The notes beneath the pieces were generated by a model. The model saw only the letters and a program-made list of their open reading frames with translations, did no database searches and was not told the origin of the DNA. Below, piece after piece: positions 1 to 64,000 of a stretch of DNA of 64,000 nt (position 1 is its first letter; every line of letters starts with the position of its first letter). The position numbers and the translations under genes were made by a program. The stretch is from Candidatus Bathyarchaeota archaeon (GTDB lineage Archaea > Thermoproteota > Bathyarchaeia > Bathyarchaeales > Bathycorpusculaceae). The stretch lies in NCBI GenBank assembly GCA_963815095.1, contig CAWFFH010000003.1, positions 672,001 to 736,000 on the forward strand, written 5' to 3'.

Positions 1-2
1 CA

Positions 3-644
3 AGCATCGCTGAAAGTTCCAAAAACAGTGGAACCGCCGCCATCATGATTGGAGGCTCAACATTTGTTTCTGAGAACCATCTTGATGCTGTAGTGAAAGC
101 CATTAAATCCAAAGTAGATATTCCCACTATTCTTTTTCCAAATAACGTAACTGGAATAAGCAGCCACGCAGACGCGATATGGTTTATGTCACTGCTAAAC
201 TCAGTCGACCCCTACTTTCTCATAGGCGCCCAAATCTTGGGAGCTCCCCTCGTTAAAAAGTACGGTTTGGAACCGATCGCGATGGGCTACATTATTGTTG
301 GCGACGGAGGTACAGCAGGCATAGTGGGAAAAGCAATCTCGGTACCTTACAACAAGCCTGAACTTGCAGCAGCTCACGCTCTTGCAGGCCAATACCTTGG
401 AATGCGTTTTATCTATCTTGAGGGCGGTTCTGGAGCGGCAAATCCCGTGCCTCCTGAAATGATTCGCGCCGTTAAGCATTTGATTGACATTCCACTCATC
501 GTTGGAGGGGGCATTAAAACTAGAGAGCAGGCGTTCACCGCAGCTTCAGCTGGTGCAGATATAATTGTTACAGGAAACGTCACTGAATCAAGTGATGCCA
601 ACAAAAGAATCTCTGAAATCATAGCCGCCATAAGAAAACATTAA
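3..644 (+). CDS. Geranylgeranylglyceryl phosphate synthase (5'-partial)
   Basis: Motifs IMIGGST, ILFP, SLLNS, YLEGGSGA, VGGGI and IVTG. The frame is open back to the window edge, so the true start lies upstream. Confidence 0.93.
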   Translation, partial: SIAESSKNSGTAAIMIGGSTFVSENHLDAVVKAIKSKVDIPTILFPNNVTGISSHADAIWFMSLLNSVDPYFLIGAQILGAPLVKKYGLEPIAMGYIIVGDGGTAGIVGKAISVPYNKPELAAAHALAGQYLGMRFIYLEGGSGAANPVPPEMIRAVKHLIDIPLIVGGGIKTREQAFTAASAGADIIVTGNVTESSDANKRISEIIAAIRKH

Positions 645-742
645 AACAAATATTCTCACTTTTAGTTGTTGGAAATATTTTCTTTAGCTTTTAGAAAGCC
701 AAAATAACCCATCACTATATATCTTGCAGGAGAGCTGTCAAC

Positions 743-3700
743 TTGAACATCAGCAAGGGTTATAAAAACTACGTTGAAACTATGGAAAATGAGCTTAAAC
801 GCTTGTATGCCATTAGTGATAACGCCCGATCCAAAGGTTTGGATCCAGCCCTAAAAACAGAATGTATTATAGCACAAGACATCGCTGATTTGGTGGAAGG
901 GTTGGTTGGACCCAAGGGCGTTGCGCTGAGTATCCGGGATTGGAGCACCAAGATGCCCCGGGAAGAAATAGCCTTCAAAGTAGCTGAAGAAATTACTGTT
1001 GGCAAATTTGGTCAAATGGATCCTGAAAGAGCAGCGGAACAGGCGATTCGGACGGCTCTTGCAATTTTTACTGAAGGCTTAACAGCAGCGCCTATTCAAG
1101 GCATCGCGCAAGTTAAAATCAAGACAAATGCTGACAGAACTCGCTATTTGGCAATTTACTTTGCTGGACCGATCCGTTCAGCAGGCGGAACAGACCAAGC
1201 CTTGACTTTAGTCGTGGGGGACTATGTCCGTCTACAGCTGAACTTAGACAAGTATAAACCAACTGAAGACGAAGTCTCCCGCTTCGTCGAAGAACTAAGA
1301 CTCTATGAACGTTCCGTGGGTCGTTTCCAATATCACATACCCGATGAAGAACTCAGAAAAGCCCTAAATCTAATTCCCGTTGAATGCACTGGAACAGAAT
1401 CAGATCCAGTCGAGGTTTCATCCTACCGTAACTTAGAAAGGGTCGAAACTAACCGCGTTAGAGGCGGGGCGCTGAGAGTCGTAAACGATGGAATCGTTGG
1501 ACGCGCACAGAAAGTCTATGTGATAATTGATAAGCTGGGTTTTCAAGGTTGGGAATGGCTCAAAAATTTCAAAAAGAAATCTGAGAAGAAATCGGGCGGT
1601 TTCATGGATGATGTGATTGCAGGGCGACCGATTTTCGCTTTTCCTTCTAGACGCGGTGGATTTCGTCTTAGGTATGGTAGGTCCAGAAACACAGGGCTCT
1701 CAGCTGTAGGTATTCATCCTGCCACGATGCTTGTGGTTGAAAGTTTCCTTGCTGCTGGTACCCAGATGCGTTTGGAGTTGCCCGGGAAAGGCGGTGTTAC
1801 GATGCCTGTGGATAGCATTGAGCAACCTGTGGTATTGCTAAATGATAACTCGGTTGTTCGCGTGTCGCTTGAAAACTATGCTGAGGTTAAGGGTAAAGTC
1901 CAAAAAATCCTGTTTTTGGGTGATATGCTTATAGATTTTGGCGATTTCCTCTATTGCAACAAGGCACTTCCCCCATCTGGGTACGTAGAGGAATGGTGGG
2001 CAAAAGACTTGCAAAACGCTATTCAGGGAAAGTACGGTTCTGACTATCAGAAGGCGGCTCAAGCAGCAAATCTCCTCTTAGATAAGATAGAGAGTTTTGT
2101 GTTGGATCCATTTGCAAACAAGCCAACAGTCAAAGAATCCGTAGCATTGAGTTCAATTTTAGGCATACCTCTTGCTCCCAATTGTACATTATTTTGGGGC
2201 AATCTCTCAAACGTGCAAGAGCTCGAGTTGCTGAGAGAGTGGTTAACAACTTGTGAAGTAACAATAGAAGCCGGTTTTGCGATCAAGATTGTGGGTAAAG
2301 CTAGCGATGCCGCGCTAAGTTCTCTCAGGAAAATATTCGTTCAACACAAAATCGTAGACGGCAAAATCATGCTTGTGAGTGAAGAAGCTGCTGCTTTCGC
2401 GTTCTGTCTTGGTTACGGTAAAACAAAGATTGTTGAAGCAAGTTCTACTCTGGAAATGCTGAGTCTGCTATCAGATGTGCAAGTCAAAGATAAAGCTCCA
2501 ACTTATGTAGGAGGGCGTATGGGTAGACCCGAAAAAGCCAAACACCGCGAAATGAAACCCCTTGTCCATGTGCTTTTTCCAGTCGGTTTGAAAGGAGGTT
2601 CACATCGTGACCTTATGGAGGCGTCACGGCAAGGGCCAGTTTTTGTAGAGTTGGCTAAACGTAAATGCCCCAGCTGTAAAAGCTACACTATTAAAGTAAA
2701 ATGTCCCACCTGCGAATGCGAAACCATTTCTGAGAAGATTTGTCCAAGATGTGGCAGAACGGTGAAAGATGCCGGTTGCCCAACCTGCAAGACAGATGGG
2801 GTTATGTATCAGCGTCAACCCATTAACTTCAAAGAATTAATCGACAACGCTAGCACCAACCTTGGGTATCCGGTGCCTAAAATGTTGCGGGGTGTTAAGG
2901 GTCTAACAAACCTCGACAAGACTCCCGAAAACATAGAAAAGGGTATCTTGCGAGCAAAGCATGGTCTATCTGTCTACAAAGATGGCACCATACGGTTTGA
3001 CGCCACAAATGCCCCATTAACACATATCACGCCAGCTGAAGTGGGAGTCTCCATCGAAAAGATGTATCAAATGGGCTATCTCTCAGATACTCATGGATTG
3101 CCTCTAACAAACCCCAACCAAGTTTGCGAACTAAAAATCCAAGACGTCGTAATTCCATGGCGTGCTGCGGAATACTTTATCCAAATTGCCGCCTTCATCG
3201 ACGACCTCTTAGTACGGGTCTACAAGCAACCTGCATACTATAATGTCAAGAAAGCAGAGGATATGGTTGGTCACTTGCTTTTCGGGTTGGCTCCTCATAC
3301 GTGTGCATGCATTTTGGGAAGAGTTGTTGGTTTTACTGACCGCAACGTGATTTATGCCCATCCCATTTGGCATTCGGCAAAGCGTCGGGATTGCGACGGC
3401 GACGAAGACGCCATCATGTTGGGGTTGGATACACTCCTTAATTTTTCAAGAGTATTTTTGCCTGCGCAAATAGGCGGGATCATGGATGCACCCATTCTGC
3501 TGATTCCCTTCGTAAATACTAAAGAGGTACAAAGGCAAGCCCACGACTTTGACGTCAGCGCCACCTATCCGATCGAGTTTTATAATAAAACTTTAGAGAA
3601 ATATGATCCTAGACCCGCCAGCGCCATGATGGATGTAATCAGCCACAGATTGGGCACGGAAGCCCAGTTTGAAGGCTTCCAATATACCACCCCCTGCACA

Positions 3701-4144
3701 AGTATCAATCTTGGCAACGCCAACAGCTCCTACAAGGAATTCAAATCTATGATAGATAAGCTGCATATGCAATTAGAGTTGGGTGAAAAGATTGATGCCG
3801 TCGATGCTAGACGTGTAGCGCTGAAAGTTTTGAATACACATTTTATGCGTGACATTGCCGGTAACTTGCGTGCCTTCTCAACGCAGGGGTTCCGCTGCAA
3901 GTCATGCAACAAAAAGTTTCGCCGATTGCCCCTCAAAGGAAAATGCCCGTCCTGCGATGGAAAACTAACACTTACTGTTTACCGTGGCGGCATTGAAAAG
4001 TACCTTGTTGCAGCGCAGGAACTAGTCGATAAATATGGTTTGCCAAAATACTATACACAGCGCATGGACTTAATCAAAGAAGAGATAGCTACGATGTTCG
4101 ATAATAAAAAGCCAAAACAAGCCAAGCTTTTCGATTTTAATTAG
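743..4144 (+). CDS. polC: DNA polymerase II (PolD) large subunit DP2
   Basis: YFAGPIRSAGGT, GFRLRYGRSRNTG, catalytic KRRDCDGDED, Zn fingers and a C-terminal PIP-like QAKLFDF. TTG start, no intein. Confidence 0.98.
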   Translation: MNISKGYKNYVETMENELKRLYAISDNARSKGLDPALKTECIIAQDIADLVEGLVGPKGVALSIRDWSTKMPREEIAFKVAEEITVGKFGQMDPERAAEQAIRTALAIFTEGLTAAPIQGIAQVKIKTNADRTRYLAIYFAGPIRSAGGTDQALTLVVGDYVRLQLNLDKYKPTEDEVSRFVEELRLYERSVGRFQYHIPDEELRKALNLIPVECTGTESDPVEVSSYRNLERVETNRVRGGALRVVNDGIVGRAQKVYVIIDKLGFQGWEWLKNFKKKSEKKSGGFMDDVIAGRPIFAFPSRRGGFRLRYGRSRNTGLSAVGIHPATMLVVESFLAAGTQMRLELPGKGGVTMPVDSIEQPVVLLNDNSVVRVSLENYAEVKGKVQKILFLGDMLIDFGDFLYCNKALPPSGYVEEWWAKDLQNAIQGKYGSDYQKAAQAANLLLDKIESFVLDPFANKPTVKESVALSSILGIPLAPNCTLFWGNLSNVQELELLREWLTTCEVTIEAGFAIKIVGKASDAALSSLRKIFVQHKIVDGKIMLVSEEAAAFAFCLGYGKTKIVEASSTLEMLSLLSDVQVKDKAPTYVGGRMGRPEKAKHREMKPLVHVLFPVGLKGGSHRDLMEASRQGPVFVELAKRKCPSCKSYTIKVKCPTCECETISEKICPRCGRTVKDAGCPTCKTDGVMYQRQPINFKELIDNASTNLGYPVPKMLRGVKGLTNLDKTPENIEKGILRAKHGLSVYKDGTIRFDATNAPLTHITPAEVGVSIEKMYQMGYLSDTHGLPLTNPNQVCELKIQDVVIPWRAAEYFIQIAAFIDDLLVRVYKQPAYYNVKKAEDMVGHLLFGLAPHTCACILGRVVGFTDRNVIYAHPIWHSAKRRDCDGDEDAIMLGLDTLLNFSRVFLPAQIGGIMDAPILLIPFVNTKEVQRQAHDFDVSATYPIEFYNKTLEKYDPRPASAMMDVISHRLGTEAQFEGFQYTTPCTSINLGNANSSYKEFKSMIDKLHMQLELGEKIDAVDARRVALKVLNTHFMRDIAGNLRAFSTQGFRCKSCNKKFRRLPLKGKCPSCDGKLTLTVYRGGIEKYLVAAQELVDKYGLPKYYTQRMDLIKEEIATMFDNKKPKQAKLFDFN

Positions 4145-4182
4145 ACTAAAGCTTTTCAAGGTAAACCTCATTTTATCTATCG

Positions 4183-4455
4183 GTGGAAGAGAGCATAAAA
4201 CAAACTATGCATCCTAATGCTTACTTAAAAAACATCAGAAACGTAAAAAGCGGTCTTATGGCTCGAACAAAAATCTTAACTTTACTTGAAAAACAGGCTT
4301 TTAACGCTTCCAAGATTGCTATGGAATCCTCAATGTCTTATGGTGTTGTGATGTATCATCTTAAGTTGCTGAAAAACGAGGGCACAATAGAGAGTAGAGG
4401 AATTAGGCGGTATATTTGGTTAGCGACAGGTTTAGGGCAGAAACGCCTCAGCTAG
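4183..4455 (+). CDS. Small winged helix-turn-helix protein (ArsR-like)
   Basis: RTKILTLL...ASKIA...SYGVVMYHLKLLKNEG HTH pattern. Confidence 0.75.
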   Translation: MEESIKQTMHPNAYLKNIRNVKSGLMARTKILTLLEKQAFNASKIAMESSMSYGVVMYHLKLLKNEGTIESRGIRRYIWLATGLGQKRLS

Positions 4456-4739
4456 AAAGTGCATTGACATGGTGAGCTTTGACATTTCGGGCATTTGTGG
4501 TTGTACTTGTTAAGGGCAGCTTTTTCAAGATCGATTCCCTTAATGTTGGCAAGGGAAGCAAGCCAAGCAATAACGTCAGCAAATTCCTTTTCAGTTGCTT
4601 CTCTATCATTTCCCTTTAACTCTTCCCCAAGCTCGGCGATTTCATCGACAAGCCAATTGAAAGTTCCATTCACTCCACGCTCGGAATCTCTTTCGAAGTA
4701 TAGATGCTTCATCATTTCTTGGAATTCATGGATTTGCAT
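4452..4739 (-). CDS. MazG-like nucleotide pyrophosphohydrolase
   Basis: WLVDEIAELGEE...EFADVIAWLASLAN motif with a C-terminal CPKC...PCQC. Confidence 0.88.
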   Translation of the reverse strand: MQIHEFQEMMKHLYFERDSERGVNGTFNWLVDEIAELGEELKGNDREATEKEFADVIAWLASLANIKGIDLEKAALNKYNHKCPKCQSSPCQCTF

Positions 4740-4891
4740 AAGTTTTTTCCTGCTTAGGTTTGTTGCTTGCGTACTTTAAACTTGATGTTACTTTGAAAAT
4801 TTCAGGTTTATATGTTTAGGATTTGGCACAAGATTAATTAGTCCAAGAGAAATATTAGGCATGTATCACCTTAACTCGGTAGGAATATCTG

Positions 4892-5062
4892 ATGAGTGGA
4901 AGAAGGAAAAAGAAAGATACAGGACCAATGCCTGCTGCAAGTGCAGGTTTGCTGAGGTTCTTTGAAGAAGAGACCGAAGGAGTCAAAATCAGACCTGAAC
5001 TACTCGTAGTTTTTGCTGTTTCACTAATAGTTATATCTGTTTTGGCAAAAGTATTCTTCTAA
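4892..5062 (+). CDS. secG: Preprotein translocase subunit Sec61beta (not in ORF track)
   Basis: Hand translation MSGRRKKKDTGPMPAASAGLLRFFEEETEGVKIRPELLVVFAVSLIVISVLAKVFF. Contains the SAGLLRFF motif and a C-terminal TM helix. Confidence 0.93.
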   Translation: MSGRRKKKDTGPMPAASAGLLRFFEEETEGVKIRPELLVVFAVSLIVISVLAKVFF

Positions 5063-5076
5063 AAAAAATCTTTTCT

Positions 5077-5367
5077 TTAGCGTCTTGGCGTCGTAGCGTG
5101 CAAGACTTCTATTCTTTGAACCGAGTTTAAGTGCAGAAATAATTCGCTTCTTTCTTCTCGGCTTGCAACTTGTGGAATAGGTTGCGCAATAGTTGATCTT
5201 AATACAATTGCTTCAGCGTCGGAGAGCCAAATTCCTGACGGTTCATGAGTCACCGCGGTTAAGGTGCCTTCAAAGCCGTAAGAAGGGTCTAAGATTATTC
5301 TGATTTTTTTGCCCACGTTTCTCTCGAGCATATGAAAAATTGACGGGGGCAAGTCTTGATCTGGCAT
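5077..5367 (-). CDS. Divergent Sm/Lsm-fold protein
   Basis: N-terminal helix, then VGKKIRIIL...FEGTL...IWLSDAE...LFLHLNSVQRIEV, resembling Sm1/Sm2 motifs. Confidence 0.55.
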   Translation of the reverse strand: MPDQDLPPSIFHMLERNVGKKIRIILDPSYGFEGTLTAVTHEPSGIWLSDAEAIVLRSTIAQPIPQVASREERSELFLHLNSVQRIEVLHATTPRR

Positions 5368-5600
5368 AAGCTTCGCAAATTAATATGATTGTGGCTCTGA
5401 AGATAAAACAGTTCCCTTGCAGTTGCATGTTGTTTTCTAAGTTATAATCTAAAAAGGTCTAAGTATCCTCTTTGTCCTTAACCTTCTTTATGCAAAAAAC
5501 AGCATTTGACATTTTTATGTTAAACAAATAAATGTCTTTTGTGTTCACTGCAGTACCCTCAAGTTAGCTAAATTTTAATAGGGCTAACTAATCTCATAGT

Positions 5601-7418
5601 TTGACACTTATGGCGAAAGAGAGCTCTTTAACTCATTCCATGGAAAGTGCAACCAAACATTATTCTTCCATGTTCTTCCTTCCATCCTACCGAACAGCCC
5701 TTATAGGAGTCGCCTCAACCTGCATCATTGCAGTCAACCTCGTCACCTTCCTGCTTTTTCCTGCATGGACCACCTTAGCACTTGGAATTTCCCTCTTTGT
5801 GGTAACCTATGTAACCGACACAATTGTGAGTAAATCACTGTTGAAAAGCGACCCCATCTTTTCAATGAGACGGACGCTTGTCTTGTCTTTGGTGTGCTGG
5901 GTAATCTGGCTGGTTTTCATCGTTTTAGGCGTTGGCTTAAGTTTCGAGTTTGGTTGGATTATCTGGGTCAAACTTACCCTTTTGGGGTTCGCAGCAGTTT
6001 TAACTCTTCGATTCCTCGCTTTTAACGCGACTTCTTCGGCGCCCAAATGGCGACAATTGCTCTCTGTCTTGTTTGGACCTGCTCTATCTATAGTGGTGTT
6101 TGTCGTTTTCTGGATAGGTATTTCGAATACAATAGTCCTGCAAGTGTTGCCCTTTATCACGATATCTCCAATAATCGGTTATGTCGCCGTGTATTTGCTA
6201 CTTTTCTCCATCGATCGTTTAGGCAGAAAAATCTACTCTCTGCCTGCCCTACCTCTGTTTAGAGCCTTTTTACTCAACTGGGTCGCTGATCAAAATGAAC
6301 CCCTCGAAAAGCACCTTGAGGTAATGGGTGTTGACGCAGACATTGAAGTGACTTTGCTAAAGTTTGATGCCTCTAATCCTAAAGCAGCAATTATCGTTCC
6401 ACAAGTTCATCCCGGACCCTTCAAGAATATCGGAAGTAGCCTTCTGCCTTCGCTGATGAAGAAAGGATACGAGTGCGAATTCGCATGCGACGCCTGTGTT
6501 CCCTTAGGTATCTTGGGACATGAACTGGACTTAGCTTCGCAAGCACAGAACAACAAAATAATAGTTCAAACAATAGATTCCGCCAAGTTTAAAGCCCAAG
6601 ACTCGTCGGCGTCCCCTCTTGTCCGAGTCAAAGAAGGCACAGCCACGGCCTCTTGCCAGATTTTCGGTGATACTGCATTCCTCTCTTTTTCGCTGGCCCC
6701 CAACACAACAGAAGATTTACCCCAAGAGTTAGGGCGCATCGTAAGCGAAGAAGCAAAAAAGCTTGGACTAAAAAATGCAATGGTGGTGAACACTCACAAC
6801 TGCTTAACCCCAATTATCGATACGGCTGAACACCTCGAAGAACTGAAGATGGCGGCCTCAAAATGCCTCCAAAAAGTCATTGCGTTACCAACTAAACCCT
6901 TCAGTGTCGGTTCAGCAACGGTTTTTCCAACTGAATTTAACCTTAAAGGTGGCATGGGTGCAGGCGGAATCACCGCTATAGTGGTTGAAGTGGAAAACCA
7001 GAAAACTGCCTACATAGTCATCGACGGCAATAACATGATTCCTGGGTTGCGGGAAACGATTCTTGAATCTTTAGCTGGATTAGGCTTTGATTCAAGCGAG
7101 ATCTTCACAACTGACACTCATTCGGTGACTGCATCGGTTACAGGGCGACGTGGCTATCACCCCGTAGGCGAAGTCATGGAGCACAAACTGTTAATCAACT
7201 ACATCGTTCAGGTAGCGACGAAGGCTGAAGCAAACTTGGAAATATCGCGTGCGGGTTACCTTCATTTTACCGTTCCGCAGGTCAGAGTTATCGGCGAGGA
7301 ACGCTTAAAGTCAGTGACCACCCTAATAGACAAAGCAATCATAAAGGCAAAACATGTGGTGTTTCCAGTCTTTGGAATAGAAGGCTTACTGCTTATTCTG
7401 CTGCTTCTACTTTTTTGA
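5601..7418 (+). CDS. DUF2070-family membrane protein
   Basis: N-terminal multi-TM region, then HPGPF, HELD, NTHN, DGNN and TTDTH motifs. Confidence 0.85.
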   Translation: MTLMAKESSLTHSMESATKHYSSMFFLPSYRTALIGVASTCIIAVNLVTFLLFPAWTTLALGISLFVVTYVTDTIVSKSLLKSDPIFSMRRTLVLSLVCWVIWLVFIVLGVGLSFEFGWIIWVKLTLLGFAAVLTLRFLAFNATSSAPKWRQLLSVLFGPALSIVVFVVFWIGISNTIVLQVLPFITISPIIGYVAVYLLLFSIDRLGRKIYSLPALPLFRAFLLNWVADQNEPLEKHLEVMGVDADIEVTLLKFDASNPKAAIIVPQVHPGPFKNIGSSLLPSLMKKGYECEFACDACVPLGILGHELDLASQAQNNKIIVQTIDSAKFKAQDSSASPLVRVKEGTATASCQIFGDTAFLSFSLAPNTTEDLPQELGRIVSEEAKKLGLKNAMVVNTHNCLTPIIDTAEHLEELKMAASKCLQKVIALPTKPFSVGSATVFPTEFNLKGGMGAGGITAIVVEVENQKTAYIVIDGNNMIPGLRETILESLAGLGFDSSEIFTTDTHSVTASVTGRRGYHPVGEVMEHKLLINYIVQVATKAEANLEISRAGYLHFTVPQVRVIGEERLKSVTTLIDKAIIKAKHVVFPVFGIEGLLLILLLLLF

Positions 7419-7425
7419 TCTTAAA

Positions 7426-7968
7426 CTATTTTTTTATTGGTCTTTTCGGTTTTCTCTTCAGTTCGGTGCCGCAGACGAGGCATTCCTTGAATTTAGAGTC
7501 AGCTGAATACTCTTTGTAGCAAGCTGGGCAGTAACGTACCCACTCCAGAAGTCGTTTAATTCCCAAAGTCGCTAGTGATAGAAATTCGATACCCATTTGG
7601 GTGGCTACGTTTTGGATAGAGTAGTCATCGGTGACAATTTGAGGCGAATACCCTGCATCTTTGAGTTCCACAGCTAAGGCCAAAAGTTGCTTGTCGGTTT
7701 CTGATAACTTGAATGAGTCTCCTACCTTATTGGAGGATACTTTAGCTTTAGCTGCGAATTCTTGAGAAGGCGCTTTAACTTTGAGTTTGCCGCTTTCGAT
7801 AGCCATTTCTAAGCGCATCTTAACCATCGAGTTTCGACGGATTTCTTCCTCAACCTTGGGCACTGTGAACTGTTCGTCGCCTAAGGCGAAAGAATCAAAC
7901 CCTGCGACAAACGCCGACGTATCTAAAACAACCGCGCGCTTACAGGTTTTGTCTGGATGGCTACTCAT
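7426..7968 (-). CDS. nob1: NOB1-family PIN endonuclease (rRNA maturation)
   Basis: VVLDTSAF, LSETD and TDDYSIQNVA, plus a C-terminal CPAC...CLVCG Zn ribbon. Confidence 0.92.
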   Translation of the reverse strand: MSSHPDKTCKRAVVLDTSAFVAGFDSFALGDEQFTVPKVEEEIRRNSMVKMRLEMAIESGKLKVKAPSQEFAAKAKVSSNKVGDSFKLSETDKQLLALAVELKDAGYSPQIVTDDYSIQNVATQMGIEFLSLATLGIKRLLEWVRYCPACYKEYSADSKFKECLVCGTELKRKPKRPIKK

Positions 7969-8813
7969 TCCGTTCCCTTGAAAAGCAACCTGTTACGTAA
8001 CCTATCATAGAAGCCGGTTTCAAACCGGATGAATGAAGTTACGTTCTTTGATTTTGTTATTTTCACTGAAGGCTCATCTTCAGTTAAGAGTTTTCGATAG
8101 TTTCCATCAATTAAAACAAACAAGTTATTTGGCCTAAGAGCATTGAGGGTTATAGCACAGTCGGCAGGAAATACAAGCGAATGGAACACTGTTAGTGAAC
8201 AGATTGGCGTTATAACAAAAGCATTTACTTCGCTGTCCAAAACTGGTCCACCTGCCGAGAGATTGTACCCTGTGGAACCCGTTGGAGTAGCAACTATTAA
8301 TCCGTCAGCCTGACACTTTAAAATCGGCTTATCTTCCTTACGTATTTCTGCATAAAGAATTTTTGACGGTTCACCAGTCGAAATTACCACGTCGTTAAGA
8401 GCGTCAGGCAATGTTTCTTCACCAGCTATCACACATAACTTGGTGCATTTTTCAATTTTATAATCATTATTTAGGATTCGCTCAATAGCTTCAATGGCGT
8501 TCTCAGGTTCTACTTCTGTAAGGAACCCTCTTACACCCATGTTGACAGCTAAAATAGGCGGTTCAGGCTTGGGCACCGTTATGGCTGTTCGAAGTATGGT
8601 TCCATCCCCACCGATAGTGATTATGAAATCAGTTTTCATATCTGAGAGAGGAACAAAATCACGAGGAAGTATTAGCTTGTCGTTGAGGCTATCTTCTATG
8701 TAAACCTTCAAGCCTTTCTCGGTGAGGTAGTCCGCAAGTTTTTCAGCAAGCTTCAAAGCTGCTTTTTGATCGAAGCGTGCAACCAAACCTACGGTTTTGA
8801 ACACTTTTTCCAC
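7965..8813 (-). CDS. nadK: NAD(+) kinase
   Basis: GGDGT, ALND and DGLIVATPTGSTGYNLSAGGP. Confidence 0.95.
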   Translation of the reverse strand: MEKVFKTVGLVARFDQKAALKLAEKLADYLTEKGLKVYIEDSLNDKLILPRDFVPLSDMKTDFIITIGGDGTILRTAITVPKPEPPILAVNMGVRGFLTEVEPENAIEAIERILNNDYKIEKCTKLCVIAGEETLPDALNDVVISTGEPSKILYAEIRKEDKPILKCQADGLIVATPTGSTGYNLSAGGPVLDSEVNAFVITPICSLTVFHSLVFPADCAITLNALRPNNLFVLIDGNYRKLLTEDEPSVKITKSKNVTSFIRFETGFYDRLRNRLLFKGTE

Positions 8814-8896
8814 CGCTCATTTACTAGCGTAAACCTTAATCTATATATGGGTGTTGTTCAGAATTGCATTGAATAGAACTATACTGTGGTGAGCGC

Positions 8897-9289
8897 ATGA
8901 GTAAACCAGTAGATGTTGGAGAATTACGCGTTGGCGGCTACATGATGATTGAGGGCGAACCATGCCGCATAGTTGACATCGCTAAATCTAAACCTGGAAA
9001 ACACGGATCAGCAAAAGCAAGAATCGTCGCAATCGGAGTCTTTGACGGCCAAAAACGACAATTCGTAAAACCCGTAGATCTCGGAGCAGAAGTTCCAATA
9101 ATTGATAAAAGAGCCGGTCAAGTCTTCGCTATTAATCCTACAGGCGTACAAATAATGGACTTAGAAACCTACGAGTACTTGGATGCACCGTTCCCAGATG
9201 AGCCAGAATTGAAAGCCAAGCTTGTTGCAGGCGCAGAAATTGAGTATTGGGCAATACTTGGTAAAGTAAAGATTGTCCGTGTAAAATAA
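8897..9289 (+). CDS. eif5a: Translation initiation factor aIF-5A
   Basis: Hypusine-site motif SKPGKHGSAK. Confidence 0.97.
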   Translation: MSKPVDVGELRVGGYMMIEGEPCRIVDIAKSKPGKHGSAKARIVAIGVFDGQKRQFVKPVDLGAEVPIIDKRAGQVFAINPTGVQIMDLETYEYLDAPFPDEPELKAKLVAGAEIEYWAILGKVKIVRVK

Positions 9290-9435
9290 TCAACAACTAT
9301 TTTCTTATCTTTGTTTTCTTTTAAAAATAATGCAATTAACGATCCTGACTTTATTCTACGGATATGCCTATTGTTCTTGTGTTGTTTTAAGATTTTCCGT
9401 TAAAGTTTATGTTCTAGCTTGGAGCTTTTTTGCTG

Positions 9436-9503
9436 TGAAGCCAATGATGCATGAAGAGCCGTCTGAATTGTGAAGAATATTTTAATGGGGAACTGAGGCT
9501 TCA
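9436..9503 (+). ncRNA. Box C/D 2'-O-methylation guide sRNA
   Basis: 7-bp terminal stem TGAAGCC (9436-9442)/GGCTTCA (9497-9503). Box C ATGATGC 9444-9450, D' CTGA 9463-9466, C' GTGAAGA 9470-9476, D CTGA 9493-9496. Guides of 12 and 16 nt. Intergenic. Confidence 0.85.
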
Positions 9504-9596
9504 AACTAATCGATCAGAAATTAACCTGTATTGTTAGGTTTTACGCTGTAATCTTTATTTAAAAGAACAATAGAATGTTTAACGCTGGAGACTCTG

Positions 9597-10943
9597 ATGG
9601 CACTAGACAAGTTAGGTTCTTCTCTAACCGACGCCATAAGGAAACTTTTCAAAGCGGGCGCAGTCGACGAAGCCGCAGTGAAGGAACTGGTCCGCGACAT
9701 TCAGCGCGCCCTACTTCAATCAGATGTTAACGTCCAACTAGTCTTGGAAATCTCCAAACGCATTGAAGAACGTGCGTTAAAAGAAAAAGTGCCTCCGGGA
9801 GTTTCAAGACGTGAACACGTCATAAAAGTGGTCTATGAAGAACTAACCAGATTCGTGGGCGACAAACCAGTACCACTCAAAGTTGAGCCAGGCAAAAAGA
9901 AAATCATTATGCTCGTCGGGATCCAAGGCTCAGGGAAAACAACCCATGCCGCTAAACTGGCACGGTACTTCCAGAAAAGAGGCTTGAAGGTAGGTTTGAT
10001 TTGCGCGGATACTTTTCGTCCAGGCGCATATAACCAGCTTCAGCAATTGGCAACCAGAACAAACACTCCCTTTTTTGGTGACCTTAAAGCGAAAGACCCA
10101 GTAAAGGTTGTCAGAGAAGGTCTAAAACAGTTTGCTGACAAAGATTTGATAATCGTTGACACAGCGGGTCGGCATAAGGAAGAGAAAGATTTAATCAAGG
10201 AAATGAAAGACCTTGAAAAGAACATTCATCCTGACGAGGTCATAATGGTTATTGACGGCACAATAGGCCAGCAAGCTCTAGCCCAAGCCAAAACCTTCCA
10301 TGAAGCAACCCCGATCGGTGCAATCATAGTCACCAAACTCGACGGTTCCTCACGTGGAGGCGGCGCACTATCAGCAGTCGCTGCAACGGGAGCACCCATA
10401 AAGTTCATTGGGACAGGCGAAAAAATCGAAGACCTTGAAGCATTCATTCCTTCACGATTCGTAGGTCGACTCTTAGGCATGGGCGACCTAGAAACATTGT
10501 TGGAAAAAGTTAAAGACGCCGAAATCAAGGTACCTCAAAAGAAAGCCAAAGACATCATGAGCGGCAACTTCACCTTAACAGATATGTATGAACAGTTCCA
10601 AGCGGTTAAAAAAATGGGACCCTTCGGTAAAGTGCTAAAGATGATCCCGGGGATGTCTTCCACTGATGTGCCTGATGAGATGCTAAACACTGCTGAAGGT
10701 CGCTTGGAAAAATGGGGTATCATAATTCAATCTATGACTCCTGCCGAAAAAGAAAATCCTAAACTCCTCAACTCCTCACGGGCAAAACGCATAGCCCGCG
10801 GTTCAGGAACAACCGAAAAAGACGTCAAGGAACTCCTCAAGCAGTATGTAATGATGCGAAAAATGCTGAAGATGTTCAAACACAAAAAGAAGCTACCGTT
10901 CGGTTTAGGTGGTAAAGGCATGGGTTTGCCAGGTATGAAGTAG
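9597..10943 (+). CDS. srp54: Signal recognition particle protein SRP54
   Basis: GIQGSGKTT, DTAGR, TKLD and a Met-rich M domain. Confidence 0.98.
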   Translation: MALDKLGSSLTDAIRKLFKAGAVDEAAVKELVRDIQRALLQSDVNVQLVLEISKRIEERALKEKVPPGVSRREHVIKVVYEELTRFVGDKPVPLKVEPGKKKIIMLVGIQGSGKTTHAAKLARYFQKRGLKVGLICADTFRPGAYNQLQQLATRTNTPFFGDLKAKDPVKVVREGLKQFADKDLIIVDTAGRHKEEKDLIKEMKDLEKNIHPDEVIMVIDGTIGQQALAQAKTFHEATPIGAIIVTKLDGSSRGGGALSAVAATGAPIKFIGTGEKIEDLEAFIPSRFVGRLLGMGDLETLLEKVKDAEIKVPQKKAKDIMSGNFTLTDMYEQFQAVKKMGPFGKVLKMIPGMSSTDVPDEMLNTAEGRLEKWGIIIQSMTPAEKENPKLLNSSRAKRIARGSGTTEKDVKELLKQYVMMRKMLKMFKHKKKLPFGLGGKGMGLPGMK

Positions 10944-10953
10944 GCTAAATTCG

Positions 10954-12291
10954 ATGGATGTTTTAGAAAAAGCTTTTGAACTTCTCAGTAAATACCCGCT
11001 TTGCGACCACTGCTTGGGTAGACAGTTTGCTTTACTTGGTTATAGCATGGAAAACAACCTTCGTGGCAAAGCACTTAAAGTCAGTTTAACCATGCAAGCT
11101 AACGAACTCAACGCAGAAAAAAAACCTGAAGGTATAAAGCGACTTAAGGTTTTGGCGGGTAATGGTTTTTCAAGGGAAGCTCAAGAAACCTTAAAACACC
11201 TAAAGAAACGTCTTCCAAAAGAAGACACCGTTGTCAAATGCAGTCTTTGTGACGGCAAATTTGAGCTCGTTGATAGTTTAACCCAGAAAGCTTTAGAATT
11301 CATTGCAGAGTATGAGTTTACAACATTTCTTGTAGGCATTGAATTACCAACCAAAATTGAGGAGCGAGAAGACGAGTTTAAGGGTGCCGTAAACATTGGC
11401 TATGGCGAAAGCATAAAGCATGAATTCGGTAGATTGCTGGGCAAAGCCTTCGCTAAACAGACTGGCAAAGAAGCAGATTACTTAATCCCTGACATGGTTG
11501 TTGTGTTCAATCCTTTCCTTGAGACTGTTCGGCTTCAAGTTAACCCTCTGTTTGTTGCCGGTAGATACCGCAAGCTGGTCCGCACTATTCCACAGTCGAA
11601 GTGGTTCTGTTCAGACTGCCGCGGCAGGGGCTGCGAGAAATGCGGTGGAACAGGAAAACTTTATCCTGAATCTGTAGAAGAATTGTCTTCTAAACCACTG
11701 CTTGAAGCAACTTTAGGAGAAGAGGCGTTTTTGCATGCCTCAGGGCGAGAGGATATCGATGCACGGATGCTCGGGAGCGGTAGACCCTTTGTGATTGAGG
11801 TCTCAAAGCCCAAGAAACGGTTCGTTGATTTGAAACAGATAGAAACCCTAGTGAACGAAGGCGCAATCGGGAAAGTTGAGGTTTCGGATTTGCATTTCAC
11901 AACAAAAGAAGTCGTTAGACGCCTCAAGAAGGGTGAGGGAGCCCAGAAAGAATATCAATTGTTAGCTGAGTTTGAGAATGAATTATCAGACCAAGATTTA
12001 CGGACCATTGAAGAGAAGTTTTCTGGCATTTGTATTAAACAGCAGACGCCTATTCGTGTTTTGCATCGAAGGGCAGATTTAATCCGAGAAAAGTACATAT
12101 ATCAGGTTAAAGTTAAGAAGGTGTCGCTTAAGAGGGCTCTGCTGGAAATTCGTTGCCAAGGTGGGCTCTACGTTAAAGAATTGGTGTCTGGAGATGAAGG
12201 AAGAACAGTACCGAACGTGTCGGATTTGCTCAACAACAGAGCTAAGACGCTTAAGCTTGATGTTCTGAATGTAATAATGGATGATAATTAA
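10954..12291 (+). CDS. pus10: tRNA pseudouridine(54/55) synthase Pus10
   Basis: CDHCLGR, HASGREDIDARMLG and GGLYVKELVSGD. Confidence 0.96.
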   Translation: MDVLEKAFELLSKYPLCDHCLGRQFALLGYSMENNLRGKALKVSLTMQANELNAEKKPEGIKRLKVLAGNGFSREAQETLKHLKKRLPKEDTVVKCSLCDGKFELVDSLTQKALEFIAEYEFTTFLVGIELPTKIEEREDEFKGAVNIGYGESIKHEFGRLLGKAFAKQTGKEADYLIPDMVVVFNPFLETVRLQVNPLFVAGRYRKLVRTIPQSKWFCSDCRGRGCEKCGGTGKLYPESVEELSSKPLLEATLGEEAFLHASGREDIDARMLGSGRPFVIEVSKPKKRFVDLKQIETLVNEGAIGKVEVSDLHFTTKEVVRRLKKGEGAQKEYQLLAEFENELSDQDLRTIEEKFSGICIKQQTPIRVLHRRADLIREKYIYQVKVKKVSLKRALLEIRCQGGLYVKELVSGDEGRTVPNVSDLLNNRAKTLKLDVLNVIMDDN

Positions 12292-12304
12292 AGGTGAAAA
12301 TTGG

Positions 12305-12601
12305 ATGAGAGGCTCAAAAGGTTACTACACTGGAACTCGCAGTCTATTGCGTAAACCAACTCGTGCAAAAGGTAAACCACATATAGGCAAAATCCTTGAA
12401 GATTACACTCCTGGTTCCCAAGTAATCATAAAGATGGATTCTAGCACCCAGAAGAGTATGCCCCACAAACGTTTCCATGGCAAAATTGGTGTCATAGTTG
12501 AAAAAAGAGGTCGAGGATACGTCGTGAGTGTTCCACAGGGCAATGCAATTAAAGAAATCATTACTCGCCCCGAACATCTAGAGCCATACACGGGTAAGTG
12601 A
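12305..12601 (+). CDS. rpl21e: 50S ribosomal protein L21e
   Basis: SKGY...MPHKRFHGKIG...RPEHL. Start moved to the ATG at 12305. Confidence 0.95.
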   Translation: MRGSKGYYTGTRSLLRKPTRAKGKPHIGKILEDYTPGSQVIIKMDSSTQKSMPHKRFHGKIGVIVEKRGRGYVVSVPQGNAIKEIITRPEHLEPYTGK

Positions 12602-12608
12602 GATAAAC

Positions 12609-12947
12609 ATGAGCAAGAGAGAAGTCAGCGAAAGCCGCTTAACCCTACCGCAAGTTAAGAAGGTTCTGGAAACCATTGGCGAAGAAAACCTTGATCAATT
12701 TCAACGCCGAACACTCGATTACGTGAGCAAATTCTCCAAATGTGATCCAGATAAAGCCGAAGAACTCTTGCAAACGCTTCTCAAAGAATACGAACTTGAC
12801 GAGGCTGAAGCCGTTCAAATTATCAATTGTATGCCAGAAACTGTTGACGAGTTAAGGGTGTTCCTAGCTGGCGGACGCAAAATCATAGAAACCTCGAAAC
12901 TGCATACAATTGTTGAGCTTTTGAACGAGAACCGAACGTTGAAGTAG
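12609..12947 (+). CDS. rpoF: RNA polymerase subunit Rpo4 (RpoF)
   Basis: EAVQIINCMPETVDELR HRDC-like motif. Conserved L21e-RpoF-DUF655-KsgA order. Confidence 0.9.
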   Translation: MSKREVSESRLTLPQVKKVLETIGEENLDQFQRRTLDYVSKFSKCDPDKAEELLQTLLKEYELDEAEAVQIINCMPETVDELRVFLAGGRKIIETSKLHTIVELLNENRTLK

Positions 12948-13005
12948 CGGGAAGCGACTAAGTATTTTTAAGCATTAAGCGAGAATAGTCTAGCGGACGG
13001 ACCTA

Positions 13006-13581
13006 GTGACTGTTATGGAAAAGCGTTATGAAGAGCATGCTTACGTGTTAGATTTCCTTCAGCACGGCAAGCCAGGATTTCGCCCAACTGGTCGGGCAGG
13101 TTACCGAGCGGGAGCCTTAATTCAATGTGTCGGCGAAGAATTCTTTACTCTTTTAGAAGCTTTAGTGAAGGAAGAGTTGGTTCTCAAGCCTGGCGACCGT
13201 GTATATGTGGGAAAAGATTCTCGTGAAGAAGTCACCTACATTATTGGCCGAATCGGCTATGAGGAATTAACTGCCTCAGCCAAGGCAGAGCTTCCAAGCG
13301 TTATCAGTAAAATAGTGGCAAACCGAGAAAAATGGTTTGTTAACTTTTTCAACAATGCTCGAGCGATTACTCCTCGAATGCATGCCTTAGAGCTAGTTCC
13401 AGGTATCGGTAAAAAATACATGTGGCAAGTCATCAATGACCGAGAGCGTAAGCCTTTTGAAAGTTTTGAAGATTTGCAGAAACGGACTGAATTGCCGAAC
13501 CCAGTGAAGTTGATTACCAAGCGGGTCATGGAAGAGCTTGAGGGTGACAGCAAGTACCGATTATTTACGCGAGCGCAGTAA
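13006..13581 (+). CDS. DUF655 putative RNA-binding protein
   Basis: EEHAYVLDFL, FTLLE and RMHALELVPGIGKK (HhH). Confidence 0.92.
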   Translation: MTVMEKRYEEHAYVLDFLQHGKPGFRPTGRAGYRAGALIQCVGEEFFTLLEALVKEELVLKPGDRVYVGKDSREEVTYIIGRIGYEELTASAKAELPSVISKIVANREKWFVNFFNNARAITPRMHALELVPGIGKKYMWQVINDRERKPFESFEDLQKRTELPNPVKLITKRVMEELEGDSKYRLFTRAQ

Positions 13582-13590
13582 GGCATAGCG

Positions 13591-14409
13591 ATGAATCTTG
13601 AGGAAACGAAGCAGCTGCTTCGAACCCATCAAATTTTCCCGAACAAACTTTTGGGACAGAACTTCATGGTCGAGAAGTCGCTCTATTCTAAGCTTTCCAA
13701 TTATGCAGCGGTTGACAAAGCGGATGTAGTGTTGGATGCTGGCGCAGGCTTCGGTTGGTTAACCTGTTTCTTGGCTGACAAATGCAAAAGTGTTATCGCT
13801 GTTGAGAAAGATCGGCAAGTTGCGATGGTGCTTCGTGAACAAGTTAAAAACTTGGGCAATGTTACGGTGATTGAAGGCGATGTTTTGAAGGTTGAGTTGC
13901 CTGAATTCAACAAAGTAATAGCAATTCCCCCATATTATTTGTCTTCTCATCTGGTAACGTGGCTTCTTACATGCAAGATTGATTGTGAAGTTTTGATTCT
14001 GCAGAAGGAATTCGCTGAACGCCTCGTTTCGCCTGTAGGCAGTGAAATGTATGGTTGGTTAACAGTTGTCACTAATCAGTCTGCTGAAGCGGAACTCTTG
14101 GATAATGTTCCCAAAGACATGTTTTATCCCCAACCCGAAGTGGATTCAGTTATCCTTCGTATAAAACCATTGAGTATCAAACCGTTTGAAATCAAGGATG
14201 CTGCTTTTTTTGTGCGAATGATGAAATGGCTCTTTACTCAACGCAACAAAAAGTTAGGAAAAGCACTTACCCCATTCATCCGAGACAATTTCAAGTTAAG
14301 CAAGAAGGATGCAGAGACATTAGCTCTTGGCCTGCCATTCCACAATAGGCGCGTCAGAGAGTTGTCCCCTAAAGATTTTGGAGCCTTAGCAAATGCCTTG
14401 CCCAACTAA
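13591..14409 (+). CDS. rsmA: 16S rRNA adenine dimethyltransferase KsgA/Dim1 (non-canonical motif IV)
   Basis: LGQNF, LQKEFAERL and FYPQPEVDS, plus synteny. Motif IV reads AIPPY. Confidence 0.9.
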   Translation: MNLEETKQLLRTHQIFPNKLLGQNFMVEKSLYSKLSNYAAVDKADVVLDAGAGFGWLTCFLADKCKSVIAVEKDRQVAMVLREQVKNLGNVTVIEGDVLKVELPEFNKVIAIPPYYLSSHLVTWLLTCKIDCEVLILQKEFAERLVSPVGSEMYGWLTVVTNQSAEAELLDNVPKDMFYPQPEVDSVILRIKPLSIKPFEIKDAAFFVRMMKWLFTQRNKKLGKALTPFIRDNFKLSKKDAETLALGLPFHNRRVRELSPKDFGALANALPN

Positions 14410-15013
14410 GAGAACACATTTTGGCGACTACGTTTTTGATGTGTTTGAAGATGTGTATGAGCCTGCAGAGGACTCATCTCTTTTCGCCGAAAACATCGAC
14501 GTAACTGAAGGCGAGCTGGTTTTAGACGTTGGCACAGGCTGCGGATTACTTGGCATATTAGCTGCTAAGAAAGCTGGGTGTGTAGTGGCGGTTGACTTAA
14601 ACCCATATGCCATTCGATGCGCAAAGCAGAATTCAGCAATTAACGGAACGCAGGGGAAAATCGATTTTGTTCAAGCAAGCCTTTTTGCAGCTCTAAAAAC
14701 AAACGTAAGATTCGACTTAATTTTATTCAACGCACCCTACTTGCCCTCAGGTGAGGACGAGGTATCGTCTTGGATTGGGCGCGCTTGGGCAGGAGGCGCC
14801 AATGGACGGGAAGTGGTTGACCGATTTATCTCCGAAGTTGCAGCACATTTGAAGCCGAACGGCAGAGTTCTGCTAATGCAATCAACGCTCACAGGTGTAA
14901 AAGAAACTATCCAAAAGTATAGCGAGCACAAACTGACAGCGAAAGTAAAAGCAGAACTTAAGTTGCCCTTCTTTGAAACCTTAACCCTTATAGAAGCCCA
15001 AGCTGACGAGTAG
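14393..15013 (+). CDS. HemK2/Mtq2-family protein-glutamine methyltransferase
   Basis: VYEPAEDS, VLDVGTGCG, FNAPYLP and WAGGANGR. Confidence 0.9.
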   Translation: MPCPTKRTHFGDYVFDVFEDVYEPAEDSSLFAENIDVTEGELVLDVGTGCGLLGILAAKKAGCVVAVDLNPYAIRCAKQNSAINGTQGKIDFVQASLFAALKTNVRFDLILFNAPYLPSGEDEVSSWIGRAWAGGANGREVVDRFISEVAAHLKPNGRVLLMQSTLTGVKETIQKYSEHKLTAKVKAELKLPFFETLTLIEAQADE

Positions 15014-15061
15014 AAGAAACAATTTAAAGCCAGAAACTAACTCAATAGTAATGGTGAAAGT

Positions 15062-15391
15062 ATGACGATTTGGTTCTATGTGAAAACAAGTGAGGACCCA
15101 AAAGCCGTTGGGGACGTTGTTTGTGCTTTTAACTTCATGCAGGGACAGCATCCTGAGGATAAATATTCTTGGATTATTGAGCCTGGACGTGATGAACCGG
15201 GTTACTGGGAAATCAAGGGCAAATACGCCGCTCTAAAAGATGTCACTATCATTTGTATAGTTTACAGAATTGGCGATACCGTGGCCTTTGCAGAAATTGA
15301 CGATGACTTATCTCCGAACTTCATCGATCCACTGGTAACGAAGTATGGGTTTGATAACGTTAAGTGGTTTGTTCTTCCCTCAAAAAAATAG
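15062..15391 (+). CDS. Hypothetical protein
   Basis: 109-aa ORF with plausible composition and an upstream GGTGA SD-like site. No family recognised. Confidence 0.7.
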   Translation: MTIWFYVKTSEDPKAVGDVVCAFNFMQGQHPEDKYSWIIEPGRDEPGYWEIKGKYAALKDVTIICIVYRIGDTVAFAEIDDDLSPNFIDPLVTKYGFDNVKWFVLPSKK

Positions 15392-15586
15392 TCAAAGACT
15401 CTCTTGTTCAGAGAGCATCCTTCTTTTCTCTTCAAAGCCCTAATTTTCGATATGCTAATGGCCGCTGAAAAAAACAATACCGACTTACCCCTCTTAGGTT
15501 TCTGCTTCGAGTTTCTAATAGGCTACTTATATTTTGGATATCGGATTTGAAATAACTCAAAAATTAAGAATATATGATAAGAATGG

Positions 15587-16081
15587 CTACTGTTTGTCGT
15601 ATTTTTCGAATTCATTATTCACTATTGTAAGCTCTATTTCAGCTTGCTTAAACATTTTAAGAGTATCTGCGTCAGCATGATATCGCTTTTCGCAGACGAC
15701 ACGTTTGATTCCAGCATTAATAATCATCATTGCGCAGGTTCGGCAAGGAGTCATCTTGCAAAAGAGGGTCGCACCTTCAAGTGGTATGCCAAACCGAGCA
15801 GCCTGAAGGATCGCGTTCTGTTCCGCATGCAGTGTACGTACGCAATGTTGAGTGACTTCGCCGTTACCGTTTGTGACTTGGCGCATATCATGGCCTGCTT
15901 CGTCGCAGTGAGGCAACCCTGCAGGTGCGCCAACGTATCCTGTGGTCATTATGCGTTTGTCTTTTACGATGACCGCGCCGCATTTTCCCCGGTCACAGGT
16001 TGCTCGTGCAGCCACGGCTTCGCAGAGGTCCAAAAAATATCTATCCCAATTAGGTCTTGAATTGTTAATTGGAGTTACCAT
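15587..16081 (-). CDS. dCMP deaminase (ComEB-like)
   Basis: RPNWDRYF, HAEQNA and PCRTC zinc-deaminase motifs. Confidence 0.92.
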   Translation of the reverse strand: MVTPINNSRPNWDRYFLDLCEAVAARATCDRGKCGAVIVKDKRIMTTGYVGAPAGLPHCDEAGHDMRQVTNGNGEVTQHCVRTLHAEQNAILQAARFGIPLEGATLFCKMTPCRTCAMMIINAGIKRVVCEKRYHADADTLKMFKQAEIELTIVNNEFEKYDKQ

Positions 16082-16148
16082 TTTCTAGCCTCAGTTTAAG
16101 AAACATAGTTCACAAAACAAATTAATAAATTGTATCAGCAAAGAAACT

Positions 16149-17447
16149 TTATTTTTCCACAATGTGGATTTCTCGGCCAATCATGTGGCGTTCATCCATT
16201 TCAATCAAGGAAGACGTGTTAATTAATCGTTCAAGTCCACCTGCGCTTTGCGAGAACACTTCTTTCGAAAATGTATAAACTCTCTTGAAACCTAAATCAT
16301 CAAGTTTCTGGGTGATTGGCATCGTTACTGCTTGCCCTGAACGCGCTTTAATATATGGTGTAACCACAACCAATCTTCCACTTGGTTTTAGCGTTCCATA
16401 GGCTTGTTCGACAAAACCGAAATACAGCGGTTCTAGTTTTTGAATTATCTTTTCTGCGTATGGAGTAGTTGGCACTTGTCTTAGGGCTGGACCTAAATCT
16501 GGCTCACAAACAATGCAGTCCACCGTTTCCTGCCCAATCTTCTCCACTAACTTGCCTACATCTCCCTGCAGAACCCGAAAATCCGCATTCTCCAATCCAT
16601 ACTCTCTTTCTAACCACTCAAGATTTTCGCTTGCAGCTTTTACACACCAAGGATTAACATCCAAGCCAACCGCATTTGCCTTTTCCAACAACGCTTCCTG
16701 AAGAATTGTTCCGACACCGCAGAATGGGTCAAGTAAAGTTTTTCCAGATGTGCATGAGGATAAGTTAACCATTATTCTTGCCAATCTTGGAGGCATGCCA
16801 AAGATTTTTCTTTGATTCGGTTTGTAGATGTCTCTTTTCTGAAATTCAAAAGGGTTGTGAACAGCAACTGTAGTTGCAACCCAGGTTTCAGTTCTGCCAA
16901 TGCAGAATAATACCTCGGCTTTATTTTCAACCAAATTCTTCTTCAACACTTCGACATGGCTTAGCTGTGCTTGTTTTCTATCTTTGCCAAACCCCATGAA
17001 CTTCGCTTTTTTGTCCAGGCCAGCCAGCTCTTCCTTGACGGCGCTTCCCACGAACCGTTGAATACCACCCGACGACGACCGCAGAGTACTTTCAGTGCAA
17101 TAAACGCTAACACCAAACAGAGCCTTCTCCGACAGTTTTGCCATCCCTTCAACTAAACGTCCCGAAGCCAAAGTCTCTATTATTTCCGATTTGGTTTGTT
17201 TGTTTTTCTTGAGGAAAGCTTCCTTGACGGTTTCAGTGGGAAACTTGGATTTTACTTCACCAATTTTTATGGTTCCACCCAAATCCGCGATCGCAGACGC
17301 ATCGAAGTTTTTCTCAAAGGATAGGACGAAGAATTCTCCAGAAAAGAATTGGATTTCAAACTTAATTTCTCTAGCTTTAAAATACTCGGTCAGCTCCGCT
17401 AATGAGAGCATCCAGTTTTTTCCTGAAATAAACAACTGTGTTGGCAT
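16149..17447 (-). CDS. THUMP/SAM-dependent tRNA guanine-N2 methyltransferase (Trm11/TrmG10-like)
   Basis: MPPRLARIMVNL, LLDPFCGVGTILQEA and EPDLG. Confidence 0.8.
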   Translation of the reverse strand: MPTQLFISGKNWMLSLAELTEYFKAREIKFEIQFFSGEFFVLSFEKNFDASAIADLGGTIKIGEVKSKFPTETVKEAFLKKNKQTKSEIIETLASGRLVEGMAKLSEKALFGVSVYCTESTLRSSSGGIQRFVGSAVKEELAGLDKKAKFMGFGKDRKQAQLSHVEVLKKNLVENKAEVLFCIGRTETWVATTVAVHNPFEFQKRDIYKPNQRKIFGMPPRLARIMVNLSSCTSGKTLLDPFCGVGTILQEALLEKANAVGLDVNPWCVKAASENLEWLEREYGLENADFRVLQGDVGKLVEKIGQETVDCIVCEPDLGPALRQVPTTPYAEKIIQKLEPLYFGFVEQAYGTLKPSGRLVVVTPYIKARSGQAVTMPITQKLDDLGFKRVYTFSKEVFSQSAGGLERLINTSSLIEMDERHMIGREIHIVEK

Positions 17448-17614
17448 TCTGAAAAATCAAAAGTAAACTAACTATATAAGTAGATGACCGCCAATTGCTA
17501 AAATAGTGCATTGTAAGTAAATAACGCGAAGTTGGAAAAACCACGGAAGTATCATCGTAGATTTACAAATCGTTTAAATATTGCTGGAATGTGTAGGTTA
17601 AAAAGGGACGTCGT

Positions 17615-18172
17615 ATGCACGCAAAAAATTATAGGCACGTGAAAAATCGAGCCTACACACGAAAGAAGTACGCTAGAGGTTTTCCACCACCAAAAATCGT
17701 AAAGTTCACTATGGGCGATACTAAGGGAAGCTTTGCACTCGAAGGCAGACTTGTCGCTTTAGAGCGAGCTCAAATACGCCACAGTGCCTTAGAAGCAGCG
17801 CGTGTTGCTTGCAACCGTATCCTGATCGATAAAACCATAAACGACTATTTAATGGTCGTTAACCTGTATCCTCACATTATCCTCAGAGAAAACAAAATGA
17901 TCTTCGGCGCTCACGCTGACCGACTCCAACAGGGAATGAGACGTTCCTTCGGAACAGCAGTCGGCACTGCAGCCAAAGTAGAGGTAGACCAAACCATCAT
18001 AACCGTCAAAGTTAAAGCCGGTCAAGAAGTAACTGCTAAAGAAGCCCTTAAAAGAGGAAGCGCAAAACTTCCAATACCTTGCAAAATAGTTATCTCCAAA
18101 ATTGAAGCTTCTCCATCTATAGCCGAAACGGCAGAATCCGAAGCGCCAGAAGCGGAGACGGAGACGACTTGA
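17615..18172 (+). CDS. rpl10e: 50S ribosomal protein L10e (uL16)
   Basis: QIRHSALEAAR, RENKM...ADRLQQGMRRSFG. Confidence 0.96.
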   Translation: MHAKNYRHVKNRAYTRKKYARGFPPPKIVKFTMGDTKGSFALEGRLVALERAQIRHSALEAARVACNRILIDKTINDYLMVVNLYPHIILRENKMIFGAHADRLQQGMRRSFGTAVGTAAKVEVDQTIITVKVKAGQEVTAKEALKRGSAKLPIPCKIVISKIEASPSIAETAESEAPEAETETT

Positions 18173-20595
18173 CCGTAAAAGAGAAAGAGCTCGTTTTATG
18201 GTTTGAAGATGTAAGAAATATTGATGTTTCTATTGTTGGCGGCAAAAACGCCAGCCTCGGCGAAATGATTTATTCGGGGCTTCCTGTTCCCCCTGGTTTT
18301 GCAGTAACTGCTTTTTCATATGAACGTTATATCCAAGAGAAAAAAATTGCAGAGCAAATTTACAAGCTTATTACTGAAACTGTAACAAACCCAAACGACC
18401 CTAAACAGTACGATACTGCCTCAAAGAAAATCCGTGAACTTATCGAAAAGACTGACATGCCGAAAGATATAGAGACCGCTATAAGAACAGCTTACAAGGA
18501 ACTAAATAAGCGCCTTGAACTCAAAGACACCTTTGTTGCGGTGCGGTCAAGCGCTACAGCCGAGGACTTGCCTGACGCATCGTTTGCGGGTCAACAGGAA
18601 ACTTATCTTAACGTGAAAGGATCAGACGACCTCATTGACAAAGTGAGGAAATGCTGGTCAAGTCTCTTTACTCCACGCGCAATCTTCTATCGCAACGAGA
18701 AAGGTTTTCCACACGAAAAAGTCTTCATAAGTGTCGGTGTACAAAAAATGGTTAACTCTGGATGCGCCGGAGTCATGTTCACCATAAATCCAGTAACTGG
18801 AAATCGTAATGAAATTGTTATAGAAGGCAACTACGGGTTAGGAGAAACCGTGGTTTCAGGTGCCGTTAATCCTGACGACTTTGTCATTGATAAAGCGACA
18901 ACTACAATTAAAGAACGAAGGATTTCTCGCAAGACAATCGAGTACATTCGTGACCCAAAGACAGGTAAAACGGTGCATTTAGACGTGCCAGATGAAAAGC
19001 AGAAAGTAACCTGTATAGAAGACCGGGAAATTTTAGCGCTGGCAGAACTTGCAAAACGAATAGAGAAACACTACAACAAGCCTATGGATATTGAATGGGC
19101 AATTGACCAAGATCTCTCTTATCCACAGAACATGTTTATCGTTCAAGCTCGACCAGAAACAGTTTTTGGTACAAAAGAGATGGAAGGCCCTAAAATGGAA
19201 GATACAAAAGCTCAAGAACAGCTAAAAGTCGTAGTTAGAGGAATCTCCGCTGGGCGAAGAGGCTATGGCGTAGGAAAAGCAACAGTTGTACTAAACCCCG
19301 ACGATGCAAACCGCGACATGAAAAAAGGCGACATCCTCGTTACAGGCATGACTGACCCCGATTTTGTGCCTTTCATGAAAATGGCAAGCGCAATTGTAAC
19401 AGATAAAGGCGGAATCACATCCCACGCAGCCATCGTAAGTCGAGAACTTAACATTCCATGTGTCGTAGGCACCGAAACTGCAACCCAAGTCATGAAAACA
19501 GGGCAAGAATACACGGTGGATTCAAGAAATGGCGTTATCTATGAAGGCGTAATAGCTCAGGCAGTTCAACCAGCAGCAACAAACGGCGGCGCAGTCATGC
19601 AAGTTGCCGAAGCAGCTCCAATTACAGCAACAAAGATTTACATGAACCTCGGAACTCCCGAGATGATTGAACAATACAAGAACTTGCCGTTTGAAGGCAT
19701 AGGTCTGATGCGTACCGAATTCATCTTAGCCAGCGCAATCGGCAAACACCCAATGGCATTTGTTGATGAAGGCAAAAGTCAAGAGTTCGTTGACAAACTT
19801 GCAGAAGGCGTGGCCACTGTTGCACGGGCGATCCAGCCTAAACCAGTCGTGGTACGACTAAGTGACTTCAAAACTAACGAGTACCGCGGATTGAAAGGCG
19901 GTGACAAATACGAAATCATTGAAGAAAACCCAATGTTGGGTTGGAGAGGATGCAGCCGCTACATAAGCAAATGGTACGATAAAGCATTCCGCTTGGAATG
20001 TCAAGCCATAGTAAAATGCCGCAAGGAATGGGCTCTCAAAAACGTCTACGTCATGCTGCCCATGGTCCGCACGCTTTGGGAAGCAAAAGCTGTTCTTCAA
20101 ATCATGAAAGAAGAAGGCTTAGAACGCAGCAAAGATTTCAAGGTTTGGTTCATGGCTGAGACTCCAGCAATCGGAATAATGGCTGATGAATTCAGCAAAC
20201 TTGTCGACGGCTTCAGTATAGGCTCTAACGATATGACTCAAGGAGTGCTGATGATAGACCGCGACTCTGAACGGTTAGGACAAATGGGCTACTTTGATGA
20301 ACGTGATCCAGCAGTGAAACGAATCATAGCCCACCTCATAAAAGCCGCGCATGAAAACGGCTGTACAGTAAGCATCTGTGGTGAAGGGCCATCTAACTTG
20401 CCTGACTTCGCAGAGTTCCTCGTCAGAGTCGGCATCGACAGCATATCAGTAAACAACGACGCCGTAGTCACAACAAGGAAAAACGTTGCCCAAGTGGAAC
20501 AAAAAATAATTCTCGAACGCCTCGCAGAACAAGCTGCATTAGCTCGTGGTCAACCACTCAAAAAACCGACGCAAGACTGGGAATGGCAACTCTAA
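18169..20595 (+). CDS. ppsA: Phosphoenolpyruvate synthase
   Basis: GGKNASLGE, VRSSATAED, phospho-His GGITSHAAIVSRE and SIGSND. Confidence 0.96.
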   Translation: MTVKEKELVLWFEDVRNIDVSIVGGKNASLGEMIYSGLPVPPGFAVTAFSYERYIQEKKIAEQIYKLITETVTNPNDPKQYDTASKKIRELIEKTDMPKDIETAIRTAYKELNKRLELKDTFVAVRSSATAEDLPDASFAGQQETYLNVKGSDDLIDKVRKCWSSLFTPRAIFYRNEKGFPHEKVFISVGVQKMVNSGCAGVMFTINPVTGNRNEIVIEGNYGLGETVVSGAVNPDDFVIDKATTTIKERRISRKTIEYIRDPKTGKTVHLDVPDEKQKVTCIEDREILALAELAKRIEKHYNKPMDIEWAIDQDLSYPQNMFIVQARPETVFGTKEMEGPKMEDTKAQEQLKVVVRGISAGRRGYGVGKATVVLNPDDANRDMKKGDILVTGMTDPDFVPFMKMASAIVTDKGGITSHAAIVSRELNIPCVVGTETATQVMKTGQEYTVDSRNGVIYEGVIAQAVQPAATNGGAVMQVAEAAPITATKIYMNLGTPEMIEQYKNLPFEGIGLMRTEFILASAIGKHPMAFVDEGKSQEFVDKLAEGVATVARAIQPKPVVVRLSDFKTNEYRGLKGGDKYEIIEENPMLGWRGCSRYISKWYDKAFRLECQAIVKCRKEWALKNVYVMLPMVRTLWEAKAVLQIMKEEGLERSKDFKVWFMAETPAIGIMADEFSKLVDGFSIGSNDMTQGVLMIDRDSERLGQMGYFDERDPAVKRIIAHLIKAAHENGCTVSICGEGPSNLPDFAEFLVRVGIDSISVNNDAVVTTRKNVAQVEQKIILERLAEQAALARGQPLKKPTQDWEWQL

Positions 20596-20669
20596 GCCAA
20601 CGCGCGCAACCGTGCAATCTTTATTTTAATTTCTTTTTCTTCTTTTAATCTCAAACGTGAGGACAGAAA

Positions 20670-21671
20670 ATGTTGGGCTTTGATTTTGAAGAAGAACGCA
20701 TAAAACAGGAAATCACCAAACTCGAGGCCAAACGTGTTTTATTGCAGATGCCTGAAGGCCTTAAACCTGAAGCTCCAAAATTAGCCAAACTCATCGAGAA
20801 GTGTGGTGCACTTGCTATTATTTCAGCTGACCCTTGCTACGGAGCATGCGATATCGCGGTAGATGAGGCTGAAGAGTTGGGCGCGGATTTGATTGTACAT
20901 TTTGGCCATGCAAAAATGGTTAAACATGAGTCGATTCCAACGATTTACGTAGAAGCTAGGGCAACCGTTAATGTCGATGAGGCGGTTGGAAAATCACTTT
21001 CACTCCTGAAGGATTACACAACTGTTGGATTAGTAACATCTGTTCAGCATCTTCAAGCTCTTAATCAAGCAAGGGAAATCCTAACTCTCGCGGGAAAAAA
21101 TGTTATAATTGGCGACACGGGGCAAATTGCATATCCCGGGCAAGTCAGTGGATGTAACTATAGCAACGCTAAATCCATTGCCCATGAAGTTGAAGCTTAT
21201 CTTTTTGTGGGCGGCGGAATGTTCCACGCGTTGGGCATAGCACTGGGCACTTCTAAGCCAACCATCGTAGCTGACCCATACGACAACCGAGCATATTCCA
21301 TTAATGCGGAAGCACAAAAGATTCTAAAGCAACGCTTCGCTAGCATCCGTGAAGCTAAGAATGCAAAAAAGTTTGGGATTTTTGTTGGTTTAAAGCCCGG
21401 TCAGAAACATATGGACAGTTCGCTTCACATGAAGGCATTGGCTGAGAAAAATGGCAAAACCGCTTACCTGTTAGCGGCCAGAGAAATTACTCCTGAAACC
21501 CTTTTAGAATTTCCCTCCATTGACGCCTATGTGAACACGGCTTGCCCAAGGGTTTCTCTTGAAGCAACGGGAAAGTTTGTGAAGCCTGTTTTGACGGTTA
21601 ACGAGTTTATGGTTGTTTGCGGCGAATTATCATGGGAGAACATGCTCAAAAAAGGCTTATTCGAAAATTAG
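20670..21671 (+). CDS. dph2: Diphthamide biosynthesis enzyme Dph2
   Basis: QMPEGLK, PCYGACD, GQVSGC and TACPR (three Fe-S Cys). Confidence 0.95.
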   Translation: MLGFDFEEERIKQEITKLEAKRVLLQMPEGLKPEAPKLAKLIEKCGALAIISADPCYGACDIAVDEAEELGADLIVHFGHAKMVKHESIPTIYVEARATVNVDEAVGKSLSLLKDYTTVGLVTSVQHLQALNQAREILTLAGKNVIIGDTGQIAYPGQVSGCNYSNAKSIAHEVEAYLFVGGGMFHALGIALGTSKPTIVADPYDNRAYSINAEAQKILKQRFASIREAKNAKKFGIFVGLKPGQKHMDSSLHMKALAEKNGKTAYLLAAREITPETLLEFPSIDAYVNTACPRVSLEATGKFVKPVLTVNEFMVVCGELSWENMLKKGLFEN

Positions 21672-22330
21672 ACTTGGAGCGTTTCCTTTCCACAGTTGTT
21701 GCCCAACCTGATCCCAACGTTCACTTGGAACAATATACGAGTTCGGAACAGCTTGCTGCAAACATGCTATACATAGCTGCTTATGTTAATGAAGACATTG
21801 TTGGAAGATCAGTGCTTGATTTAGGCTGTGGCACAGGGAGACTTTCGTTAGGTGCATCATACCTTGGCGCCCGGGATGTTGTAGGCGTTGACATTGATAG
21901 GTCAGCTATTAAAACGGCTTCTGAAAACTCAAAGAAAGCAGGCGTTAGTAATGTCCAATGGGTTCTTGCTGACATTAGTGCAGTTGTTGGAAAGTTCGAT
22001 ACTGTTTTGCAGAATCCGCCTTTTGGAGTGCAGAAACGTGAGGCAGACCGTGCTTTCTTGGTTAAAGCCCTGGAGGTCGCCAGCGCAGTTTATTCACTCC
22101 ATAATCATCCCGAAGTTGACACACGGTTGATAAAACAGTTAAAAGCAAGTCAAGGTTTCCTGCAGGTTCCTCCATCTCCATTTATCGAAAGATTCGTTAC
22201 ACAACATGGCGGAATTGTTATAGCAGTTTATGCTATGCTTATGACGATTCCCCGTATGTTTGATTTTCACACAAAACTAAAGCATGACTTCGTCATTGAC
22301 TTATATGTTATCAAAAAGAATGCGCTCTAA
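21632..22330 (+). CDS. METTL5-like N6-adenine RNA methyltransferase (COG2263)
   Basis: LEQYT, DLGCGTG, NPPFG and FDFH. Confidence 0.9.
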   Translation: MGEHAQKRLIRKLDLERFLSTVVAQPDPNVHLEQYTSSEQLAANMLYIAAYVNEDIVGRSVLDLGCGTGRLSLGASYLGARDVVGVDIDRSAIKTASENSKKAGVSNVQWVLADISAVVGKFDTVLQNPPFGVQKREADRAFLVKALEVASAVYSLHNHPEVDTRLIKQLKASQGFLQVPPSPFIERFVTQHGGIVIAVYAMLMTIPRMFDFHTKLKHDFVIDLYVIKKNAL

Positions 22331-22450
22331 TTCTTTGCCACCATAAAAAATTGATTTTTGTTTATTAATCAAAAGGTTTATTGAGCAGATTGGAAACTAA
22401 GCATATGCATTTATCAAAATCAAACTTATTTACAAGTAAAGTGAACCATC

Positions 22451-23032
22451 ATGAGCTTAAAATCTCCAGAACAAAAAAGTGGTCATTTAGTATTGCCTGG
22501 CGAACGCTTAGGCGTTATTGAAGAATTTATTCCCGACTCGGGAACTTATGTTAAAGACGGCGTTATCTTTTCAAAGATTGTTGGTCGTTCACTTATGGAC
22601 TTACAAACTAGGCGGGTGTCTGTTTATCCGGTAGTTGAAAGGGTAGTGGTGCCAAAAGTTTCAACTATAGTCATTGGGCAAGTTGGCAATGCTCAATCTG
22701 ACAACGTTTTAGTGAAGATATTTAGGATTGGACACAAGAAGCTCTCTGGGAACTTTGGCGGCATTTTACATGTCTCAGACGTCTCGGACAGGTATGTTGA
22801 TCAAATTAGCGACGTGTGTAAGCCGGGAGACATCATTCGTGCAAAAGTCATCAGCGACAAGAATCAAGCTTTCCACTTAACAATGAACGACAAAGGCTTA
22901 GGTGTCGTTTACGGTTTTTGTTCAAGATGCGGAACCCTGCTAGAGCAGAATGGGTACGACCTTAAATGTCCAAAAGACGGTAACGTAGAAACACGTAAAA
23001 TAGCTCCAGATTACGGCAAAGAACAACTCTAA
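22451..23032 (+). CDS. csl4: Exosome RNA-binding subunit Csl4
   Basis: VLPGERLG N-terminus, S1 domain (KPGDIIRAKV) and a CSRC...CPKD Zn ribbon. Confidence 0.93.
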   Translation: MSLKSPEQKSGHLVLPGERLGVIEEFIPDSGTYVKDGVIFSKIVGRSLMDLQTRRVSVYPVVERVVVPKVSTIVIGQVGNAQSDNVLVKIFRIGHKKLSGNFGGILHVSDVSDRYVDQISDVCKPGDIIRAKVISDKNQAFHLTMNDKGLGVVYGFCSRCGTLLEQNGYDLKCPKDGNVETRKIAPDYGKEQL

Positions 23033-23046
23033 AAGGCGAAAAAAGC

Positions 23047-23328
23047 ATGAAAGTTAAAGTGTTAAAGAAATCAGAAAACGAGCTAAAGATAGAAATCGAA
23101 GGTTCAAGCCATGGTCTCTGTAACTTGTTAGCAAAGAGGCTTTTAGAAGACAAACGAGTAGAGTTTGCAGGCTACGACGTGCCACATCCTTTAGCTTCAA
23201 GCCCAATCATTTACCTTAGAATGAAAGGTGCCAACAAGCCAGAAGACGCGTTAATTGAAGCTACATCGAAAGTTCGGGAAGCAAACAATGCGTTCAGCAA
23301 AGAACTTGAGCGCGTCCTCAAAGTTTAA
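23047..23328 (+). CDS. rpoL: RNA polymerase subunit Rpo11 (RpoL)
   Basis: EGSSHGLCNLL and FAGYDVPHPL. Confidence 0.93.
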   Translation: MKVKVLKKSENELKIEIEGSSHGLCNLLAKRLLEDKRVEFAGYDVPHPLASSPIIYLRMKGANKPEDALIEATSKVREANNAFSKELERVLKV

Positions 23329-23412
23329 TCCATATTTTTTCAGTTTTTATTTTTTTATATCGGATTTAATGGGCATTATAGTCGATTGACTTCTAAAGGT
23401 TAAGGGAAAAAC

Positions 23413-23994
23413 GTGAACGCCCAAACCGACTTTCATGTCATAAAACCAGAAATTCGAGTGCTCGGAATAGATGACGGAAAATTTATCCCTCAAACTAAGG
23501 GCAGAGTGATTGTTGTAGGTGTTGTTTTTCGAGGCGGCTATTCCATAGATGGCGTTATGCATACAACTGTTGAAATTGACGGATTAGACGCGACTGAACA
23601 ATTGGCATCAATGATTAATAGTTCACCTCATCGCGGGCAGTTGCGTTTGATAATGTTGAATGGAATTACTTTTGCAGGTTTCAATTTGGTGGATTTGAAA
23701 AAATTGAATTTGGCAATTGGGCTTCCTGTGATTGCTTTAACTCATGATAAGCCAGATTTGGATGCAATTAATTTAGCGCTTAAAAATTTGCCTAATTGTG
23801 AAGAGCGGTGGCGGATAGTTCTTGAAGCTGGAAAAATCCATGAGGTCATCAATAAAAGCACCAAAATCTACGTTGAGATAGCAGGAATTTCGCTTGCCGA
23901 TGCAAAAAAAATCATCAAGTTAACTTCTAATAGGAGTAGTTTGCCTGAACCGCTGCGTGTTGCTCATCTTATCGCTTCTGGAATCACGCCTTAA
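23413..23994 (+). CDS. DUF99-family (endonuclease V-like) protein
   Basis: RVLGIDDG, DGLDAT, GITFAGFN and PEPLRVAHLIA. Confidence 0.9.
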   Translation: MNAQTDFHVIKPEIRVLGIDDGKFIPQTKGRVIVVGVVFRGGYSIDGVMHTTVEIDGLDATEQLASMINSSPHRGQLRLIMLNGITFAGFNLVDLKKLNLAIGLPVIALTHDKPDLDAINLALKNLPNCEERWRIVLEAGKIHEVINKSTKIYVEIAGISLADAKKIIKLTSNRSSLPEPLRVAHLIASGITP

Positions 23995-24068
23995 CTTAGG
24001 TTAAATTAGAAAAAGTTTAAAAGGTAGAAAGCTAAGGGAATCCCAAAACGGATGTGGATTGAGGTAAT

Positions 24069-24425
24069 ATGGAATTCTGCCCAAAATGCGGTTCACGTCT
24101 TGAACCAAAGAAATCTAAGAGTGGTAAAGAAGCAACTTTGGTTCTTGCCTGCCAAAAATGCGGTTACAAGAAGCCAGAAGCTGACAAAAACGTCGAAACC
24201 AAAGTGGCGCCTAAAGTTATTCAGCATTCGCCCCAACAATTAGTGGCTGTTATCGGTAAAGAGGAGCAGAAGTTGAATACGTTGCCGACAGCTCGTATTG
24301 AATGTCCAAGGTGTGGGAACAATACAGCTTATGTTTGGCAAGTTCAGACACGTGGAGCAGATGAATCTTCTACTCAATTTATGCGTTGCACTAAATGCAG
24401 TTATACGTTTAGAGAATACAGCTAA
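24069..24425 (+). CDS. tfs: Transcription factor S
   Basis: Two Zn ribbons and the acidic hairpin QTRGADE. Confidence 0.94.
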   Translation: MEFCPKCGSRLEPKKSKSGKEATLVLACQKCGYKKPEADKNVETKVAPKVIQHSPQQLVAVIGKEEQKLNTLPTARIECPRCGNNTAYVWQVQTRGADESSTQFMRCTKCSYTFREYS

Positions 24426-24517
24426 ACTTTTCTTTTATTTTTGCTCTTATCCCAAAATCAACGTTTTGATGTGGATAGGGGTATTCTTTTTTAAATCGAG
24501 GTCACATTTTTACAGTT

Positions 24518-25579
24518 GTGAACGGTATGAACCACAACTTAACTCTGCCAAAAAACAAAGATAACCTCTTTAAGGTTCTGCCGCTCATCGCATTCGCTGT
24601 TCCTTTAGCCATACTTTTTCTTCTTAACCCGTTGGATCCATACCTTAAGGTTTCAACGCAGGACTCTTTCCAGCTAATGTGGAAAGGCAGAACTTTCCAG
24701 TTATTCTTCATTTGGTTAGTAGCTTTAGAGTTTATCTTAAGTTGGGAAACCATCAAATTAAAAATAAGCAGACAAAATAAACCAAGAGCCCTCGCCTTTG
24801 GCTTGGTAATGCTGTTGCCTACACTGTACATATTTTTTGAGTATTATTTTGGGTTAAACATTGCCATAGCAAATTGGGCAACGAAAAGCGGAGTCGCCTT
24901 TTCTGATTCTATGCCGCTTTCAATCGAGTACCTTGTCTTTTCACTTCTCTTCTTCGGGACCATTTTCCTATCTTTTGGAAAGAAGGGGTTGACGGGTTTT
25001 GCTTTGCCCGCCTTGTTTGTGAGTTTAGTCGGGGTTCTCTATACCATCGATAACGTGTTTCCTTACGGGCAATTTACGCCCTTTCAAATTCTGGTTCCAA
25101 CGACTGCATATCTAGCTGCTGGTGTTTTGGGCTTAATAGGGTATGCGGCTGTGCCTGGAACTGATGTCGCGTCGGGAATGCCCATGCTTCATGTGACGGG
25201 TCCATTGGGAACTGCACAGTTTACGATAGCGTGGCCTTGCGCCGGTATTGAAAGCTTGCTTATCTTCACGGCAGTGGCTTTGCTGTTTTTGAAGCGAATG
25301 AATATTTCGTGGAAAGCCAAAATAGGCTACTTCGCCTTTGGAGCAGCAATTACATACTTCATAAATGTCCTGAGAATAGCAACTATCTTTATCATAGGTA
25401 CGCAGTATGGAGTGGACTCAAGCCAAGTTCAATCATTCCACTTTTACTATGGACCCCTGTATGCGATGGCGTGGATTATCTCTTACCCACTAATTATTCT
25501 CGTCAGTCAAAGTTTATGGGGAAAAATCCAAAACGGAAAAATCAGGAAACCTCAACCAATACAGCTAAACCCTGCTTAA
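24518..25579 (+). CDS. Archaeosortase/exosortase-family transpeptidase (thaumarchaeosortase-like)
   Basis: Multi-TM protein with the catalytic triad pattern WPCAG (Cys), INVLRI (Arg) and FHFYYG (His). Confidence 0.85.
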   Translation: MNGMNHNLTLPKNKDNLFKVLPLIAFAVPLAILFLLNPLDPYLKVSTQDSFQLMWKGRTFQLFFIWLVALEFILSWETIKLKISRQNKPRALAFGLVMLLPTLYIFFEYYFGLNIAIANWATKSGVAFSDSMPLSIEYLVFSLLFFGTIFLSFGKKGLTGFALPALFVSLVGVLYTIDNVFPYGQFTPFQILVPTTAYLAAGVLGLIGYAAVPGTDVASGMPMLHVTGPLGTAQFTIAWPCAGIESLLIFTAVALLFLKRMNISWKAKIGYFAFGAAITYFINVLRIATIFIIGTQYGVDSSQVQSFHFYYGPLYAMAWIISYPLIILVSQSLWGKIQNGKIRKPQPIQLNPA

Positions 25580-26123
25580 CCAAAATCTGTGCGTTCTGAG
25601 GCGGCAACGAAGCCACATCATCCGCCACAAATGGACCATACGATTTCATATCTGCGCCCATGATAGCTGGAATCCCTTTTATGAAACGAATCGTTGATCG
25701 TTTATGAGTTGGGGCTACCTCGGATTTAATTTCAACTTTAGCTGCAACTCTGACTGATTCGGCTATTTGGCCTTGCATGAGATTTTCCGAAAACTTTTGA
25801 TAAGTTTTCGTAAACTCGGCAAAGCTTTCGCACATTCTGGCTTCTTCAATCGTAAGCAATTCAGTCGGCAGCTTTTGGCTCTTGGTAACCGTTTTGATGA
25901 TTTTTCTGTACCTTGCCCCAAGCAGTTCCTTAAGCATCCGCTCAACATTAACCGATTCATGAAAAAGCAAATTCATCTTAACCGATTTTTTATCGAGTAC
26001 CTTGTCTTCTTCTTTAATGCGTCGCAGGTACTCTGCTATTTTAGCATAGAAGTCTAGCGGCAAACCTCCAAGCGTAGGGTCATCAATTTCTCTTTGCCAC
26101 GCCGCGTAAAGTTCATTGTACAC
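25542..26123 (-). CDS. GINS subunit Gins51 (Gins15)
   Basis: LPLDFY...RYRKII...LTIEE A domain and a C-terminal B domain GADMKSYGPF...ILVKQG. Directly downstream of priS. Confidence 0.88.
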   Translation of the reverse strand: MYNELYAAWQREIDDPTLGGLPLDFYAKIAEYLRRIKEEDKVLDKKSVKMNLLFHESVNVERMLKELLGARYRKIIKTVTKSQKLPTELLTIEEARMCESFAEFTKTYQKFSENLMQGQIAESVRVAAKVEIKSEVAPTHKRSTIRFIKGIPAIMGADMKSYGPFVADDVASLPPQNAQILVKQGLAVLVEVS

Positions 26124-27370
26124 TACTTTGCCACCTCAGCTCTTCTCTTACAGATAAGCATAACCGCCGCAGCAACCGGCAACTCAACATTCTGGTTCTT
26201 ATATGGACCCAACGTTTCCCCACTCAACCTAAACTCAGGAGCATCAAACACCAACACTTTAGCTGTGCCCTTTTTAAAAGCTACTGCTGCACTAAAAGGG
26301 TCAAAATCATTTAGGTCTTTCGCGGGGAACTCGATTTTTTTTAAGCCCGTTTTGCCATGTAAGGTTCCATTCATTCTGATTAGGCGGTGGATATCGGTTG
26401 TGACCACAGTGTCAATCTTTGAAGATTGGATTTCTCTAACATAATCAGCTAGTTTTAACCACGTTTGATCTTTCACGCCGTTGATGCTTTCCCACTTGCC
26501 TTCGGCGATGGCGCGTTTAATGATTGTATCTTTGTTATCTAGAAGCGCCTTGTTATTTAGACCGATAGCTTTCAGGTCTTCTTTATTGGAGTTTAAAAGC
26601 AGATTTTGCATTCCCACCTTTAGGCGTCTATTCCAACCGAAATTATGTAAGCTAAATTTTTTGACTGGAGTTTTTTTTCCGCCTCTCCCGCGTTTCTCCT
26701 GTGCTTCTTTATCGAGAACACTTATTCCCAACCCAGTAACATAATCGACGATTTCTTTTCTCGCCATAGCATCTAGCGATCGTACAACTTCGCTCTCGAT
26801 ATGTACATGGTATCCGCGGTGTCCAGAAAAATAAACGTGTAATTCATCTTGGGAAAAACCAAAATCGTTCTCCAACATGTCAAGCAGCTTGGCGGTTTCG
26901 TCGCGGGCTGATTGAATGCATAAATCGCATGCCCAAATTTTGGTATCAAACTTTGTCGTTTCACAGCAGGGACAAACTTCTGGAGTGATTCCTCTTCCTT
27001 CAAAACCGCATTTTGCGCATCTGAATTCGTCGTGGATTTTGTTGCATGTTGTAGGGATGTGGTCTGCATCTATGTCGAAGACCAGATCAGAGCCTATCCA
27101 GCCTTTTTTGTCCATGTCAAAATCTGGGTTTTCATAATATGCGCAGGAATGGTAGACATCTGAAGGAATAGTTTCGGCAAGGGTTGCTTTCAGGTTTTTG
27201 AATTCTGCAAATCTACGGTGTCTAACCATGAATCGTTCTTTGAACATGAGATAGCCGAATTCTCGTTGCTCAGGTAAAAAGACTGCAGGAATAACTGTTG
27301 AGGGGTCTTGGTAGTATTCGGTGAATTTTTGGTAAACGAATTCTCGAGAAGCCTCCATGCTAACCCCCAA
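26123..27370 (-). CDS. priS: DNA primase small (catalytic) subunit
   Basis: REFG, LVFDIDAD, FSGHRGYH and IDTVVTTDIHRLIR. Confidence 0.96.
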   Translation of the reverse strand: MGVSMEASREFVYQKFTEYYQDPSTVIPAVFLPEQREFGYLMFKERFMVRHRRFAEFKNLKATLAETIPSDVYHSCAYYENPDFDMDKKGWIGSDLVFDIDADHIPTTCNKIHDEFRCAKCGFEGRGITPEVCPCCETTKFDTKIWACDLCIQSARDETAKLLDMLENDFGFSQDELHVYFSGHRGYHVHIESEVVRSLDAMARKEIVDYVTGLGISVLDKEAQEKRGRGGKKTPVKKFSLHNFGWNRRLKVGMQNLLLNSNKEDLKAIGLNNKALLDNKDTIIKRAIAEGKWESINGVKDQTWLKLADYVREIQSSKIDTVVTTDIHRLIRMNGTLHGKTGLKKIEFPAKDLNDFDPFSAAVAFKKGTAKVLVFDAPEFRLSGETLGPYKNQNVELPVAAAVMLICKRRAEVAK

Positions 27371-27435
27371 TTGATAGTAGATACTTGATCAGCTTAAATT
27401 TAACTTATGCCGATAAAAATCGGTTTTTCTTTGGG

Positions 27436-29103
27436 TTAGATTTTAAGTATGCTTTGGACGAAACTAAAAGCTTGCAGTGGATTGCCACTAAAGCAAAGCA
27501 TTATAATCATAAATATCAACCAAAAGATAGTGACTTCTAACTCTTTTTTGTTTTGGGGAATCAGAGCATACACAAAAACGTACGGTATATACCAGTATTG
27601 GAAGTAAGGCAACATGAAACTTGGAAAAAGCAAAAAAATAGCGGAGAAAGAAAGCAAACTGTTTTTGTTAAGCATGTAGGCGGCATAAACCAACGTAACT
27701 GACAGTGTCAACAAAACTCCTGCAGATTGGTATAACCAACTGATTTGAGCGTGTGGGGCAAAAGCGTTGATGGCGTTCATAACCAACTCAGGTCTGGTCT
27801 GCAAAAGAAACGGTAAACTCAGGTAAGCCGTAAAGCCACTAATCCCAAAAAACACAATTCCAAAAATAACTGCCTTTCTTTGAATGAACAATCTAAAACT
27901 GTTTCTGGTCAAAAGTTTCATCAAACCAGCAATAATTAGCGGCAAAAGGAAAAGGAAAGCTTGATACTTAAAAAAGACAGAAACTCCCATAGACAAAAAG
28001 AAGATGTCATATCGTTCACTTAGAAACATCGTTACCGCAATCAAAGCAAAGATGAATGCCACTGAATCAAACATGCCTCCGGCGGCGTAAAGCACCAAAG
28101 AAACGTAAATGATATAGAGCCCAGCTATTTTCCAGAATAAATGCGAGTTCTTGTTAAGAAAACTACTTAGGAAAAAGAAGACGCAAATATGGGCGAATAC
28201 AAGGAAAATGGCGATCTCAAGTTTGTAAATCAAAACGGGGGCAAAACCGTTCTGCAATAAGGCGCCAAAGGGCAAAAACACCAAAATGCTGCCCATCGGA
28301 TATAGATGCGGCATTTCGGGCCAAGTTACAAACATATAGCGTGAATTATCATGGTTTGCGAGTGCGCCCAAAGGTTGGGTAAACACTGATAAGCCATCTT
28401 TGAGAAATAGGCTGGACACATAATCATCTCTGACATGGTCGGTATACCAGTTATTGAACGTCGCAAGCGGGTTAGAATTTGCTGCCAAAATCACTAGCCA
28501 GATAACCAACGATATCAAAAGAAGAGCCAACAAGCGATTGCGGTAGGTTCTCGTTAAAGGTTGTGACTCTTGGGTAGGTCCTAATTTTTCTGTGAACCTA
28601 GGATAAGCCCATTTTAAAATGATTATCAGGGCAGATGTTGCACTTATTAGGAACATGATTTTTGCTGGTGTGTTAAGCCAGCCTAGTGGGTAGACGACTT
28701 GTGGTTTCTCGACTGTTACTTGAAAGTTGATCCAGCTTGCGTTTAGTTCGTTGGAATAAAAGACGGCTTCGTAGTAACTGGGTCCTACAATGAACGAGTG
28801 GGTGATGTTTTGGTTTGTTAGGTTAGAGTAAATTGTTGTGTTTGAGGTTACAACTGCAAAATTTTTCGTGAAAACCGTTGGGGAATCAACTGTTAGGGAT
28901 AGGTTTTCTCCACCACGGAAAGCGCCTAAGCCCTGCCTGAAGACTTCGTTTTGGCTTAACCTAAAGGAATCGTGGATAATGATGCTTTTTTGGTTGCTGC
29001 CGGTAGCAACTGGGTATAAGCTTGCGACCGATAAGACGATGCTTAGCACTAGAAACACAGTAACGCCTAAGAGAAGAATTTTAGCCGAGCCAAGCCTTTT
29101 CAT
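27436..29103 (-). CDS. Multi-TM GT-C-fold glycosyltransferase-like protein (GT87-like) with N-terminal extracellular beta domain
   Basis: About 12 hydrophobic segments, loop WYTDH, HLYP, GMFDS and FFKYQ. Adjacent to a Dol-P-sugar synthase. Confidence 0.6.
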   Translation of the reverse strand: MKRLGSAKILLLGVTVFLVLSIVLSVASLYPVATGSNQKSIIIHDSFRLSQNEVFRQGLGAFRGGENLSLTVDSPTVFTKNFAVVTSNTTIYSNLTNQNITHSFIVGPSYYEAVFYSNELNASWINFQVTVEKPQVVYPLGWLNTPAKIMFLISATSALIIILKWAYPRFTEKLGPTQESQPLTRTYRNRLLALLLISLVIWLVILAANSNPLATFNNWYTDHVRDDYVSSLFLKDGLSVFTQPLGALANHDNSRYMFVTWPEMPHLYPMGSILVFLPFGALLQNGFAPVLIYKLEIAIFLVFAHICVFFFLSSFLNKNSHLFWKIAGLYIIYVSLVLYAAGGMFDSVAFIFALIAVTMFLSERYDIFFLSMGVSVFFKYQAFLFLLPLIIAGLMKLLTRNSFRLFIQRKAVIFGIVFFGISGFTAYLSLPFLLQTRPELVMNAINAFAPHAQISWLYQSAGVLLTLSVTLVYAAYMLNKNSLLSFSAIFLLFPSFMLPYFQYWYIPYVFVYALIPQNKKELEVTIFWLIFMIIMLCFSGNPLQAFSFVQSILKI

Positions 29104-29189
29104 TAACTTGCCTGCCTTTCATGGACCGTTAAAGTAGGGCTCACCCCGTATTTAATTATGCCCAAACAAAGATGGTTAACTCACGGCGT

Positions 29190-29948
29190 TTATGAACGCC
29201 AAACTGCCTTCATGGTATACGATAAGTAGCTTTTGATTTCGGTCCATGAAAGCTTAGATTTTCCCCGCTTCCTATTCACAAACAAAATGGGCGTTTCTTC
29301 TACATTGAAGTTCCTCAGTGATGCTTGCCTGACCGTTTCTATCTGAATTTCATAAGTGTGACTGTGCAGGTTGTTAATGGCTTCTTTAAGGAAACTCGTT
29401 GAGTAGCATCGGAACCCGCTTGTGCAATCTTTAAGTTTTAAGCCCAATGATGCTCGCGCGATGAGGTTAGCGGTTCTACTAATTACTTTTCTGGATAATG
29501 GCCACCCTGCAATTTTACCTCCTTTTACGTACCTGCTGCCGATGACAATTCCGCAGGCACATTCCCTCATGGTGGCTAATAGTTGAGGGATATCTTGTGG
29601 ATTGTGGGAGTAATCGGCATCCATTGTGAAAACATATTTTGGGGGTTCCTTGGCGGATAAGAATATTTTGAATCCATCAGTTATAGCTGTACCCAAACCC
29701 GTCTTTTTTGGTCTTACATAAAGCGTGATGTTTGGGTATTTTTTTTGTTTCTTCTGCACGATTTCTGCAGTTCCATCTGGGCTGGAATCATCAATAACCA
29801 GTATGGATGCATCCAACTTTAAATTTTCAATATCCTCAATTAGTTTTGCAATGTTTTCTGCTTCTCCATAAGTAGGAAGAATCACGCCGATTTCAGAGTT
29901 CACCATGGAATTACCAATTGATTGATAGGACATAAAAAATTTTGCCAT
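29190..29948 (-). CDS. Dolichol-phosphate mannosyltransferase-like GT2 (Dpm1-like)
   Basis: ILPTYGEAENI, IDDSSPDGT, MDADYSHNP, GSRY and DCTSGFR. Confidence 0.9.
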   Translation of the reverse strand: MAKFFMSYQSIGNSMVNSEIGVILPTYGEAENIAKLIEDIENLKLDASILVIDDSSPDGTAEIVQKKQKKYPNITLYVRPKKTGLGTAITDGFKIFLSAKEPPKYVFTMDADYSHNPQDIPQLLATMRECACGIVIGSRYVKGGKIAGWPLSRKVISRTANLIARASLGLKLKDCTSGFRCYSTSFLKEAINNLHSHTYEIQIETVRQASLRNFNVEETPILFVNRKRGKSKLSWTEIKSYLSYTMKAVWRS

Positions 29949-29987
29949 CCTTACAAGAGTTTAATGAATTAATAAATCTTTAACAAG

Positions 29988-31013
29988 TCATTCCGCCTTA
30001 CTTTTCTGCTCAGTTTTTCTTTTGTAGTATTTTAGTGGATGATAGATTCTTCGGCATAAGTCATCTTTGTTCTTGCATACGCCATGGGTCTGAAGAACTG
30101 AACACTGAGGGCAAGTGTACTTTGTTCCGGACCCGCGCTCTCCAGCGATATGCTCGATTTGGTAGCGTGTTAGGCGTTCATTATAGTCGGAGAAGGTTTT
30201 GAACATATCATTCAAACCTTCAGGGGTCATTCCTATGTTTATCATGAACGAAGTTAAAGTGAAACGTCCGATGTGGCTTAGATGGTGGGCTTGAGATGCA
30301 TCTTCGTAGAGGGCGTTTATACATGGGGGGAAAGCTCCTTGAACGACAACTTTGGGCATTTCCTCAATTTCCTGTCCCATGATCGTCTGCGCCAGCTTGG
30401 TTAATTCTTCGGCTATTTCGGATATCTCTTGAGGAAGGTTTTTGATTTCTGAAACATCAAGTCTTTTTTCCACTCGATTCTTCACTTCTTCCTGAAGCAG
30501 CCGAACTGCCTTATCCTTATTTAAATAGACTATTCCTTTGTCTATAATTTGGTTAATCAGCTTCCACTCCGATCCATGCATGTGAGCAGCATTCTTCAAG
30601 TAGAAACTAAACCCTAAACCAAAATCCTTGCCCACCATGCCTTCACAAATATCCCAGTCAAAGTCTTGGGCAATAGCAAAAATCTTTTCTTTATTTTCTC
30701 CAAGCAACTGTGAATGCGCCGTTTTTGCAACAGCCAATGCGTATCTTTTTTTTATCCACGAATTTTTAGTTGCAATAACCAGAATAAGTGCCGCCGCAAA
30801 AGAAGAGATTTCTGCTCTTCTGTCCCTCACTGCCTCTCCTGTGTTCACTTCCAAGATTGCTTTTTCCACACGGTTTTGGGCGCGGTCAAAAACGGGTTTC
30901 TCAGAAGCTAAGCTTCCGATTGTGAATTGTAGTTGTTCTATCTGTTTGGAGGCTTGTTTTAGAAATGGGTATTTGGCAAAATCTTCAGAAGATAATGCCG
31001 ATTCCATTTGCAA
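29988..31013 (-). CDS. priL: DNA primase large subunit
   Basis: AKYPFL, FPPCI, HIGRF, YQIEHIAG and C-terminal Fe-S cysteines with HPLKYY. Confidence 0.94.
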   Translation of the reverse strand: MQMESALSSEDFAKYPFLKQASKQIEQLQFTIGSLASEKPVFDRAQNRVEKAILEVNTGEAVRDRRAEISSFAAALILVIATKNSWIKKRYALAVAKTAHSQLLGENKEKIFAIAQDFDWDICEGMVGKDFGLGFSFYLKNAAHMHGSEWKLINQIIDKGIVYLNKDKAVRLLQEEVKNRVEKRLDVSEIKNLPQEISEIAEELTKLAQTIMGQEIEEMPKVVVQGAFPPCINALYEDASQAHHLSHIGRFTLTSFMINIGMTPEGLNDMFKTFSDYNERLTRYQIEHIAGERGSGTKYTCPQCSVLQTHGVCKNKDDLCRRIYHPLKYYKRKTEQKSKAE

Positions 31014-31020
31014 CTTGGTC

Positions 31021-31776
31021 TTACTCTGTTTCGATTCTTGGCGCCAAGAAGAAGGTTAACTTTCCCTCTTTTGTTTGTTGGAAGTCAATTCTCACAGGCA
31101 TGTCGCTTGAGAATTCGAGAGTTGCAATATCTGAGGTTGCCGATGCTGCTTTTATGATTTCGGAGAGGTAGCTTAGGCTGAATGTTGCTTTGGCGTTCTC
31201 TTTAACTTCCAAATCCAGCAATGCGTCGTTGCCTTTTTGGAGGGTGATGGTTGCTCCCATTAAGTCGCCTGAAGCGCTTAGGGTTAATTTTTCTGGTTCT
31301 GCCTCGATTCGAACGTGGTCGCTGACTAGTTGGGCGTCTTCGATTGCTTGGCTTAAGCCTTGGGTTGTGGTTTTGGCTTTAACATTGAAGCTGATTTTTG
31401 GTGTTGGGACTTCTTCTTCGGAGGCTTCAAGCGTTGGCATCGTAAAGTTACGGCTGTACTTTCCCATTATAGTTACGAGTAATTTTCCAGTTTTTTCGTC
31501 AAGAGACAGCTCGACGGATTCGTCTTTCCCTGCTCGTTTGAGAAGTTTGAGAAGCTCGCTTATATTGAGGCAGATTTTTGATGGCTCAGTGGATATGAAT
31601 TCTTGGAAGATGGTTTTGGGCCATTCAAAATCAATCATGGCGACGCGTGAGGGGTCCATGGCTCGAAGTTTTAAGCCTTCAGCGTCAATTTTGAAGGTTG
31701 CTTCGTCAACTAGAATTGAGATGGCAGTTGCCATATCTCTTAGGAGTTTAGCGTCAGACACTTTAAGCTTGAACAT
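31021..31776 (-). CDS. pcn: DNA sliding clamp PCNA
   Basis: RAMDPSRVAMID, FSLSYL and FFLAPR. Start moved to the ATG at 31776, which follows GAGG. Confidence 0.97.
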   Translation of the reverse strand: MFKLKVSDAKLLRDMATAISILVDEATFKIDAEGLKLRAMDPSRVAMIDFEWPKTIFQEFISTEPSKICLNISELLKLLKRAGKDESVELSLDEKTGKLLVTIMGKYSRNFTMPTLEASEEEVPTPKISFNVKAKTTTQGLSQAIEDAQLVSDHVRIEAEPEKLTLSASGDLMGATITLQKGNDALLDLEVKENAKATFSLSYLSEIIKAASATSDIATLEFSSDMPVRIDFQQTKEGKLTFFLAPRIETE

Positions 31777-32017
31777 TTTCCTCTCTTCCTCGCTATATGC
31801 ATACAGGTAATATGCTAACATTACAGTCTGAGTTAATAAATTTGTTCTAGTGGAACCCACAAATATTTACTTAAAGATTGGGAACGTAATGTGGTTGTTT
31901 TGTATTGAAGGGGCTTAAGTTTTTTCTAAGTAACATTGTTAGTAGCCTTTGTTTTTGCTTGATAAGTCATAAAGTATAAGAATGTGTATGTTTCTTTTAT
32001 GCGGGCTGGTCGATACC

Positions 32018-32293
32018 GTGAACGTTCCAAAAGAAGTAAAGACTTACTGTCCAAAATGTAAAGTTCATCGAACTCACAGTGTAACTCTCTACAAGCCGGG
32101 AAAACGCAGAGCCTTAGCAAGAGGCGAACGCCACCATGAACGTGAAAAAGAGGGTTACGGTGGACAAAAATATCCACTGCAACATGAATTCGCAAAAACC
32201 ACTAAAAAACAAACTTTGCGCTTAAAATGCAAAGTTTGTAATTACATGCGTCACAAAGACGGTATCCGACTACGAAAACTAGCCATAGTATAA
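32018..32293 (+). CDS. rpl44e: 50S ribosomal protein L44e
   Basis: TYCPKC, GYGGQ and KTTKK..L.LKCKVC. GTG start at 32018. Confidence 0.96.
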   Translation: MNVPKEVKTYCPKCKVHRTHSVTLYKPGKRRALARGERHHEREKEGYGGQKYPLQHEFAKTTKKQTLRLKCKVCNYMRHKDGIRLRKLAIV

Positions 32294-32314
32294 AATTAAC
32301 GGAGTTTAAAAATT

Positions 32315-32512
32315 ATGTCTGAATGGAATAAACTTATCCCGAAACCGCGAAGCGTCTTCCTGCGGGTTAAATGCCAAAAATGCGGTAATGAGCAACTCAT
32401 CTTCAGCAACGCAGTTAACAAAATAGTTTGCAATGTCTGCGGCGAAGTGTTGGCTGAACCCAGAGGCGGAAGAGCAAAAATTAACGGTGACGTCCAAGCA
32501 GTTCTCGAGTAA
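32315..32512 (+). CDS. rps27e: 30S ribosomal protein S27e
   Basis: PRSVFLRVKCQKCGNEQLIF...CNVCG...PRGG. Confidence 0.96.
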   Translation: MSEWNKLIPKPRSVFLRVKCQKCGNEQLIFSNAVNKIVCNVCGEVLAEPRGGRAKINGDVQAVLE

Positions 32513-32527
32513 GAAATGAACAGCAAA

Positions 32528-32584
32528 ATGGCTGAGCGTAAGCTAAAAGGCTGGCAGCTTAGCTTTTCTAGAAGGGACGACTAA
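32528..32584 (+). pseudogene. Probable internally deleted remnant of aIF-2 alpha (mini-ORF MAERKLKGWQLSFSRRDD)
   Basis: Occupies the conserved aIF2-alpha slot between S27e and Nop10. Its stop (32582-32584) directly abuts the Nop10 start. The identity is inferred from synteny and remembered termini. Confidence 0.55.
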
Positions 32585-32755
32585 TTGGTTTGGCAACTCC
32601 GCAAATGCGTTAAATGCGAAAAATATACTTTAAACAAAACTAGTTGCCCCTACTGTGGAGGATCAGTCAGAATCCCACATCCAGCCAAATTTTCTCCAGA
32701 CGATAAATACCTAAAGTATCGAATGGCTATGAAAAGGAGCGCAGAAGCAGAATGA
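32585..32755 (+). CDS. nop10: H/ACA RNP protein Nop10 (not in ORF track)
   Basis: Hand translation from TTG: MVWQLRKCVKCEKYTLNKTSCPYCGGSVRIPHPAKFSPDDKYLKYR... Has the HPAKFSPDD signature and an ATGA overlap with the next gene. Confidence 0.95.
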   Translation: MVWQLRKCVKCEKYTLNKTSCPYCGGSVRIPHPAKFSPDDKYLKYRMAMKRSAEAE

Positions 32756-33522
32756 AGGAAACCTATATCAAAGAATTTGCTGAAATCCACCCTAACAACC
32801 CTATCCTTATCGAAGGTCTGCCTGGCTTAGGACTCGTGGGCAAAATTGCGCTCCGCTACCTAATCAAACAGCTAAAAGCCAAAAAAATTGCTTATCTCTA
32901 TTCACCCCACTTTCCATACTTCGTCTTAGTTAACAAAAAGGGTAATGTGCGTTTGCTTAGAGGGGCATTCTATTATTACCAAAACCCCAAAGGAAACGAC
33001 ATCATCCTCTTTACAGGCGATAGCCAAAGCCAAACCATCGAAGGACAATATGAAATCGCGGACAGACTGCTTGACTTCTCGGAAAAACATGGCGTTAAAA
33101 CAATCGCAACTATTGGTGGCTACCGCATGGAACCCAAAGAGAAACCCAAAGTCTTCATAGCAGCAACTTCCCAAGATGTTTTAAACAGGGCGTTGCAAGG
33201 CGGCGCAACATTAAGCACCTCTGGAAGTCCAATCGTTGGTACTGCAGGCCTTATTCTTGGCTTAGCAAAATTCAAAAAAATCGATGCCCTCTGCCTACTT
33301 GGCGAAACACGCGGTTATCTACCTGATCCACTTGCAGCCAAAAGCGTTTTAGAAGTATTAGTGTCAACGTTCAACTTTGACTTGGACCTCACAGGCTTAA
33401 ATGAAGAAATTGCTAAAGCAGAAACAATGGTTACTCGATTACAGCAAATCGAAGAAAAACGCGCTGTACAAGCGGAAGAAAGTAAGAAACAGGAAGACAA
33501 GAAAACAACCTACATTTCTTAA
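32752..33522 (+). CDS. PAC2-family proteasome assembly chaperone
   Basis: IEGLPGLGLVGK, IVGTAGL and CLLGETRGYLPDP. Usual neighbour of nop10. Confidence 0.92.
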   Translation: MKETYIKEFAEIHPNNPILIEGLPGLGLVGKIALRYLIKQLKAKKIAYLYSPHFPYFVLVNKKGNVRLLRGAFYYYQNPKGNDIILFTGDSQSQTIEGQYEIADRLLDFSEKHGVKTIATIGGYRMEPKEKPKVFIAATSQDVLNRALQGGATLSTSGSPIVGTAGLILGLAKFKKIDALCLLGETRGYLPDPLAAKSVLEVLVSTFNFDLDLTGLNEEIAKAETMVTRLQQIEEKRAVQAEESKKQEDKKTTYIS

Positions 33523-33636
33523 AGGTCATCCTTCTCTTTTTGTATTAGCCCCATTTGCGGTTACCTATTCAAAATATGAGAAAGTTGAGGTTTTTTCTTC
33601 AACTGGTTTTGAGCATAACTCTAATTTCGTTCACGC

Positions 33637-35670
33637 CTATGTTTTCTTTAGGCATCCTTCTCGAGGCTCATAAATCGTGCCTTCCCGCAGCAGTTGCCCT
33701 ATCATGCGTTCTACTTCGCCCCTTGGAATCTTTTGCTTAGTTTCCAACTCGTTAACAAGCGCATCTTTCTCTACGATGCCTGTTATCTTTTCCATATCCA
33801 TCAGCGTCGATAGTACCACATGTAATCTGTCTCGGATGCTCTTGGGTCTGCCAGTCATAATTAAGTCAATGTCGACTTTGTAAGAGGACATGTCGATTCC
33901 CACTTCCTCAAGCGATCTCTTCATAATTGTTATGGCCGCATCCGCATCTTCAGCCGTGACTTCCTTGCGCAGTGCAACTCGTGCTCTTGCTTCAGAGACT
34001 CGAACCAGTGATTCCAGCTGGCGAGCTGTTATAGCCACAGGTGAGCCTTCGGTTTCGCTTGCTGAACGCATCGCTAAGTAAAAGTCGCTTAGGCGGTTTA
34101 ATGCGTCCATGCTTAATTCTGGCTTGATGCTCTTAGCAAAACTGACATATTTTCGCAAAAGCTCCGCATCAACCTGTGCTTCTACAGGGCTTACTCCTCT
34201 TCGATGAATTTCCAAAATATGTCTGGACATTTTGCCGTCCGATTCCTTGTTTGGAATGTCTCGGAGAACAAAGATTAAGTCAAAACGCGACAGGATAGTT
34301 ACTGGCAGGGAGATGTTTTCTGCGACGGTTCGGTTAGGTTCGTACCTGCCTAATGATGGGTTTGCTGCAGCAAGAACCGCTGTTCTCGCGTTTAATGTGG
34401 CGACGATGCCTCCTTTTGCAACTGAAACTGTGTGTTGTTCCATGGCTTCGTGGATGGCAACGCGGTCTTCGGGACGCATCTTGTCCATTTCGTCGATGCA
34501 GGCGATTCCTTTGTCGGCGAGAACAAGTGCACCTGCTTCTAGACTCATGCTTCCACCTTTTTCTCGAACTACTGCGGCGGTTAAGCCTGCGGCGGTGGTT
34601 CCTCTGCCCGAGGTGTACAAGCCCCTTGGCGCTATTCTAGCGACGTACTGAAGTAGCTGTGATTTGGCTGTTCCTGGGTCACCGATGAGCAGAGCGTTCA
34701 TTTCGCCTCTCACGTTTACGTCTGGTAGAGTCTTTGAAACTCCGCCAAAGAGCAAATACATTATGGCTTCTTTGATGTGTTCTAAGCCAAAGATTGAGGG
34801 TGCAATCGAGCTCATGATTTTTTTGTGAACTAACGGGTCTTTGGATAATTCAATCATTTTAGCTTCTTCTTCAGGGGTCGGCGGTGAGGTTTCTGGTTCT
34901 TTACCCAAGACTTCTATGGAGTTGGCGTCTAATTGTAAAATGAATGTGCGGAGTTTTCCCATGCCCATTAGTGATGGTGCAAAAGCGCGTACGGTGCCGA
35001 CTATTGAAACGTGGTCTCCTGGTCTTGCAACATCAACTATTTCGTCGCCGATAAGTTTCACAGCTAATACTCGTGGCAATTGTCCTGGAGGTAAATCCTC
35101 TGGTTTTTCTTGTAATCTTAGGTCTTGTGAATCTATGAATGTAGATTCTTCTTGGCTGAATTCAAATGGGCCATCTCTTCCGCAATCTGGAGCAACGCAA
35201 ATTGTTGGCGCTTTGAGAAATTGTCCTGTTTGTTCAACTTGGTTCATGGTACCGCAACGTTTGCATTTGAAAGCTCCTAGCTGAACCATGGGTCGAACAG
35301 GTGTGGCTCTTACAACAATGCCTTCAACCATGATTAGTTTGCTCATTTGCCTTGAGCCGAGTTTTCGAAGTACCTCTTTACCCAGTAGCTTTACAATTCT
35401 AACTATGACTTTCTCTATTTTTTCAGCATATTCCGCGTCTTCGATTCGAAGTTGCTCGTAGGCTCCTTTACCAGCGTGCTGCAAGTAATCCTCAGGCTTG
35501 TTGAGTAGCAGTTCTGCGAGTGCTTGGTCAAATCCGTAAAGTTCTTCAAAATCGATGGTTAACGAGCCCCTTCCGGAAATGGCTAACTGGGCGATTTTTT
35601 GGCGATACTTCTCTTTTTTGAAGAATTCTTGAAAACGCTGCTGAGGATCTATAGTTTCGAGTTTAGCCAT
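33637..35670 (-). CDS. mcm: Replicative helicase MCM
   Basis: Walker A GDPGTAKS, IDEMDK, SRFD arginine finger and Zn motif. Probable start at 35670. Confidence 0.98.
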   Translation of the reverse strand: MAKLETIDPQQRFQEFFKKEKYRQKIAQLAISGRGSLTIDFEELYGFDQALAELLLNKPEDYLQHAGKGAYEQLRIEDAEYAEKIEKVIVRIVKLLGKEVLRKLGSRQMSKLIMVEGIVVRATPVRPMVQLGAFKCKRCGTMNQVEQTGQFLKAPTICVAPDCGRDGPFEFSQEESTFIDSQDLRLQEKPEDLPPGQLPRVLAVKLIGDEIVDVARPGDHVSIVGTVRAFAPSLMGMGKLRTFILQLDANSIEVLGKEPETSPPTPEEEAKMIELSKDPLVHKKIMSSIAPSIFGLEHIKEAIMYLLFGGVSKTLPDVNVRGEMNALLIGDPGTAKSQLLQYVARIAPRGLYTSGRGTTAAGLTAAVVREKGGSMSLEAGALVLADKGIACIDEMDKMRPEDRVAIHEAMEQHTVSVAKGGIVATLNARTAVLAAANPSLGRYEPNRTVAENISLPVTILSRFDLIFVLRDIPNKESDGKMSRHILEIHRRGVSPVEAQVDAELLRKYVSFAKSIKPELSMDALNRLSDFYLAMRSASETEGSPVAITARQLESLVRVSEARARVALRKEVTAEDADAAITIMKRSLEEVGIDMSSYKVDIDLIMTGRPKSIRDRLHVVLSTLMDMEKITGIVEKDALVNELETKQKIPRGEVERMIGQLLREGTIYEPREGCLKKT

Positions 35671-35671
35671 C

Positions 35672-36250
35672 TTACTTTTCTCCAGCATTCTCTAAAATTC
35701 TAGTTTTCCATTCAGAAATGATTTTGACAAGTTGTTCATAGACAAGTCTTTCTTCGCTTGTGAATTTTTTCAGAACTTGATCGCTTTGGGCTGGCGCAGC
35801 AGATATAGCAACTATCTTCTTTAATCGTGAATTCACGATGTCGCGTGCTAATTGCCTTGCGCGATCATATTCTTGGAATTTAATTGAGTCAGGCTGTTTT
35901 GAGGTTTGATCTTTGAGATCCCCAATGAATCTGCGGAGTTTTGGGTAAAAATCGCCTGGCAACTCTGAAATTTGCCCGGGAATTTGTACGCCTTCTTTCC
36001 ATTGCACCTGAAACAATTTAGTTGCGTCAAGCGTTTCGCCTTCCCGAAAATGCACCATACCTGCGGCAGCGAGTTGTTTTGCTACCCAAAAATAAATTTC
36101 ATATTCGTTGCCTTCATCGAAGGGGCCCACAGTTAAGCCTGCAAGCTTGATTTCTGGGCAGTTGCGGTTGGCTACGATTTTAACTAGGGAGTTTTCATAG
36201 CAAAAGTCCAAAGTGCATATTTTCGCTGCCAAATCCCTATTCCCTCTCAA
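35672..36250 (-). CDS. GINS subunit Gins23
   Basis: B domain first (GPF...WVAKQL), then LPGDFY...RLKKI. Immediately upstream of mcm. Confidence 0.85.
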   Translation of the reverse strand: MRGNRDLAAKICTLDFCYENSLVKIVANRNCPEIKLAGLTVGPFDEGNEYEIYFWVAKQLAAAGMVHFREGETLDATKLFQVQWKEGVQIPGQISELPGDFYPKLRRFIGDLKDQTSKQPDSIKFQEYDRARQLARDIVNSRLKKIVAISAAPAQSDQVLKKFTSEERLVYEQLVKIISEWKTRILENAGEK

Positions 36251-36386
36251 TCAGATTGCCCTTAACGGGATTCAACACATATAACAAATAGAGTTTTAAG
36301 GATTGCTAGAAAAACAAATTCAAAGAAAACCAGTGCTTGAATGCATTGATTTGAAAAAATAGATTTGTTTACGATGGATGTGGTTT

Positions 36387-37637
36387 TTATGGCCATAATC
36401 CTAGGACTTTTATGGCGTTCGCCACTCTGCCTACACCAAGCATTAAAGCTCCTGTGCGCATGTCGCTCTCTTCCTTAGCTACAATCGCTTCCACATCGTT
36501 GAAGGCTTTAGTCATCTTTTCCTCAAGCTTCCGGTTAACCACTTCTAGCGGCCACTGCTCTCGCGTAAGATTCTGTACCCACTCAAAGTAGCTGACCGTG
36601 ACACCGCCGCTGTTGGCGAGTATATCTGGGATTAGGCAGATTTCTTTTTCATAGAGAATTTTGTCCGCTTCCGGGGTGGATGGTCCGTTTGCGGCTTCAG
36701 CGACCATATGAGTGTTAATCTTGTCGGCGTTCTTGCGGGTAATTTGATTTTCAAGTGCTGCGGGGATTAGTACGTCGCATTCAAGCTCCAATAATTCCTC
36801 GTTTGTAATGTTTTTGCAGTCCTTGTAGTTTTGGACAGTGCCCGTTTTTTCTTTATGTGCTAAAACGTCTGGGGGGTTTAAGCCGTCTGTGCATCGGATT
36901 CCGCCTGTGGAGTCGCTTACCGCTATGACTTTGCAGCCGATTTCTTGTGCTGTCAACGCTGCGTGGTAGCCAACGTTGCCAAAGCCCTGAATAACAACTG
37001 GTGCTCCGTTAAGTTTCAATCCATTATTCTCTGAAGCTTGTTTTACGCAGTGGATTACGCCCCTTCCTGTGGCTTCGGTTCTACCCCACGACCCGCCAAT
37101 CTCAACAGGTTTGCCGGTGGCACTTTCGGGAATTCTATAGCCTTTAAGTTGGCTATAAGTGTCCATTATCCACGCCATTGTTTGCGAGTCAGTGTACATG
37201 TCTGGCGCGGGGATGTCCATGTGGGGACCTAGGTACTCTGAGATTAAGCTGACGTACCTGCGGGTTAACCGTTCCAATTCATGTTGGCTGAGTTTTTTGG
37301 TGTCGACGCATATGCCGCCTTTGGCTCCACCGAACGGTATATTGGCGATGGCGCATTTCCAAGTCATAAGCATCGCAAGCGCGGTAACTTCGTCAATTGT
37401 TATTCCAGGAGAATATCGTATTCCGCCTTTGAAGGGTCCACGTGCGTCCCAATGCTGAACACGAACACCATTAAACACGTTGACTGCGCCATTGTCCATT
37501 CGAATGTCGATGCTAACGGAGATGGAGCGTTTGGGTTGGCTGAGCATCTTGTGCATTCCGGAATCAAGTTTCAACTTTTTGGATGCCAATTTTAGTTGAG
37601 ATAAAGCAACAGAAAGTGGTGTGTGTTCTTCCGACAT
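36387..37637 (-). CDS. gdhA: Glutamate dehydrogenase
   Basis: GPFKGGIRY, GGAKGG, PAPD, GFGNVG and ANSGGVTVSYFEWVQN. Confidence 0.95.
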   Translation of the reverse strand: MSEEHTPLSVALSQLKLASKKLKLDSGMHKMLSQPKRSISVSIDIRMDNGAVNVFNGVRVQHWDARGPFKGGIRYSPGITIDEVTALAMLMTWKCAIANIPFGGAKGGICVDTKKLSQHELERLTRRYVSLISEYLGPHMDIPAPDMYTDSQTMAWIMDTYSQLKGYRIPESATGKPVEIGGSWGRTEATGRGVIHCVKQASENNGLKLNGAPVVIQGFGNVGYHAALTAQEIGCKVIAVSDSTGGIRCTDGLNPPDVLAHKEKTGTVQNYKDCKNITNEELLELECDVLIPAALENQITRKNADKINTHMVAEAANGPSTPEADKILYEKEICLIPDILANSGGVTVSYFEWVQNLTREQWPLEVVNRKLEEKMTKAFNDVEAIVAKEESDMRTGALMLGVGRVANAIKVLGLWP

Positions 37638-37862
37638 AAAGCAAGCCTTCTATTACTAACTGTTAATCGGATTAGCTAGATAAGAATTTTGTGTGTTTGG
37701 TTGATGCTTTCGTATACGGAATGGTTAATTTTGTTCTTCCTTTTTGTCTATAGAAATTGGCAATCGATAATCTGGACATAAATGTATCATACGCCAAGTC
37801 ATTATCTAAAAAATTGGCAATTATATTATTAATAGTTAAAAAGCGAGTCTTTTGAACTACAC

Positions 37863-38201
37863 TTAAAATTTTACAAGGTATTCTTCAGACTGTTTCCTAT
37901 CTCTCAAACACTGGGGACAAACACAACTAAACGGCAAATTCTTAGTAGTGCACAGTTCGTCGTATTTGCAGTCGTCACACGCAAAGTCTTTACCACAGCG
38001 CGTGCAGCTTTGGAGAAAAACCACGTCGGTATTTAGGATACTTCTGATCAAGTCCATGAGGTTTTCGATGTCGTTGCAGCTTTTAACGGAGTAGAGGAAT
38101 TCTTCTCGGTTGTAGCTTAGCCCTGCGTTTATCAGGCGCATGAACTTTTCTTTTTCAACTCGAGGAAGCTTAAACCCCTTCTTGTTTAAAACCGTACCCA
38201 A
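37863..38201 (-). CDS. Cys-rich (probable Zn-binding) hypothetical protein
   Basis: C-terminal CTRC-x4-CDDC-x5-C...CVCPQC. Starts 5 bp after the rfcL stop. Confidence 0.7.
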   Translation of the reverse strand: MGTVLNKKGFKLPRVEKEKFMRLINAGLSYNREEFLYSVKSCNDIENLMDLIRSILNTDVVFLQSCTRCGKDFACDDCKYDELCTTKNLPFSCVCPQCLRDRKQSEEYLVKF

Positions 38202-38206
38202 GGAGC

Positions 38207-39451
38207 TCAGAACCTGTTCATTTTGATTAGAAAATCAACTTCTTCGGGCGTAAACTTGAAGTATTCAGCGAGCGGAGCTGCGTTTGGTTTCTGCAAAAGC
38301 ATCTTCACGAAAGGAACAAAATCGCGTTTTGCCGTCGCGTGGGAAACGTGGCATTGGGCTCCTATTTTGCCGCAGATCCCGTCGAGCATGGTTCTTTTGC
38401 CCTTGGTCCAGAATAGTGTGATGATGCGGATTGGCGGCGTAATCAGCGTGAAGGGTTTGGAGGATTCTGGGTTAACAGCAGCCGCTTGTGAGAGGGAATT
38501 GAAGAAGTATTTTAGTAGATGCCAGTTTTCTGTTCCGATTCTGCCGCGGAAAACGTCAGCTTGCGAAATAAAATCGTATGCGGCTGCAAGCTCCGTTGGG
38601 TCGGTGTACCTTTTGGGGAGGTTGTCGCTTACAGATAGCAGGAAATCGTCGTAGTCGATGCTTGAGTAGCTGAGCAGGCTGGATGCTTCGGCGATGGATT
38701 TTGTCGTGAAGTACCCTCTGAGGGTGTCATCCATGCTGATGTCCTTGTTTCTTGAACTCAAAAGCACTGTGTCCTGCAATGTCAAATTATGCGTTCCTTC
38801 GCTGAGGCTTTGCAGGTCATTTATGGCTGAGCGGATGTCGCCTCGGCTGTTCTCGGCAATTCTCTCCAGCGCCTCAAACTCCGCTTTCACATGTTCCAAC
38901 AGGCATATTTTTTGCAGAAGCGCGATTACCAGTGGGATGCGTATTTGCTGGAAACGTATGAGTAGGCACACTTTCTTTAGCGGACGCAGTTTATCCGCGT
39001 CGGGGTCGTTGGCGGCCATTATGACTGGGGTGCGTGCTTCCTCGACGATTTTGATGATTGCGCCCACGCCGCCGCGGTCTTCGTTGCCTGCGATGCCGTC
39101 CACTTCGTCGAGGAACAGAATGTTACCTTTACCCTTGGCTTGGGTTGGGCCAGAAAAATTATCCAAAGCCACATACGACGTGGCAGGTTTAGCGACGGCG
39201 TTTATGGCTTTTTCTGAGCGGGTGTCGCTGGCGTTCATCTCGATGATGGTGAAGTCGAATTCTCTTGCGGCAGCGTTAGCCAATGCGGTTTTTCCCACAC
39301 CAGGCGGTCCATAGAGCAGCACGGCTTTTTTGCTTTTGCGTTTGCTTTTAAGCCACTCGACAAAGGATGCTTTAGCTTCTTCGTTGCCAACGATGTCTTC
39401 TATCTTTTTTGGGCGATACTTTTCAACCCATAAAAGATCATTTCGCAGCAT
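38207..39451 (-). CDS. rfcL: Replication factor C large subunit
   Basis: WVEKYRP, GPPGVGKT, EMNASD, FLDEVDG and GDIRSAINDLQ. Confidence 0.95.
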   Translation of the reverse strand: MLRNDLLWVEKYRPKKIEDIVGNEEAKASFVEWLKSKRKSKKAVLLYGPPGVGKTALANAAAREFDFTIIEMNASDTRSEKAINAVAKPATSYVALDNFSGPTQAKGKGNILFLDEVDGIAGNEDRGGVGAIIKIVEEARTPVIMAANDPDADKLRPLKKVCLLIRFQQIRIPLVIALLQKICLLEHVKAEFEALERIAENSRGDIRSAINDLQSLSEGTHNLTLQDTVLLSSRNKDISMDDTLRGYFTTKSIAEASSLLSYSSIDYDDFLLSVSDNLPKRYTDPTELAAAYDFISQADVFRGRIGTENWHLLKYFFNSLSQAAAVNPESSKPFTLITPPIRIITLFWTKGKRTMLDGICGKIGAQCHVSHATAKRDFVPFVKMLLQKPNAAPLAEYFKFTPEEVDFLIKMNRF

Positions 39452-40445
39452 AATTTTCCTCTACATGTTTCCCAAATTTGGCAAACTGAGCCAATAACGC
39501 GCTTAGCTGGATGTCGCTGTTGGCGCCCTGCGTTAGGCGGTAATCGTATTCGCCGATGATGTTTGATATTTCAGCTTTTTGCTCGGGCGTTAAATCGGAC
39601 ATCTTGAAAATTTCCCGTTGAACTTGGCGGATGATTTCATTGCCTGAGAAGCCAAACGACCCCATTATTTCATACATGGTTTTCCGTGCCTCGATGAAGT
39701 CGCCGTAGAGTGCTTTGCGAATCATCTTTTGGACTTGCATGGGGCTTGCTTCGCCTATGACCAGCGAAACCGTCTTTTCATCCACACAATTCGGTTTGTA
39801 CGCCGACGCTGTCTGCAACGCGTTTATGGCGTGCCTTAGGTCGCCTTCGGAGTAATCCACAATTCTCTCCGCAGCTTCAGGCTGAAGGGTGATGTTTTCT
39901 TTTTTGGCGATGCATTGAAGCTGGTCTTTCATGGCTTGTTTGTCCAGTCGTGAGAAGCGGAAGATGGCGCAACGGCTTTGGATCGGCTCGATGATTTTAC
40001 TGGATTGGTTACAAATTAGGACGAATCTGGATGTGCGGCTGCTTGTTTCCATTATGCGTCTTAGTGCAGTTTGGGCGGGTCCAGTCATCTGGTCACACTC
40101 ATCCAAAATGATAAGTGCAAATGGGATGTCGCCAAAACCAGATCGGCTGTAACGTGAGAAATCTTTGATTCGATCGCGAACGGTGTCGATGCCTCTCTCG
40201 TCAGAAGCGTTGAGTTCTAAGGTAAAGTTTCTCCAGTTTGCCCCATACAATTCATGGGCTATAGCAAGGGCGATGGTGGTTTTTCCCGTGCCTGGAATCC
40301 CAGCCAGCATCAAGTGCGGCATTGTTTTTGGGTTGCGCATGAACGCTTTGAGACTATCAGTGATATCTTTTAAGCCCACGACGTCGTCGAGGGTTTTAGG
40401 TCGGTACTTCTCGACCCACATAAGTGCTTCTTCATTAACGGACAT
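39438..40445 (-). CDS. rfcS: Replication factor C small subunit
   Basis: WVEKYRP, ELNASDERG, QTALRR and the SRC motif. Confidence 0.97.
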   Translation of the reverse strand: MSVNEEALMWVEKYRPKTLDDVVGLKDITDSLKAFMRNPKTMPHLMLAGIPGTGKTTIALAIAHELYGANWRNFTLELNASDERGIDTVRDRIKDFSRYSRSGFGDIPFALIILDECDQMTGPAQTALRRIMETSSRTSRFVLICNQSSKIIEPIQSRCAIFRFSRLDKQAMKDQLQCIAKKENITLQPEAAERIVDYSEGDLRHAINALQTASAYKPNCVDEKTVSLVIGEASPMQVQKMIRKALYGDFIEARKTMYEIMGSFGFSGNEIIRQVQREIFKMSDLTPEQKAEISNIIGEYDYRLTQGANSDIQLSALLAQFAKFGKHVEENYAAK

Positions 40446-40531
40446 AAGTTAACCTTCCACAATAAATTACAATGACTCACTATAATTACTATTTTATCTT
40501 TCTCTAGCATTAAAGAGGGACTCGAGCTGGA

Positions 40532-40891
40532 TTAGCCGATTTTGCTGCCTTCAGCTATGTCTTTTTCTGGTTGCAACACGGTGACGTTGCCCGCTGCATC
40601 CTCAGCCGCTAAAATCATAGCTTGCGATTCCAACCCCGCAATCATACGCCGCTGCAAGTTGAGGAGAAACACACATTTTTTATCCACCAACTCCTCAGGC
40701 TTGTAGAATTTGAGTAATCCAGCGATACATTGGCGTTTCTCGGTTCCGAAGTCTACTTGGATTTTGAGGAGTTTCTTGGATTCGGGAACGGCGGATGCCT
40801 CGATGATTTTTCCGACTCTTAAGTCGATTTTTTCGAAGTAGTCAAATGTAATTTCTTCTGTCGGCTTATTTTCTTCTGTCATTCTTTTCAC
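40532..40891 (-). CDS. Stand-alone OB-fold tRNA-binding protein (MetRS C-terminal/Trbp111/CsaA-like)
   Basis: FEKIDLRVGKI...KLLKIQVDFG...ESQAMILAA. Confidence 0.9.
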   Translation of the reverse strand: MKRMTEENKPTEEITFDYFEKIDLRVGKIIEASAVPESKKLLKIQVDFGTEKRQCIAGLLKFYKPEELVDKKCVFLLNLQRRMIAGLESQAMILAAEDAAGNVTVLQPEKDIAEGSKIG

Positions 40892-40924
40892 GCTTAAACG
40901 TAGGTATTTCCTTTTTGGGGATAT

Positions 40925-41584
40925 TTACTTTGCCTTCTCTGCTAATTCAAGCCTAGTTTTGGTTGCCAGATTGTGTGCTTGCAGCAGCGGCTCGGGAATT
41001 CTGGTTCTCGAACAATGCCTAACAATTTTTACCGCTGTTTCAAGAGAAACCCTGTAGCCGATGCTAACATAGACGGGTTTGGCGCTTAGTTTTGTAGTGA
41101 CTACTTCACCGATAACTTCGCCCTTGTCAACAAGCAAGGTTCTGCCCTCCTTTTCCAGTTGCGTTCCGATCAGCCTGCTCTTTGCTGCCCCAATAGTCGG
41201 TTTCCCTAAAGATAGGCCAAGATGGCTGGCGAATCCGCACCTGTAAGGATGTGCCAACCCTTGTGCATCAACAAGGAAAAGGTCTGGTTGAAACTTCAAC
41301 TTTTTGATTGCTGCCATCGCAGGCGGAATTTCCCTAAACGACAGCAAGGTTGGGATATAAGGCATTTTTACTTCGCAAACTGCAATCTGCGCCTCCAAAA
41401 GTTCCAGGGACTCATAATCCATAACCGTTACTACGCCAATGCCCAAACTGCCACTATAATGAACATCCACCCCACCCACAGTTCCGATTTTCTTGGGCAA
41501 AATATCCTCTAAAATCAGCTTTTTTGAAAGGCAGACCTGTGTTTTGTGGGCTTTTTTTACAGAAAAATTCTTTGAAAGTTTCAA
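40925..41584 (-). CDS. nfi: Endonuclease V
   Basis: GGVD, PYIPTLLSFRE, VDAQGLAHP...GFASHLG and PEPL..AH. Confidence 0.95.
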   Translation of the reverse strand: MKLSKNFSVKKAHKTQVCLSKKLILEDILPKKIGTVGGVDVHYSGSLGIGVVTVMDYESLELLEAQIAVCEVKMPYIPTLLSFREIPPAMAAIKKLKFQPDLFLVDAQGLAHPYRCGFASHLGLSLGKPTIGAAKSRLIGTQLEKEGRTLLVDKGEVIGEVVTTKLSAKPVYVSIGYRVSLETAVKIVRHCSRTRIPEPLLQAHNLATKTRLELAEKAK

Positions 41585-41592
41585 TACAATTG

Positions 41593-42249
41593 TTACTCTT
41601 CTTTGGGTTTGAGCTTGACGATGTCTTTCACTGGGTCAAAGCGTTTCAGTTGGTCTTCAAGCGATTTTCTTCGAACTTCCAATGTGATGTCGCCGCGTGT
41701 GGACTCGATGATTCTTCTTGCAATGTCTGATTTGTGTCTTAGTCCCGGCACAAGCATGTAAGCCTCGTCAAGTGCTAATAATTGGATGAAGACTTCGTCC
41801 ATGATTTCGAGGCATCTTTCACCTTTTTTGACTTCGCCCTCTCGTAGATTGTCAAGTGCCAGACGCCTGTATTCACCAATAACGTCCGCTAAACCTAAAA
41901 CGTAATCGACCGAGGGCACATTAATTTCTGCTGGCGTTACAAACCGGTCTTCGTTAACTAACACTAAAAAGATGTTTGCCTCTGAATACTCTTGAAGTGC
42001 CGCGCTAAGCATGCCGCCAAAGATAATTTCAGGGTACTGTTTAGCTTGGGTTTGTAGGTTTACGATTTTTTCTTTGGCACTTGCAACCATTTCTGCTGCG
42101 TCAACGAACCTTTTCTGATGAATGAGCAGAATAGCCTGTTTAGATAGGCTGGTGGCTTTGCGCATGCTTTCATGTGTTTCCTCGCGGATTTGGTTTTTCT
42201 GCATAAGCTCAGCCTTTACTGTTTGGATAACTGTTTCGAGAGAGGACAA
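41593..42249 (-). CDS. Translin/TRAX-family protein
   Basis: All-helical protein with LQEYSEA, YVLGLADVIGEYRR and LRHKSD. Confidence 0.88.
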   Translation of the reverse strand: MSSLETVIQTVKAELMQKNQIREETHESMRKATSLSKQAILLIHQKRFVDAAEMVASAKEKIVNLQTQAKQYPEIIFGGMLSAALQEYSEANIFLVLVNEDRFVTPAEINVPSVDYVLGLADVIGEYRRLALDNLREGEVKKGERCLEIMDEVFIQLLALDEAYMLVPGLRHKSDIARRIIESTRGDITLEVRRKSLEDQLKRFDPVKDIVKLKPKEE

Positions 42250-42314
42250 AACTGCACCCGCTAGGAGTTGATGGTTTGGTTGTTTATTTCAATTTCTTAA
42301 AACCTATTGTATGC

Positions 42315-42536
42315 TTACTGGGGTTGGGTGTTTGCCCATTTCTCAACAAGTAATTTACTGTCACCCAAAGCGAAGCTTACTTTGACAAAAATTGTGTCGC
42401 CGCCTTTAAATGGGAACATGCTGTCTTCCGCTAAGTCTTTAGGTAAATAGACTAAGTATTTGCCGTCTTTTCTCCGAAAGAGCCTTCCTTTTCCCTCGCT
42501 TACCACAGCATGCAACCGCTTGATTGAACAAGGCAA
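42315..42536 (-). CDS. Small hypothetical protein, possibly AbrB-like swapped hairpin
   Basis: GRLFRRKDGKYLVYLPKDLAED..FPF.GGD. The true start is probably the GTG near 42507. Confidence 0.6.
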   Translation of the reverse strand: MPCSIKRLHAVVSEGKGRLFRRKDGKYLVYLPKDLAEDSMFPFKGGDTIFVKVSFALGDSKLLVEKWANTQPQ

Positions 42537-42688
42537 AAATTAAGTATTTAAATTTATCCAACTCGAGAATATTCATATTTGGAGCCTAATAACCAATAAT
42601 CGCAGAAACTCAAGAAGGTCAGACGCCCTAAGAAGAGTAGGTCTTATTGGAGTTTAAGTGCCAATAATATGTTGAAAGTAAGGGGACT

Positions 42689-43660
42689 TTAACTGGTTCC
42701 AAACTGAATCGGCTCTTTTAGCTTACTTAGCAAAACAACTCGACTCTCTGGCGCTTCATTGATGATCCTATACCCTGTCTTTTCCGCTAGTTGGGCTGAA
42801 AAATCTTTGACTTCATCATGCATTGGCATCCGATCAAAGCCCAAACGCAGATTTGAAAAGCCAATATGCATGTATGCTTTCGCTTCAATGTAGGTTGGAT
42901 TAGCTTTCTCAATAATCTTAGCATACTCCTCAGCCGAGCCCATGTTGTGTCCTTTGACCAGCGTTGTGCGGATCACGGTTGGGCAACGGAAACTCTGCAG
43001 TAAACCCAGCGTTTCGTTCACTTTTGCCCACGCGTTCGGGAAAAGGGGTCGGCAAACTTGTTTGTAAATCTGCTCGTTGGGTGCGCAAAGTGAAATGTAT
43101 AGTTGGGTGGGTTCTTGGCTTAGCTTTGAAAGTTTGGTTGGTAGTGTGCCGTTTGAAACAAGGAATGTGGTTAAGCCTTTTTGGTGGAAAGTGCGGATAA
43201 GCTCACCCAGAGGCTCATAGAGAGTTGGTTCACCTGTCAAACTAATCGCCACTTGTTTGGGCCTTTGGGCCTCTTGGAGCTTTCGCCAATCTGCCTTCTC
43301 ATTCCCCTTATAGCCGGTCAAAATTTTTTCTTGCGCCCTAAAACAGCCCTCAACGATTTCTTCGGGAGTATCTTTGCTTGGGCTTTTCATCTCATCCCAC
43401 GTCACCTCTAAATCTCCACTTTGCGCCCTCCAACAAAACAGGCATTGCTGGGTACATGAGTAAAGTGAAGGCGTCATCTGTATGCATCGGTGCGATTGAA
43501 TGCCGTAAAACTTTTGTTTATAACATGATCTTCCATTTACAATTGATTCGTAGAGCCATTTGCATCTTTTTACCGCTGAATGGCTACCGATTGAATGATA
43601 TTTTTGCTTCTTAAGCGCGGCCAAAAGCGGAGATGCAGATTGATTTTCCAATTCATACAC
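42689..43660 (-). CDS. taw1: 4-demethylwyosine synthase TYW1/Taw1 (radical SAM)
   Basis: HSAVKRCKW, CYKQKFYGI.SHRC, CxxxCxxC (CTQQCLFC) and SLTGEPTLY. Confidence 0.95.
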   Translation of the reverse strand: MYELENQSASPLLAALKKQKYHSIGSHSAVKRCKWLYESIVNGRSCYKQKFYGIQSHRCIQMTPSLYSCTQQCLFCWRAQSGDLEVTWDEMKSPSKDTPEEIVEGCFRAQEKILTGYKGNEKADWRKLQEAQRPKQVAISLTGEPTLYEPLGELIRTFHQKGLTTFLVSNGTLPTKLSKLSQEPTQLYISLCAPNEQIYKQVCRPLFPNAWAKVNETLGLLQSFRCPTVIRTTLVKGHNMGSAEEYAKIIEKANPTYIEAKAYMHIGFSNLRLGFDRMPMHDEVKDFSAQLAEKTGYRIINEAPESRVVLLSKLKEPIQFGTS

Positions 43661-43845
43661 CGGTTTTCAGTAACATTAAAAAAGCGTCTTTTAAAAATCC
43701 CTATGCCTCAAAGAGGTTTTTTGAATGGAGCCACTTTTAAGCTGTTTTATCATAAATGCATCATGTTAGGGGTTTAAAAGGTAAAGTTTAAAATCAACTC
43801 TTAGTTAAATCATGAGCATCAAGTGATTAGCCCATCTATTTAGGA

Positions 43846-45939
43846 GTGCTGAGTGGTTTGAACAAGAAAATTATTGCAGTTTCCATCCTATTCCTTATGG
43901 CGTTTGCCGCAGTGTATGCGCCTCTTCAAGTTTACGCGCAGAACACCAATCTTGGCGTAAGCATTATCCTAGTAAACCCTAGCACCTCCACCGGACCAGT
44001 GGGAACTGCCGTTAACGTTCAGGGAACAATCTACGTTTCTAATGGAACCTACCAAGTTGTTCTTGGCCAAACCGTAGTTGACAAGGGAATAGCTGATGGT
44101 TATTATGTTAATTCAAACTTTACGGTTCCGCAAGTTCCAAGCGGGGCTTACGCGTTAACATTAACTGACGTAGGTATCAACGTTAACTCTACTCAAACAT
44201 TTACTGTCACAACAGGCTACTCAGTAAACGCTGTTCCTTCGACAGTTCAGGAAGGAAATACCTTGGTATTAAATGCCAGCGTTACTGGCGGTCAAGCAGA
44301 AACTTCTTACAACGCAAATATCTCTGTTGTGCTTCCAAGTCCACTTGGCACGGTTTACACAAAAATAGTTTCTTTAGGTACTGCTAATGCACAAGGTTCA
44401 GCGAATGCACAAGTAACTTTTCCTGATAGCAGCTTCTTACCCAGCGGTTCCCTTACCATCTATGCAGGAACTTACACTGTTTACTTTAACCAATCTAGCT
44501 CCTTGGCGCAAAACACGTTTTCCGTGAACTTTATCGATTCAACAACATACCATAGAGGCCAAACCGTAGTCGTTCAAGCGACAGGTTACCAGCCTAACGA
44601 AGCTGCAACCCTTACCGTAAAAAGCGTTAAAACTGGTACACAAATTGGTACTTCCTCCGTAACTGCTTCCGCTAATGGCGTAATCAGCACAAGCTGGGTT
44701 GTTCCCTCAACCGCCGACGTCGGTGACTACACCATAGCAATAGCCCCTCAAAATACTCCAAAAGCAGTAGCAGATTCAGAAACCTTCAATGTTCCAGGAT
44801 ACGCTATTTCAGTTCACACAACCAATTTAGCAGGCGAAGTAGTTCCTGATATAGCGGTTCAGGTTATAGATGGATCAACTGGAGCAATCTATAATGCTGT
44901 TAGTGATTCGAATGGTCTTTCAAACTTTAATCTCGAAAAAGGTCCTCAAGGTCTGACTGCTTCTTGGAATGGCGTTAATGTTGGGACAACAAACATAACC
45001 GTTAGCGCAGACGCTACAGTTACCCTGCTGTGCCAGTTAACTGACATCAAGATGACGGTCAAAAACACTGAAGGGATTGTAATGCCCTTTGTTACCTTAA
45101 ACGTGGTGTACCAGTATCAAAGTGGCGGTAGCACCAAAACTGGGAACGCCACTGCAATAACCGATTCTTCAGGAAGCTTCACATTAAACTCAACCTTAGC
45201 AATAGCAAGTTACGCGATTGATGCGTCAGTATATAATGAAATATTCAACGCAGGCAATAACACAGTCAGTAACCTTCCAACAGTGGCAACTGCACAAGTA
45301 TTCATTATTTGTCCAAGCGAGACTCTAACCCTCAACGTGGTCGGTTACAATCAAGCGGCACTATCCGGTGCTCGCATAGAACTAGTTGAATTATCTAATG
45401 GCTTGTTCTATTCTGTCACAACTGACAACAGCGGTTCAGCTTCAACTCAAGCTACTTTCGGAATGTATCGAGCAAGAGTCTACGTTGGTAATACCTTGAT
45501 TAATCAAACAAATCTGCAAGTTTTCAGTAACAGCCAACAGCAAATCCGTTGTACCCTCTATGGAATTCAGCTTTCAGTAAAAGTTGTCGACTTCTTTGGT
45601 ACCCCAATCTCAAACGTCAATGTTACGCTTAACGGCCCAGAAAAAGTCTCAATTACTACCCGAAGCGATGGATCAGCCACGTTCAACAACATCGTTGGCG
45701 GCAACATACAAATAATCGCTCAAGCTTCCGGAGCACAAGATGCGTACCAAGCCACAACCTTAACTGTTAACCAGCCAACTTCCGTGCAGATAAAAATCGA
45801 CAAATACGTTGCTCTTGGATCATTGTTGGTTCCAACAAGTTTACTCATCTCAATGCTGATAGTGCTTGTAGCCATAATCTTGTTTGTTATAGTGGAAGTA
45901 ATTAGGCGAACAAGAGCTAAACGTGCCGTTGCAACCTAA
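43846..45939 (+). CDS. Cell-surface glycoprotein with repeated beta-sandwich (carboxypeptidase-regulatory-like) domains
   Basis: Signal peptide (..VYA/Q), Ser/Thr/Asn-rich with many NxS/T sequons, repeated GAxVEL/TDxxG patterns, and a C-terminal TM followed by RRTRAKR. Confidence 0.82.
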   Translation: MLSGLNKKIIAVSILFLMAFAAVYAPLQVYAQNTNLGVSIILVNPSTSTGPVGTAVNVQGTIYVSNGTYQVVLGQTVVDKGIADGYYVNSNFTVPQVPSGAYALTLTDVGINVNSTQTFTVTTGYSVNAVPSTVQEGNTLVLNASVTGGQAETSYNANISVVLPSPLGTVYTKIVSLGTANAQGSANAQVTFPDSSFLPSGSLTIYAGTYTVYFNQSSSLAQNTFSVNFIDSTTYHRGQTVVVQATGYQPNEAATLTVKSVKTGTQIGTSSVTASANGVISTSWVVPSTADVGDYTIAIAPQNTPKAVADSETFNVPGYAISVHTTNLAGEVVPDIAVQVIDGSTGAIYNAVSDSNGLSNFNLEKGPQGLTASWNGVNVGTTNITVSADATVTLLCQLTDIKMTVKNTEGIVMPFVTLNVVYQYQSGGSTKTGNATAITDSSGSFTLNSTLAIASYAIDASVYNEIFNAGNNTVSNLPTVATAQVFIICPSETLTLNVVGYNQAALSGARIELVELSNGLFYSVTTDNSGSASTQATFGMYRARVYVGNTLINQTNLQVFSNSQQQIRCTLYGIQLSVKVVDFFGTPISNVNVTLNGPEKVSITTRSDGSATFNNIVGGNIQIIAQASGAQDAYQATTLTVNQPTSVQIKIDKYVALGSLLVPTSLLISMLIVLVAIILFVIVEVIRRTRAKRAVAT

Positions 45940-46047
45940 ATTTAGCCTTTTATTAGAAAAAAGTTTATATGGTTTCCAAATCATCTAAAGAAAACTAAGG
46001 ACCATAACAAAACACAATATTTTGATTCGACAATTGAGGTATATCTG

Positions 46048-46335
46048 TTGGCTCAATCAAAAGCTTGTTCTCCAGCATGTCAATCTTTTAAATGTGCAAA
46101 AAACTCCCTCTTATACAGACGGGACTCTATTTGGTGCAAAGAAACCGAAGAACAGTGCAACGTCGCAAAATGCACTTATTCAATGTGCATGAAAAGACGA
46201 ATGCTACCTGAAGGAATCTGCGGCGAGACAGTTAAGCGACAAACTGTTGAGAAAGACGTCGACGACTTCTTTGATGATTCAGTAAAAATAAAAGGTAAAG
46301 CACTGCGCAAACTTGGAGACCAAGACTTCTATTAA
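46048..46335 (+). CDS. Cys-rich hypothetical protein
   Basis: Eight Cys in the N-terminal ~60 aa. TTG start after GAGGT. Confidence 0.7.
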   Translation: MAQSKACSPACQSFKCAKNSLLYRRDSIWCKETEEQCNVAKCTYSMCMKRRMLPEGICGETVKRQTVEKDVDDFFDDSVKIKGKALRKLGDQDFY

Positions 46336-46356
46336 AAATAAAGGTTAAAACAAATT

Positions 46357-46378
46357 AGCTCGTGCAAAGGCACGAGTT
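46357..46378. terminator. Hairpin between convergent genes (possible terminator)
   Basis: CTCGTGC-AAAG-GCACGAG perfect 7-bp stem at 46359-46376. Confidence 0.5.
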
Positions 46379-46385
46379 TCCCAGT

Positions 46386-46547
46386 CTATTTAGATTTAAC
46401 CCGTTTAACTACTGGCGGCTTAACCTTCTTTAGAATCCTGTAACCACAAATAATGCATTTGGTTTCTCCGCCACGTAACTCTAATTCTTCAGAGGGGACT
46501 CTTGAGCCGCATCTCATGCATTCATAAACAATTCCAGATTTTTCCAT
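46386..46547 (-). CDS. rpoP: RNA polymerase subunit Rpo12 (RpoP)
   Basis: YECMRCG...KCIICGYRILKKVKPP. Start moved to the ATG at 46547. Confidence 0.93.
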   Translation of the reverse strand: MEKSGIVYECMRCGSRVPSEELELRGGETKCIICGYRILKKVKPPVVKRVKSK

Positions 46548-46624
46548 TGGGAACGCCTGTCGTACAAAGAAAAGCATTTTACTTTTAAACATTTCCAATA
46601 ATTGCTGATAATGAGGATGAATAG

Positions 46625-47485
46625 TTGAGAAAACGACTCCGCGACAAGCTTTCAGAGGCACTTCCGCCCGAACAGTTACGGAAAGTTTACAATTCTTTTG
46701 ATGTCATAGGCGACATAGCTATTATCAAACACAACAATATCCAAAACCCTGAAGCTTTAGCGAAACAGATCATGACTGTCAACGGGAACATAAAAACTGT
46801 TTTTACCCCAATTACTCGCATCGCTGGAGATTTTAGAGTTAGAAAGTTAAAGCTTTTGGCGGGAGAAAACAAAACTATCACAATTCATAAGGAATCAGAA
46901 TGCACTTTTAGGGTTGATGTTGAGAAATGCTATTTTTCACCTAGATTATCGTTTGAGCACAAACGTATCGCAGGACAAGTTAAGTCAGGCGAGGTGATTG
47001 TTAACATGTTTGCAGGGGTCGGATGCTTTAGTATACTCATAGCTAAGGCTCAGCCGCAAAGCAAGGTTTATTCGATTGATATTAACCCAACCGCAGTTGA
47101 ATGTATGGAAGAGAACATTAGAGTCAACGAAGTAGCCGGTCGGGTTTTTCCGTTGCTGGGTGATGCAAAAGACATAATTCAAGCCCAATTGCAAGGCAGT
47201 GCTGACCGTGTGCTGATGCCTCTGCCCGAAAAAGCCCTCGAGTACCTACCCTACGCCCTGTCAGCGCTCAAAAGAACAGGCGGCTGGTTGCATTATTACG
47301 ACTTCCAACATGCTCCTGGAAAAGAAGATCCTGCAGAGAAAACCAAACTAAAAGTTGCTCAAAAACTCGATGCCTTAGGTGTAAGGTACGAGTTTGCGAA
47401 TTCACGTATAATGCGTCCTACGGGTCCAAACTGGTACCAAACTGTTCTAGATATTCATGTAATAGCTTTGCCAAGCAAGTTTTAA
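46625..47485 (+). CDS. Trm5/Taw2-family tRNA-37 SAM-dependent methyltransferase
   Basis: FDVIGDIAI, GDFRVR, YFSPRL, MFAGVG, DINP and MPLP. Confidence 0.88.
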   Translation: MRKRLRDKLSEALPPEQLRKVYNSFDVIGDIAIIKHNNIQNPEALAKQIMTVNGNIKTVFTPITRIAGDFRVRKLKLLAGENKTITIHKESECTFRVDVEKCYFSPRLSFEHKRIAGQVKSGEVIVNMFAGVGCFSILIAKAQPQSKVYSIDINPTAVECMEENIRVNEVAGRVFPLLGDAKDIIQAQLQGSADRVLMPLPEKALEYLPYALSALKRTGGWLHYYDFQHAPGKEDPAEKTKLKVAQKLDALGVRYEFANSRIMRPTGPNWYQTVLDIHVIALPSKF

Positions 47486-47520
47486 TAAGTCAACAGGCAA
47501 TTCTAATTCGTGGAAACCCA

Positions 47521-47790
47521 ATGAAACGCAAATTAATGGAAATCCTTGCCTGCCCAATCGATAAATATCATCCTTTGGAACTTCACGTCTTCGAAGAAAA
47601 AGACGAAATAGTGGAAGGATTAATCGTTTGCCCTAAATGTCTCCGCTGGTACCCAATCCGTGATGAGATCCCAGAAATGCTACCTGACGAACTACGCAAA
47701 GCAGATGATGATTTACCGTTTTTGAAGAAATGGAAGGAAAAAGCACCTCAGAAAATCGTTTCTGAAGGCAAGCCTTTTAACCTAAAATAA
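47521..47790 (+). CDS. trm112: Trm112 methyltransferase activator
   Basis: LMEILACPIDK...EGLIVCPKCLRWYPIRDEIPEML. Confidence 0.92.
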   Translation: MKRKLMEILACPIDKYHPLELHVFEEKDEIVEGLIVCPKCLRWYPIRDEIPEMLPDELRKADDDLPFLKKWKEKAPQKIVSEGKPFNLK

Positions 47791-47793
47791 TTT

Positions 47794-48744
47794 TTATTTT
47801 TTTAATTGTATTGCCTTGTTTTTTGCTGACGACTGCATTGCTGCAGTGGCGACTGTTAGGGCTCTCACGCCGTCTTCGCCTGTTACGATGGGTTTCTTTT
47901 TCTCAACTATGCAGTCGACGAAGTGTTGGAGTTCGGCTTTTAGTGGTTCTTGGAATGGGGTTCTAGGTTGTACCGATTGGGTTTGTTGTTCAATCCACAA
48001 GTCTTGCGTGATATAGTCCAGTCTCATTATGGCGTCGCTTCCTGTTACTGTTAAGGAGCGGGTTTTGTAGGGTGTGAGCCAGTTAGATTCTATGAATGCG
48101 CTTTTACCATCTTTGTAGGTAAGCATTATTTGGGCGTAGTCTTCGAACTTTTTGATTCTCATACTACCCATCTTTGCATAAACAGAAGTCGGGTCCTCTC
48201 CAGAAATAAACCGCATGACATCAATGTCGTGGATGGCTGTGTCTTTGACAACGCCGACATCTCCTATTCTCTCAGGCCACTGTGAAACACGCTTAGCTGT
48301 AGCGCAGACCAATTCCCCGATTTTTTTGTTCTCAACAGATTGGCGAATAGTTTGCAGGCCAGGTATGAACCTCATCAAGAATCCAACGGTCAAATGTAGG
48401 CCGTTTTCTTGTGCAGTTTGCACTAGTTTCTCTGCCAGCTGAGGGTTAGTTGCCATTGGCTTTTCTACCAAAACATGTTTTCCTGCGTTTAGAGCTTTGA
48501 GGGCTTCTTTAGCCAGAATTGTTGACCAAGTACATACGTTTACGGCTTCAATAGATTTGTCTTTTAGCATTTGTGTGCTATCAGAGTAAGCTTTTACTCC
48601 ATACTGGGCTGCCATGGCTTTGGCTCTTTCAGAATTAACGTCGCATATGGCTACAAGTTCAGTTGAAGGGAGTTCTTTGTAGACTCTTGCATGGTTTTTT
48701 CCCCATTGTCCAGTTCCGATAACTGCTACGCCAAGTTTGTTCAA
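47794..48744 (-). CDS. Gfo/Idh/MocA oxidoreductase (nucleotide-sugar 3-dehydrogenase-like)
   Basis: GTGQWG, VLVEKP and DVGVVKDTAIHDID. Confidence 0.88.
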   Translation of the reverse strand: MNKLGVAVIGTGQWGKNHARVYKELPSTELVAICDVNSERAKAMAAQYGVKAYSDSTQMLKDKSIEAVNVCTWSTILAKEALKALNAGKHVLVEKPMATNPQLAEKLVQTAQENGLHLTVGFLMRFIPGLQTIRQSVENKKIGELVCATAKRVSQWPERIGDVGVVKDTAIHDIDVMRFISGEDPTSVYAKMGSMRIKKFEDYAQIMLTYKDGKSAFIESNWLTPYKTRSLTVTGSDAIMRLDYITQDLWIEQQTQSVQPRTPFQEPLKAELQHFVDCIVEKKKPIVTGEDGVRALTVATAAMQSSAKNKAIQLKK

Positions 48745-50069
48745 GTCTTATCAGTTCCTCTACCTAAGCCACAGTATATGAAGCCTTCTGCCTCGACTTT
48801 TTGAGGTTCAAAAATACCGATTAAATCAACGATGGCGCAGGGAGTTTTCATAAGGGCTTTAAGTTTTTTTAGGTTTAATTTTTTGAACTGTTCCTGTCCA
48901 GTTAAGACCACTATGCAGTCTGTGCCCTCCACTGCCTCGTTTAAACTGGTTTTCACAACACGCCACTCTTGCGGTCCCACCTTTGCAATTGGATCATAGA
49001 GACTGGGTTTAGCACCTTTCTGCTCAATCATCTTAACAAAAACACCTGTCGCGGTCACAGGGTTGGCCGTGCCTAAAACCGCGATCTTTGCCCTCCGCAA
49101 AGGTTTACCTGCTTTTCTTAGAGTTGACTGCGTTAAGTTTACGGCGTGTTTAACCATATCCTCGTTAATCTGCCTTGCCAACGCTGGAAGTCTAAGTTTT
49201 GCATTCAAGCTTTCCGCGCTGTCAAGCAGCAAATACGCTTCGTTACCGTGTTCTTCCTCTACAATTGTCGGCCAGAAACTGGAGTCGCCAAGGTCCAGCA
49301 GTTTTAAAACTTTGAAATAGTCAGTGTTTGCGTTTTCGCAGAAAACTGACAGCTCGTTAGCCAATGCCCTGTTTGCATCTTGTTTGGCTACGGCAAATAG
49401 TGTGGCTGTTTCTGCCAGTTTTAGGTCGTTGATTTCTTTTACTCTTTTTGAGACCGTTTTAAAGATCGTTGAAGCTGCGTTTAAACTGGTTTGATCATTA
49501 GCCGCAACTTTTAACTCCGAATTCGCAATTGAGACATCTCCTGACAAGATTGGGTTGTAGGCTAAACCAAAATCTACCCCTGCTTTGAATCCAGAAGTGT
49601 TCTCCAACGTTTCCTTCACAGTGCCCTCGGTGAAACCGATACCTGCGACACCACCATAGATAACCAGCGCCCCCTTCTGGAGTGCCGCGCCAACCTGTTT
49701 GCAGGCGCTAACTACCTGGGAGTAATCCGTTTTTTTCTGCTCGTCAACTTTTGCTCCAATAGCCACCACGATGATGTCGCTTTGGGAAACAGATTTTTTT
49801 CGTTCATCGCTTACGCATATCTGACCCGAGTTGATATGGCTCTTTAGGTTAGCTTCAACCTGCACCTGTGAGCTGGATGTTTTTCCTTTTGCTACTTTTT
49901 TTATAACCGTTGGGTCAGCGTCTGTGCAGACAACGCGAAAACCTGCTTCTGCAAAAGCGTTAGCGTACAAGATTCCTTTCTGCCCGCATCCGATAACGAT
50001 TACAGTATATTTTGAGCGTTTTTCGTTGGTGTCTACCTCTTCAGGTTTCAGGTTCAGAACTGGGGGCAT
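48741..50069 (-). CDS. UDP-glucose/GDP-mannose dehydrogenase-family protein, catalytic residues apparently degenerate
   Basis: N-terminal Rossmann VIGCGQKG, central ALANE helix and C-terminal DCIVVLT domain. No GGHC/GGSC motif. Confidence 0.8.
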   Translation of the reverse strand: MPPVLNLKPEEVDTNEKRSKYTVIVIGCGQKGILYANAFAEAGFRVVCTDADPTVIKKVAKGKTSSSQVQVEANLKSHINSGQICVSDERKKSVSQSDIIVVAIGAKVDEQKKTDYSQVVSACKQVGAALQKGALVIYGGVAGIGFTEGTVKETLENTSGFKAGVDFGLAYNPILSGDVSIANSELKVAANDQTSLNAASTIFKTVSKRVKEINDLKLAETATLFAVAKQDANRALANELSVFCENANTDYFKVLKLLDLGDSSFWPTIVEEEHGNEAYLLLDSAESLNAKLRLPALARQINEDMVKHAVNLTQSTLRKAGKPLRRAKIAVLGTANPVTATGVFVKMIEQKGAKPSLYDPIAKVGPQEWRVVKTSLNEAVEGTDCIVVLTGQEQFKKLNLKKLKALMKTPCAIVDLIGIFEPQKVEAEGFIYCGLGRGTDKT

Positions 50070-50098
50070 AGGCTTTCTTTTCCCGCAAATTGAGGTTG

Positions 50099-51469
50099 TT
50101 ATATTGTTTGAAGGATTTTCTTAAGCCTTGTGCTATAGTCTTCCACTAGTTCTAATGCTCTTGCTTGGCTTTTTGCTTCAGCGTACAAACGGAAAACAGG
50201 TTCGGTTCCGCTAGGACGAATAAGAATCGCGCTAGCGTCGCTAAACCAGATTTTGACTCCGTCGATGGTGGATACGTTTTCGTTCTTAACTTCCTCGTAG
50301 ATTTTTTGTTGCAAAACCAATTTCTTCTCGTCAGGGCACTCGATTTTTCCTTTCTCAATGAAATACTGCGGCTGCTCAGCAACAAGTTCAGCAAGCGACT
50401 TTCCCGTCTCCGCCATGATGTTAAGAAGCAGAACGGTGGTCATTGCGCCGTCTCGGACAGCTTGGTGGGGGCGATAGAATATTCCCCCGTTTTCTTCTCC
50501 TCCTAAATCGGCGTTTTCAGCTTTCATAGTCTGCGAAACAGTTACGCTTCCTACTTTTGTCCAAATTAATTGTCCTTTGTAGGCTTCCACCGTGTCTTTT
50601 ATTAGTGTAGAGGAACTTACTGGCGTTACGATTTTTGCGCCTGGATTCTTGAGAAGATACTGCTTTATCACAACTGCGAAGGTTTTGTCTCCCCAGTAAA
50701 TTGTGCCGTTGCCGTCGGTGAAGATGGATCGGTCTGCGTCCCCGTCGAAAGCAACACCCATGTCGCCGCCGATGGCTTTAACCGTCGCTGACAATTCGCC
50801 AAGGTTTTCAGGGCGTGGTTCAGGCAATCTTCCTGGAAAGGTTCCATCTATGTTGGCGTTTATAGTTGTGACTTTGCAGCCAAGTTCTCTTAACAGTGGC
50901 GGCAGAGCGATTCCTCCAACGCTGTTTGCGGCGTCCACTACAACGTGGAAGTGTGCGTTGGCGATTTTTGTTTTGTTAACCTGTTTTTTGACTGCGTCTT
51001 TGTATTCACCGTTGATTCCCAGCAACTCTCGTTTCTCACCCAACTGGTCCCAGGGGGCATAGACGATTTTGTTGTCAAAGTAAATGTTCTCTATCTCAGT
51101 TTCCTGCTCATGGGATGTTTCGATACCGTCGCTCCAAATCACTTTGATGCCGTTGTATTCTGGCGGGTTATGCGAAGCCGAAATGATTACTCCGCCGTCC
51201 ATACTGTGGTTTTTAGTTGCAAACTGGATAGCTGGCGTCGATGCCATACCCGCAAAGTAAACGTTGCAGCCTGTAGACATTAATCCAGAAATCACAGCTC
51301 TTGCGAACATTGGTCCGCTAGTTCGCGCATCGTACCCTAAAAGTACGTTTTTGTTTTTTCCAAAAAAAGTTCCAATGCATGCTCCAACTTTAATGGCCAT
51401 TTCAGGCGTTAATTCTACGTTGACTAATCCTCGGATTCCGTTCGTTCCAAAAAGTTTCCGTGTGCTCAT
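50099..51469 (-). CDS. glmM: Phosphoglucosamine mutase / phosphomannomutase
   Basis: LFGTNGIRG, SASHNP, DGDADR, GEENG and RPSGTEP. Confidence 0.9.
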   Translation of the reverse strand: MSTRKLFGTNGIRGLVNVELTPEMAIKVGACIGTFFGKNKNVLLGYDARTSGPMFARAVISGLMSTGCNVYFAGMASTPAIQFATKNHSMDGGVIISASHNPPEYNGIKVIWSDGIETSHEQETEIENIYFDNKIVYAPWDQLGEKRELLGINGEYKDAVKKQVNKTKIANAHFHVVVDAANSVGGIALPPLLRELGCKVTTINANIDGTFPGRLPEPRPENLGELSATVKAIGGDMGVAFDGDADRSIFTDGNGTIYWGDKTFAVVIKQYLLKNPGAKIVTPVSSSTLIKDTVEAYKGQLIWTKVGSVTVSQTMKAENADLGGEENGGIFYRPHQAVRDGAMTTVLLLNIMAETGKSLAELVAEQPQYFIEKGKIECPDEKKLVLQQKIYEEVKNENVSTIDGVKIWFSDASAILIRPSGTEPVFRLYAEAKSQARALELVEDYSTRLKKILQTI

Positions 51470-51510
51470 ACAAATTCAACTCAGTCCTATTTAACAAACA
51501 AGTCTAGGTT

Positions 51511-52599
51511 TTAAAACGTTTCAGTAACTTCTTTGGCGGGACAAATCACTGTACCATCATGCATGTGAACGCTATCTTTAACCTTGGCAAGATCGCCCAC
51601 CACGCAGCCTTTTGGAAGCTTGACACATTTGCCTATTTTTGCGCCTTCGCCAACAATGGCTCCGTTGAGGATGGCGCCGTCTGCTATGTGTGCTTCTGCA
51701 AAGATGACTGAATTGGAGATTTGTACGTTTGAACCAACTTGGACGTTTTTACCTAGGACAGCATAGGGTCCGATAACAGATTTTTTTCCGACCACGACTC
51801 CCGTATCCAATGCAACTGGGCCTTTCACGAAGGGTTCTGGGTTCTCTTGTTTGCCTTTCTTAGCGAGAGAGTCAAGAACTATCTTATTTGCCTCCAAGTA
51901 TTCTTGGGGTTTGCCTATATCTATCCATAAGCCGTTGATGCGGTGGCCGCATAGTTTGCCTTCCTCAGCTAGTTTTGGAAACACTTCTCGTTCGATAGAA
52001 ACTGCTCTTCCTTCAGGAATGTAGTCAAACACTTTTGGACTGAGAACGTAGGCACCAGCGTTTATGAAGTTGCTTGGGGCTTGACCTTTAGGAGGTTTCT
52101 CAACGAATCGTTTGATAGCGTTACCTTGAAGGTCGGCTACACCAAAACTGCATGGGTCGTTGACTTTGCTGAGGGCAATCGTGGCTAATGCGCCTGATTT
52201 TTTGTGTGCCTCAAGCAGTTCGCGGTAGTTAATGTCAGCGTATATGTCACCGTTTAACATAATGAAAGGCTCATTGTGCCCAATCAGCTTCTCTGCTTTC
52301 TTTAAAGGACCACCTGTTCCTAGCGGAGTTTTGGGTGGGTCAACGGAAAACCGAACTTTTAGGCCGCATTTTAATGGCTTATGTTGAAGGATGTAGAATT
52401 TGGTAAGTGGGTTAACTGCAAGAATCACTTCGTCGACTCCTCCATCGGCTAATCGTTCAAAAATCCACTGCAACAGTGGCTTGTTAACTATTGGGAAGAG
52501 GGTCTTGGGTCTGGAGCAACTTAGGGGTCGTAGTCTTGTGGCGAAGCCGCCTGCTAAAATCAATGCTTTCAGAGGAGTCACCTTGGGTTGCTTTAACAA
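51511..52599 (-). CDS. NDP-sugar pyrophosphorylase (mannose-1-phosphate guanylyltransferase-like)
   Basis: LAGGFATRLRPL..PK, LGTGG, FVEKP, WIDIG and a C-terminal hexapeptide repeat. Confidence 0.9.
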   Translation of the reverse strand: MLKQPKVTPLKALILAGGFATRLRPLSCSRPKTLFPIVNKPLLQWIFERLADGGVDEVILAVNPLTKFYILQHKPLKCGLKVRFSVDPPKTPLGTGGPLKKAEKLIGHNEPFIMLNGDIYADINYRELLEAHKKSGALATIALSKVNDPCSFGVADLQGNAIKRFVEKPPKGQAPSNFINAGAYVLSPKVFDYIPEGRAVSIEREVFPKLAEEGKLCGHRINGLWIDIGKPQEYLEANKIVLDSLAKKGKQENPEPFVKGPVALDTGVVVGKKSVIGPYAVLGKNVQVGSNVQISNSVIFAEAHIADGAILNGAIVGEGAKIGKCVKLPKGCVVGDLAKVKDSVHMHDGTVICPAKEVTETF

Positions 52600-52757
52600 T
52601 ATTGGCTCTTTTTTATTTAAACAATTATGAATCGAGGTTTTGAAATTTTAGCTTGTTTAGAGTCTAATAGTGTCTTTATACAGAAATCTAAGAGCGAGTA
52701 GGTCGCTTTGGCAATTTCAGCCAGGCATTAAACATGGCATGGTGAAAAGCTGTTGAT

Positions 52758-54341
52758 TTACTCCCATTCTATGGTTGCAGGCGGTTTATGGGTGATGTCA
52801 TATACGACGTGGGTGACCTCGGGAATTTCGTTAGTTATTCTTGTTGAAATCTTTTCCAGCACTGGGTAAGGGATTTGGGCAAAGTTGGCAGTCATGGCTT
52901 CCCGACTCTCCATTGCGCGGACAGCGACCACGTATCCGTAAGCCCGCGAATCACCCTTAACGCCAGTTGCCTTTGTATCCGTCAAAACCGCAAAATACTG
53001 CCATAACTGCTCGGCTACGCAGCTTTTCTCGATTTCTTGGCGCACTATAGCGTCGGCTTTCTTGGTTATTTCAACTTTTTCCGCTGTTATGTCGCCGATG
53101 ATTCGGACTGCTAAGCCAGGTCCCGGAAACGGCTGCCTATTCACGAGTTCGCGGGGCAGGTTAAGCATGATGGCGACTTTGCGTACTTCATCCTTGTAGA
53201 GGTCGCGTAGGGGCTCCACGATTTTCTTGAAATCCATCTTAGCGGGTAATCCCGCTACGTTGTGGTGGGATTTGATGACGTCGCTGTTCTTGCGGAAACC
53301 TGACTCGATACGGTCGGGGTAAATGGTTCCTTGTAGTAGGTATTGGGCGCCGGATTTTCTGGCTTCTTCCTCAAAGACGCGGATGAATTCTTCGCCGATG
53401 ACTTTGCGCTTCTTTTCGGGTTCGCTTATGCCTCGAAGTTTCTCCATGAAACGCTGCCGCGCATCCACCATTACGAAGTTGATGTTAAAGTCTTTGAAGG
53501 TGTCGCAGATTTGTTCAGGTTCTCCCTGACGCATAAGCCCGTGATCCACAAAAACTGCTGTGAGTTTGTTTCCTAACGCTTCCGCTGCCAACGCTGTGGC
53601 GACGCTGCTGTCTATCCCTCCGCTTAACCCGATGATTGCTGTGGAATCTCCGACATCGATCTTGATTTCTCTAATCATCGTTTCGATGAGGTCTTCCATT
53701 TTCCAGTTAGCTTCGCAGTGACAAACTTCGAACACAAAGTTTCGGAGCATAATAGCGCCGTTTTTTGTATGAAGCACCTCGGGGTGCCACTGTAACCCAT
53801 AGATTTCCCCAAAACTGGGGTTTTCTTTATTTCTATATGCAGCTACTGGGCAATTATCTGTAGCGGCTAAAACCTCGAAACCCTTCGGGACATCTAATAC
53901 CGTGTCTCCGTGACTCATCCAAACTGTCTCTTGAGAACTCAAACCCTTCAGAACTCCGACAGGCTTTTTGATGTTGACTTGAGCAATTCCATATTCTTTG
54001 CAAGCGCCACATGAAACTTTTTCTGCTCCAGCTTTTCCTCCGCCTTCAATCATGTAGACTATGAGTTGGTGTCCATAACAAAGCCCCAGGATAGGTAGTT
54101 TTAGGTTCAATATGTTTGGGGTTATGAGGGGCGAATCTTTTTGATAGACGCTTGATGGTCCGCCTGAGAGGATTAAGCCTTTGATATTGAATTTTTCGCT
54201 TAGCTTTTTGATTTGTTCTGGAGTAATGTCGTACGGCACGATTTCTGAGTAGACGCCGTGTTCTCTGATTCTTCTGCCGATCAGGTGGCAGTATTGTCCG
54301 CCGAAGTCAAGAACAAGTATCGTGTCGTATTTTGCTTCCAT
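52758..54341 (-). CDS. guaA: GMP synthase (glutamine-hydrolysing), fused GATase and ATPPase
   Basis: DFGGQY, GLCYG, QWHPE, SGGIDS and KPPATIEWE. Confidence 0.97.
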   Translation of the reverse strand: MEAKYDTILVLDFGGQYCHLIGRRIREHGVYSEIVPYDITPEQIKKLSEKFNIKGLILSGGPSSVYQKDSPLITPNILNLKLPILGLCYGHQLIVYMIEGGGKAGAEKVSCGACKEYGIAQVNIKKPVGVLKGLSSQETVWMSHGDTVLDVPKGFEVLAATDNCPVAAYRNKENPSFGEIYGLQWHPEVLHTKNGAIMLRNFVFEVCHCEANWKMEDLIETMIREIKIDVGDSTAIIGLSGGIDSSVATALAAEALGNKLTAVFVDHGLMRQGEPEQICDTFKDFNINFVMVDARQRFMEKLRGISEPEKKRKVIGEEFIRVFEEEARKSGAQYLLQGTIYPDRIESGFRKNSDVIKSHHNVAGLPAKMDFKKIVEPLRDLYKDEVRKVAIMLNLPRELVNRQPFPGPGLAVRIIGDITAEKVEITKKADAIVRQEIEKSCVAEQLWQYFAVLTDTKATGVKGDSRAYGYVVAVRAMESREAMTANFAQIPYPVLEKISTRITNEIPEVTHVVYDITHKPPATIEWE

Positions 54342-54557
54342 TGTAGGTGGCTCAGAACTATTGGGGTTTAGGCTCTAATTTAACATTACTATCTATTTTC
54401 TGCCAAAAGGGAAGCGTTAAAAGCATTCTGTCCGATTCGTTTGGCATTCATTGCATTGGTGGAATAACTAAACTTTTATTAGTTTAATCATGTGATAATC
54501 AAATGGCTGTTCCAAAAATAAGGGTTAAATTGAAAGAACGTGCAAGGTGCATTTGTT

Positions 54558-55001
54558 ATGGAATTAAATGAAACTGACGTAAAAATTCTCAAAGCTCTCT
54601 TAGAGGATGCAAGATTCTCTAGTAGGCAAATTGCCAAGAACGTTGGCGTTTCAGTCGGCACCGTTTTGTCAAGAATAAAAAAGATGGAAGATGACGGCCT
54701 AATCAAAGGGTATTCAGTTATTTTGGACCATGAAAGACTCGGTTACCAGCTAACTGTAGTCACCGAAATTACTGTTTCCAAAGGTAGACTTGTAGAAACA
54801 GAAAATGAAATAGCCAAAATCCCAAACGTCTGCGGAGTCTACGACGTTACAGGATTAACCGACGCCATTATCGTAGCTAAATTCAAAAACCGCGAAGACC
54901 TCGGAGCCTTCACCAAAAAACTGCTTTCACTGCCCTACATAGAACGCACGAACACTCACGTAGTCCTAACCACAGTGAAAGAAAACTTCCGCCTACTATG
55001 A
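54558..55001 (+). CDS. Lrp/AsnC-family transcriptional regulator
   Basis: DVKILKALLEDAR.S..IAK.VGVS..TV..RIKKME HTH plus a RAM domain (YDVTG). Confidence 0.94.
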   Translation: MELNETDVKILKALLEDARFSSRQIAKNVGVSVGTVLSRIKKMEDDGLIKGYSVILDHERLGYQLTVVTEITVSKGRLVETENEIAKIPNVCGVYDVTGLTDAIIVAKFKNREDLGAFTKKLLSLPYIERTNTHVVLTTVKENFRLL

Positions 55002-55040
55002 GCGTTTGTGTACGCACATGGGTTAGCTCCCGAGTGTCAG

Positions 55041-55076
55041 TGTTTATACAGTTTGTTTATACACTTTGTAGATACA
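55041..55076. repeat. Three tandem 10-nt repeats with 13-nt period
   Basis: TGTTTATACA (55041), TGTTTATACA (55054), TGTAGATACA (55067). Confidence 0.7.
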
Positions 55077-55100
55077 GCCCCAAGCTAAATCCTGCACCTA

Positions 55101-55466
55101 TTAGTTTTTTAGAAGTTTGTCTATGAACCTTTTAATTTCTTCAACTATGCTATCGATATTGTCAGCGATTTTTGTCCCTTCCTCAGTTAAACCATAGACC
55201 CGTCCGCTTCCACTCCTAACGCATTCTATCCAACCATTTCTCTCTAAAGAAGCAAGACTAGCGTAGACCGTACTGGGGCTGGCTACGTCTCCGACCTTTT
55301 TCATAAAAAGTTTGTTGATACCGTAACCTGTCATGTCTTGATTTTTAAGGGCAATTAAAATGGCTAAATCTGAGAATGCTATAAAAATTCTTTTTTGAAC
55401 GGTTGATTTTTCCGTCTTCAAATTAATGCCCTTACCATTTAAAAATCGCTCGAACACAACTGCCAC
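55101..55466 (-). CDS. PadR-family transcriptional regulator
   Basis: MTGYGI...SPSTVYASLASLERNGWI...VYGLTEEG. Confidence 0.88.
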   Translation of the reverse strand: MAVVFERFLNGKGINLKTEKSTVQKRIFIAFSDLAILIALKNQDMTGYGINKLFMKKVGDVASPSTVYASLASLERNGWIECVRSGSGRVYGLTEEGTKIADNIDSIVEEIKRFIDKLLKN

Positions 55467-55544
55467 AAAACTAGAGATTAGCGCTTATTAAGAACTTTGT
55501 TTTCAGTTGCATAATTTTAATTTGTTAAACACAACTACTCTAAA

Positions 55545-55567
55545 CTTAGTATTAGTCTTAGTATTAG
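55545..55567. promoter_or_regulatory. Direct repeat CTTAGTATTAG x2 in the divergent PadR/exported-protein promoter region
   Basis: Identical 11-mers at 55545-55555 and 55557-55567. Confidence 0.45.
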
Positions 55568-55664
55568 GAATAGTAACCCGTAATAGGATTTTATAAACAA
55601 ACCAGCACTAAACAGACTAATTGGAAAGCGATTACTTTCCTAAAATTTTTGGAGAAAAAGAAAA

Positions 55665-58462
55665 ATGACTAAAAAAACTCAATTATTAACGACAATTCTT
55701 TTGGCAATACTATTTATTTCTAGCACTTACGGAATACTAACACCTAGTACGCACGCAGCAGAAATAACAATACAACAAAAAGGAATAGCAATCACTAGTA
55801 ATGTAATTGGTCTTGACTTATCAAAGTATACGGTGACTACAAAGGAAATTAAGGCAGGTCAACAAGCCTCATACCTTGATATCATTCCTGAAGAGATAGT
55901 GGATTACTATCTAAACTCTAATAACAGCAATCTAAAGATATCTTATACTTTTGCAAACGGTAATTTGCAGTTAATGCAAGTACTCGAAAATGAAGGCACC
56001 CCAAATCTAGCAAAAACAGCGAATACTCTCAACACTGTTGAAATGGCAAAAAACTTCCTTAGTAACTATCAAGTATACACTTCAAACTCACTTTTCGGAG
56101 AACTAAAATCCACACTTGATAACATAGATTCCGGCAAAAACCTTACTAAAACTTCAGGAAACCTTGTACTCGAAACTAAAGTTTACTCTGGTTATGCCAA
56201 TTTCAAATGGTACTATACTGCAAACGGTGCTATATCGCCTTATTCCAAAGCAATAGCTCTTGGCTTCAAGGATGGTTTCTTAACTGCTTTCGTTAACAAC
56301 TGGCAGCTTTATAGCATCGGTAGCACAGGTGTAAACATTTCAGAAGACAAAGCGAAAACTATTGCATTGGAAACTGCGAAATTTCACTTTTGGGGAAAGC
56401 TAGAGCTAGATGCTTTAGACGCAAAGCATTTCAATGGATCAAACATAAAATGGGCGTCTTTGATTTTTGACGGTTCGCTAAATGCAAACAATACTCGTAG
56501 CGATGATCCATTAATGCTTTATCCTGTTTGCGTGTTGGCGTTGCGTTGAACAAATGGTATGATCAGATGTATGGTGTACAAGTTGATATCTGGGCAGATA
56601 CTGGAGAAATACGGAATATCCAGGAAGCATGGTCAACATTGCCTCCGCCAGAAGGAACACCTGTTGCAAATATGAGTGCAATTGGAGGACTGACCAGCCA
56701 TATTTCAAATGAAAAACTTGCAAACGTATCGAGCAATCAAACATTTGCAGTTACTGAGGGAAGACCGAACATCCTGACGGGTATTACACTTTTCACAGTT
56801 GCCCTCTCTGTAGGAGGAATCGTTCTGTTTGTAGTGGTTAGACAGAAGAAAGTGAGTACGTATGCTCTGAAATCGCGTTCACCTAAAATTGGCGGATTGC
56901 TGATCATAGTCTTGCTGTTAACAATTGCCTTGGCTCCTCTCGCAACTGTGGCTGCTACAACACGAGCTGGAGTAGTATGGGGCTCTGAAAGTACTGGTGC
57001 CGGATACTATCCCGATAGCTGGCGAAAATATTACGTTGAGGTCGATTGGCAACGAGAGGCTGGCAGCGTTATCGCATCTTACTTTAACGATGGTGGTTAT
57101 ACTGGTTACGATAATCAGGGAGATAACGGATATACATCGGAAAAACAGGATATACTGGATCAACTTAGCACTTTGCAGCAAAGTCACGATTATGTCGCAG
57201 CGGTTGTTTTTGACCATGGCAATTGGTTGGCTCCAGGTTATCCAACTCTTTTCACGCCTCCTGGTGAGCATCATTGGCTATTCGAAGATAACATAGGAAC
57301 CTATCATGATGGTGATTGGCATGCCGAAAATGCTGTTTATGACATGGAAATATATAGTTGTACTCAAGGCACCAAGATCAACTTTGCTTTCATTAACACA
57401 TGTGAATCAGCAAATATTGATGATCAGGCTTACATTGATTGGGATTGGCCACCGTACCCTGCAAGAGCACGAGGAATGCCGTTGGCTTGGACACATCACT
57501 TTGTAACTTCAGAGCCAGACTCAAATCCGCCTTCTGGTTACATAAGTCGCGATGGCTATAATAGCCCAGACACGGGTTCACAAGTTTACATAGGCTTCCC
57601 ATGGGGCTCAGCATCTCTAATGCAAGATATACCATATCAGTCTAGTACGCTTCCTTACTTTTACTGGGTTAACTGGTTCTTCTACAGGGCGTTAAACTAC
57701 GAAGACAATTCAGTAAAACAAGCCTTAGACAGCGCTTCATGGAATTTCTACTATAGCGACTTCGGAGACAGCCCACTTCACGATGGTTTCACAGCATATT
57801 GGTGGCCTAACATGACTGGAGAAGGCAGTACAATGGCAGTCTACGGCAACGCAAACATACACTTATATCAATACGAAACAGATTACGTCTCAAGACCCAC
57901 TCTTACCGGCCCTGCAACAGGCGACCCAACTGTGCAAAGTGACGATTTCAGTGCCACAGCAATAGATCCATCAGGTCATCAAATTAGATACATTTTCGAC
58001 TGGGGCGATTCCACAACTACTGAAACCGGGAATTATAATAGCGGCGACACTGCGTCAGCTTCTCACAATTGGGAAAACAGCGGAATATACAATGTCAAAG
58101 TTCAGGCAATATGTGAAAACGAAGTACATAGCAGTTGGTCGGCCACGCATGAAATAAACATTGGGAACGTAGTTATCTATCATTACCTAACGGTAGAAGC
58201 GTACAGTTCGACCATAGGCACAGGGTACCCACTCTATCCTGCTGTTTATGTCGACAATAATTATGTCGGAACTGCGCCAGTAACTGTTCCCGTACAACAA
58301 GGTTGGCATGACATTGAGGTCGATTATTGGGTGTGGAATCCGTATCTTAGCTGTGATACCTATTATGACCACCTCTCCTCCGATGATGGTCATAATGCCT
58401 ATGGTGGTTCATGGATACCGATTTACTATGACATGTATAGTCAAGCTTGGTATAACCCATAG
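55665..58462 (+). pseudogene. Large exported protein split by a 1-nt frameshift near 56530 (ORFs 55665-56549 and 56528-58462)
   Basis: Inserting one G in TATCCTGTTTG^CGTGTTGGC joins the ORFs as ...LMLYPVWRVGVALNKWY... Architecture: signal peptide, PepSY-like region, two TMs, His/Cys domain, PKD. May be a sequencing error in an intact gene. Confidence 0.7.
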
Positions 58463-58587
58463 CAAAGAGGACAATGATAAATCCGCTTGCCTTACTTCCC
58501 TTTTTTCTTTTTTAAATAGCTTGGAATCAAAGTAAAACGTGTTGATGGAGATTACTGTCCAAAATCATGCTTGTATTGGCGGGAGGC

Positions 58588-58632
58588 TTTAGTCAAGAAA
58601 TTTTGACTAAAAAATTAGCGTTAGTCAAGAAA
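58588..58632. promoter_or_regulatory. Palindromic operator-like site upstream of the Kelch gene
   Basis: TTTAGTCAA-gaaatt-TTGACTAAA (58588-58611), plus a second copy of the left half, TTAGTCAAGAAA (58621-58632). Confidence 0.55.
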
Positions 58633-58683
58633 CCTGAACAAAAATCCTTTTATTGCTGAGCATTTCAACGGGGTTGGATAACG

Positions 58684-60084
58684 ATGAGTAAAACTTTGGT
58701 CTTAATGATTATTCTGGTTTTTCTAATAGCATCATGCATAATTGTGGCTAATCCTGTTTCTGGAACTGTTATAACTGAGAATTCTTGGGTGCCGAAAGCA
58801 CCGATGCATGAGCCACGAAGCAGTTTAGGTGTAGCAGTGGTAAATAATAAAATATACGCTATCGGAGGCTCGTCAGAAAGAGGTATTCAACCTAATCCCA
58901 TTATAAGCGGAGGCATTACTAGTGATACCAATGAAGAGTATGATCCAGCAACAGATAAGTGGATTATAAAGGCATCAATGCCAACTCCACGAAATAGCTT
59001 TGCTATAGCCTCTTTTCAAAATAAGATTTATTGCATAGGTGGAAAAACTTCCGATGGTCACTATACTGGAGTAAACGAAGTCTATGACCCCTCAACTGAT
59101 ATTTGGGAAAACAAAACATCAATGCCTATAGCAAGGGGTGGGTTGCAAGCAAACGTTGTGAACGGAAAGGTCTATCTTATTGGCGGATACCCTAACGAAA
59201 CACTTAATGAGGTTTATGATCCAGCAACAGATACTTGGTCTACAAAGAAATCTATGCCAACTGGAGTGTATGGTGGTGCTTCCGCAGTTATTGACAACAA
59301 GATATACGTAATAGCGGGTTCACTAAACCAAATATATGATACTGAATCTGATAAGTGGACTACAGGAGCATCTTCTCCCTCGTATGTATATGGCTGGTCT
59401 GGGGGAGCTACCGGCGCCGCCACAACTGGCGCTTATGCTCCTAAACGAATCTACGTTATGAGTGCCGCATCAACTTCTAACCAACTTTATGATCCCAAGA
59501 CAGATACGTGGACGTTAGGGGCTGAGACATCAATAAAACGCGCTCATACAGGTATAGCAATCGTAAATGATACGTTGTATGTCATCGGTGGTGTCACTTA
59601 CTATTTCACTTATCCCGATGATGCAAATGGTGTAATAGCTACTGAGTATGCGACAAACGATCAATACATACCTGTTGGGTACGGTATGCCTTATCCATCT
59701 TACGTGCCGTTGACTGAAACAACGCCGCCTAAAATATCACTCCTATCTCCATTAAACCTAACGTATAACGAATCAATTGTTTCTTTAGTTTTCGTCGAGG
59801 ACAAGATGGTTAATTGGACTGGTTACAGCGTTGATGGAAAAAATAATGTTACATTCACCGGGAACATTACTTTGACAGGATTATCGAAAGGCTTACATAA
59901 CATAACTGTTTATGCGAAAGACACTTTTGGAAACACTGAAGCTTCAGAAGCTGTTTTTAACATTTACTATGACCCGTTTCCAACTGCACCTGTTGTTGCT
60001 GTTTCAGGGGTAACAGTTGTCGTTGTTCTGGCCTTAATTATAAATTATCGAAAGCGTAACCAAAGCCACAATTTTAGGGCATAG
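58684..60084 (+). CDS. Exported Kelch-repeat protein with Ig-like domain and C-terminal PFPT-TM anchor
   Basis: Signal peptide, about six Kelch repeats (KIYAIGG...YDPATDKW), PPKISLLSP...[11 protein letters not shown] Ig-like domain, then DPFPT, a hydrophobic helix and YRKR. Confidence 0.88.
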
Positions 60085-61138
60085 TTTTTTCTGTATGATG
60101 ATTTTCCATTTTGTATTTTTGTTCTGGCTGGGCGATGGTGATTTTTGTTCCTGCAGCTACGGGCGCTGTTACCCAGACGTTTCCGCCGATGACTACGTTG
60201 TCGCCAATTACTGTTTCGGCTCCAAGCAATGTTGCGCCTGAATAGATGACGACGTTGTTTCCAACTGTTGGGTGGCGTTTTCTGCCCTTGATAATGTTGC
60301 CTTTTTCATCTTTTGGAAAACTCAGTGCCCCAAGCGTTACTCCTTGGTAGAGTTTGACGTTATCGCCGATTTCTGCGGTTTCTCCGATGACGACGCCTGT
60401 GCCGTGGTCGATGAAGAAGTTTTTGCCGATTTTGGCTCCTGGATGAATATCTATACCTGTTAGGGAATGCATGTGTTCGCTCATTATGCGGGGAATTAAG
60501 GGTACGCCGCTTAAGTAGAGTTCGTGGGCTATTCGGTAAGTGGTGATTGCCAAAACGCAGGGGTAGCTTAAGATTACTTCTTCTGTGCTTACTGCCGCTG
60601 GGTCTCCGCTGTAGGCAGCTTGGATGTCGCCGCTTAGCATTGCACGGATTTCTGGCAATTTCTCAAGTAGTTCCCTAACCACCACATGAGCTCGTTTTTG
60701 GCATATGTCTTGTGGGCATTCGCTGATTTTTCTGCAAATATATTTGAGGCTTCTTTCAACTTCATCCGTGAGCCGAGTGTAAACTGAAGTTAAGGTGGTT
60801 CCCAAATGATATTTTATGTTAGCTTTGGTGATTTCTGAATCGCCTAAATAGCCTGGGAAAAGAACCATGAATAAATCTTCTAAAACTTCGGTAACTACTA
60901 CTTTCGATGGCAGGTCCCGTCCTTCCAGATGATCCATGCCGCCGAACTTTACGTAACTATTCATTATTTCGTCTACCAGTTTTGGCACGCCAGTTTCAAC
61001 CCAGTCCCGTTCCACTTTGTCGTTGTTGCGCATGAGGGTGGCTAGCATTCTGTCTGGGTTCCAGCAGTCAAGTTCCCTGTTTTTTTCTTTGCATTCTTTG
61101 CAGTCTTTCGGTAGAGGTTGGTTTGGGTTTGTAGACAT
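60074..61138 (-). CDS. cysE: Serine O-acetyltransferase (long EpsC/CysE type)
   Basis: [30 protein letters not shown] and KRHPT. Probable start at 61138. Confidence 0.93.
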
Positions 61139-61201
61139 TTCTTTTCCCTTCCTCAATATGTGGAAAGGGGGAATATAAGAAAAGCGTCTTTTAGACGCAG
61201 T

Positions 61202-62149
61202 TTAGATGGTGGGGGCAGCGGGTGCTGGCTCTTGGAATAGCACAGTGCTTAGGTAGCGTTCGCCCGTATCTGGCAGAATAACAACAATGAGTTTTCCTTT
61301 GTTTTCGGCTCGTTTCGCAATATCTATAGCCGCATAGGCTGCCGCTCCTGAAGAAATCCCTACGAGTAAACCTTCTCTTTGTGCTAGTTGCCTTGCTATT
61401 TGCAGCGCCTGGTCGTCGGTAACTTTGAAGATTTCATCTACCAAGTCGAGTTTTAGGACGTCTGGTTTGAATCCTGCGCCTATGCCTTGGATTTTGTGGG
61501 GGCCTTTCTGTCCGCCGCTTAAGACTGGTGACCCTGCTGGCTCCACTGCTATTGCTTTGAAGCTTGGTTTTTGTGGTTTGATGTATTGGGCTATGCCTGT
61601 TACAGTTCCGCCTGTGCCTACACCTGCGACTACGATGTCTACTTTGCCGTCGGTGTCTTCCCAGATTTCTGGTCCCGTGGTTTCCCTGTGGACTTTGGGG
61701 TTGGCTAGGTTTTTGAATTGTTGGGGCATGAAGCTGTTGGGGGTGTTTGCGACGAGTTCTTCAGCTTTTTTGATGGCTCCGCCCATGCCGTCTGGTCCGG
61801 GTGTGAGGACAAGCTGTGCGCCGTATGCTTTTAGGAGGTTGCGGCGTTCTATGCTCATGGTTTCAGGCATGGTGAGTATGAGTTTGTAGCCTTTGACGGC
61901 TGCGACCATGGCTAAGCCGATTCCCGTGTTGCCACTAGTAGGCTCAATTAAGGTGGCGCCTGGTTTGATTATGCCCTGTTTCTCTGCTTCCGCTACCATG
62001 CTTTTGCAGATGCGGTCTTTGACGCTGCCGCCGGGGTTTCTAGCTTCCAATTTGGCCACTACGGTGGCGTTGGCGCCTTGGGTTAATTTGTTTAATTGTA
62101 CTAAGGGTGTTTTTCCTATTGTTTCTAGAACGTCTTTGTAGATTTTCAT
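61202..62149 (-). CDS. cysK: Cysteine synthase A (O-acetylserine sulfhydrylase)
   Basis: NPGGSVKDR (PLP Lys), [24 protein letters not shown] and [10 protein letters not shown]. Confidence 0.96.
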
Positions 62150-62165
62150 TTTTAACACCTAAATT

Positions 62166-62196
62166 CTATAACGGTGTTATAGTTAGCGTGTTATAA
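62166..62196. promoter_or_regulatory. Palindrome upstream of cysK
   Basis: CTATAAC-ggt-GTTATAG (62166-62182) and a repeated half-site GTGTTATA at 62188-62195. Confidence 0.45.
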
Positions 62197-62322
62197 ACCT
62201 TACCACAGCCTAACAAACACAACACCATTAAAATCAATAATACAACTCAACCTAAAACAATTGCGCTCAAAGTAAGGTAAAGCCTTTAAATGTGCCCTGT
62301 TCCTATATTTCCGCAACACAGC

Positions 62323-62410
62323 GCGGAGGTCGCCCAGCATGGCCAAAGGCGTAGGACTGAGGCTCCTATCCCGCAGGGGTTCGTGGGTTCAAATCCCACC
62401 CTCCGCACCA
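62323..62410 (+). tRNA. tRNA-Leu(GAG), CCA encoded, no intron
   Basis: Acceptor GCGGAGG/CCTCCGC+A+CCA, anticodon arm TAGGA-CTGAGGC-TCCTA, long variable arm, T arm GTGGG-TTCAAAT-CCCAC. TTTAAA TATA-like box at 62285. Confidence 0.97.
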
Positions 62411-62556
62411 AACAAGAACCTGCCGAATTAACCTTTTCCAGCGACGCGGTGTATCCACACTTCTTACTCGGTGTTCTATCTTTTAGATGGTGTTTTTTTA
62501 GTGTTCTATAGAGTAGCACTAAATATGATGAGCATTTGTTAGCAGTAGGTGATTAG

Positions 62557-63066
62557 GTGGGCAATCTACAAACGGCAAAATTCAAGAAAAAGAAATACAT
62601 CGGCTTAGGCTTTCTGGTAGTATTTGTTTTACTCACAGTAGCAGTAGCACCCACGATACTTGCTTCTATATCCGATACATCGAAACAGACTTCAACAGAC
62701 AACAATGTCGATATTAGCGAAAAACATTTTCCGCTTGAAATAGATTTGAATAAAACCCATTATAATGTAGGCGAAAAAATAGCTTTAAACGCAACCATAA
62801 TTAACCAAAGTGGTAAAGACGTCAATATGCTTTCTAACGGGTACCAACCATGCGTGATTTTCCATAATATCAACGACAATAGAAACTTTGGCGAAACATC
62901 GGAAGGAGTCTACCAAGTTTTTAAGGCGAACGAAAAAATAACACGCGTTTACGAGTACCAAGCCAATGAGTCAGGCACATACATCTTGGATGTAAGCTAC
63001 CATATTTCCATCAATAACGTTTGGTTTTACAAACAAGTTGCAAACATTACAATTGAAATAAAATAA
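62557..63066 (+). CDS. Membrane-anchored or exported hypothetical protein with an Ig-like domain
   Basis: Lys-rich N-terminus plus hydrophobic helix, then LNKTHYNVGEKIALNATIIN...GTYIL beta-sandwich pattern. Confidence 0.72.
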   Translation: MGNLQTAKFKKKKYIGLGFLVVFVLLTVAVAPTILASISDTSKQTSTDNNVDISEKHFPLEIDLNKTHYNVGEKIALNATIINQSGKDVNMLSNGYQPCVIFHNINDNRNFGETSEGVYQVFKANEKITRVYEYQANESGTYILDVSYHISINNVWFYKQVANITIEIK

Positions 63067-63176
63067 CTGACAAGGTAGAAGCAATAGACCCTTTCCAGCG
63101 ATGTGATGTAAACCATCCTTGTCCCAAAATTTTATACACGTTAGAGCTTACCAATTTTTGTGTTTATTTCGACACG

Positions 63177-63998
63177 TTAAGTGGGATTCTTTTGAAGGGT
63201 ATTTTGTTGAGGGCTTGCATTTGCATTTAACCGTCTGGTTACTAATAAAACAACAATTAAGACTACCACAGCAATGATTAATCCTACAACAATGACAAGA
63301 GATAGAAATGAATCCGAGCCACCGCCTGAACCGACATTACTTGAAACGTAGTAAGCTAAAATCACGGTTTTACTTGAAGAAACAGGAGACAAATTATCCA
63401 CAGTTAAGATGTAAGTTCCATTTTTTGAAGCAACGAAATTCCAGCTTGAAGAAGTCACTTGGTTGTAGTGAATTAACGAGTTTCCATTTGGGTCAGTTAT
63501 TCTGAAGTTAATGTCTTTCATTTGATTGTCAGATGCTGAAATCTCTCCCGACAAAGTTTCGCCTCGATTAACTATTACATGTGCCGTTTGTGTTCCGAGT
63601 GCTGGAATGGTAAGGGTTTCAGTGCTTGTGCTAATTGTTTTATGGTGAGTTGCAAGTAAAAACTGAATAGTTACGTAACTTCGGTTGGTGTTATCCCACT
63701 GAGGTTGCGTTGTGAACCAAACATAAAAGTTCTCACTATCTTGTGTGAATCCGTCATTCATTGGTATTCTTCCATTGGTGGCCACAACAGGTTCTGTCCC
63801 TTCGAGAATTGCATTTTTAGGGATAGTCATGTTCACAAACGCTGTGGAACCGTTCAAGCCAGCTAAATCAAAATTTATGTTTGTGTTGTTATACCAGTCA
63901 GGTAAGTTCTCAAAAAAGAGGTCAGTAAATTGGCTTGCCGACACATTCCCCTGTATTGCCAGAGTTACATTTTTGCCATCTATACTGGTTGTTTGAAT
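63177..63998 (-). CDS. Surface protein C-terminal part (5'-partial) with GOLD-like domain and C-terminal TM
   Basis: The frame is open to the window edge. Contains DINFRITDPNG...GTYILTVDN and a TM followed by RR. Confidence 0.72.
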   Translation of the reverse strand: MQTTSIDGKNVTLAIQGNVSASQFTDLFFENLPDWYNNTNINFDLAGLNGSTAFVNMTIPKNAILEGTEPVVATNGRIPMNDGFTQDSENFYVWFTTQPQWDNTNRSYVTIQFLLATHHKTISTSTETLTIPALGTQTAHVIVNRGETLSGEISASDNQMKDINFRITDPNGNSLIHYNQVTSSSWNFVASKNGTYILTVDNLSPVSSSKTVILAYYVSSNVGSGGGSDSFLSLVIVVGLIIAVVVLIVVLLVTRRLNANASPQQNTLQKNPT

Positions 63999-64000
63999 AG

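Follow-up and report, generated by a model that had tools for sequence, protein, structure and literature searches.

Organization of the locus

The window is the whole stretch of bathyarchaeal DNA that was analysed, 64,000 nucleotides long (G000:C3:672001-736000), and the feature coordinates given below are window positions unless a contig is named. Its genes for L44e and S27e are followed by a gap of 72 nt, then by nop10 and a gene of the PAC2 family, while genes for PCNA, the two DNA primase subunits and a GINS subunit lie nearby on the other strand (Table 1). The sequence, the list of open reading frames and the Pfam matches all agree with the gene order given in a preliminary description of this DNA. 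The stop of Nop10 and the start of the PAC2 gene overlap as ATGA. This is the layout of the LSIN cluster, L44E-S27E-aIF2 alpha-Nop10 beside PCNA, PriS and Gins15, which Berthon et al. (2008, PMC2643942) place among the most highly conserved gene arrangements of archaea, without an explanation of its significance.

Our locus shares with the published cluster the adjacent and co-directional L44e, S27e and Nop10 genes, the PAC2/COG2047-type gene that comes after them, and the closeness of PCNA, the primase subunits and GINS. It differs at one position: no aIF2-alpha gene stands between S27e and Nop10, and the slot holds only 72 nt that we read as what is left of one. The difference is not confined to this genome, for such remnants occupy the slot in 66 of the 120 species genomes of the genus. 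In relatives from other genera, coordinates place aIF2-alpha next to Nop10 in 14 of the 15 genomes that have an EIF_2_alpha match.

The gap contains a mini-ORF. From the ATG at 32528 it reads MAERKLKGWQLSFSRRDD, 18 codons, and its TAA (32582-32584) abuts the TTG start of Nop10 (32585-32587). A second in-frame ATG lies at 32516, 3 nt past the S27e stop, and counted from there the mini-ORF has 22 codons. Another frame of the scar reads KAGSLAF. The mini-ORF from ATG 32528, its stop against the Nop10 start and the KAGSLAF frame had all been noticed in the preliminary description, and all of them are there.

Table 1. Features of the locus, with the displaced aIF2-alpha gene. Positions are those of the window unless a contig is named.
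Feature	Position	Strand	Evidence and remarks
PriS gene (DNA primase small subunit)	26123-27370	-	Pfam DNA_primase_S, 1.4e-19
PriL gene (DNA primase large subunit)	29988-31013	-	Pfam DNA_primase_lrg, 2.1e-31
PCNA gene	31021-31860	-	Pfam PCNA_N and PCNA_C
L44e gene	31982-32293	+	Pfam Ribosomal_L44, 7.4e-25; open reading frame list; a later codon may be the true start
S27e gene	32315-32512	+	Pfam Ribosomal_S27e, 3.9e-21; stop TAA 32510-32512
Gap (scar), 72 nt	32513-32584	+	operon aIF2-alpha remnant, as judged from two-piece alignment and a graded remnant series
Candidate relay mini-ORF	32516-32584	+	22 codons (ATG 32516) or 18 (ancestral ATG 32528)
5' remnant: ancestral codons 1-5 (MAERK) and one base	32528-32543	+	16-nt comparison with operon copies
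Inverted repeat	32540-32565	+	AAGCTAA 32540-32546 / TTAGCTT 32559-32565; 7 bp, 12-nt loop; probably incidental
3' remnant: ancestral codons ~249-261 and stop, with small indels	32544-32584	+	alignment to full-length operon genes
AGAAGGGA, including putative Shine-Dalgarno-like AGAAGG	32570-32577	+	one mismatch to AGGAGG; ends 9 nt before TTG
Nop10 gene, TTG start	32585-32755	+	Pfam Nop10p, 1.4e-23
PAC2-family gene	32752-33522	+	Pfam PAC2, 3.9e-45
GINS subunit gene	35672-36250	-	Pfam PSF2_N and Sld5
Displaced aIF2-alpha gene	G000:C3:979027-979815		~274 kb downstream of the scar, same contig; likely start MSEHK..., ~262-263 residues

The gap as a gene remnant

It had been suggested that MAERK and KAG...F in the gap are the two ends of an aIF2-alpha gene, and comparison with the same locus in relatives bears this out. 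The gap aligns in two pieces to the full-length genes that relatives keep in the operon, and ~727 nt of the ancestral gene are gone from it. KAGSLAF is what small indels have made of the ancestral end ...KAGGQG(T/S)FRREK, and the scar as a whole carries substitutions and small indels of its own relative to the ancestral ends. With 18-22 codons, about 5 of them N-terminal and 13 C-terminal, it is not itself a member of the aIF2-alpha family, which is recognized by its S1 and EIF_2_alpha domains and by the NF003064 model.

The ends also indicate which gene the scar comes from. Genomes of this genus may hold an operon copy of aIF2-alpha next to Nop10, a displaced copy that lies elsewhere, or both. 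The 16-nt start of the scar has 0-2 mismatches against 13 operon genes of the genus, 4-8 against 16 displaced copies and 6-10 against 13 genes from other genera. At the other end, every one of the 13 operon copies has AGAAGGGA within its last 25 nt, and the 16 displaced copies and 13 outgroup genes all lack it there. The termini are thus of the operon type and not of the displaced type, from which it follows that the scar descends from the operon gene rather than from a distant copy. Since it has homology at the same locus to the ancestral gene, and since relatives hold intermediate forms, we conclude from these alignments that the 72-nt gap is a remnant of an aIF2-alpha gene that once stood between S27e and Nop10.

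The intermediate forms come from a set of 120 species genomes of the genus, which belongs to the Bathyarchaeia; Nop10 was found in all 120. The slot holds a full-length gene in 54 of them and a remnant of 62-303 nt in 66. The S27e-Nop10 interval was fetched from relatives and its length measured in 82 genomes, where 16 have a gene of 798-815 nt and the 66 intervals of 62-303 nt form an unbroken series of sizes. Every one of the 66 remnants has a ATGGCTGAGCGTAAGC-like 5' end and, at its 3' end, TTTTAGAAGGGA, after which come a few more nucleotides and then a stop that immediately precedes the start of Nop10. By two-piece alignment they retain between ~1 and 69 codons from the N-terminal end and between ~6 and 50 from the C-terminal end. 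In a tree of flanking genes the window's genome falls in a clade of 25 genomes whose remnants measure 144, 123, 83-84, 73-75 and 65-66 nt. The scar shrank stepwise, because relatives within one clade hold both longer and shorter versions, and the "precise internal deletion" of the preliminary description has to be given up. Two genomes of the genus (G086 and G088) have a slot of ~803 nt with several frame breaks. These may be pseudogenes or indel errors, and some assemblies in the genus do contain indel errors.

An assembly collapse, in which the organism would have the gene and the assembly would have dropped it, had been raised as a concern and could point to probable consensus errors elsewhere (the two 1-nt insertions in aIF2-beta), but we reject it with hardly any reservation: the same 73-75-nt scar type is found in 11 other genome assemblies and remnants in 66 in all, the scar has diverged on its own from the ancestral ends, and a single 185-nt contig from the public run X3 runs across 32456-32640 and differs there by 5 substitutions, without any indel (the public runs are DNA contigs, only short and low-depth ones fit the window, and the parts they leave uncovered are uninformative).

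An intact aIF2-alpha gene elsewhere in the genome

When the entire genome (2.69 Mb, 98.45% complete) was searched with PF07541, a single EIF_2_alpha match came up, at C3:979387-979713, with no stops. The open reading frame around it carries both an S1 domain (9.7e-12) and an EIF_2_alpha domain (6e-27). It scores 271.3 bits against the NCBIfam equivalog model NF003064, for which the cut-off is 252, and residues 8-262 of 263 are covered. This displaced copy is therefore a full-length aIF2-alpha by the definition that the scar fails. Displaced and operon copies are 60-69% identical. Median pairwise dN/dS is 0.056 for the displaced copy in genomes where it is the sole copy, 0.116 for it in two-copy genomes, and 0.086-0.098 for operon copies, all with dS above 1 and near saturation. 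The values are low throughout, which argues that all copies are constrained and the sole displaced copy most. Given its family membership and this constraint, the displaced copy presumably acts in a normal aIF2 heterotrimer in this genome.

The preliminary description had taken aIF2-alpha to be missing and had supposed that the organism initiates translation with an alpha-less aIF2 or by some other route. The operon slot is indeed empty, and Gabel et al. (2013, PMC3828320) report that the single aIF2-alpha gene of Haloferax volcanii can be deleted at a severe cost in growth; both points speak for the idea. There is nevertheless almost no chance that it applies here, because an intact gene with both domains and a score above the equivalog cut-off lies ~274 kb away on the same contig. 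The dN/dS of 0.056 in sole-copy genomes speaks against it as well, as does an EIF_2_alpha match in 73 of the 73 genomes of the genus with a completeness of 90% or more and a contamination of 5% or less. Across the whole genus set the match is present in 113 of 120 genomes; the 7 without it are 52-88% complete, and all 7 hold a remnant in the slot.

The preliminary description had thought compensating changes in aIF2-beta, aIF2-gamma and aIF5B worth looking for. aIF2-gamma and aIF5B are each single and intact. aIF2-beta is single and has two 1-nt insertions, within G000:C1:101150-101560, in this assembly only, and these are probably consensus artefacts; the public runs contain no more than 0.19 of the words sampled from the aIF2-beta locus.

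In most cases a small conserved gene, orf124, comes next after the displaced gene. Neither Pfam nor NCBIfam gives a match for orf124, and against the sequences of solved structures it has no match below E = 0.2.

History of the two copies

Sorted by adjacency to Nop10, 59 of the 120 genomes have only the displaced copy, 29 have both copies, 25 have only the operon copy and 7 have none. No second copy was found in the 15 other-genus genomes that have a match. In a maximum likelihood tree of 42 proteins all copies of the genus form one clade (100/100) against 13 sequences from other genera, which leads us to reject a distant lineage as the donor of the displaced copy. Within that clade the displaced copies are themselves a clade (100/99) with a long stem of 0.26, and the operon copies group at 76/79. 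A quick tree of 110 rows puts 7 Nop10-adjacent copies beside the displaced-copy clade, so transfer or gene conversion within the group may have taken place. We do not claim such a transfer, because an AU test does not reject one clade for all 20 operon-slot copies (p = 0.57).

On a tree of four flanking genes (121 rows) the state of the slot changes at least 11 times, and the presence of the displaced copy also changes at least 11 times, both counts being rough because the tree has only four genes and one long-branched outgroup. Its two earliest branches hold both copies. We infer that aIF2-alpha was duplicated before the genus radiated, and that an old pair of paralogs then underwent differential loss. 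The diverged second copy, now ~274 kb from the scar, would have rendered the operon copy dispensable, and the operon copy would then have been lost many times through internal deletions that shrank step by step. The takeover itself is a deduction from this distribution. An alternative mentioned earlier was a relocation of the gene. It was right in that there is a copy elsewhere, and wrong in that this copy did not simply move: it is a diverged old paralog that coexists with the operon copy in 29 of the 120 genomes. Taken jointly, that the gap is an aIF2-alpha remnant and that an older paralog took over is something we regard as very nearly certain.

Differential (reciprocal) loss of duplicates, or paralog displacement, is a general concept. 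What we see resembles it in that an old pair has been resolved lineage by lineage, to operon only, to displaced only or to both. It is unlike the usual case in that the copy lost belonged to a highly conserved archaeal cluster and left behind a remnant that appears to be selectively constrained.

The inverted repeat and the encoded peptide

One might suppose that the mini-ORF encodes a functional micropeptide, or that the inverted repeat in the gap is a regulatory hairpin. The repeat lies where it had been reported. It is not the notable feature it seemed to be, since 246 of 5000 shuffled versions of the 72-mer contain an inverted repeat of at least 7 bp and a 96-nt fold is no better than shuffles (z = 0.11). 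No scar among the 12 of this type has lost the open reading frame, and the hairpin pairs fully in 10 of the 12, with two wobble variants and two disruptions recorded among them. Both facts would suit a functional element. Against this, none of the 12 scars has a compensatory change in the repeat, and the repeat is absent from other scar types. The peptides, for their part, differ freely between scar classes. A regulatory leader peptide or attenuator would call for a conserved peptide or regulatory codons along with an alternative RNA structure, and variable peptides with a hairpin conserved in one class only do not amount to that. We find no support for the hairpin as a functional element and treat the repeat as incidental, because it is within what chance gives, is confined to one scar class, lacks compensation and folds at the level of shuffles. 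Either version of this idea, micropeptide or hairpin, seems to us very improbable.

A possible relay to nop10

What most of the remnants have in common is a reading frame. In 53 of the 66, the frame of the lost gene can still be read from where its start was to its stop beside the Nop10 start, and in 50 of these the former start position still holds a start codon. When remnants are grouped into 21 similarity classes, 15 are mostly in frame, where one third would be expected (binomial tail 4e-4, with the caution that the deletion classes do not count as fully independent of one another). A second count, made separately, gives 54 of 66 with an open reading frame that begins with ATG and ends no more than 2 nt from the Nop10 start. 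The distance from stop to start is 0 nt in 46 remnants, and 53 of the 66 are included when overlaps and gaps of up to 2 nt are counted. No internal stop occurs in remnants whose length reaches 94 codons. The peptides vary freely in the middle, so it is not the peptide itself that is retained.

The start of Nop10 is TTG in 69 of 82 genomes, including most of those with a full gene upstream. Just before it in our window lies AGAAGGGA, whose columns carry the majority base in 65-81 of 82 genomes. The 3' end of the 16S rRNA, from a gene found by an Rfam model search, is ...GGATCACCTCCT, and its complement gives AGGAGG, so that the AGAAGG within AGAAGGGA is a putative Shine-Dalgarno site with one mismatch. 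It probably aids initiation at nop10.

This is the geometry of known coupled gene pairs. Huber et al. (2019, PMC6728339) found 13 of 14 overlapping gene pairs to be strictly coupled. In a later paper (Huber et al. 2023, PMC10666635) a gap of ~20 nt nearly abolishes coupling, and the last 15 nt of the upstream gene are sufficient for it (section 7). Like the termination-reinitiation pairs in the two papers, the mini-ORF and nop10 run in the same direction, have 0 nt between stop and start, and have a Shine-Dalgarno-like motif inside the upstream 3' end. As in the 2023 system, a short upstream open reading frame would be enough. Unlike those pairs, the upstream frame here is a gene fossil of 18-22 codons, the downstream start is TTG, and the case is known from sequence alone. 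Termination-reinitiation is thus the familiar part of our proposal, and the unusual part is that the upstream frame would be the fossil of a lost gene of an essential type.

The preliminary description held that the deletion had preserved translational coupling to nop10, and the geometry of a stop abutting a start, kept in most relatives, fits that claim. If nop10 relies on ribosomes arriving from upstream, the pattern we find is what termination-reinitiation would predict. On this model ribosomes would start at the old ATG, or at the ATG 3 nt past the S27e stop, finish at the former aIF2-alpha stop, and reinitiate at the adjoining weak TTG of nop10. They would be helped by AGAAGG, the conserved Shine-Dalgarno-like site that lies 9 nt before that TTG. 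A remnant under such constraint could neither vanish freely nor shift its frame. The retention of frame in 15 of 21 classes supports selection for a translational relay of this kind.

The most serious competitor is neutral decay. The remnant would be a pseudogene on its way out, whose ends survive only as signals, the ribosome-binding region of nop10 at the 3' end and the sequence adjacent to the S27e stop at the 5' end, and the mini-ORF would be untranslated or its translation irrelevant. Freely varying middles and lengths anywhere from 62 to 303 nt are what neutral decay would produce, and AGAAGG at its distance of 9 nt from the TTG could permit de novo initiation. Nor is the frame universal. 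Thirteen of the 66 remnants are out of frame, and in 9 of these a TAG ends the reading 12-13 nt ahead of the Nop10 start; the ancestral ATG is lost in 7 of the 66. The out-of-frame cases tell us that strict coupling is not indispensable. No compensation in the start codon of Nop10 is evident among them, with ATG in 1 of the 13 out-of-frame remnants versus 4 of the 53 in-frame ones. Other evidence speaks against neutral decay. It gives no reason why the frame should be kept in 53 of 66 remnants and in 15 of 21 classes where a third is expected, or why remnants as long as 94 codons should be free of internal stops. It also has difficulty with the old ATG and its 16 nt, which are kept even though they could be deleted without touching S27e, whose stop lies 15 nt upstream. 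We consider neutral decay unlikely, if not negligibly so. That the remnant persists as a selected translational relay to nop10 is in our opinion fairly probable on the sequence pattern, and the explanation as a whole, of aIF2-alpha remnant, paralog takeover and relay, strikes us as likely.

What the pattern means

The idea of an alpha-less aIF2 is refuted, and the gap is confirmed to be a scar. An old paralog has replaced the operon gene many times, leaving fossils that preserve the frame and may serve as a relay. A limited search of the literature brought up neither an aIF2-alpha paralog described from Bathyarchaeia nor a case of gene remnants retained for the sake of coupling.

It is important to realize that the L44e-S27e-aIF2alpha-Nop10 cluster can be broken. 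Within one genus aIF2-alpha left it repeatedly once a paralog existed, and these departures argue against a strict need to encode aIF2-alpha together with its neighbours. For surveys of gene content, the lesson is that an empty slot must not be equated with the absence of the factor. The dozens of independent or nested deletions, most of which preserve frame, start and stop, amount to a natural replicate experiment on coupling, and their pattern points to a dependence of nop10, which starts at TTG, on translation from upstream.

A bolder reading would have two distinct aIF2-alpha subunits that predate the radiation of the genus, the canonical operon one and a diverged one with its own conserved small partner gene in orf124, and that give two forms of the initiation factor, unlike in role. 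The alternative form would have taken over all initiation in at least 11 lineages, and the fossils would be obligatory relays to nop10. We offer this combination tentatively and think it doubtful that all of it will hold. Both alpha copies are retained under purifying selection in 29 genomes, which makes these a test case for alternative subunits of a core archaeal initiation factor. The nearest parallel is in Haloferax volcanii, which, according to Gabel et al. (2013, PMC3828320), has duplicated aIF1A and aIF2 beta genes. There, as here, an archaeal genome may hold two copies of one factor subunit with partly redundant roles. The two cases are unlike in that the duplicated subunit here is alpha, with copies 60-69% identical, and in that the newer-looking copy alone remains in 59 of the 120 genomes.

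A conserved reading frame beside the displaced aIF2-alpha

The diverged aIF2-alpha paralog that is the sole intact copy in the window's genome (G000), which we call the displaced copy, is followed closely by a conserved reading frame, orf124. It lies directly 3' of the displaced copy in 63 of the 95 loci examined. It is present in 67 of the 120 genomes of the genus, and its neighbor is nearly always the displaced aIF2-alpha. An alignment of 11 orf124 sequences has 38 invariant columns. Searches against Pfam and NCBIfam gave no match, and one against the sequences of solved structures gave none below E = 0.2. One possibility is that orf124 is a partner dedicated to the displaced aIF2-alpha.

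Features discussed in this section
Feature	Location	Remarks
orf124, conserved ORF, ~110-125 aa	L190:9828-10202 (G000:C3:979827-980201)	11 nt after displaced aIF2-alpha
Seven Nop10-adjacent aIF2-alpha genes	L115, L116, L121, L123, L127-L129	
Near-identical displaced aIF2-alpha + orf124, two copies	G091:C8:27162-27930; G091:C9:18731-19499	two contigs
aIF2-beta, sole gene in G000	G000:C1:101152-101565 (L191:453-866)	outside window

Operon copies and breaks in the cluster

Seven of the Nop10-adjacent genes share 72-76% identity with the displaced copy of G000, as opposed to 60-69% for the other operon copies, and a quick tree places these seven beside the displaced clade. The resemblance may reflect gene conversion or transfer inside the group. 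An AU test did not reject a single clade of all 20 operon-slot copies (p = 0.57). A separate break of the L44e-S27e-aIF2alpha-Nop10 cluster is found in another genus of the same order, where one genome (G040, C1:73662-85537) carries aIF2-alpha and Nop10 on opposite strands, 11 kb apart, and has no second aIF2-alpha copy.

Broken frames and assembly quality

Two genomes, G086 and G088, have full-length operon slots of about 803 nt (L188, L189) with several breaks in the aIF2-alpha frame; these are either an early pseudogene stage or assembly indel errors. The operon loci of G022, G015 and G113 (L023, L016, L170) gave split tblastn matches for S27e, L44e or Nop10, which points to frameshifts. 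These are probably assembly indel errors, and counts of frames must be read with that in mind. G091 has a contamination of 6%, and its doubled displaced aIF2-alpha and orf124 are likely a strain duplication within the bin.

In the aIF2-beta gene of G000 the frame is broken twice, by one inserted nucleotide near C1:101181 and another near C1:101303; in none of the 36 other relatives that have a match does a stop interrupt it. Both sites are transitions among the four closest relatives, and the G000 assembly has both bases in tandem, so to judge by this pattern the insertions look like a mixed-strain consensus artefact rather than a broken gene.
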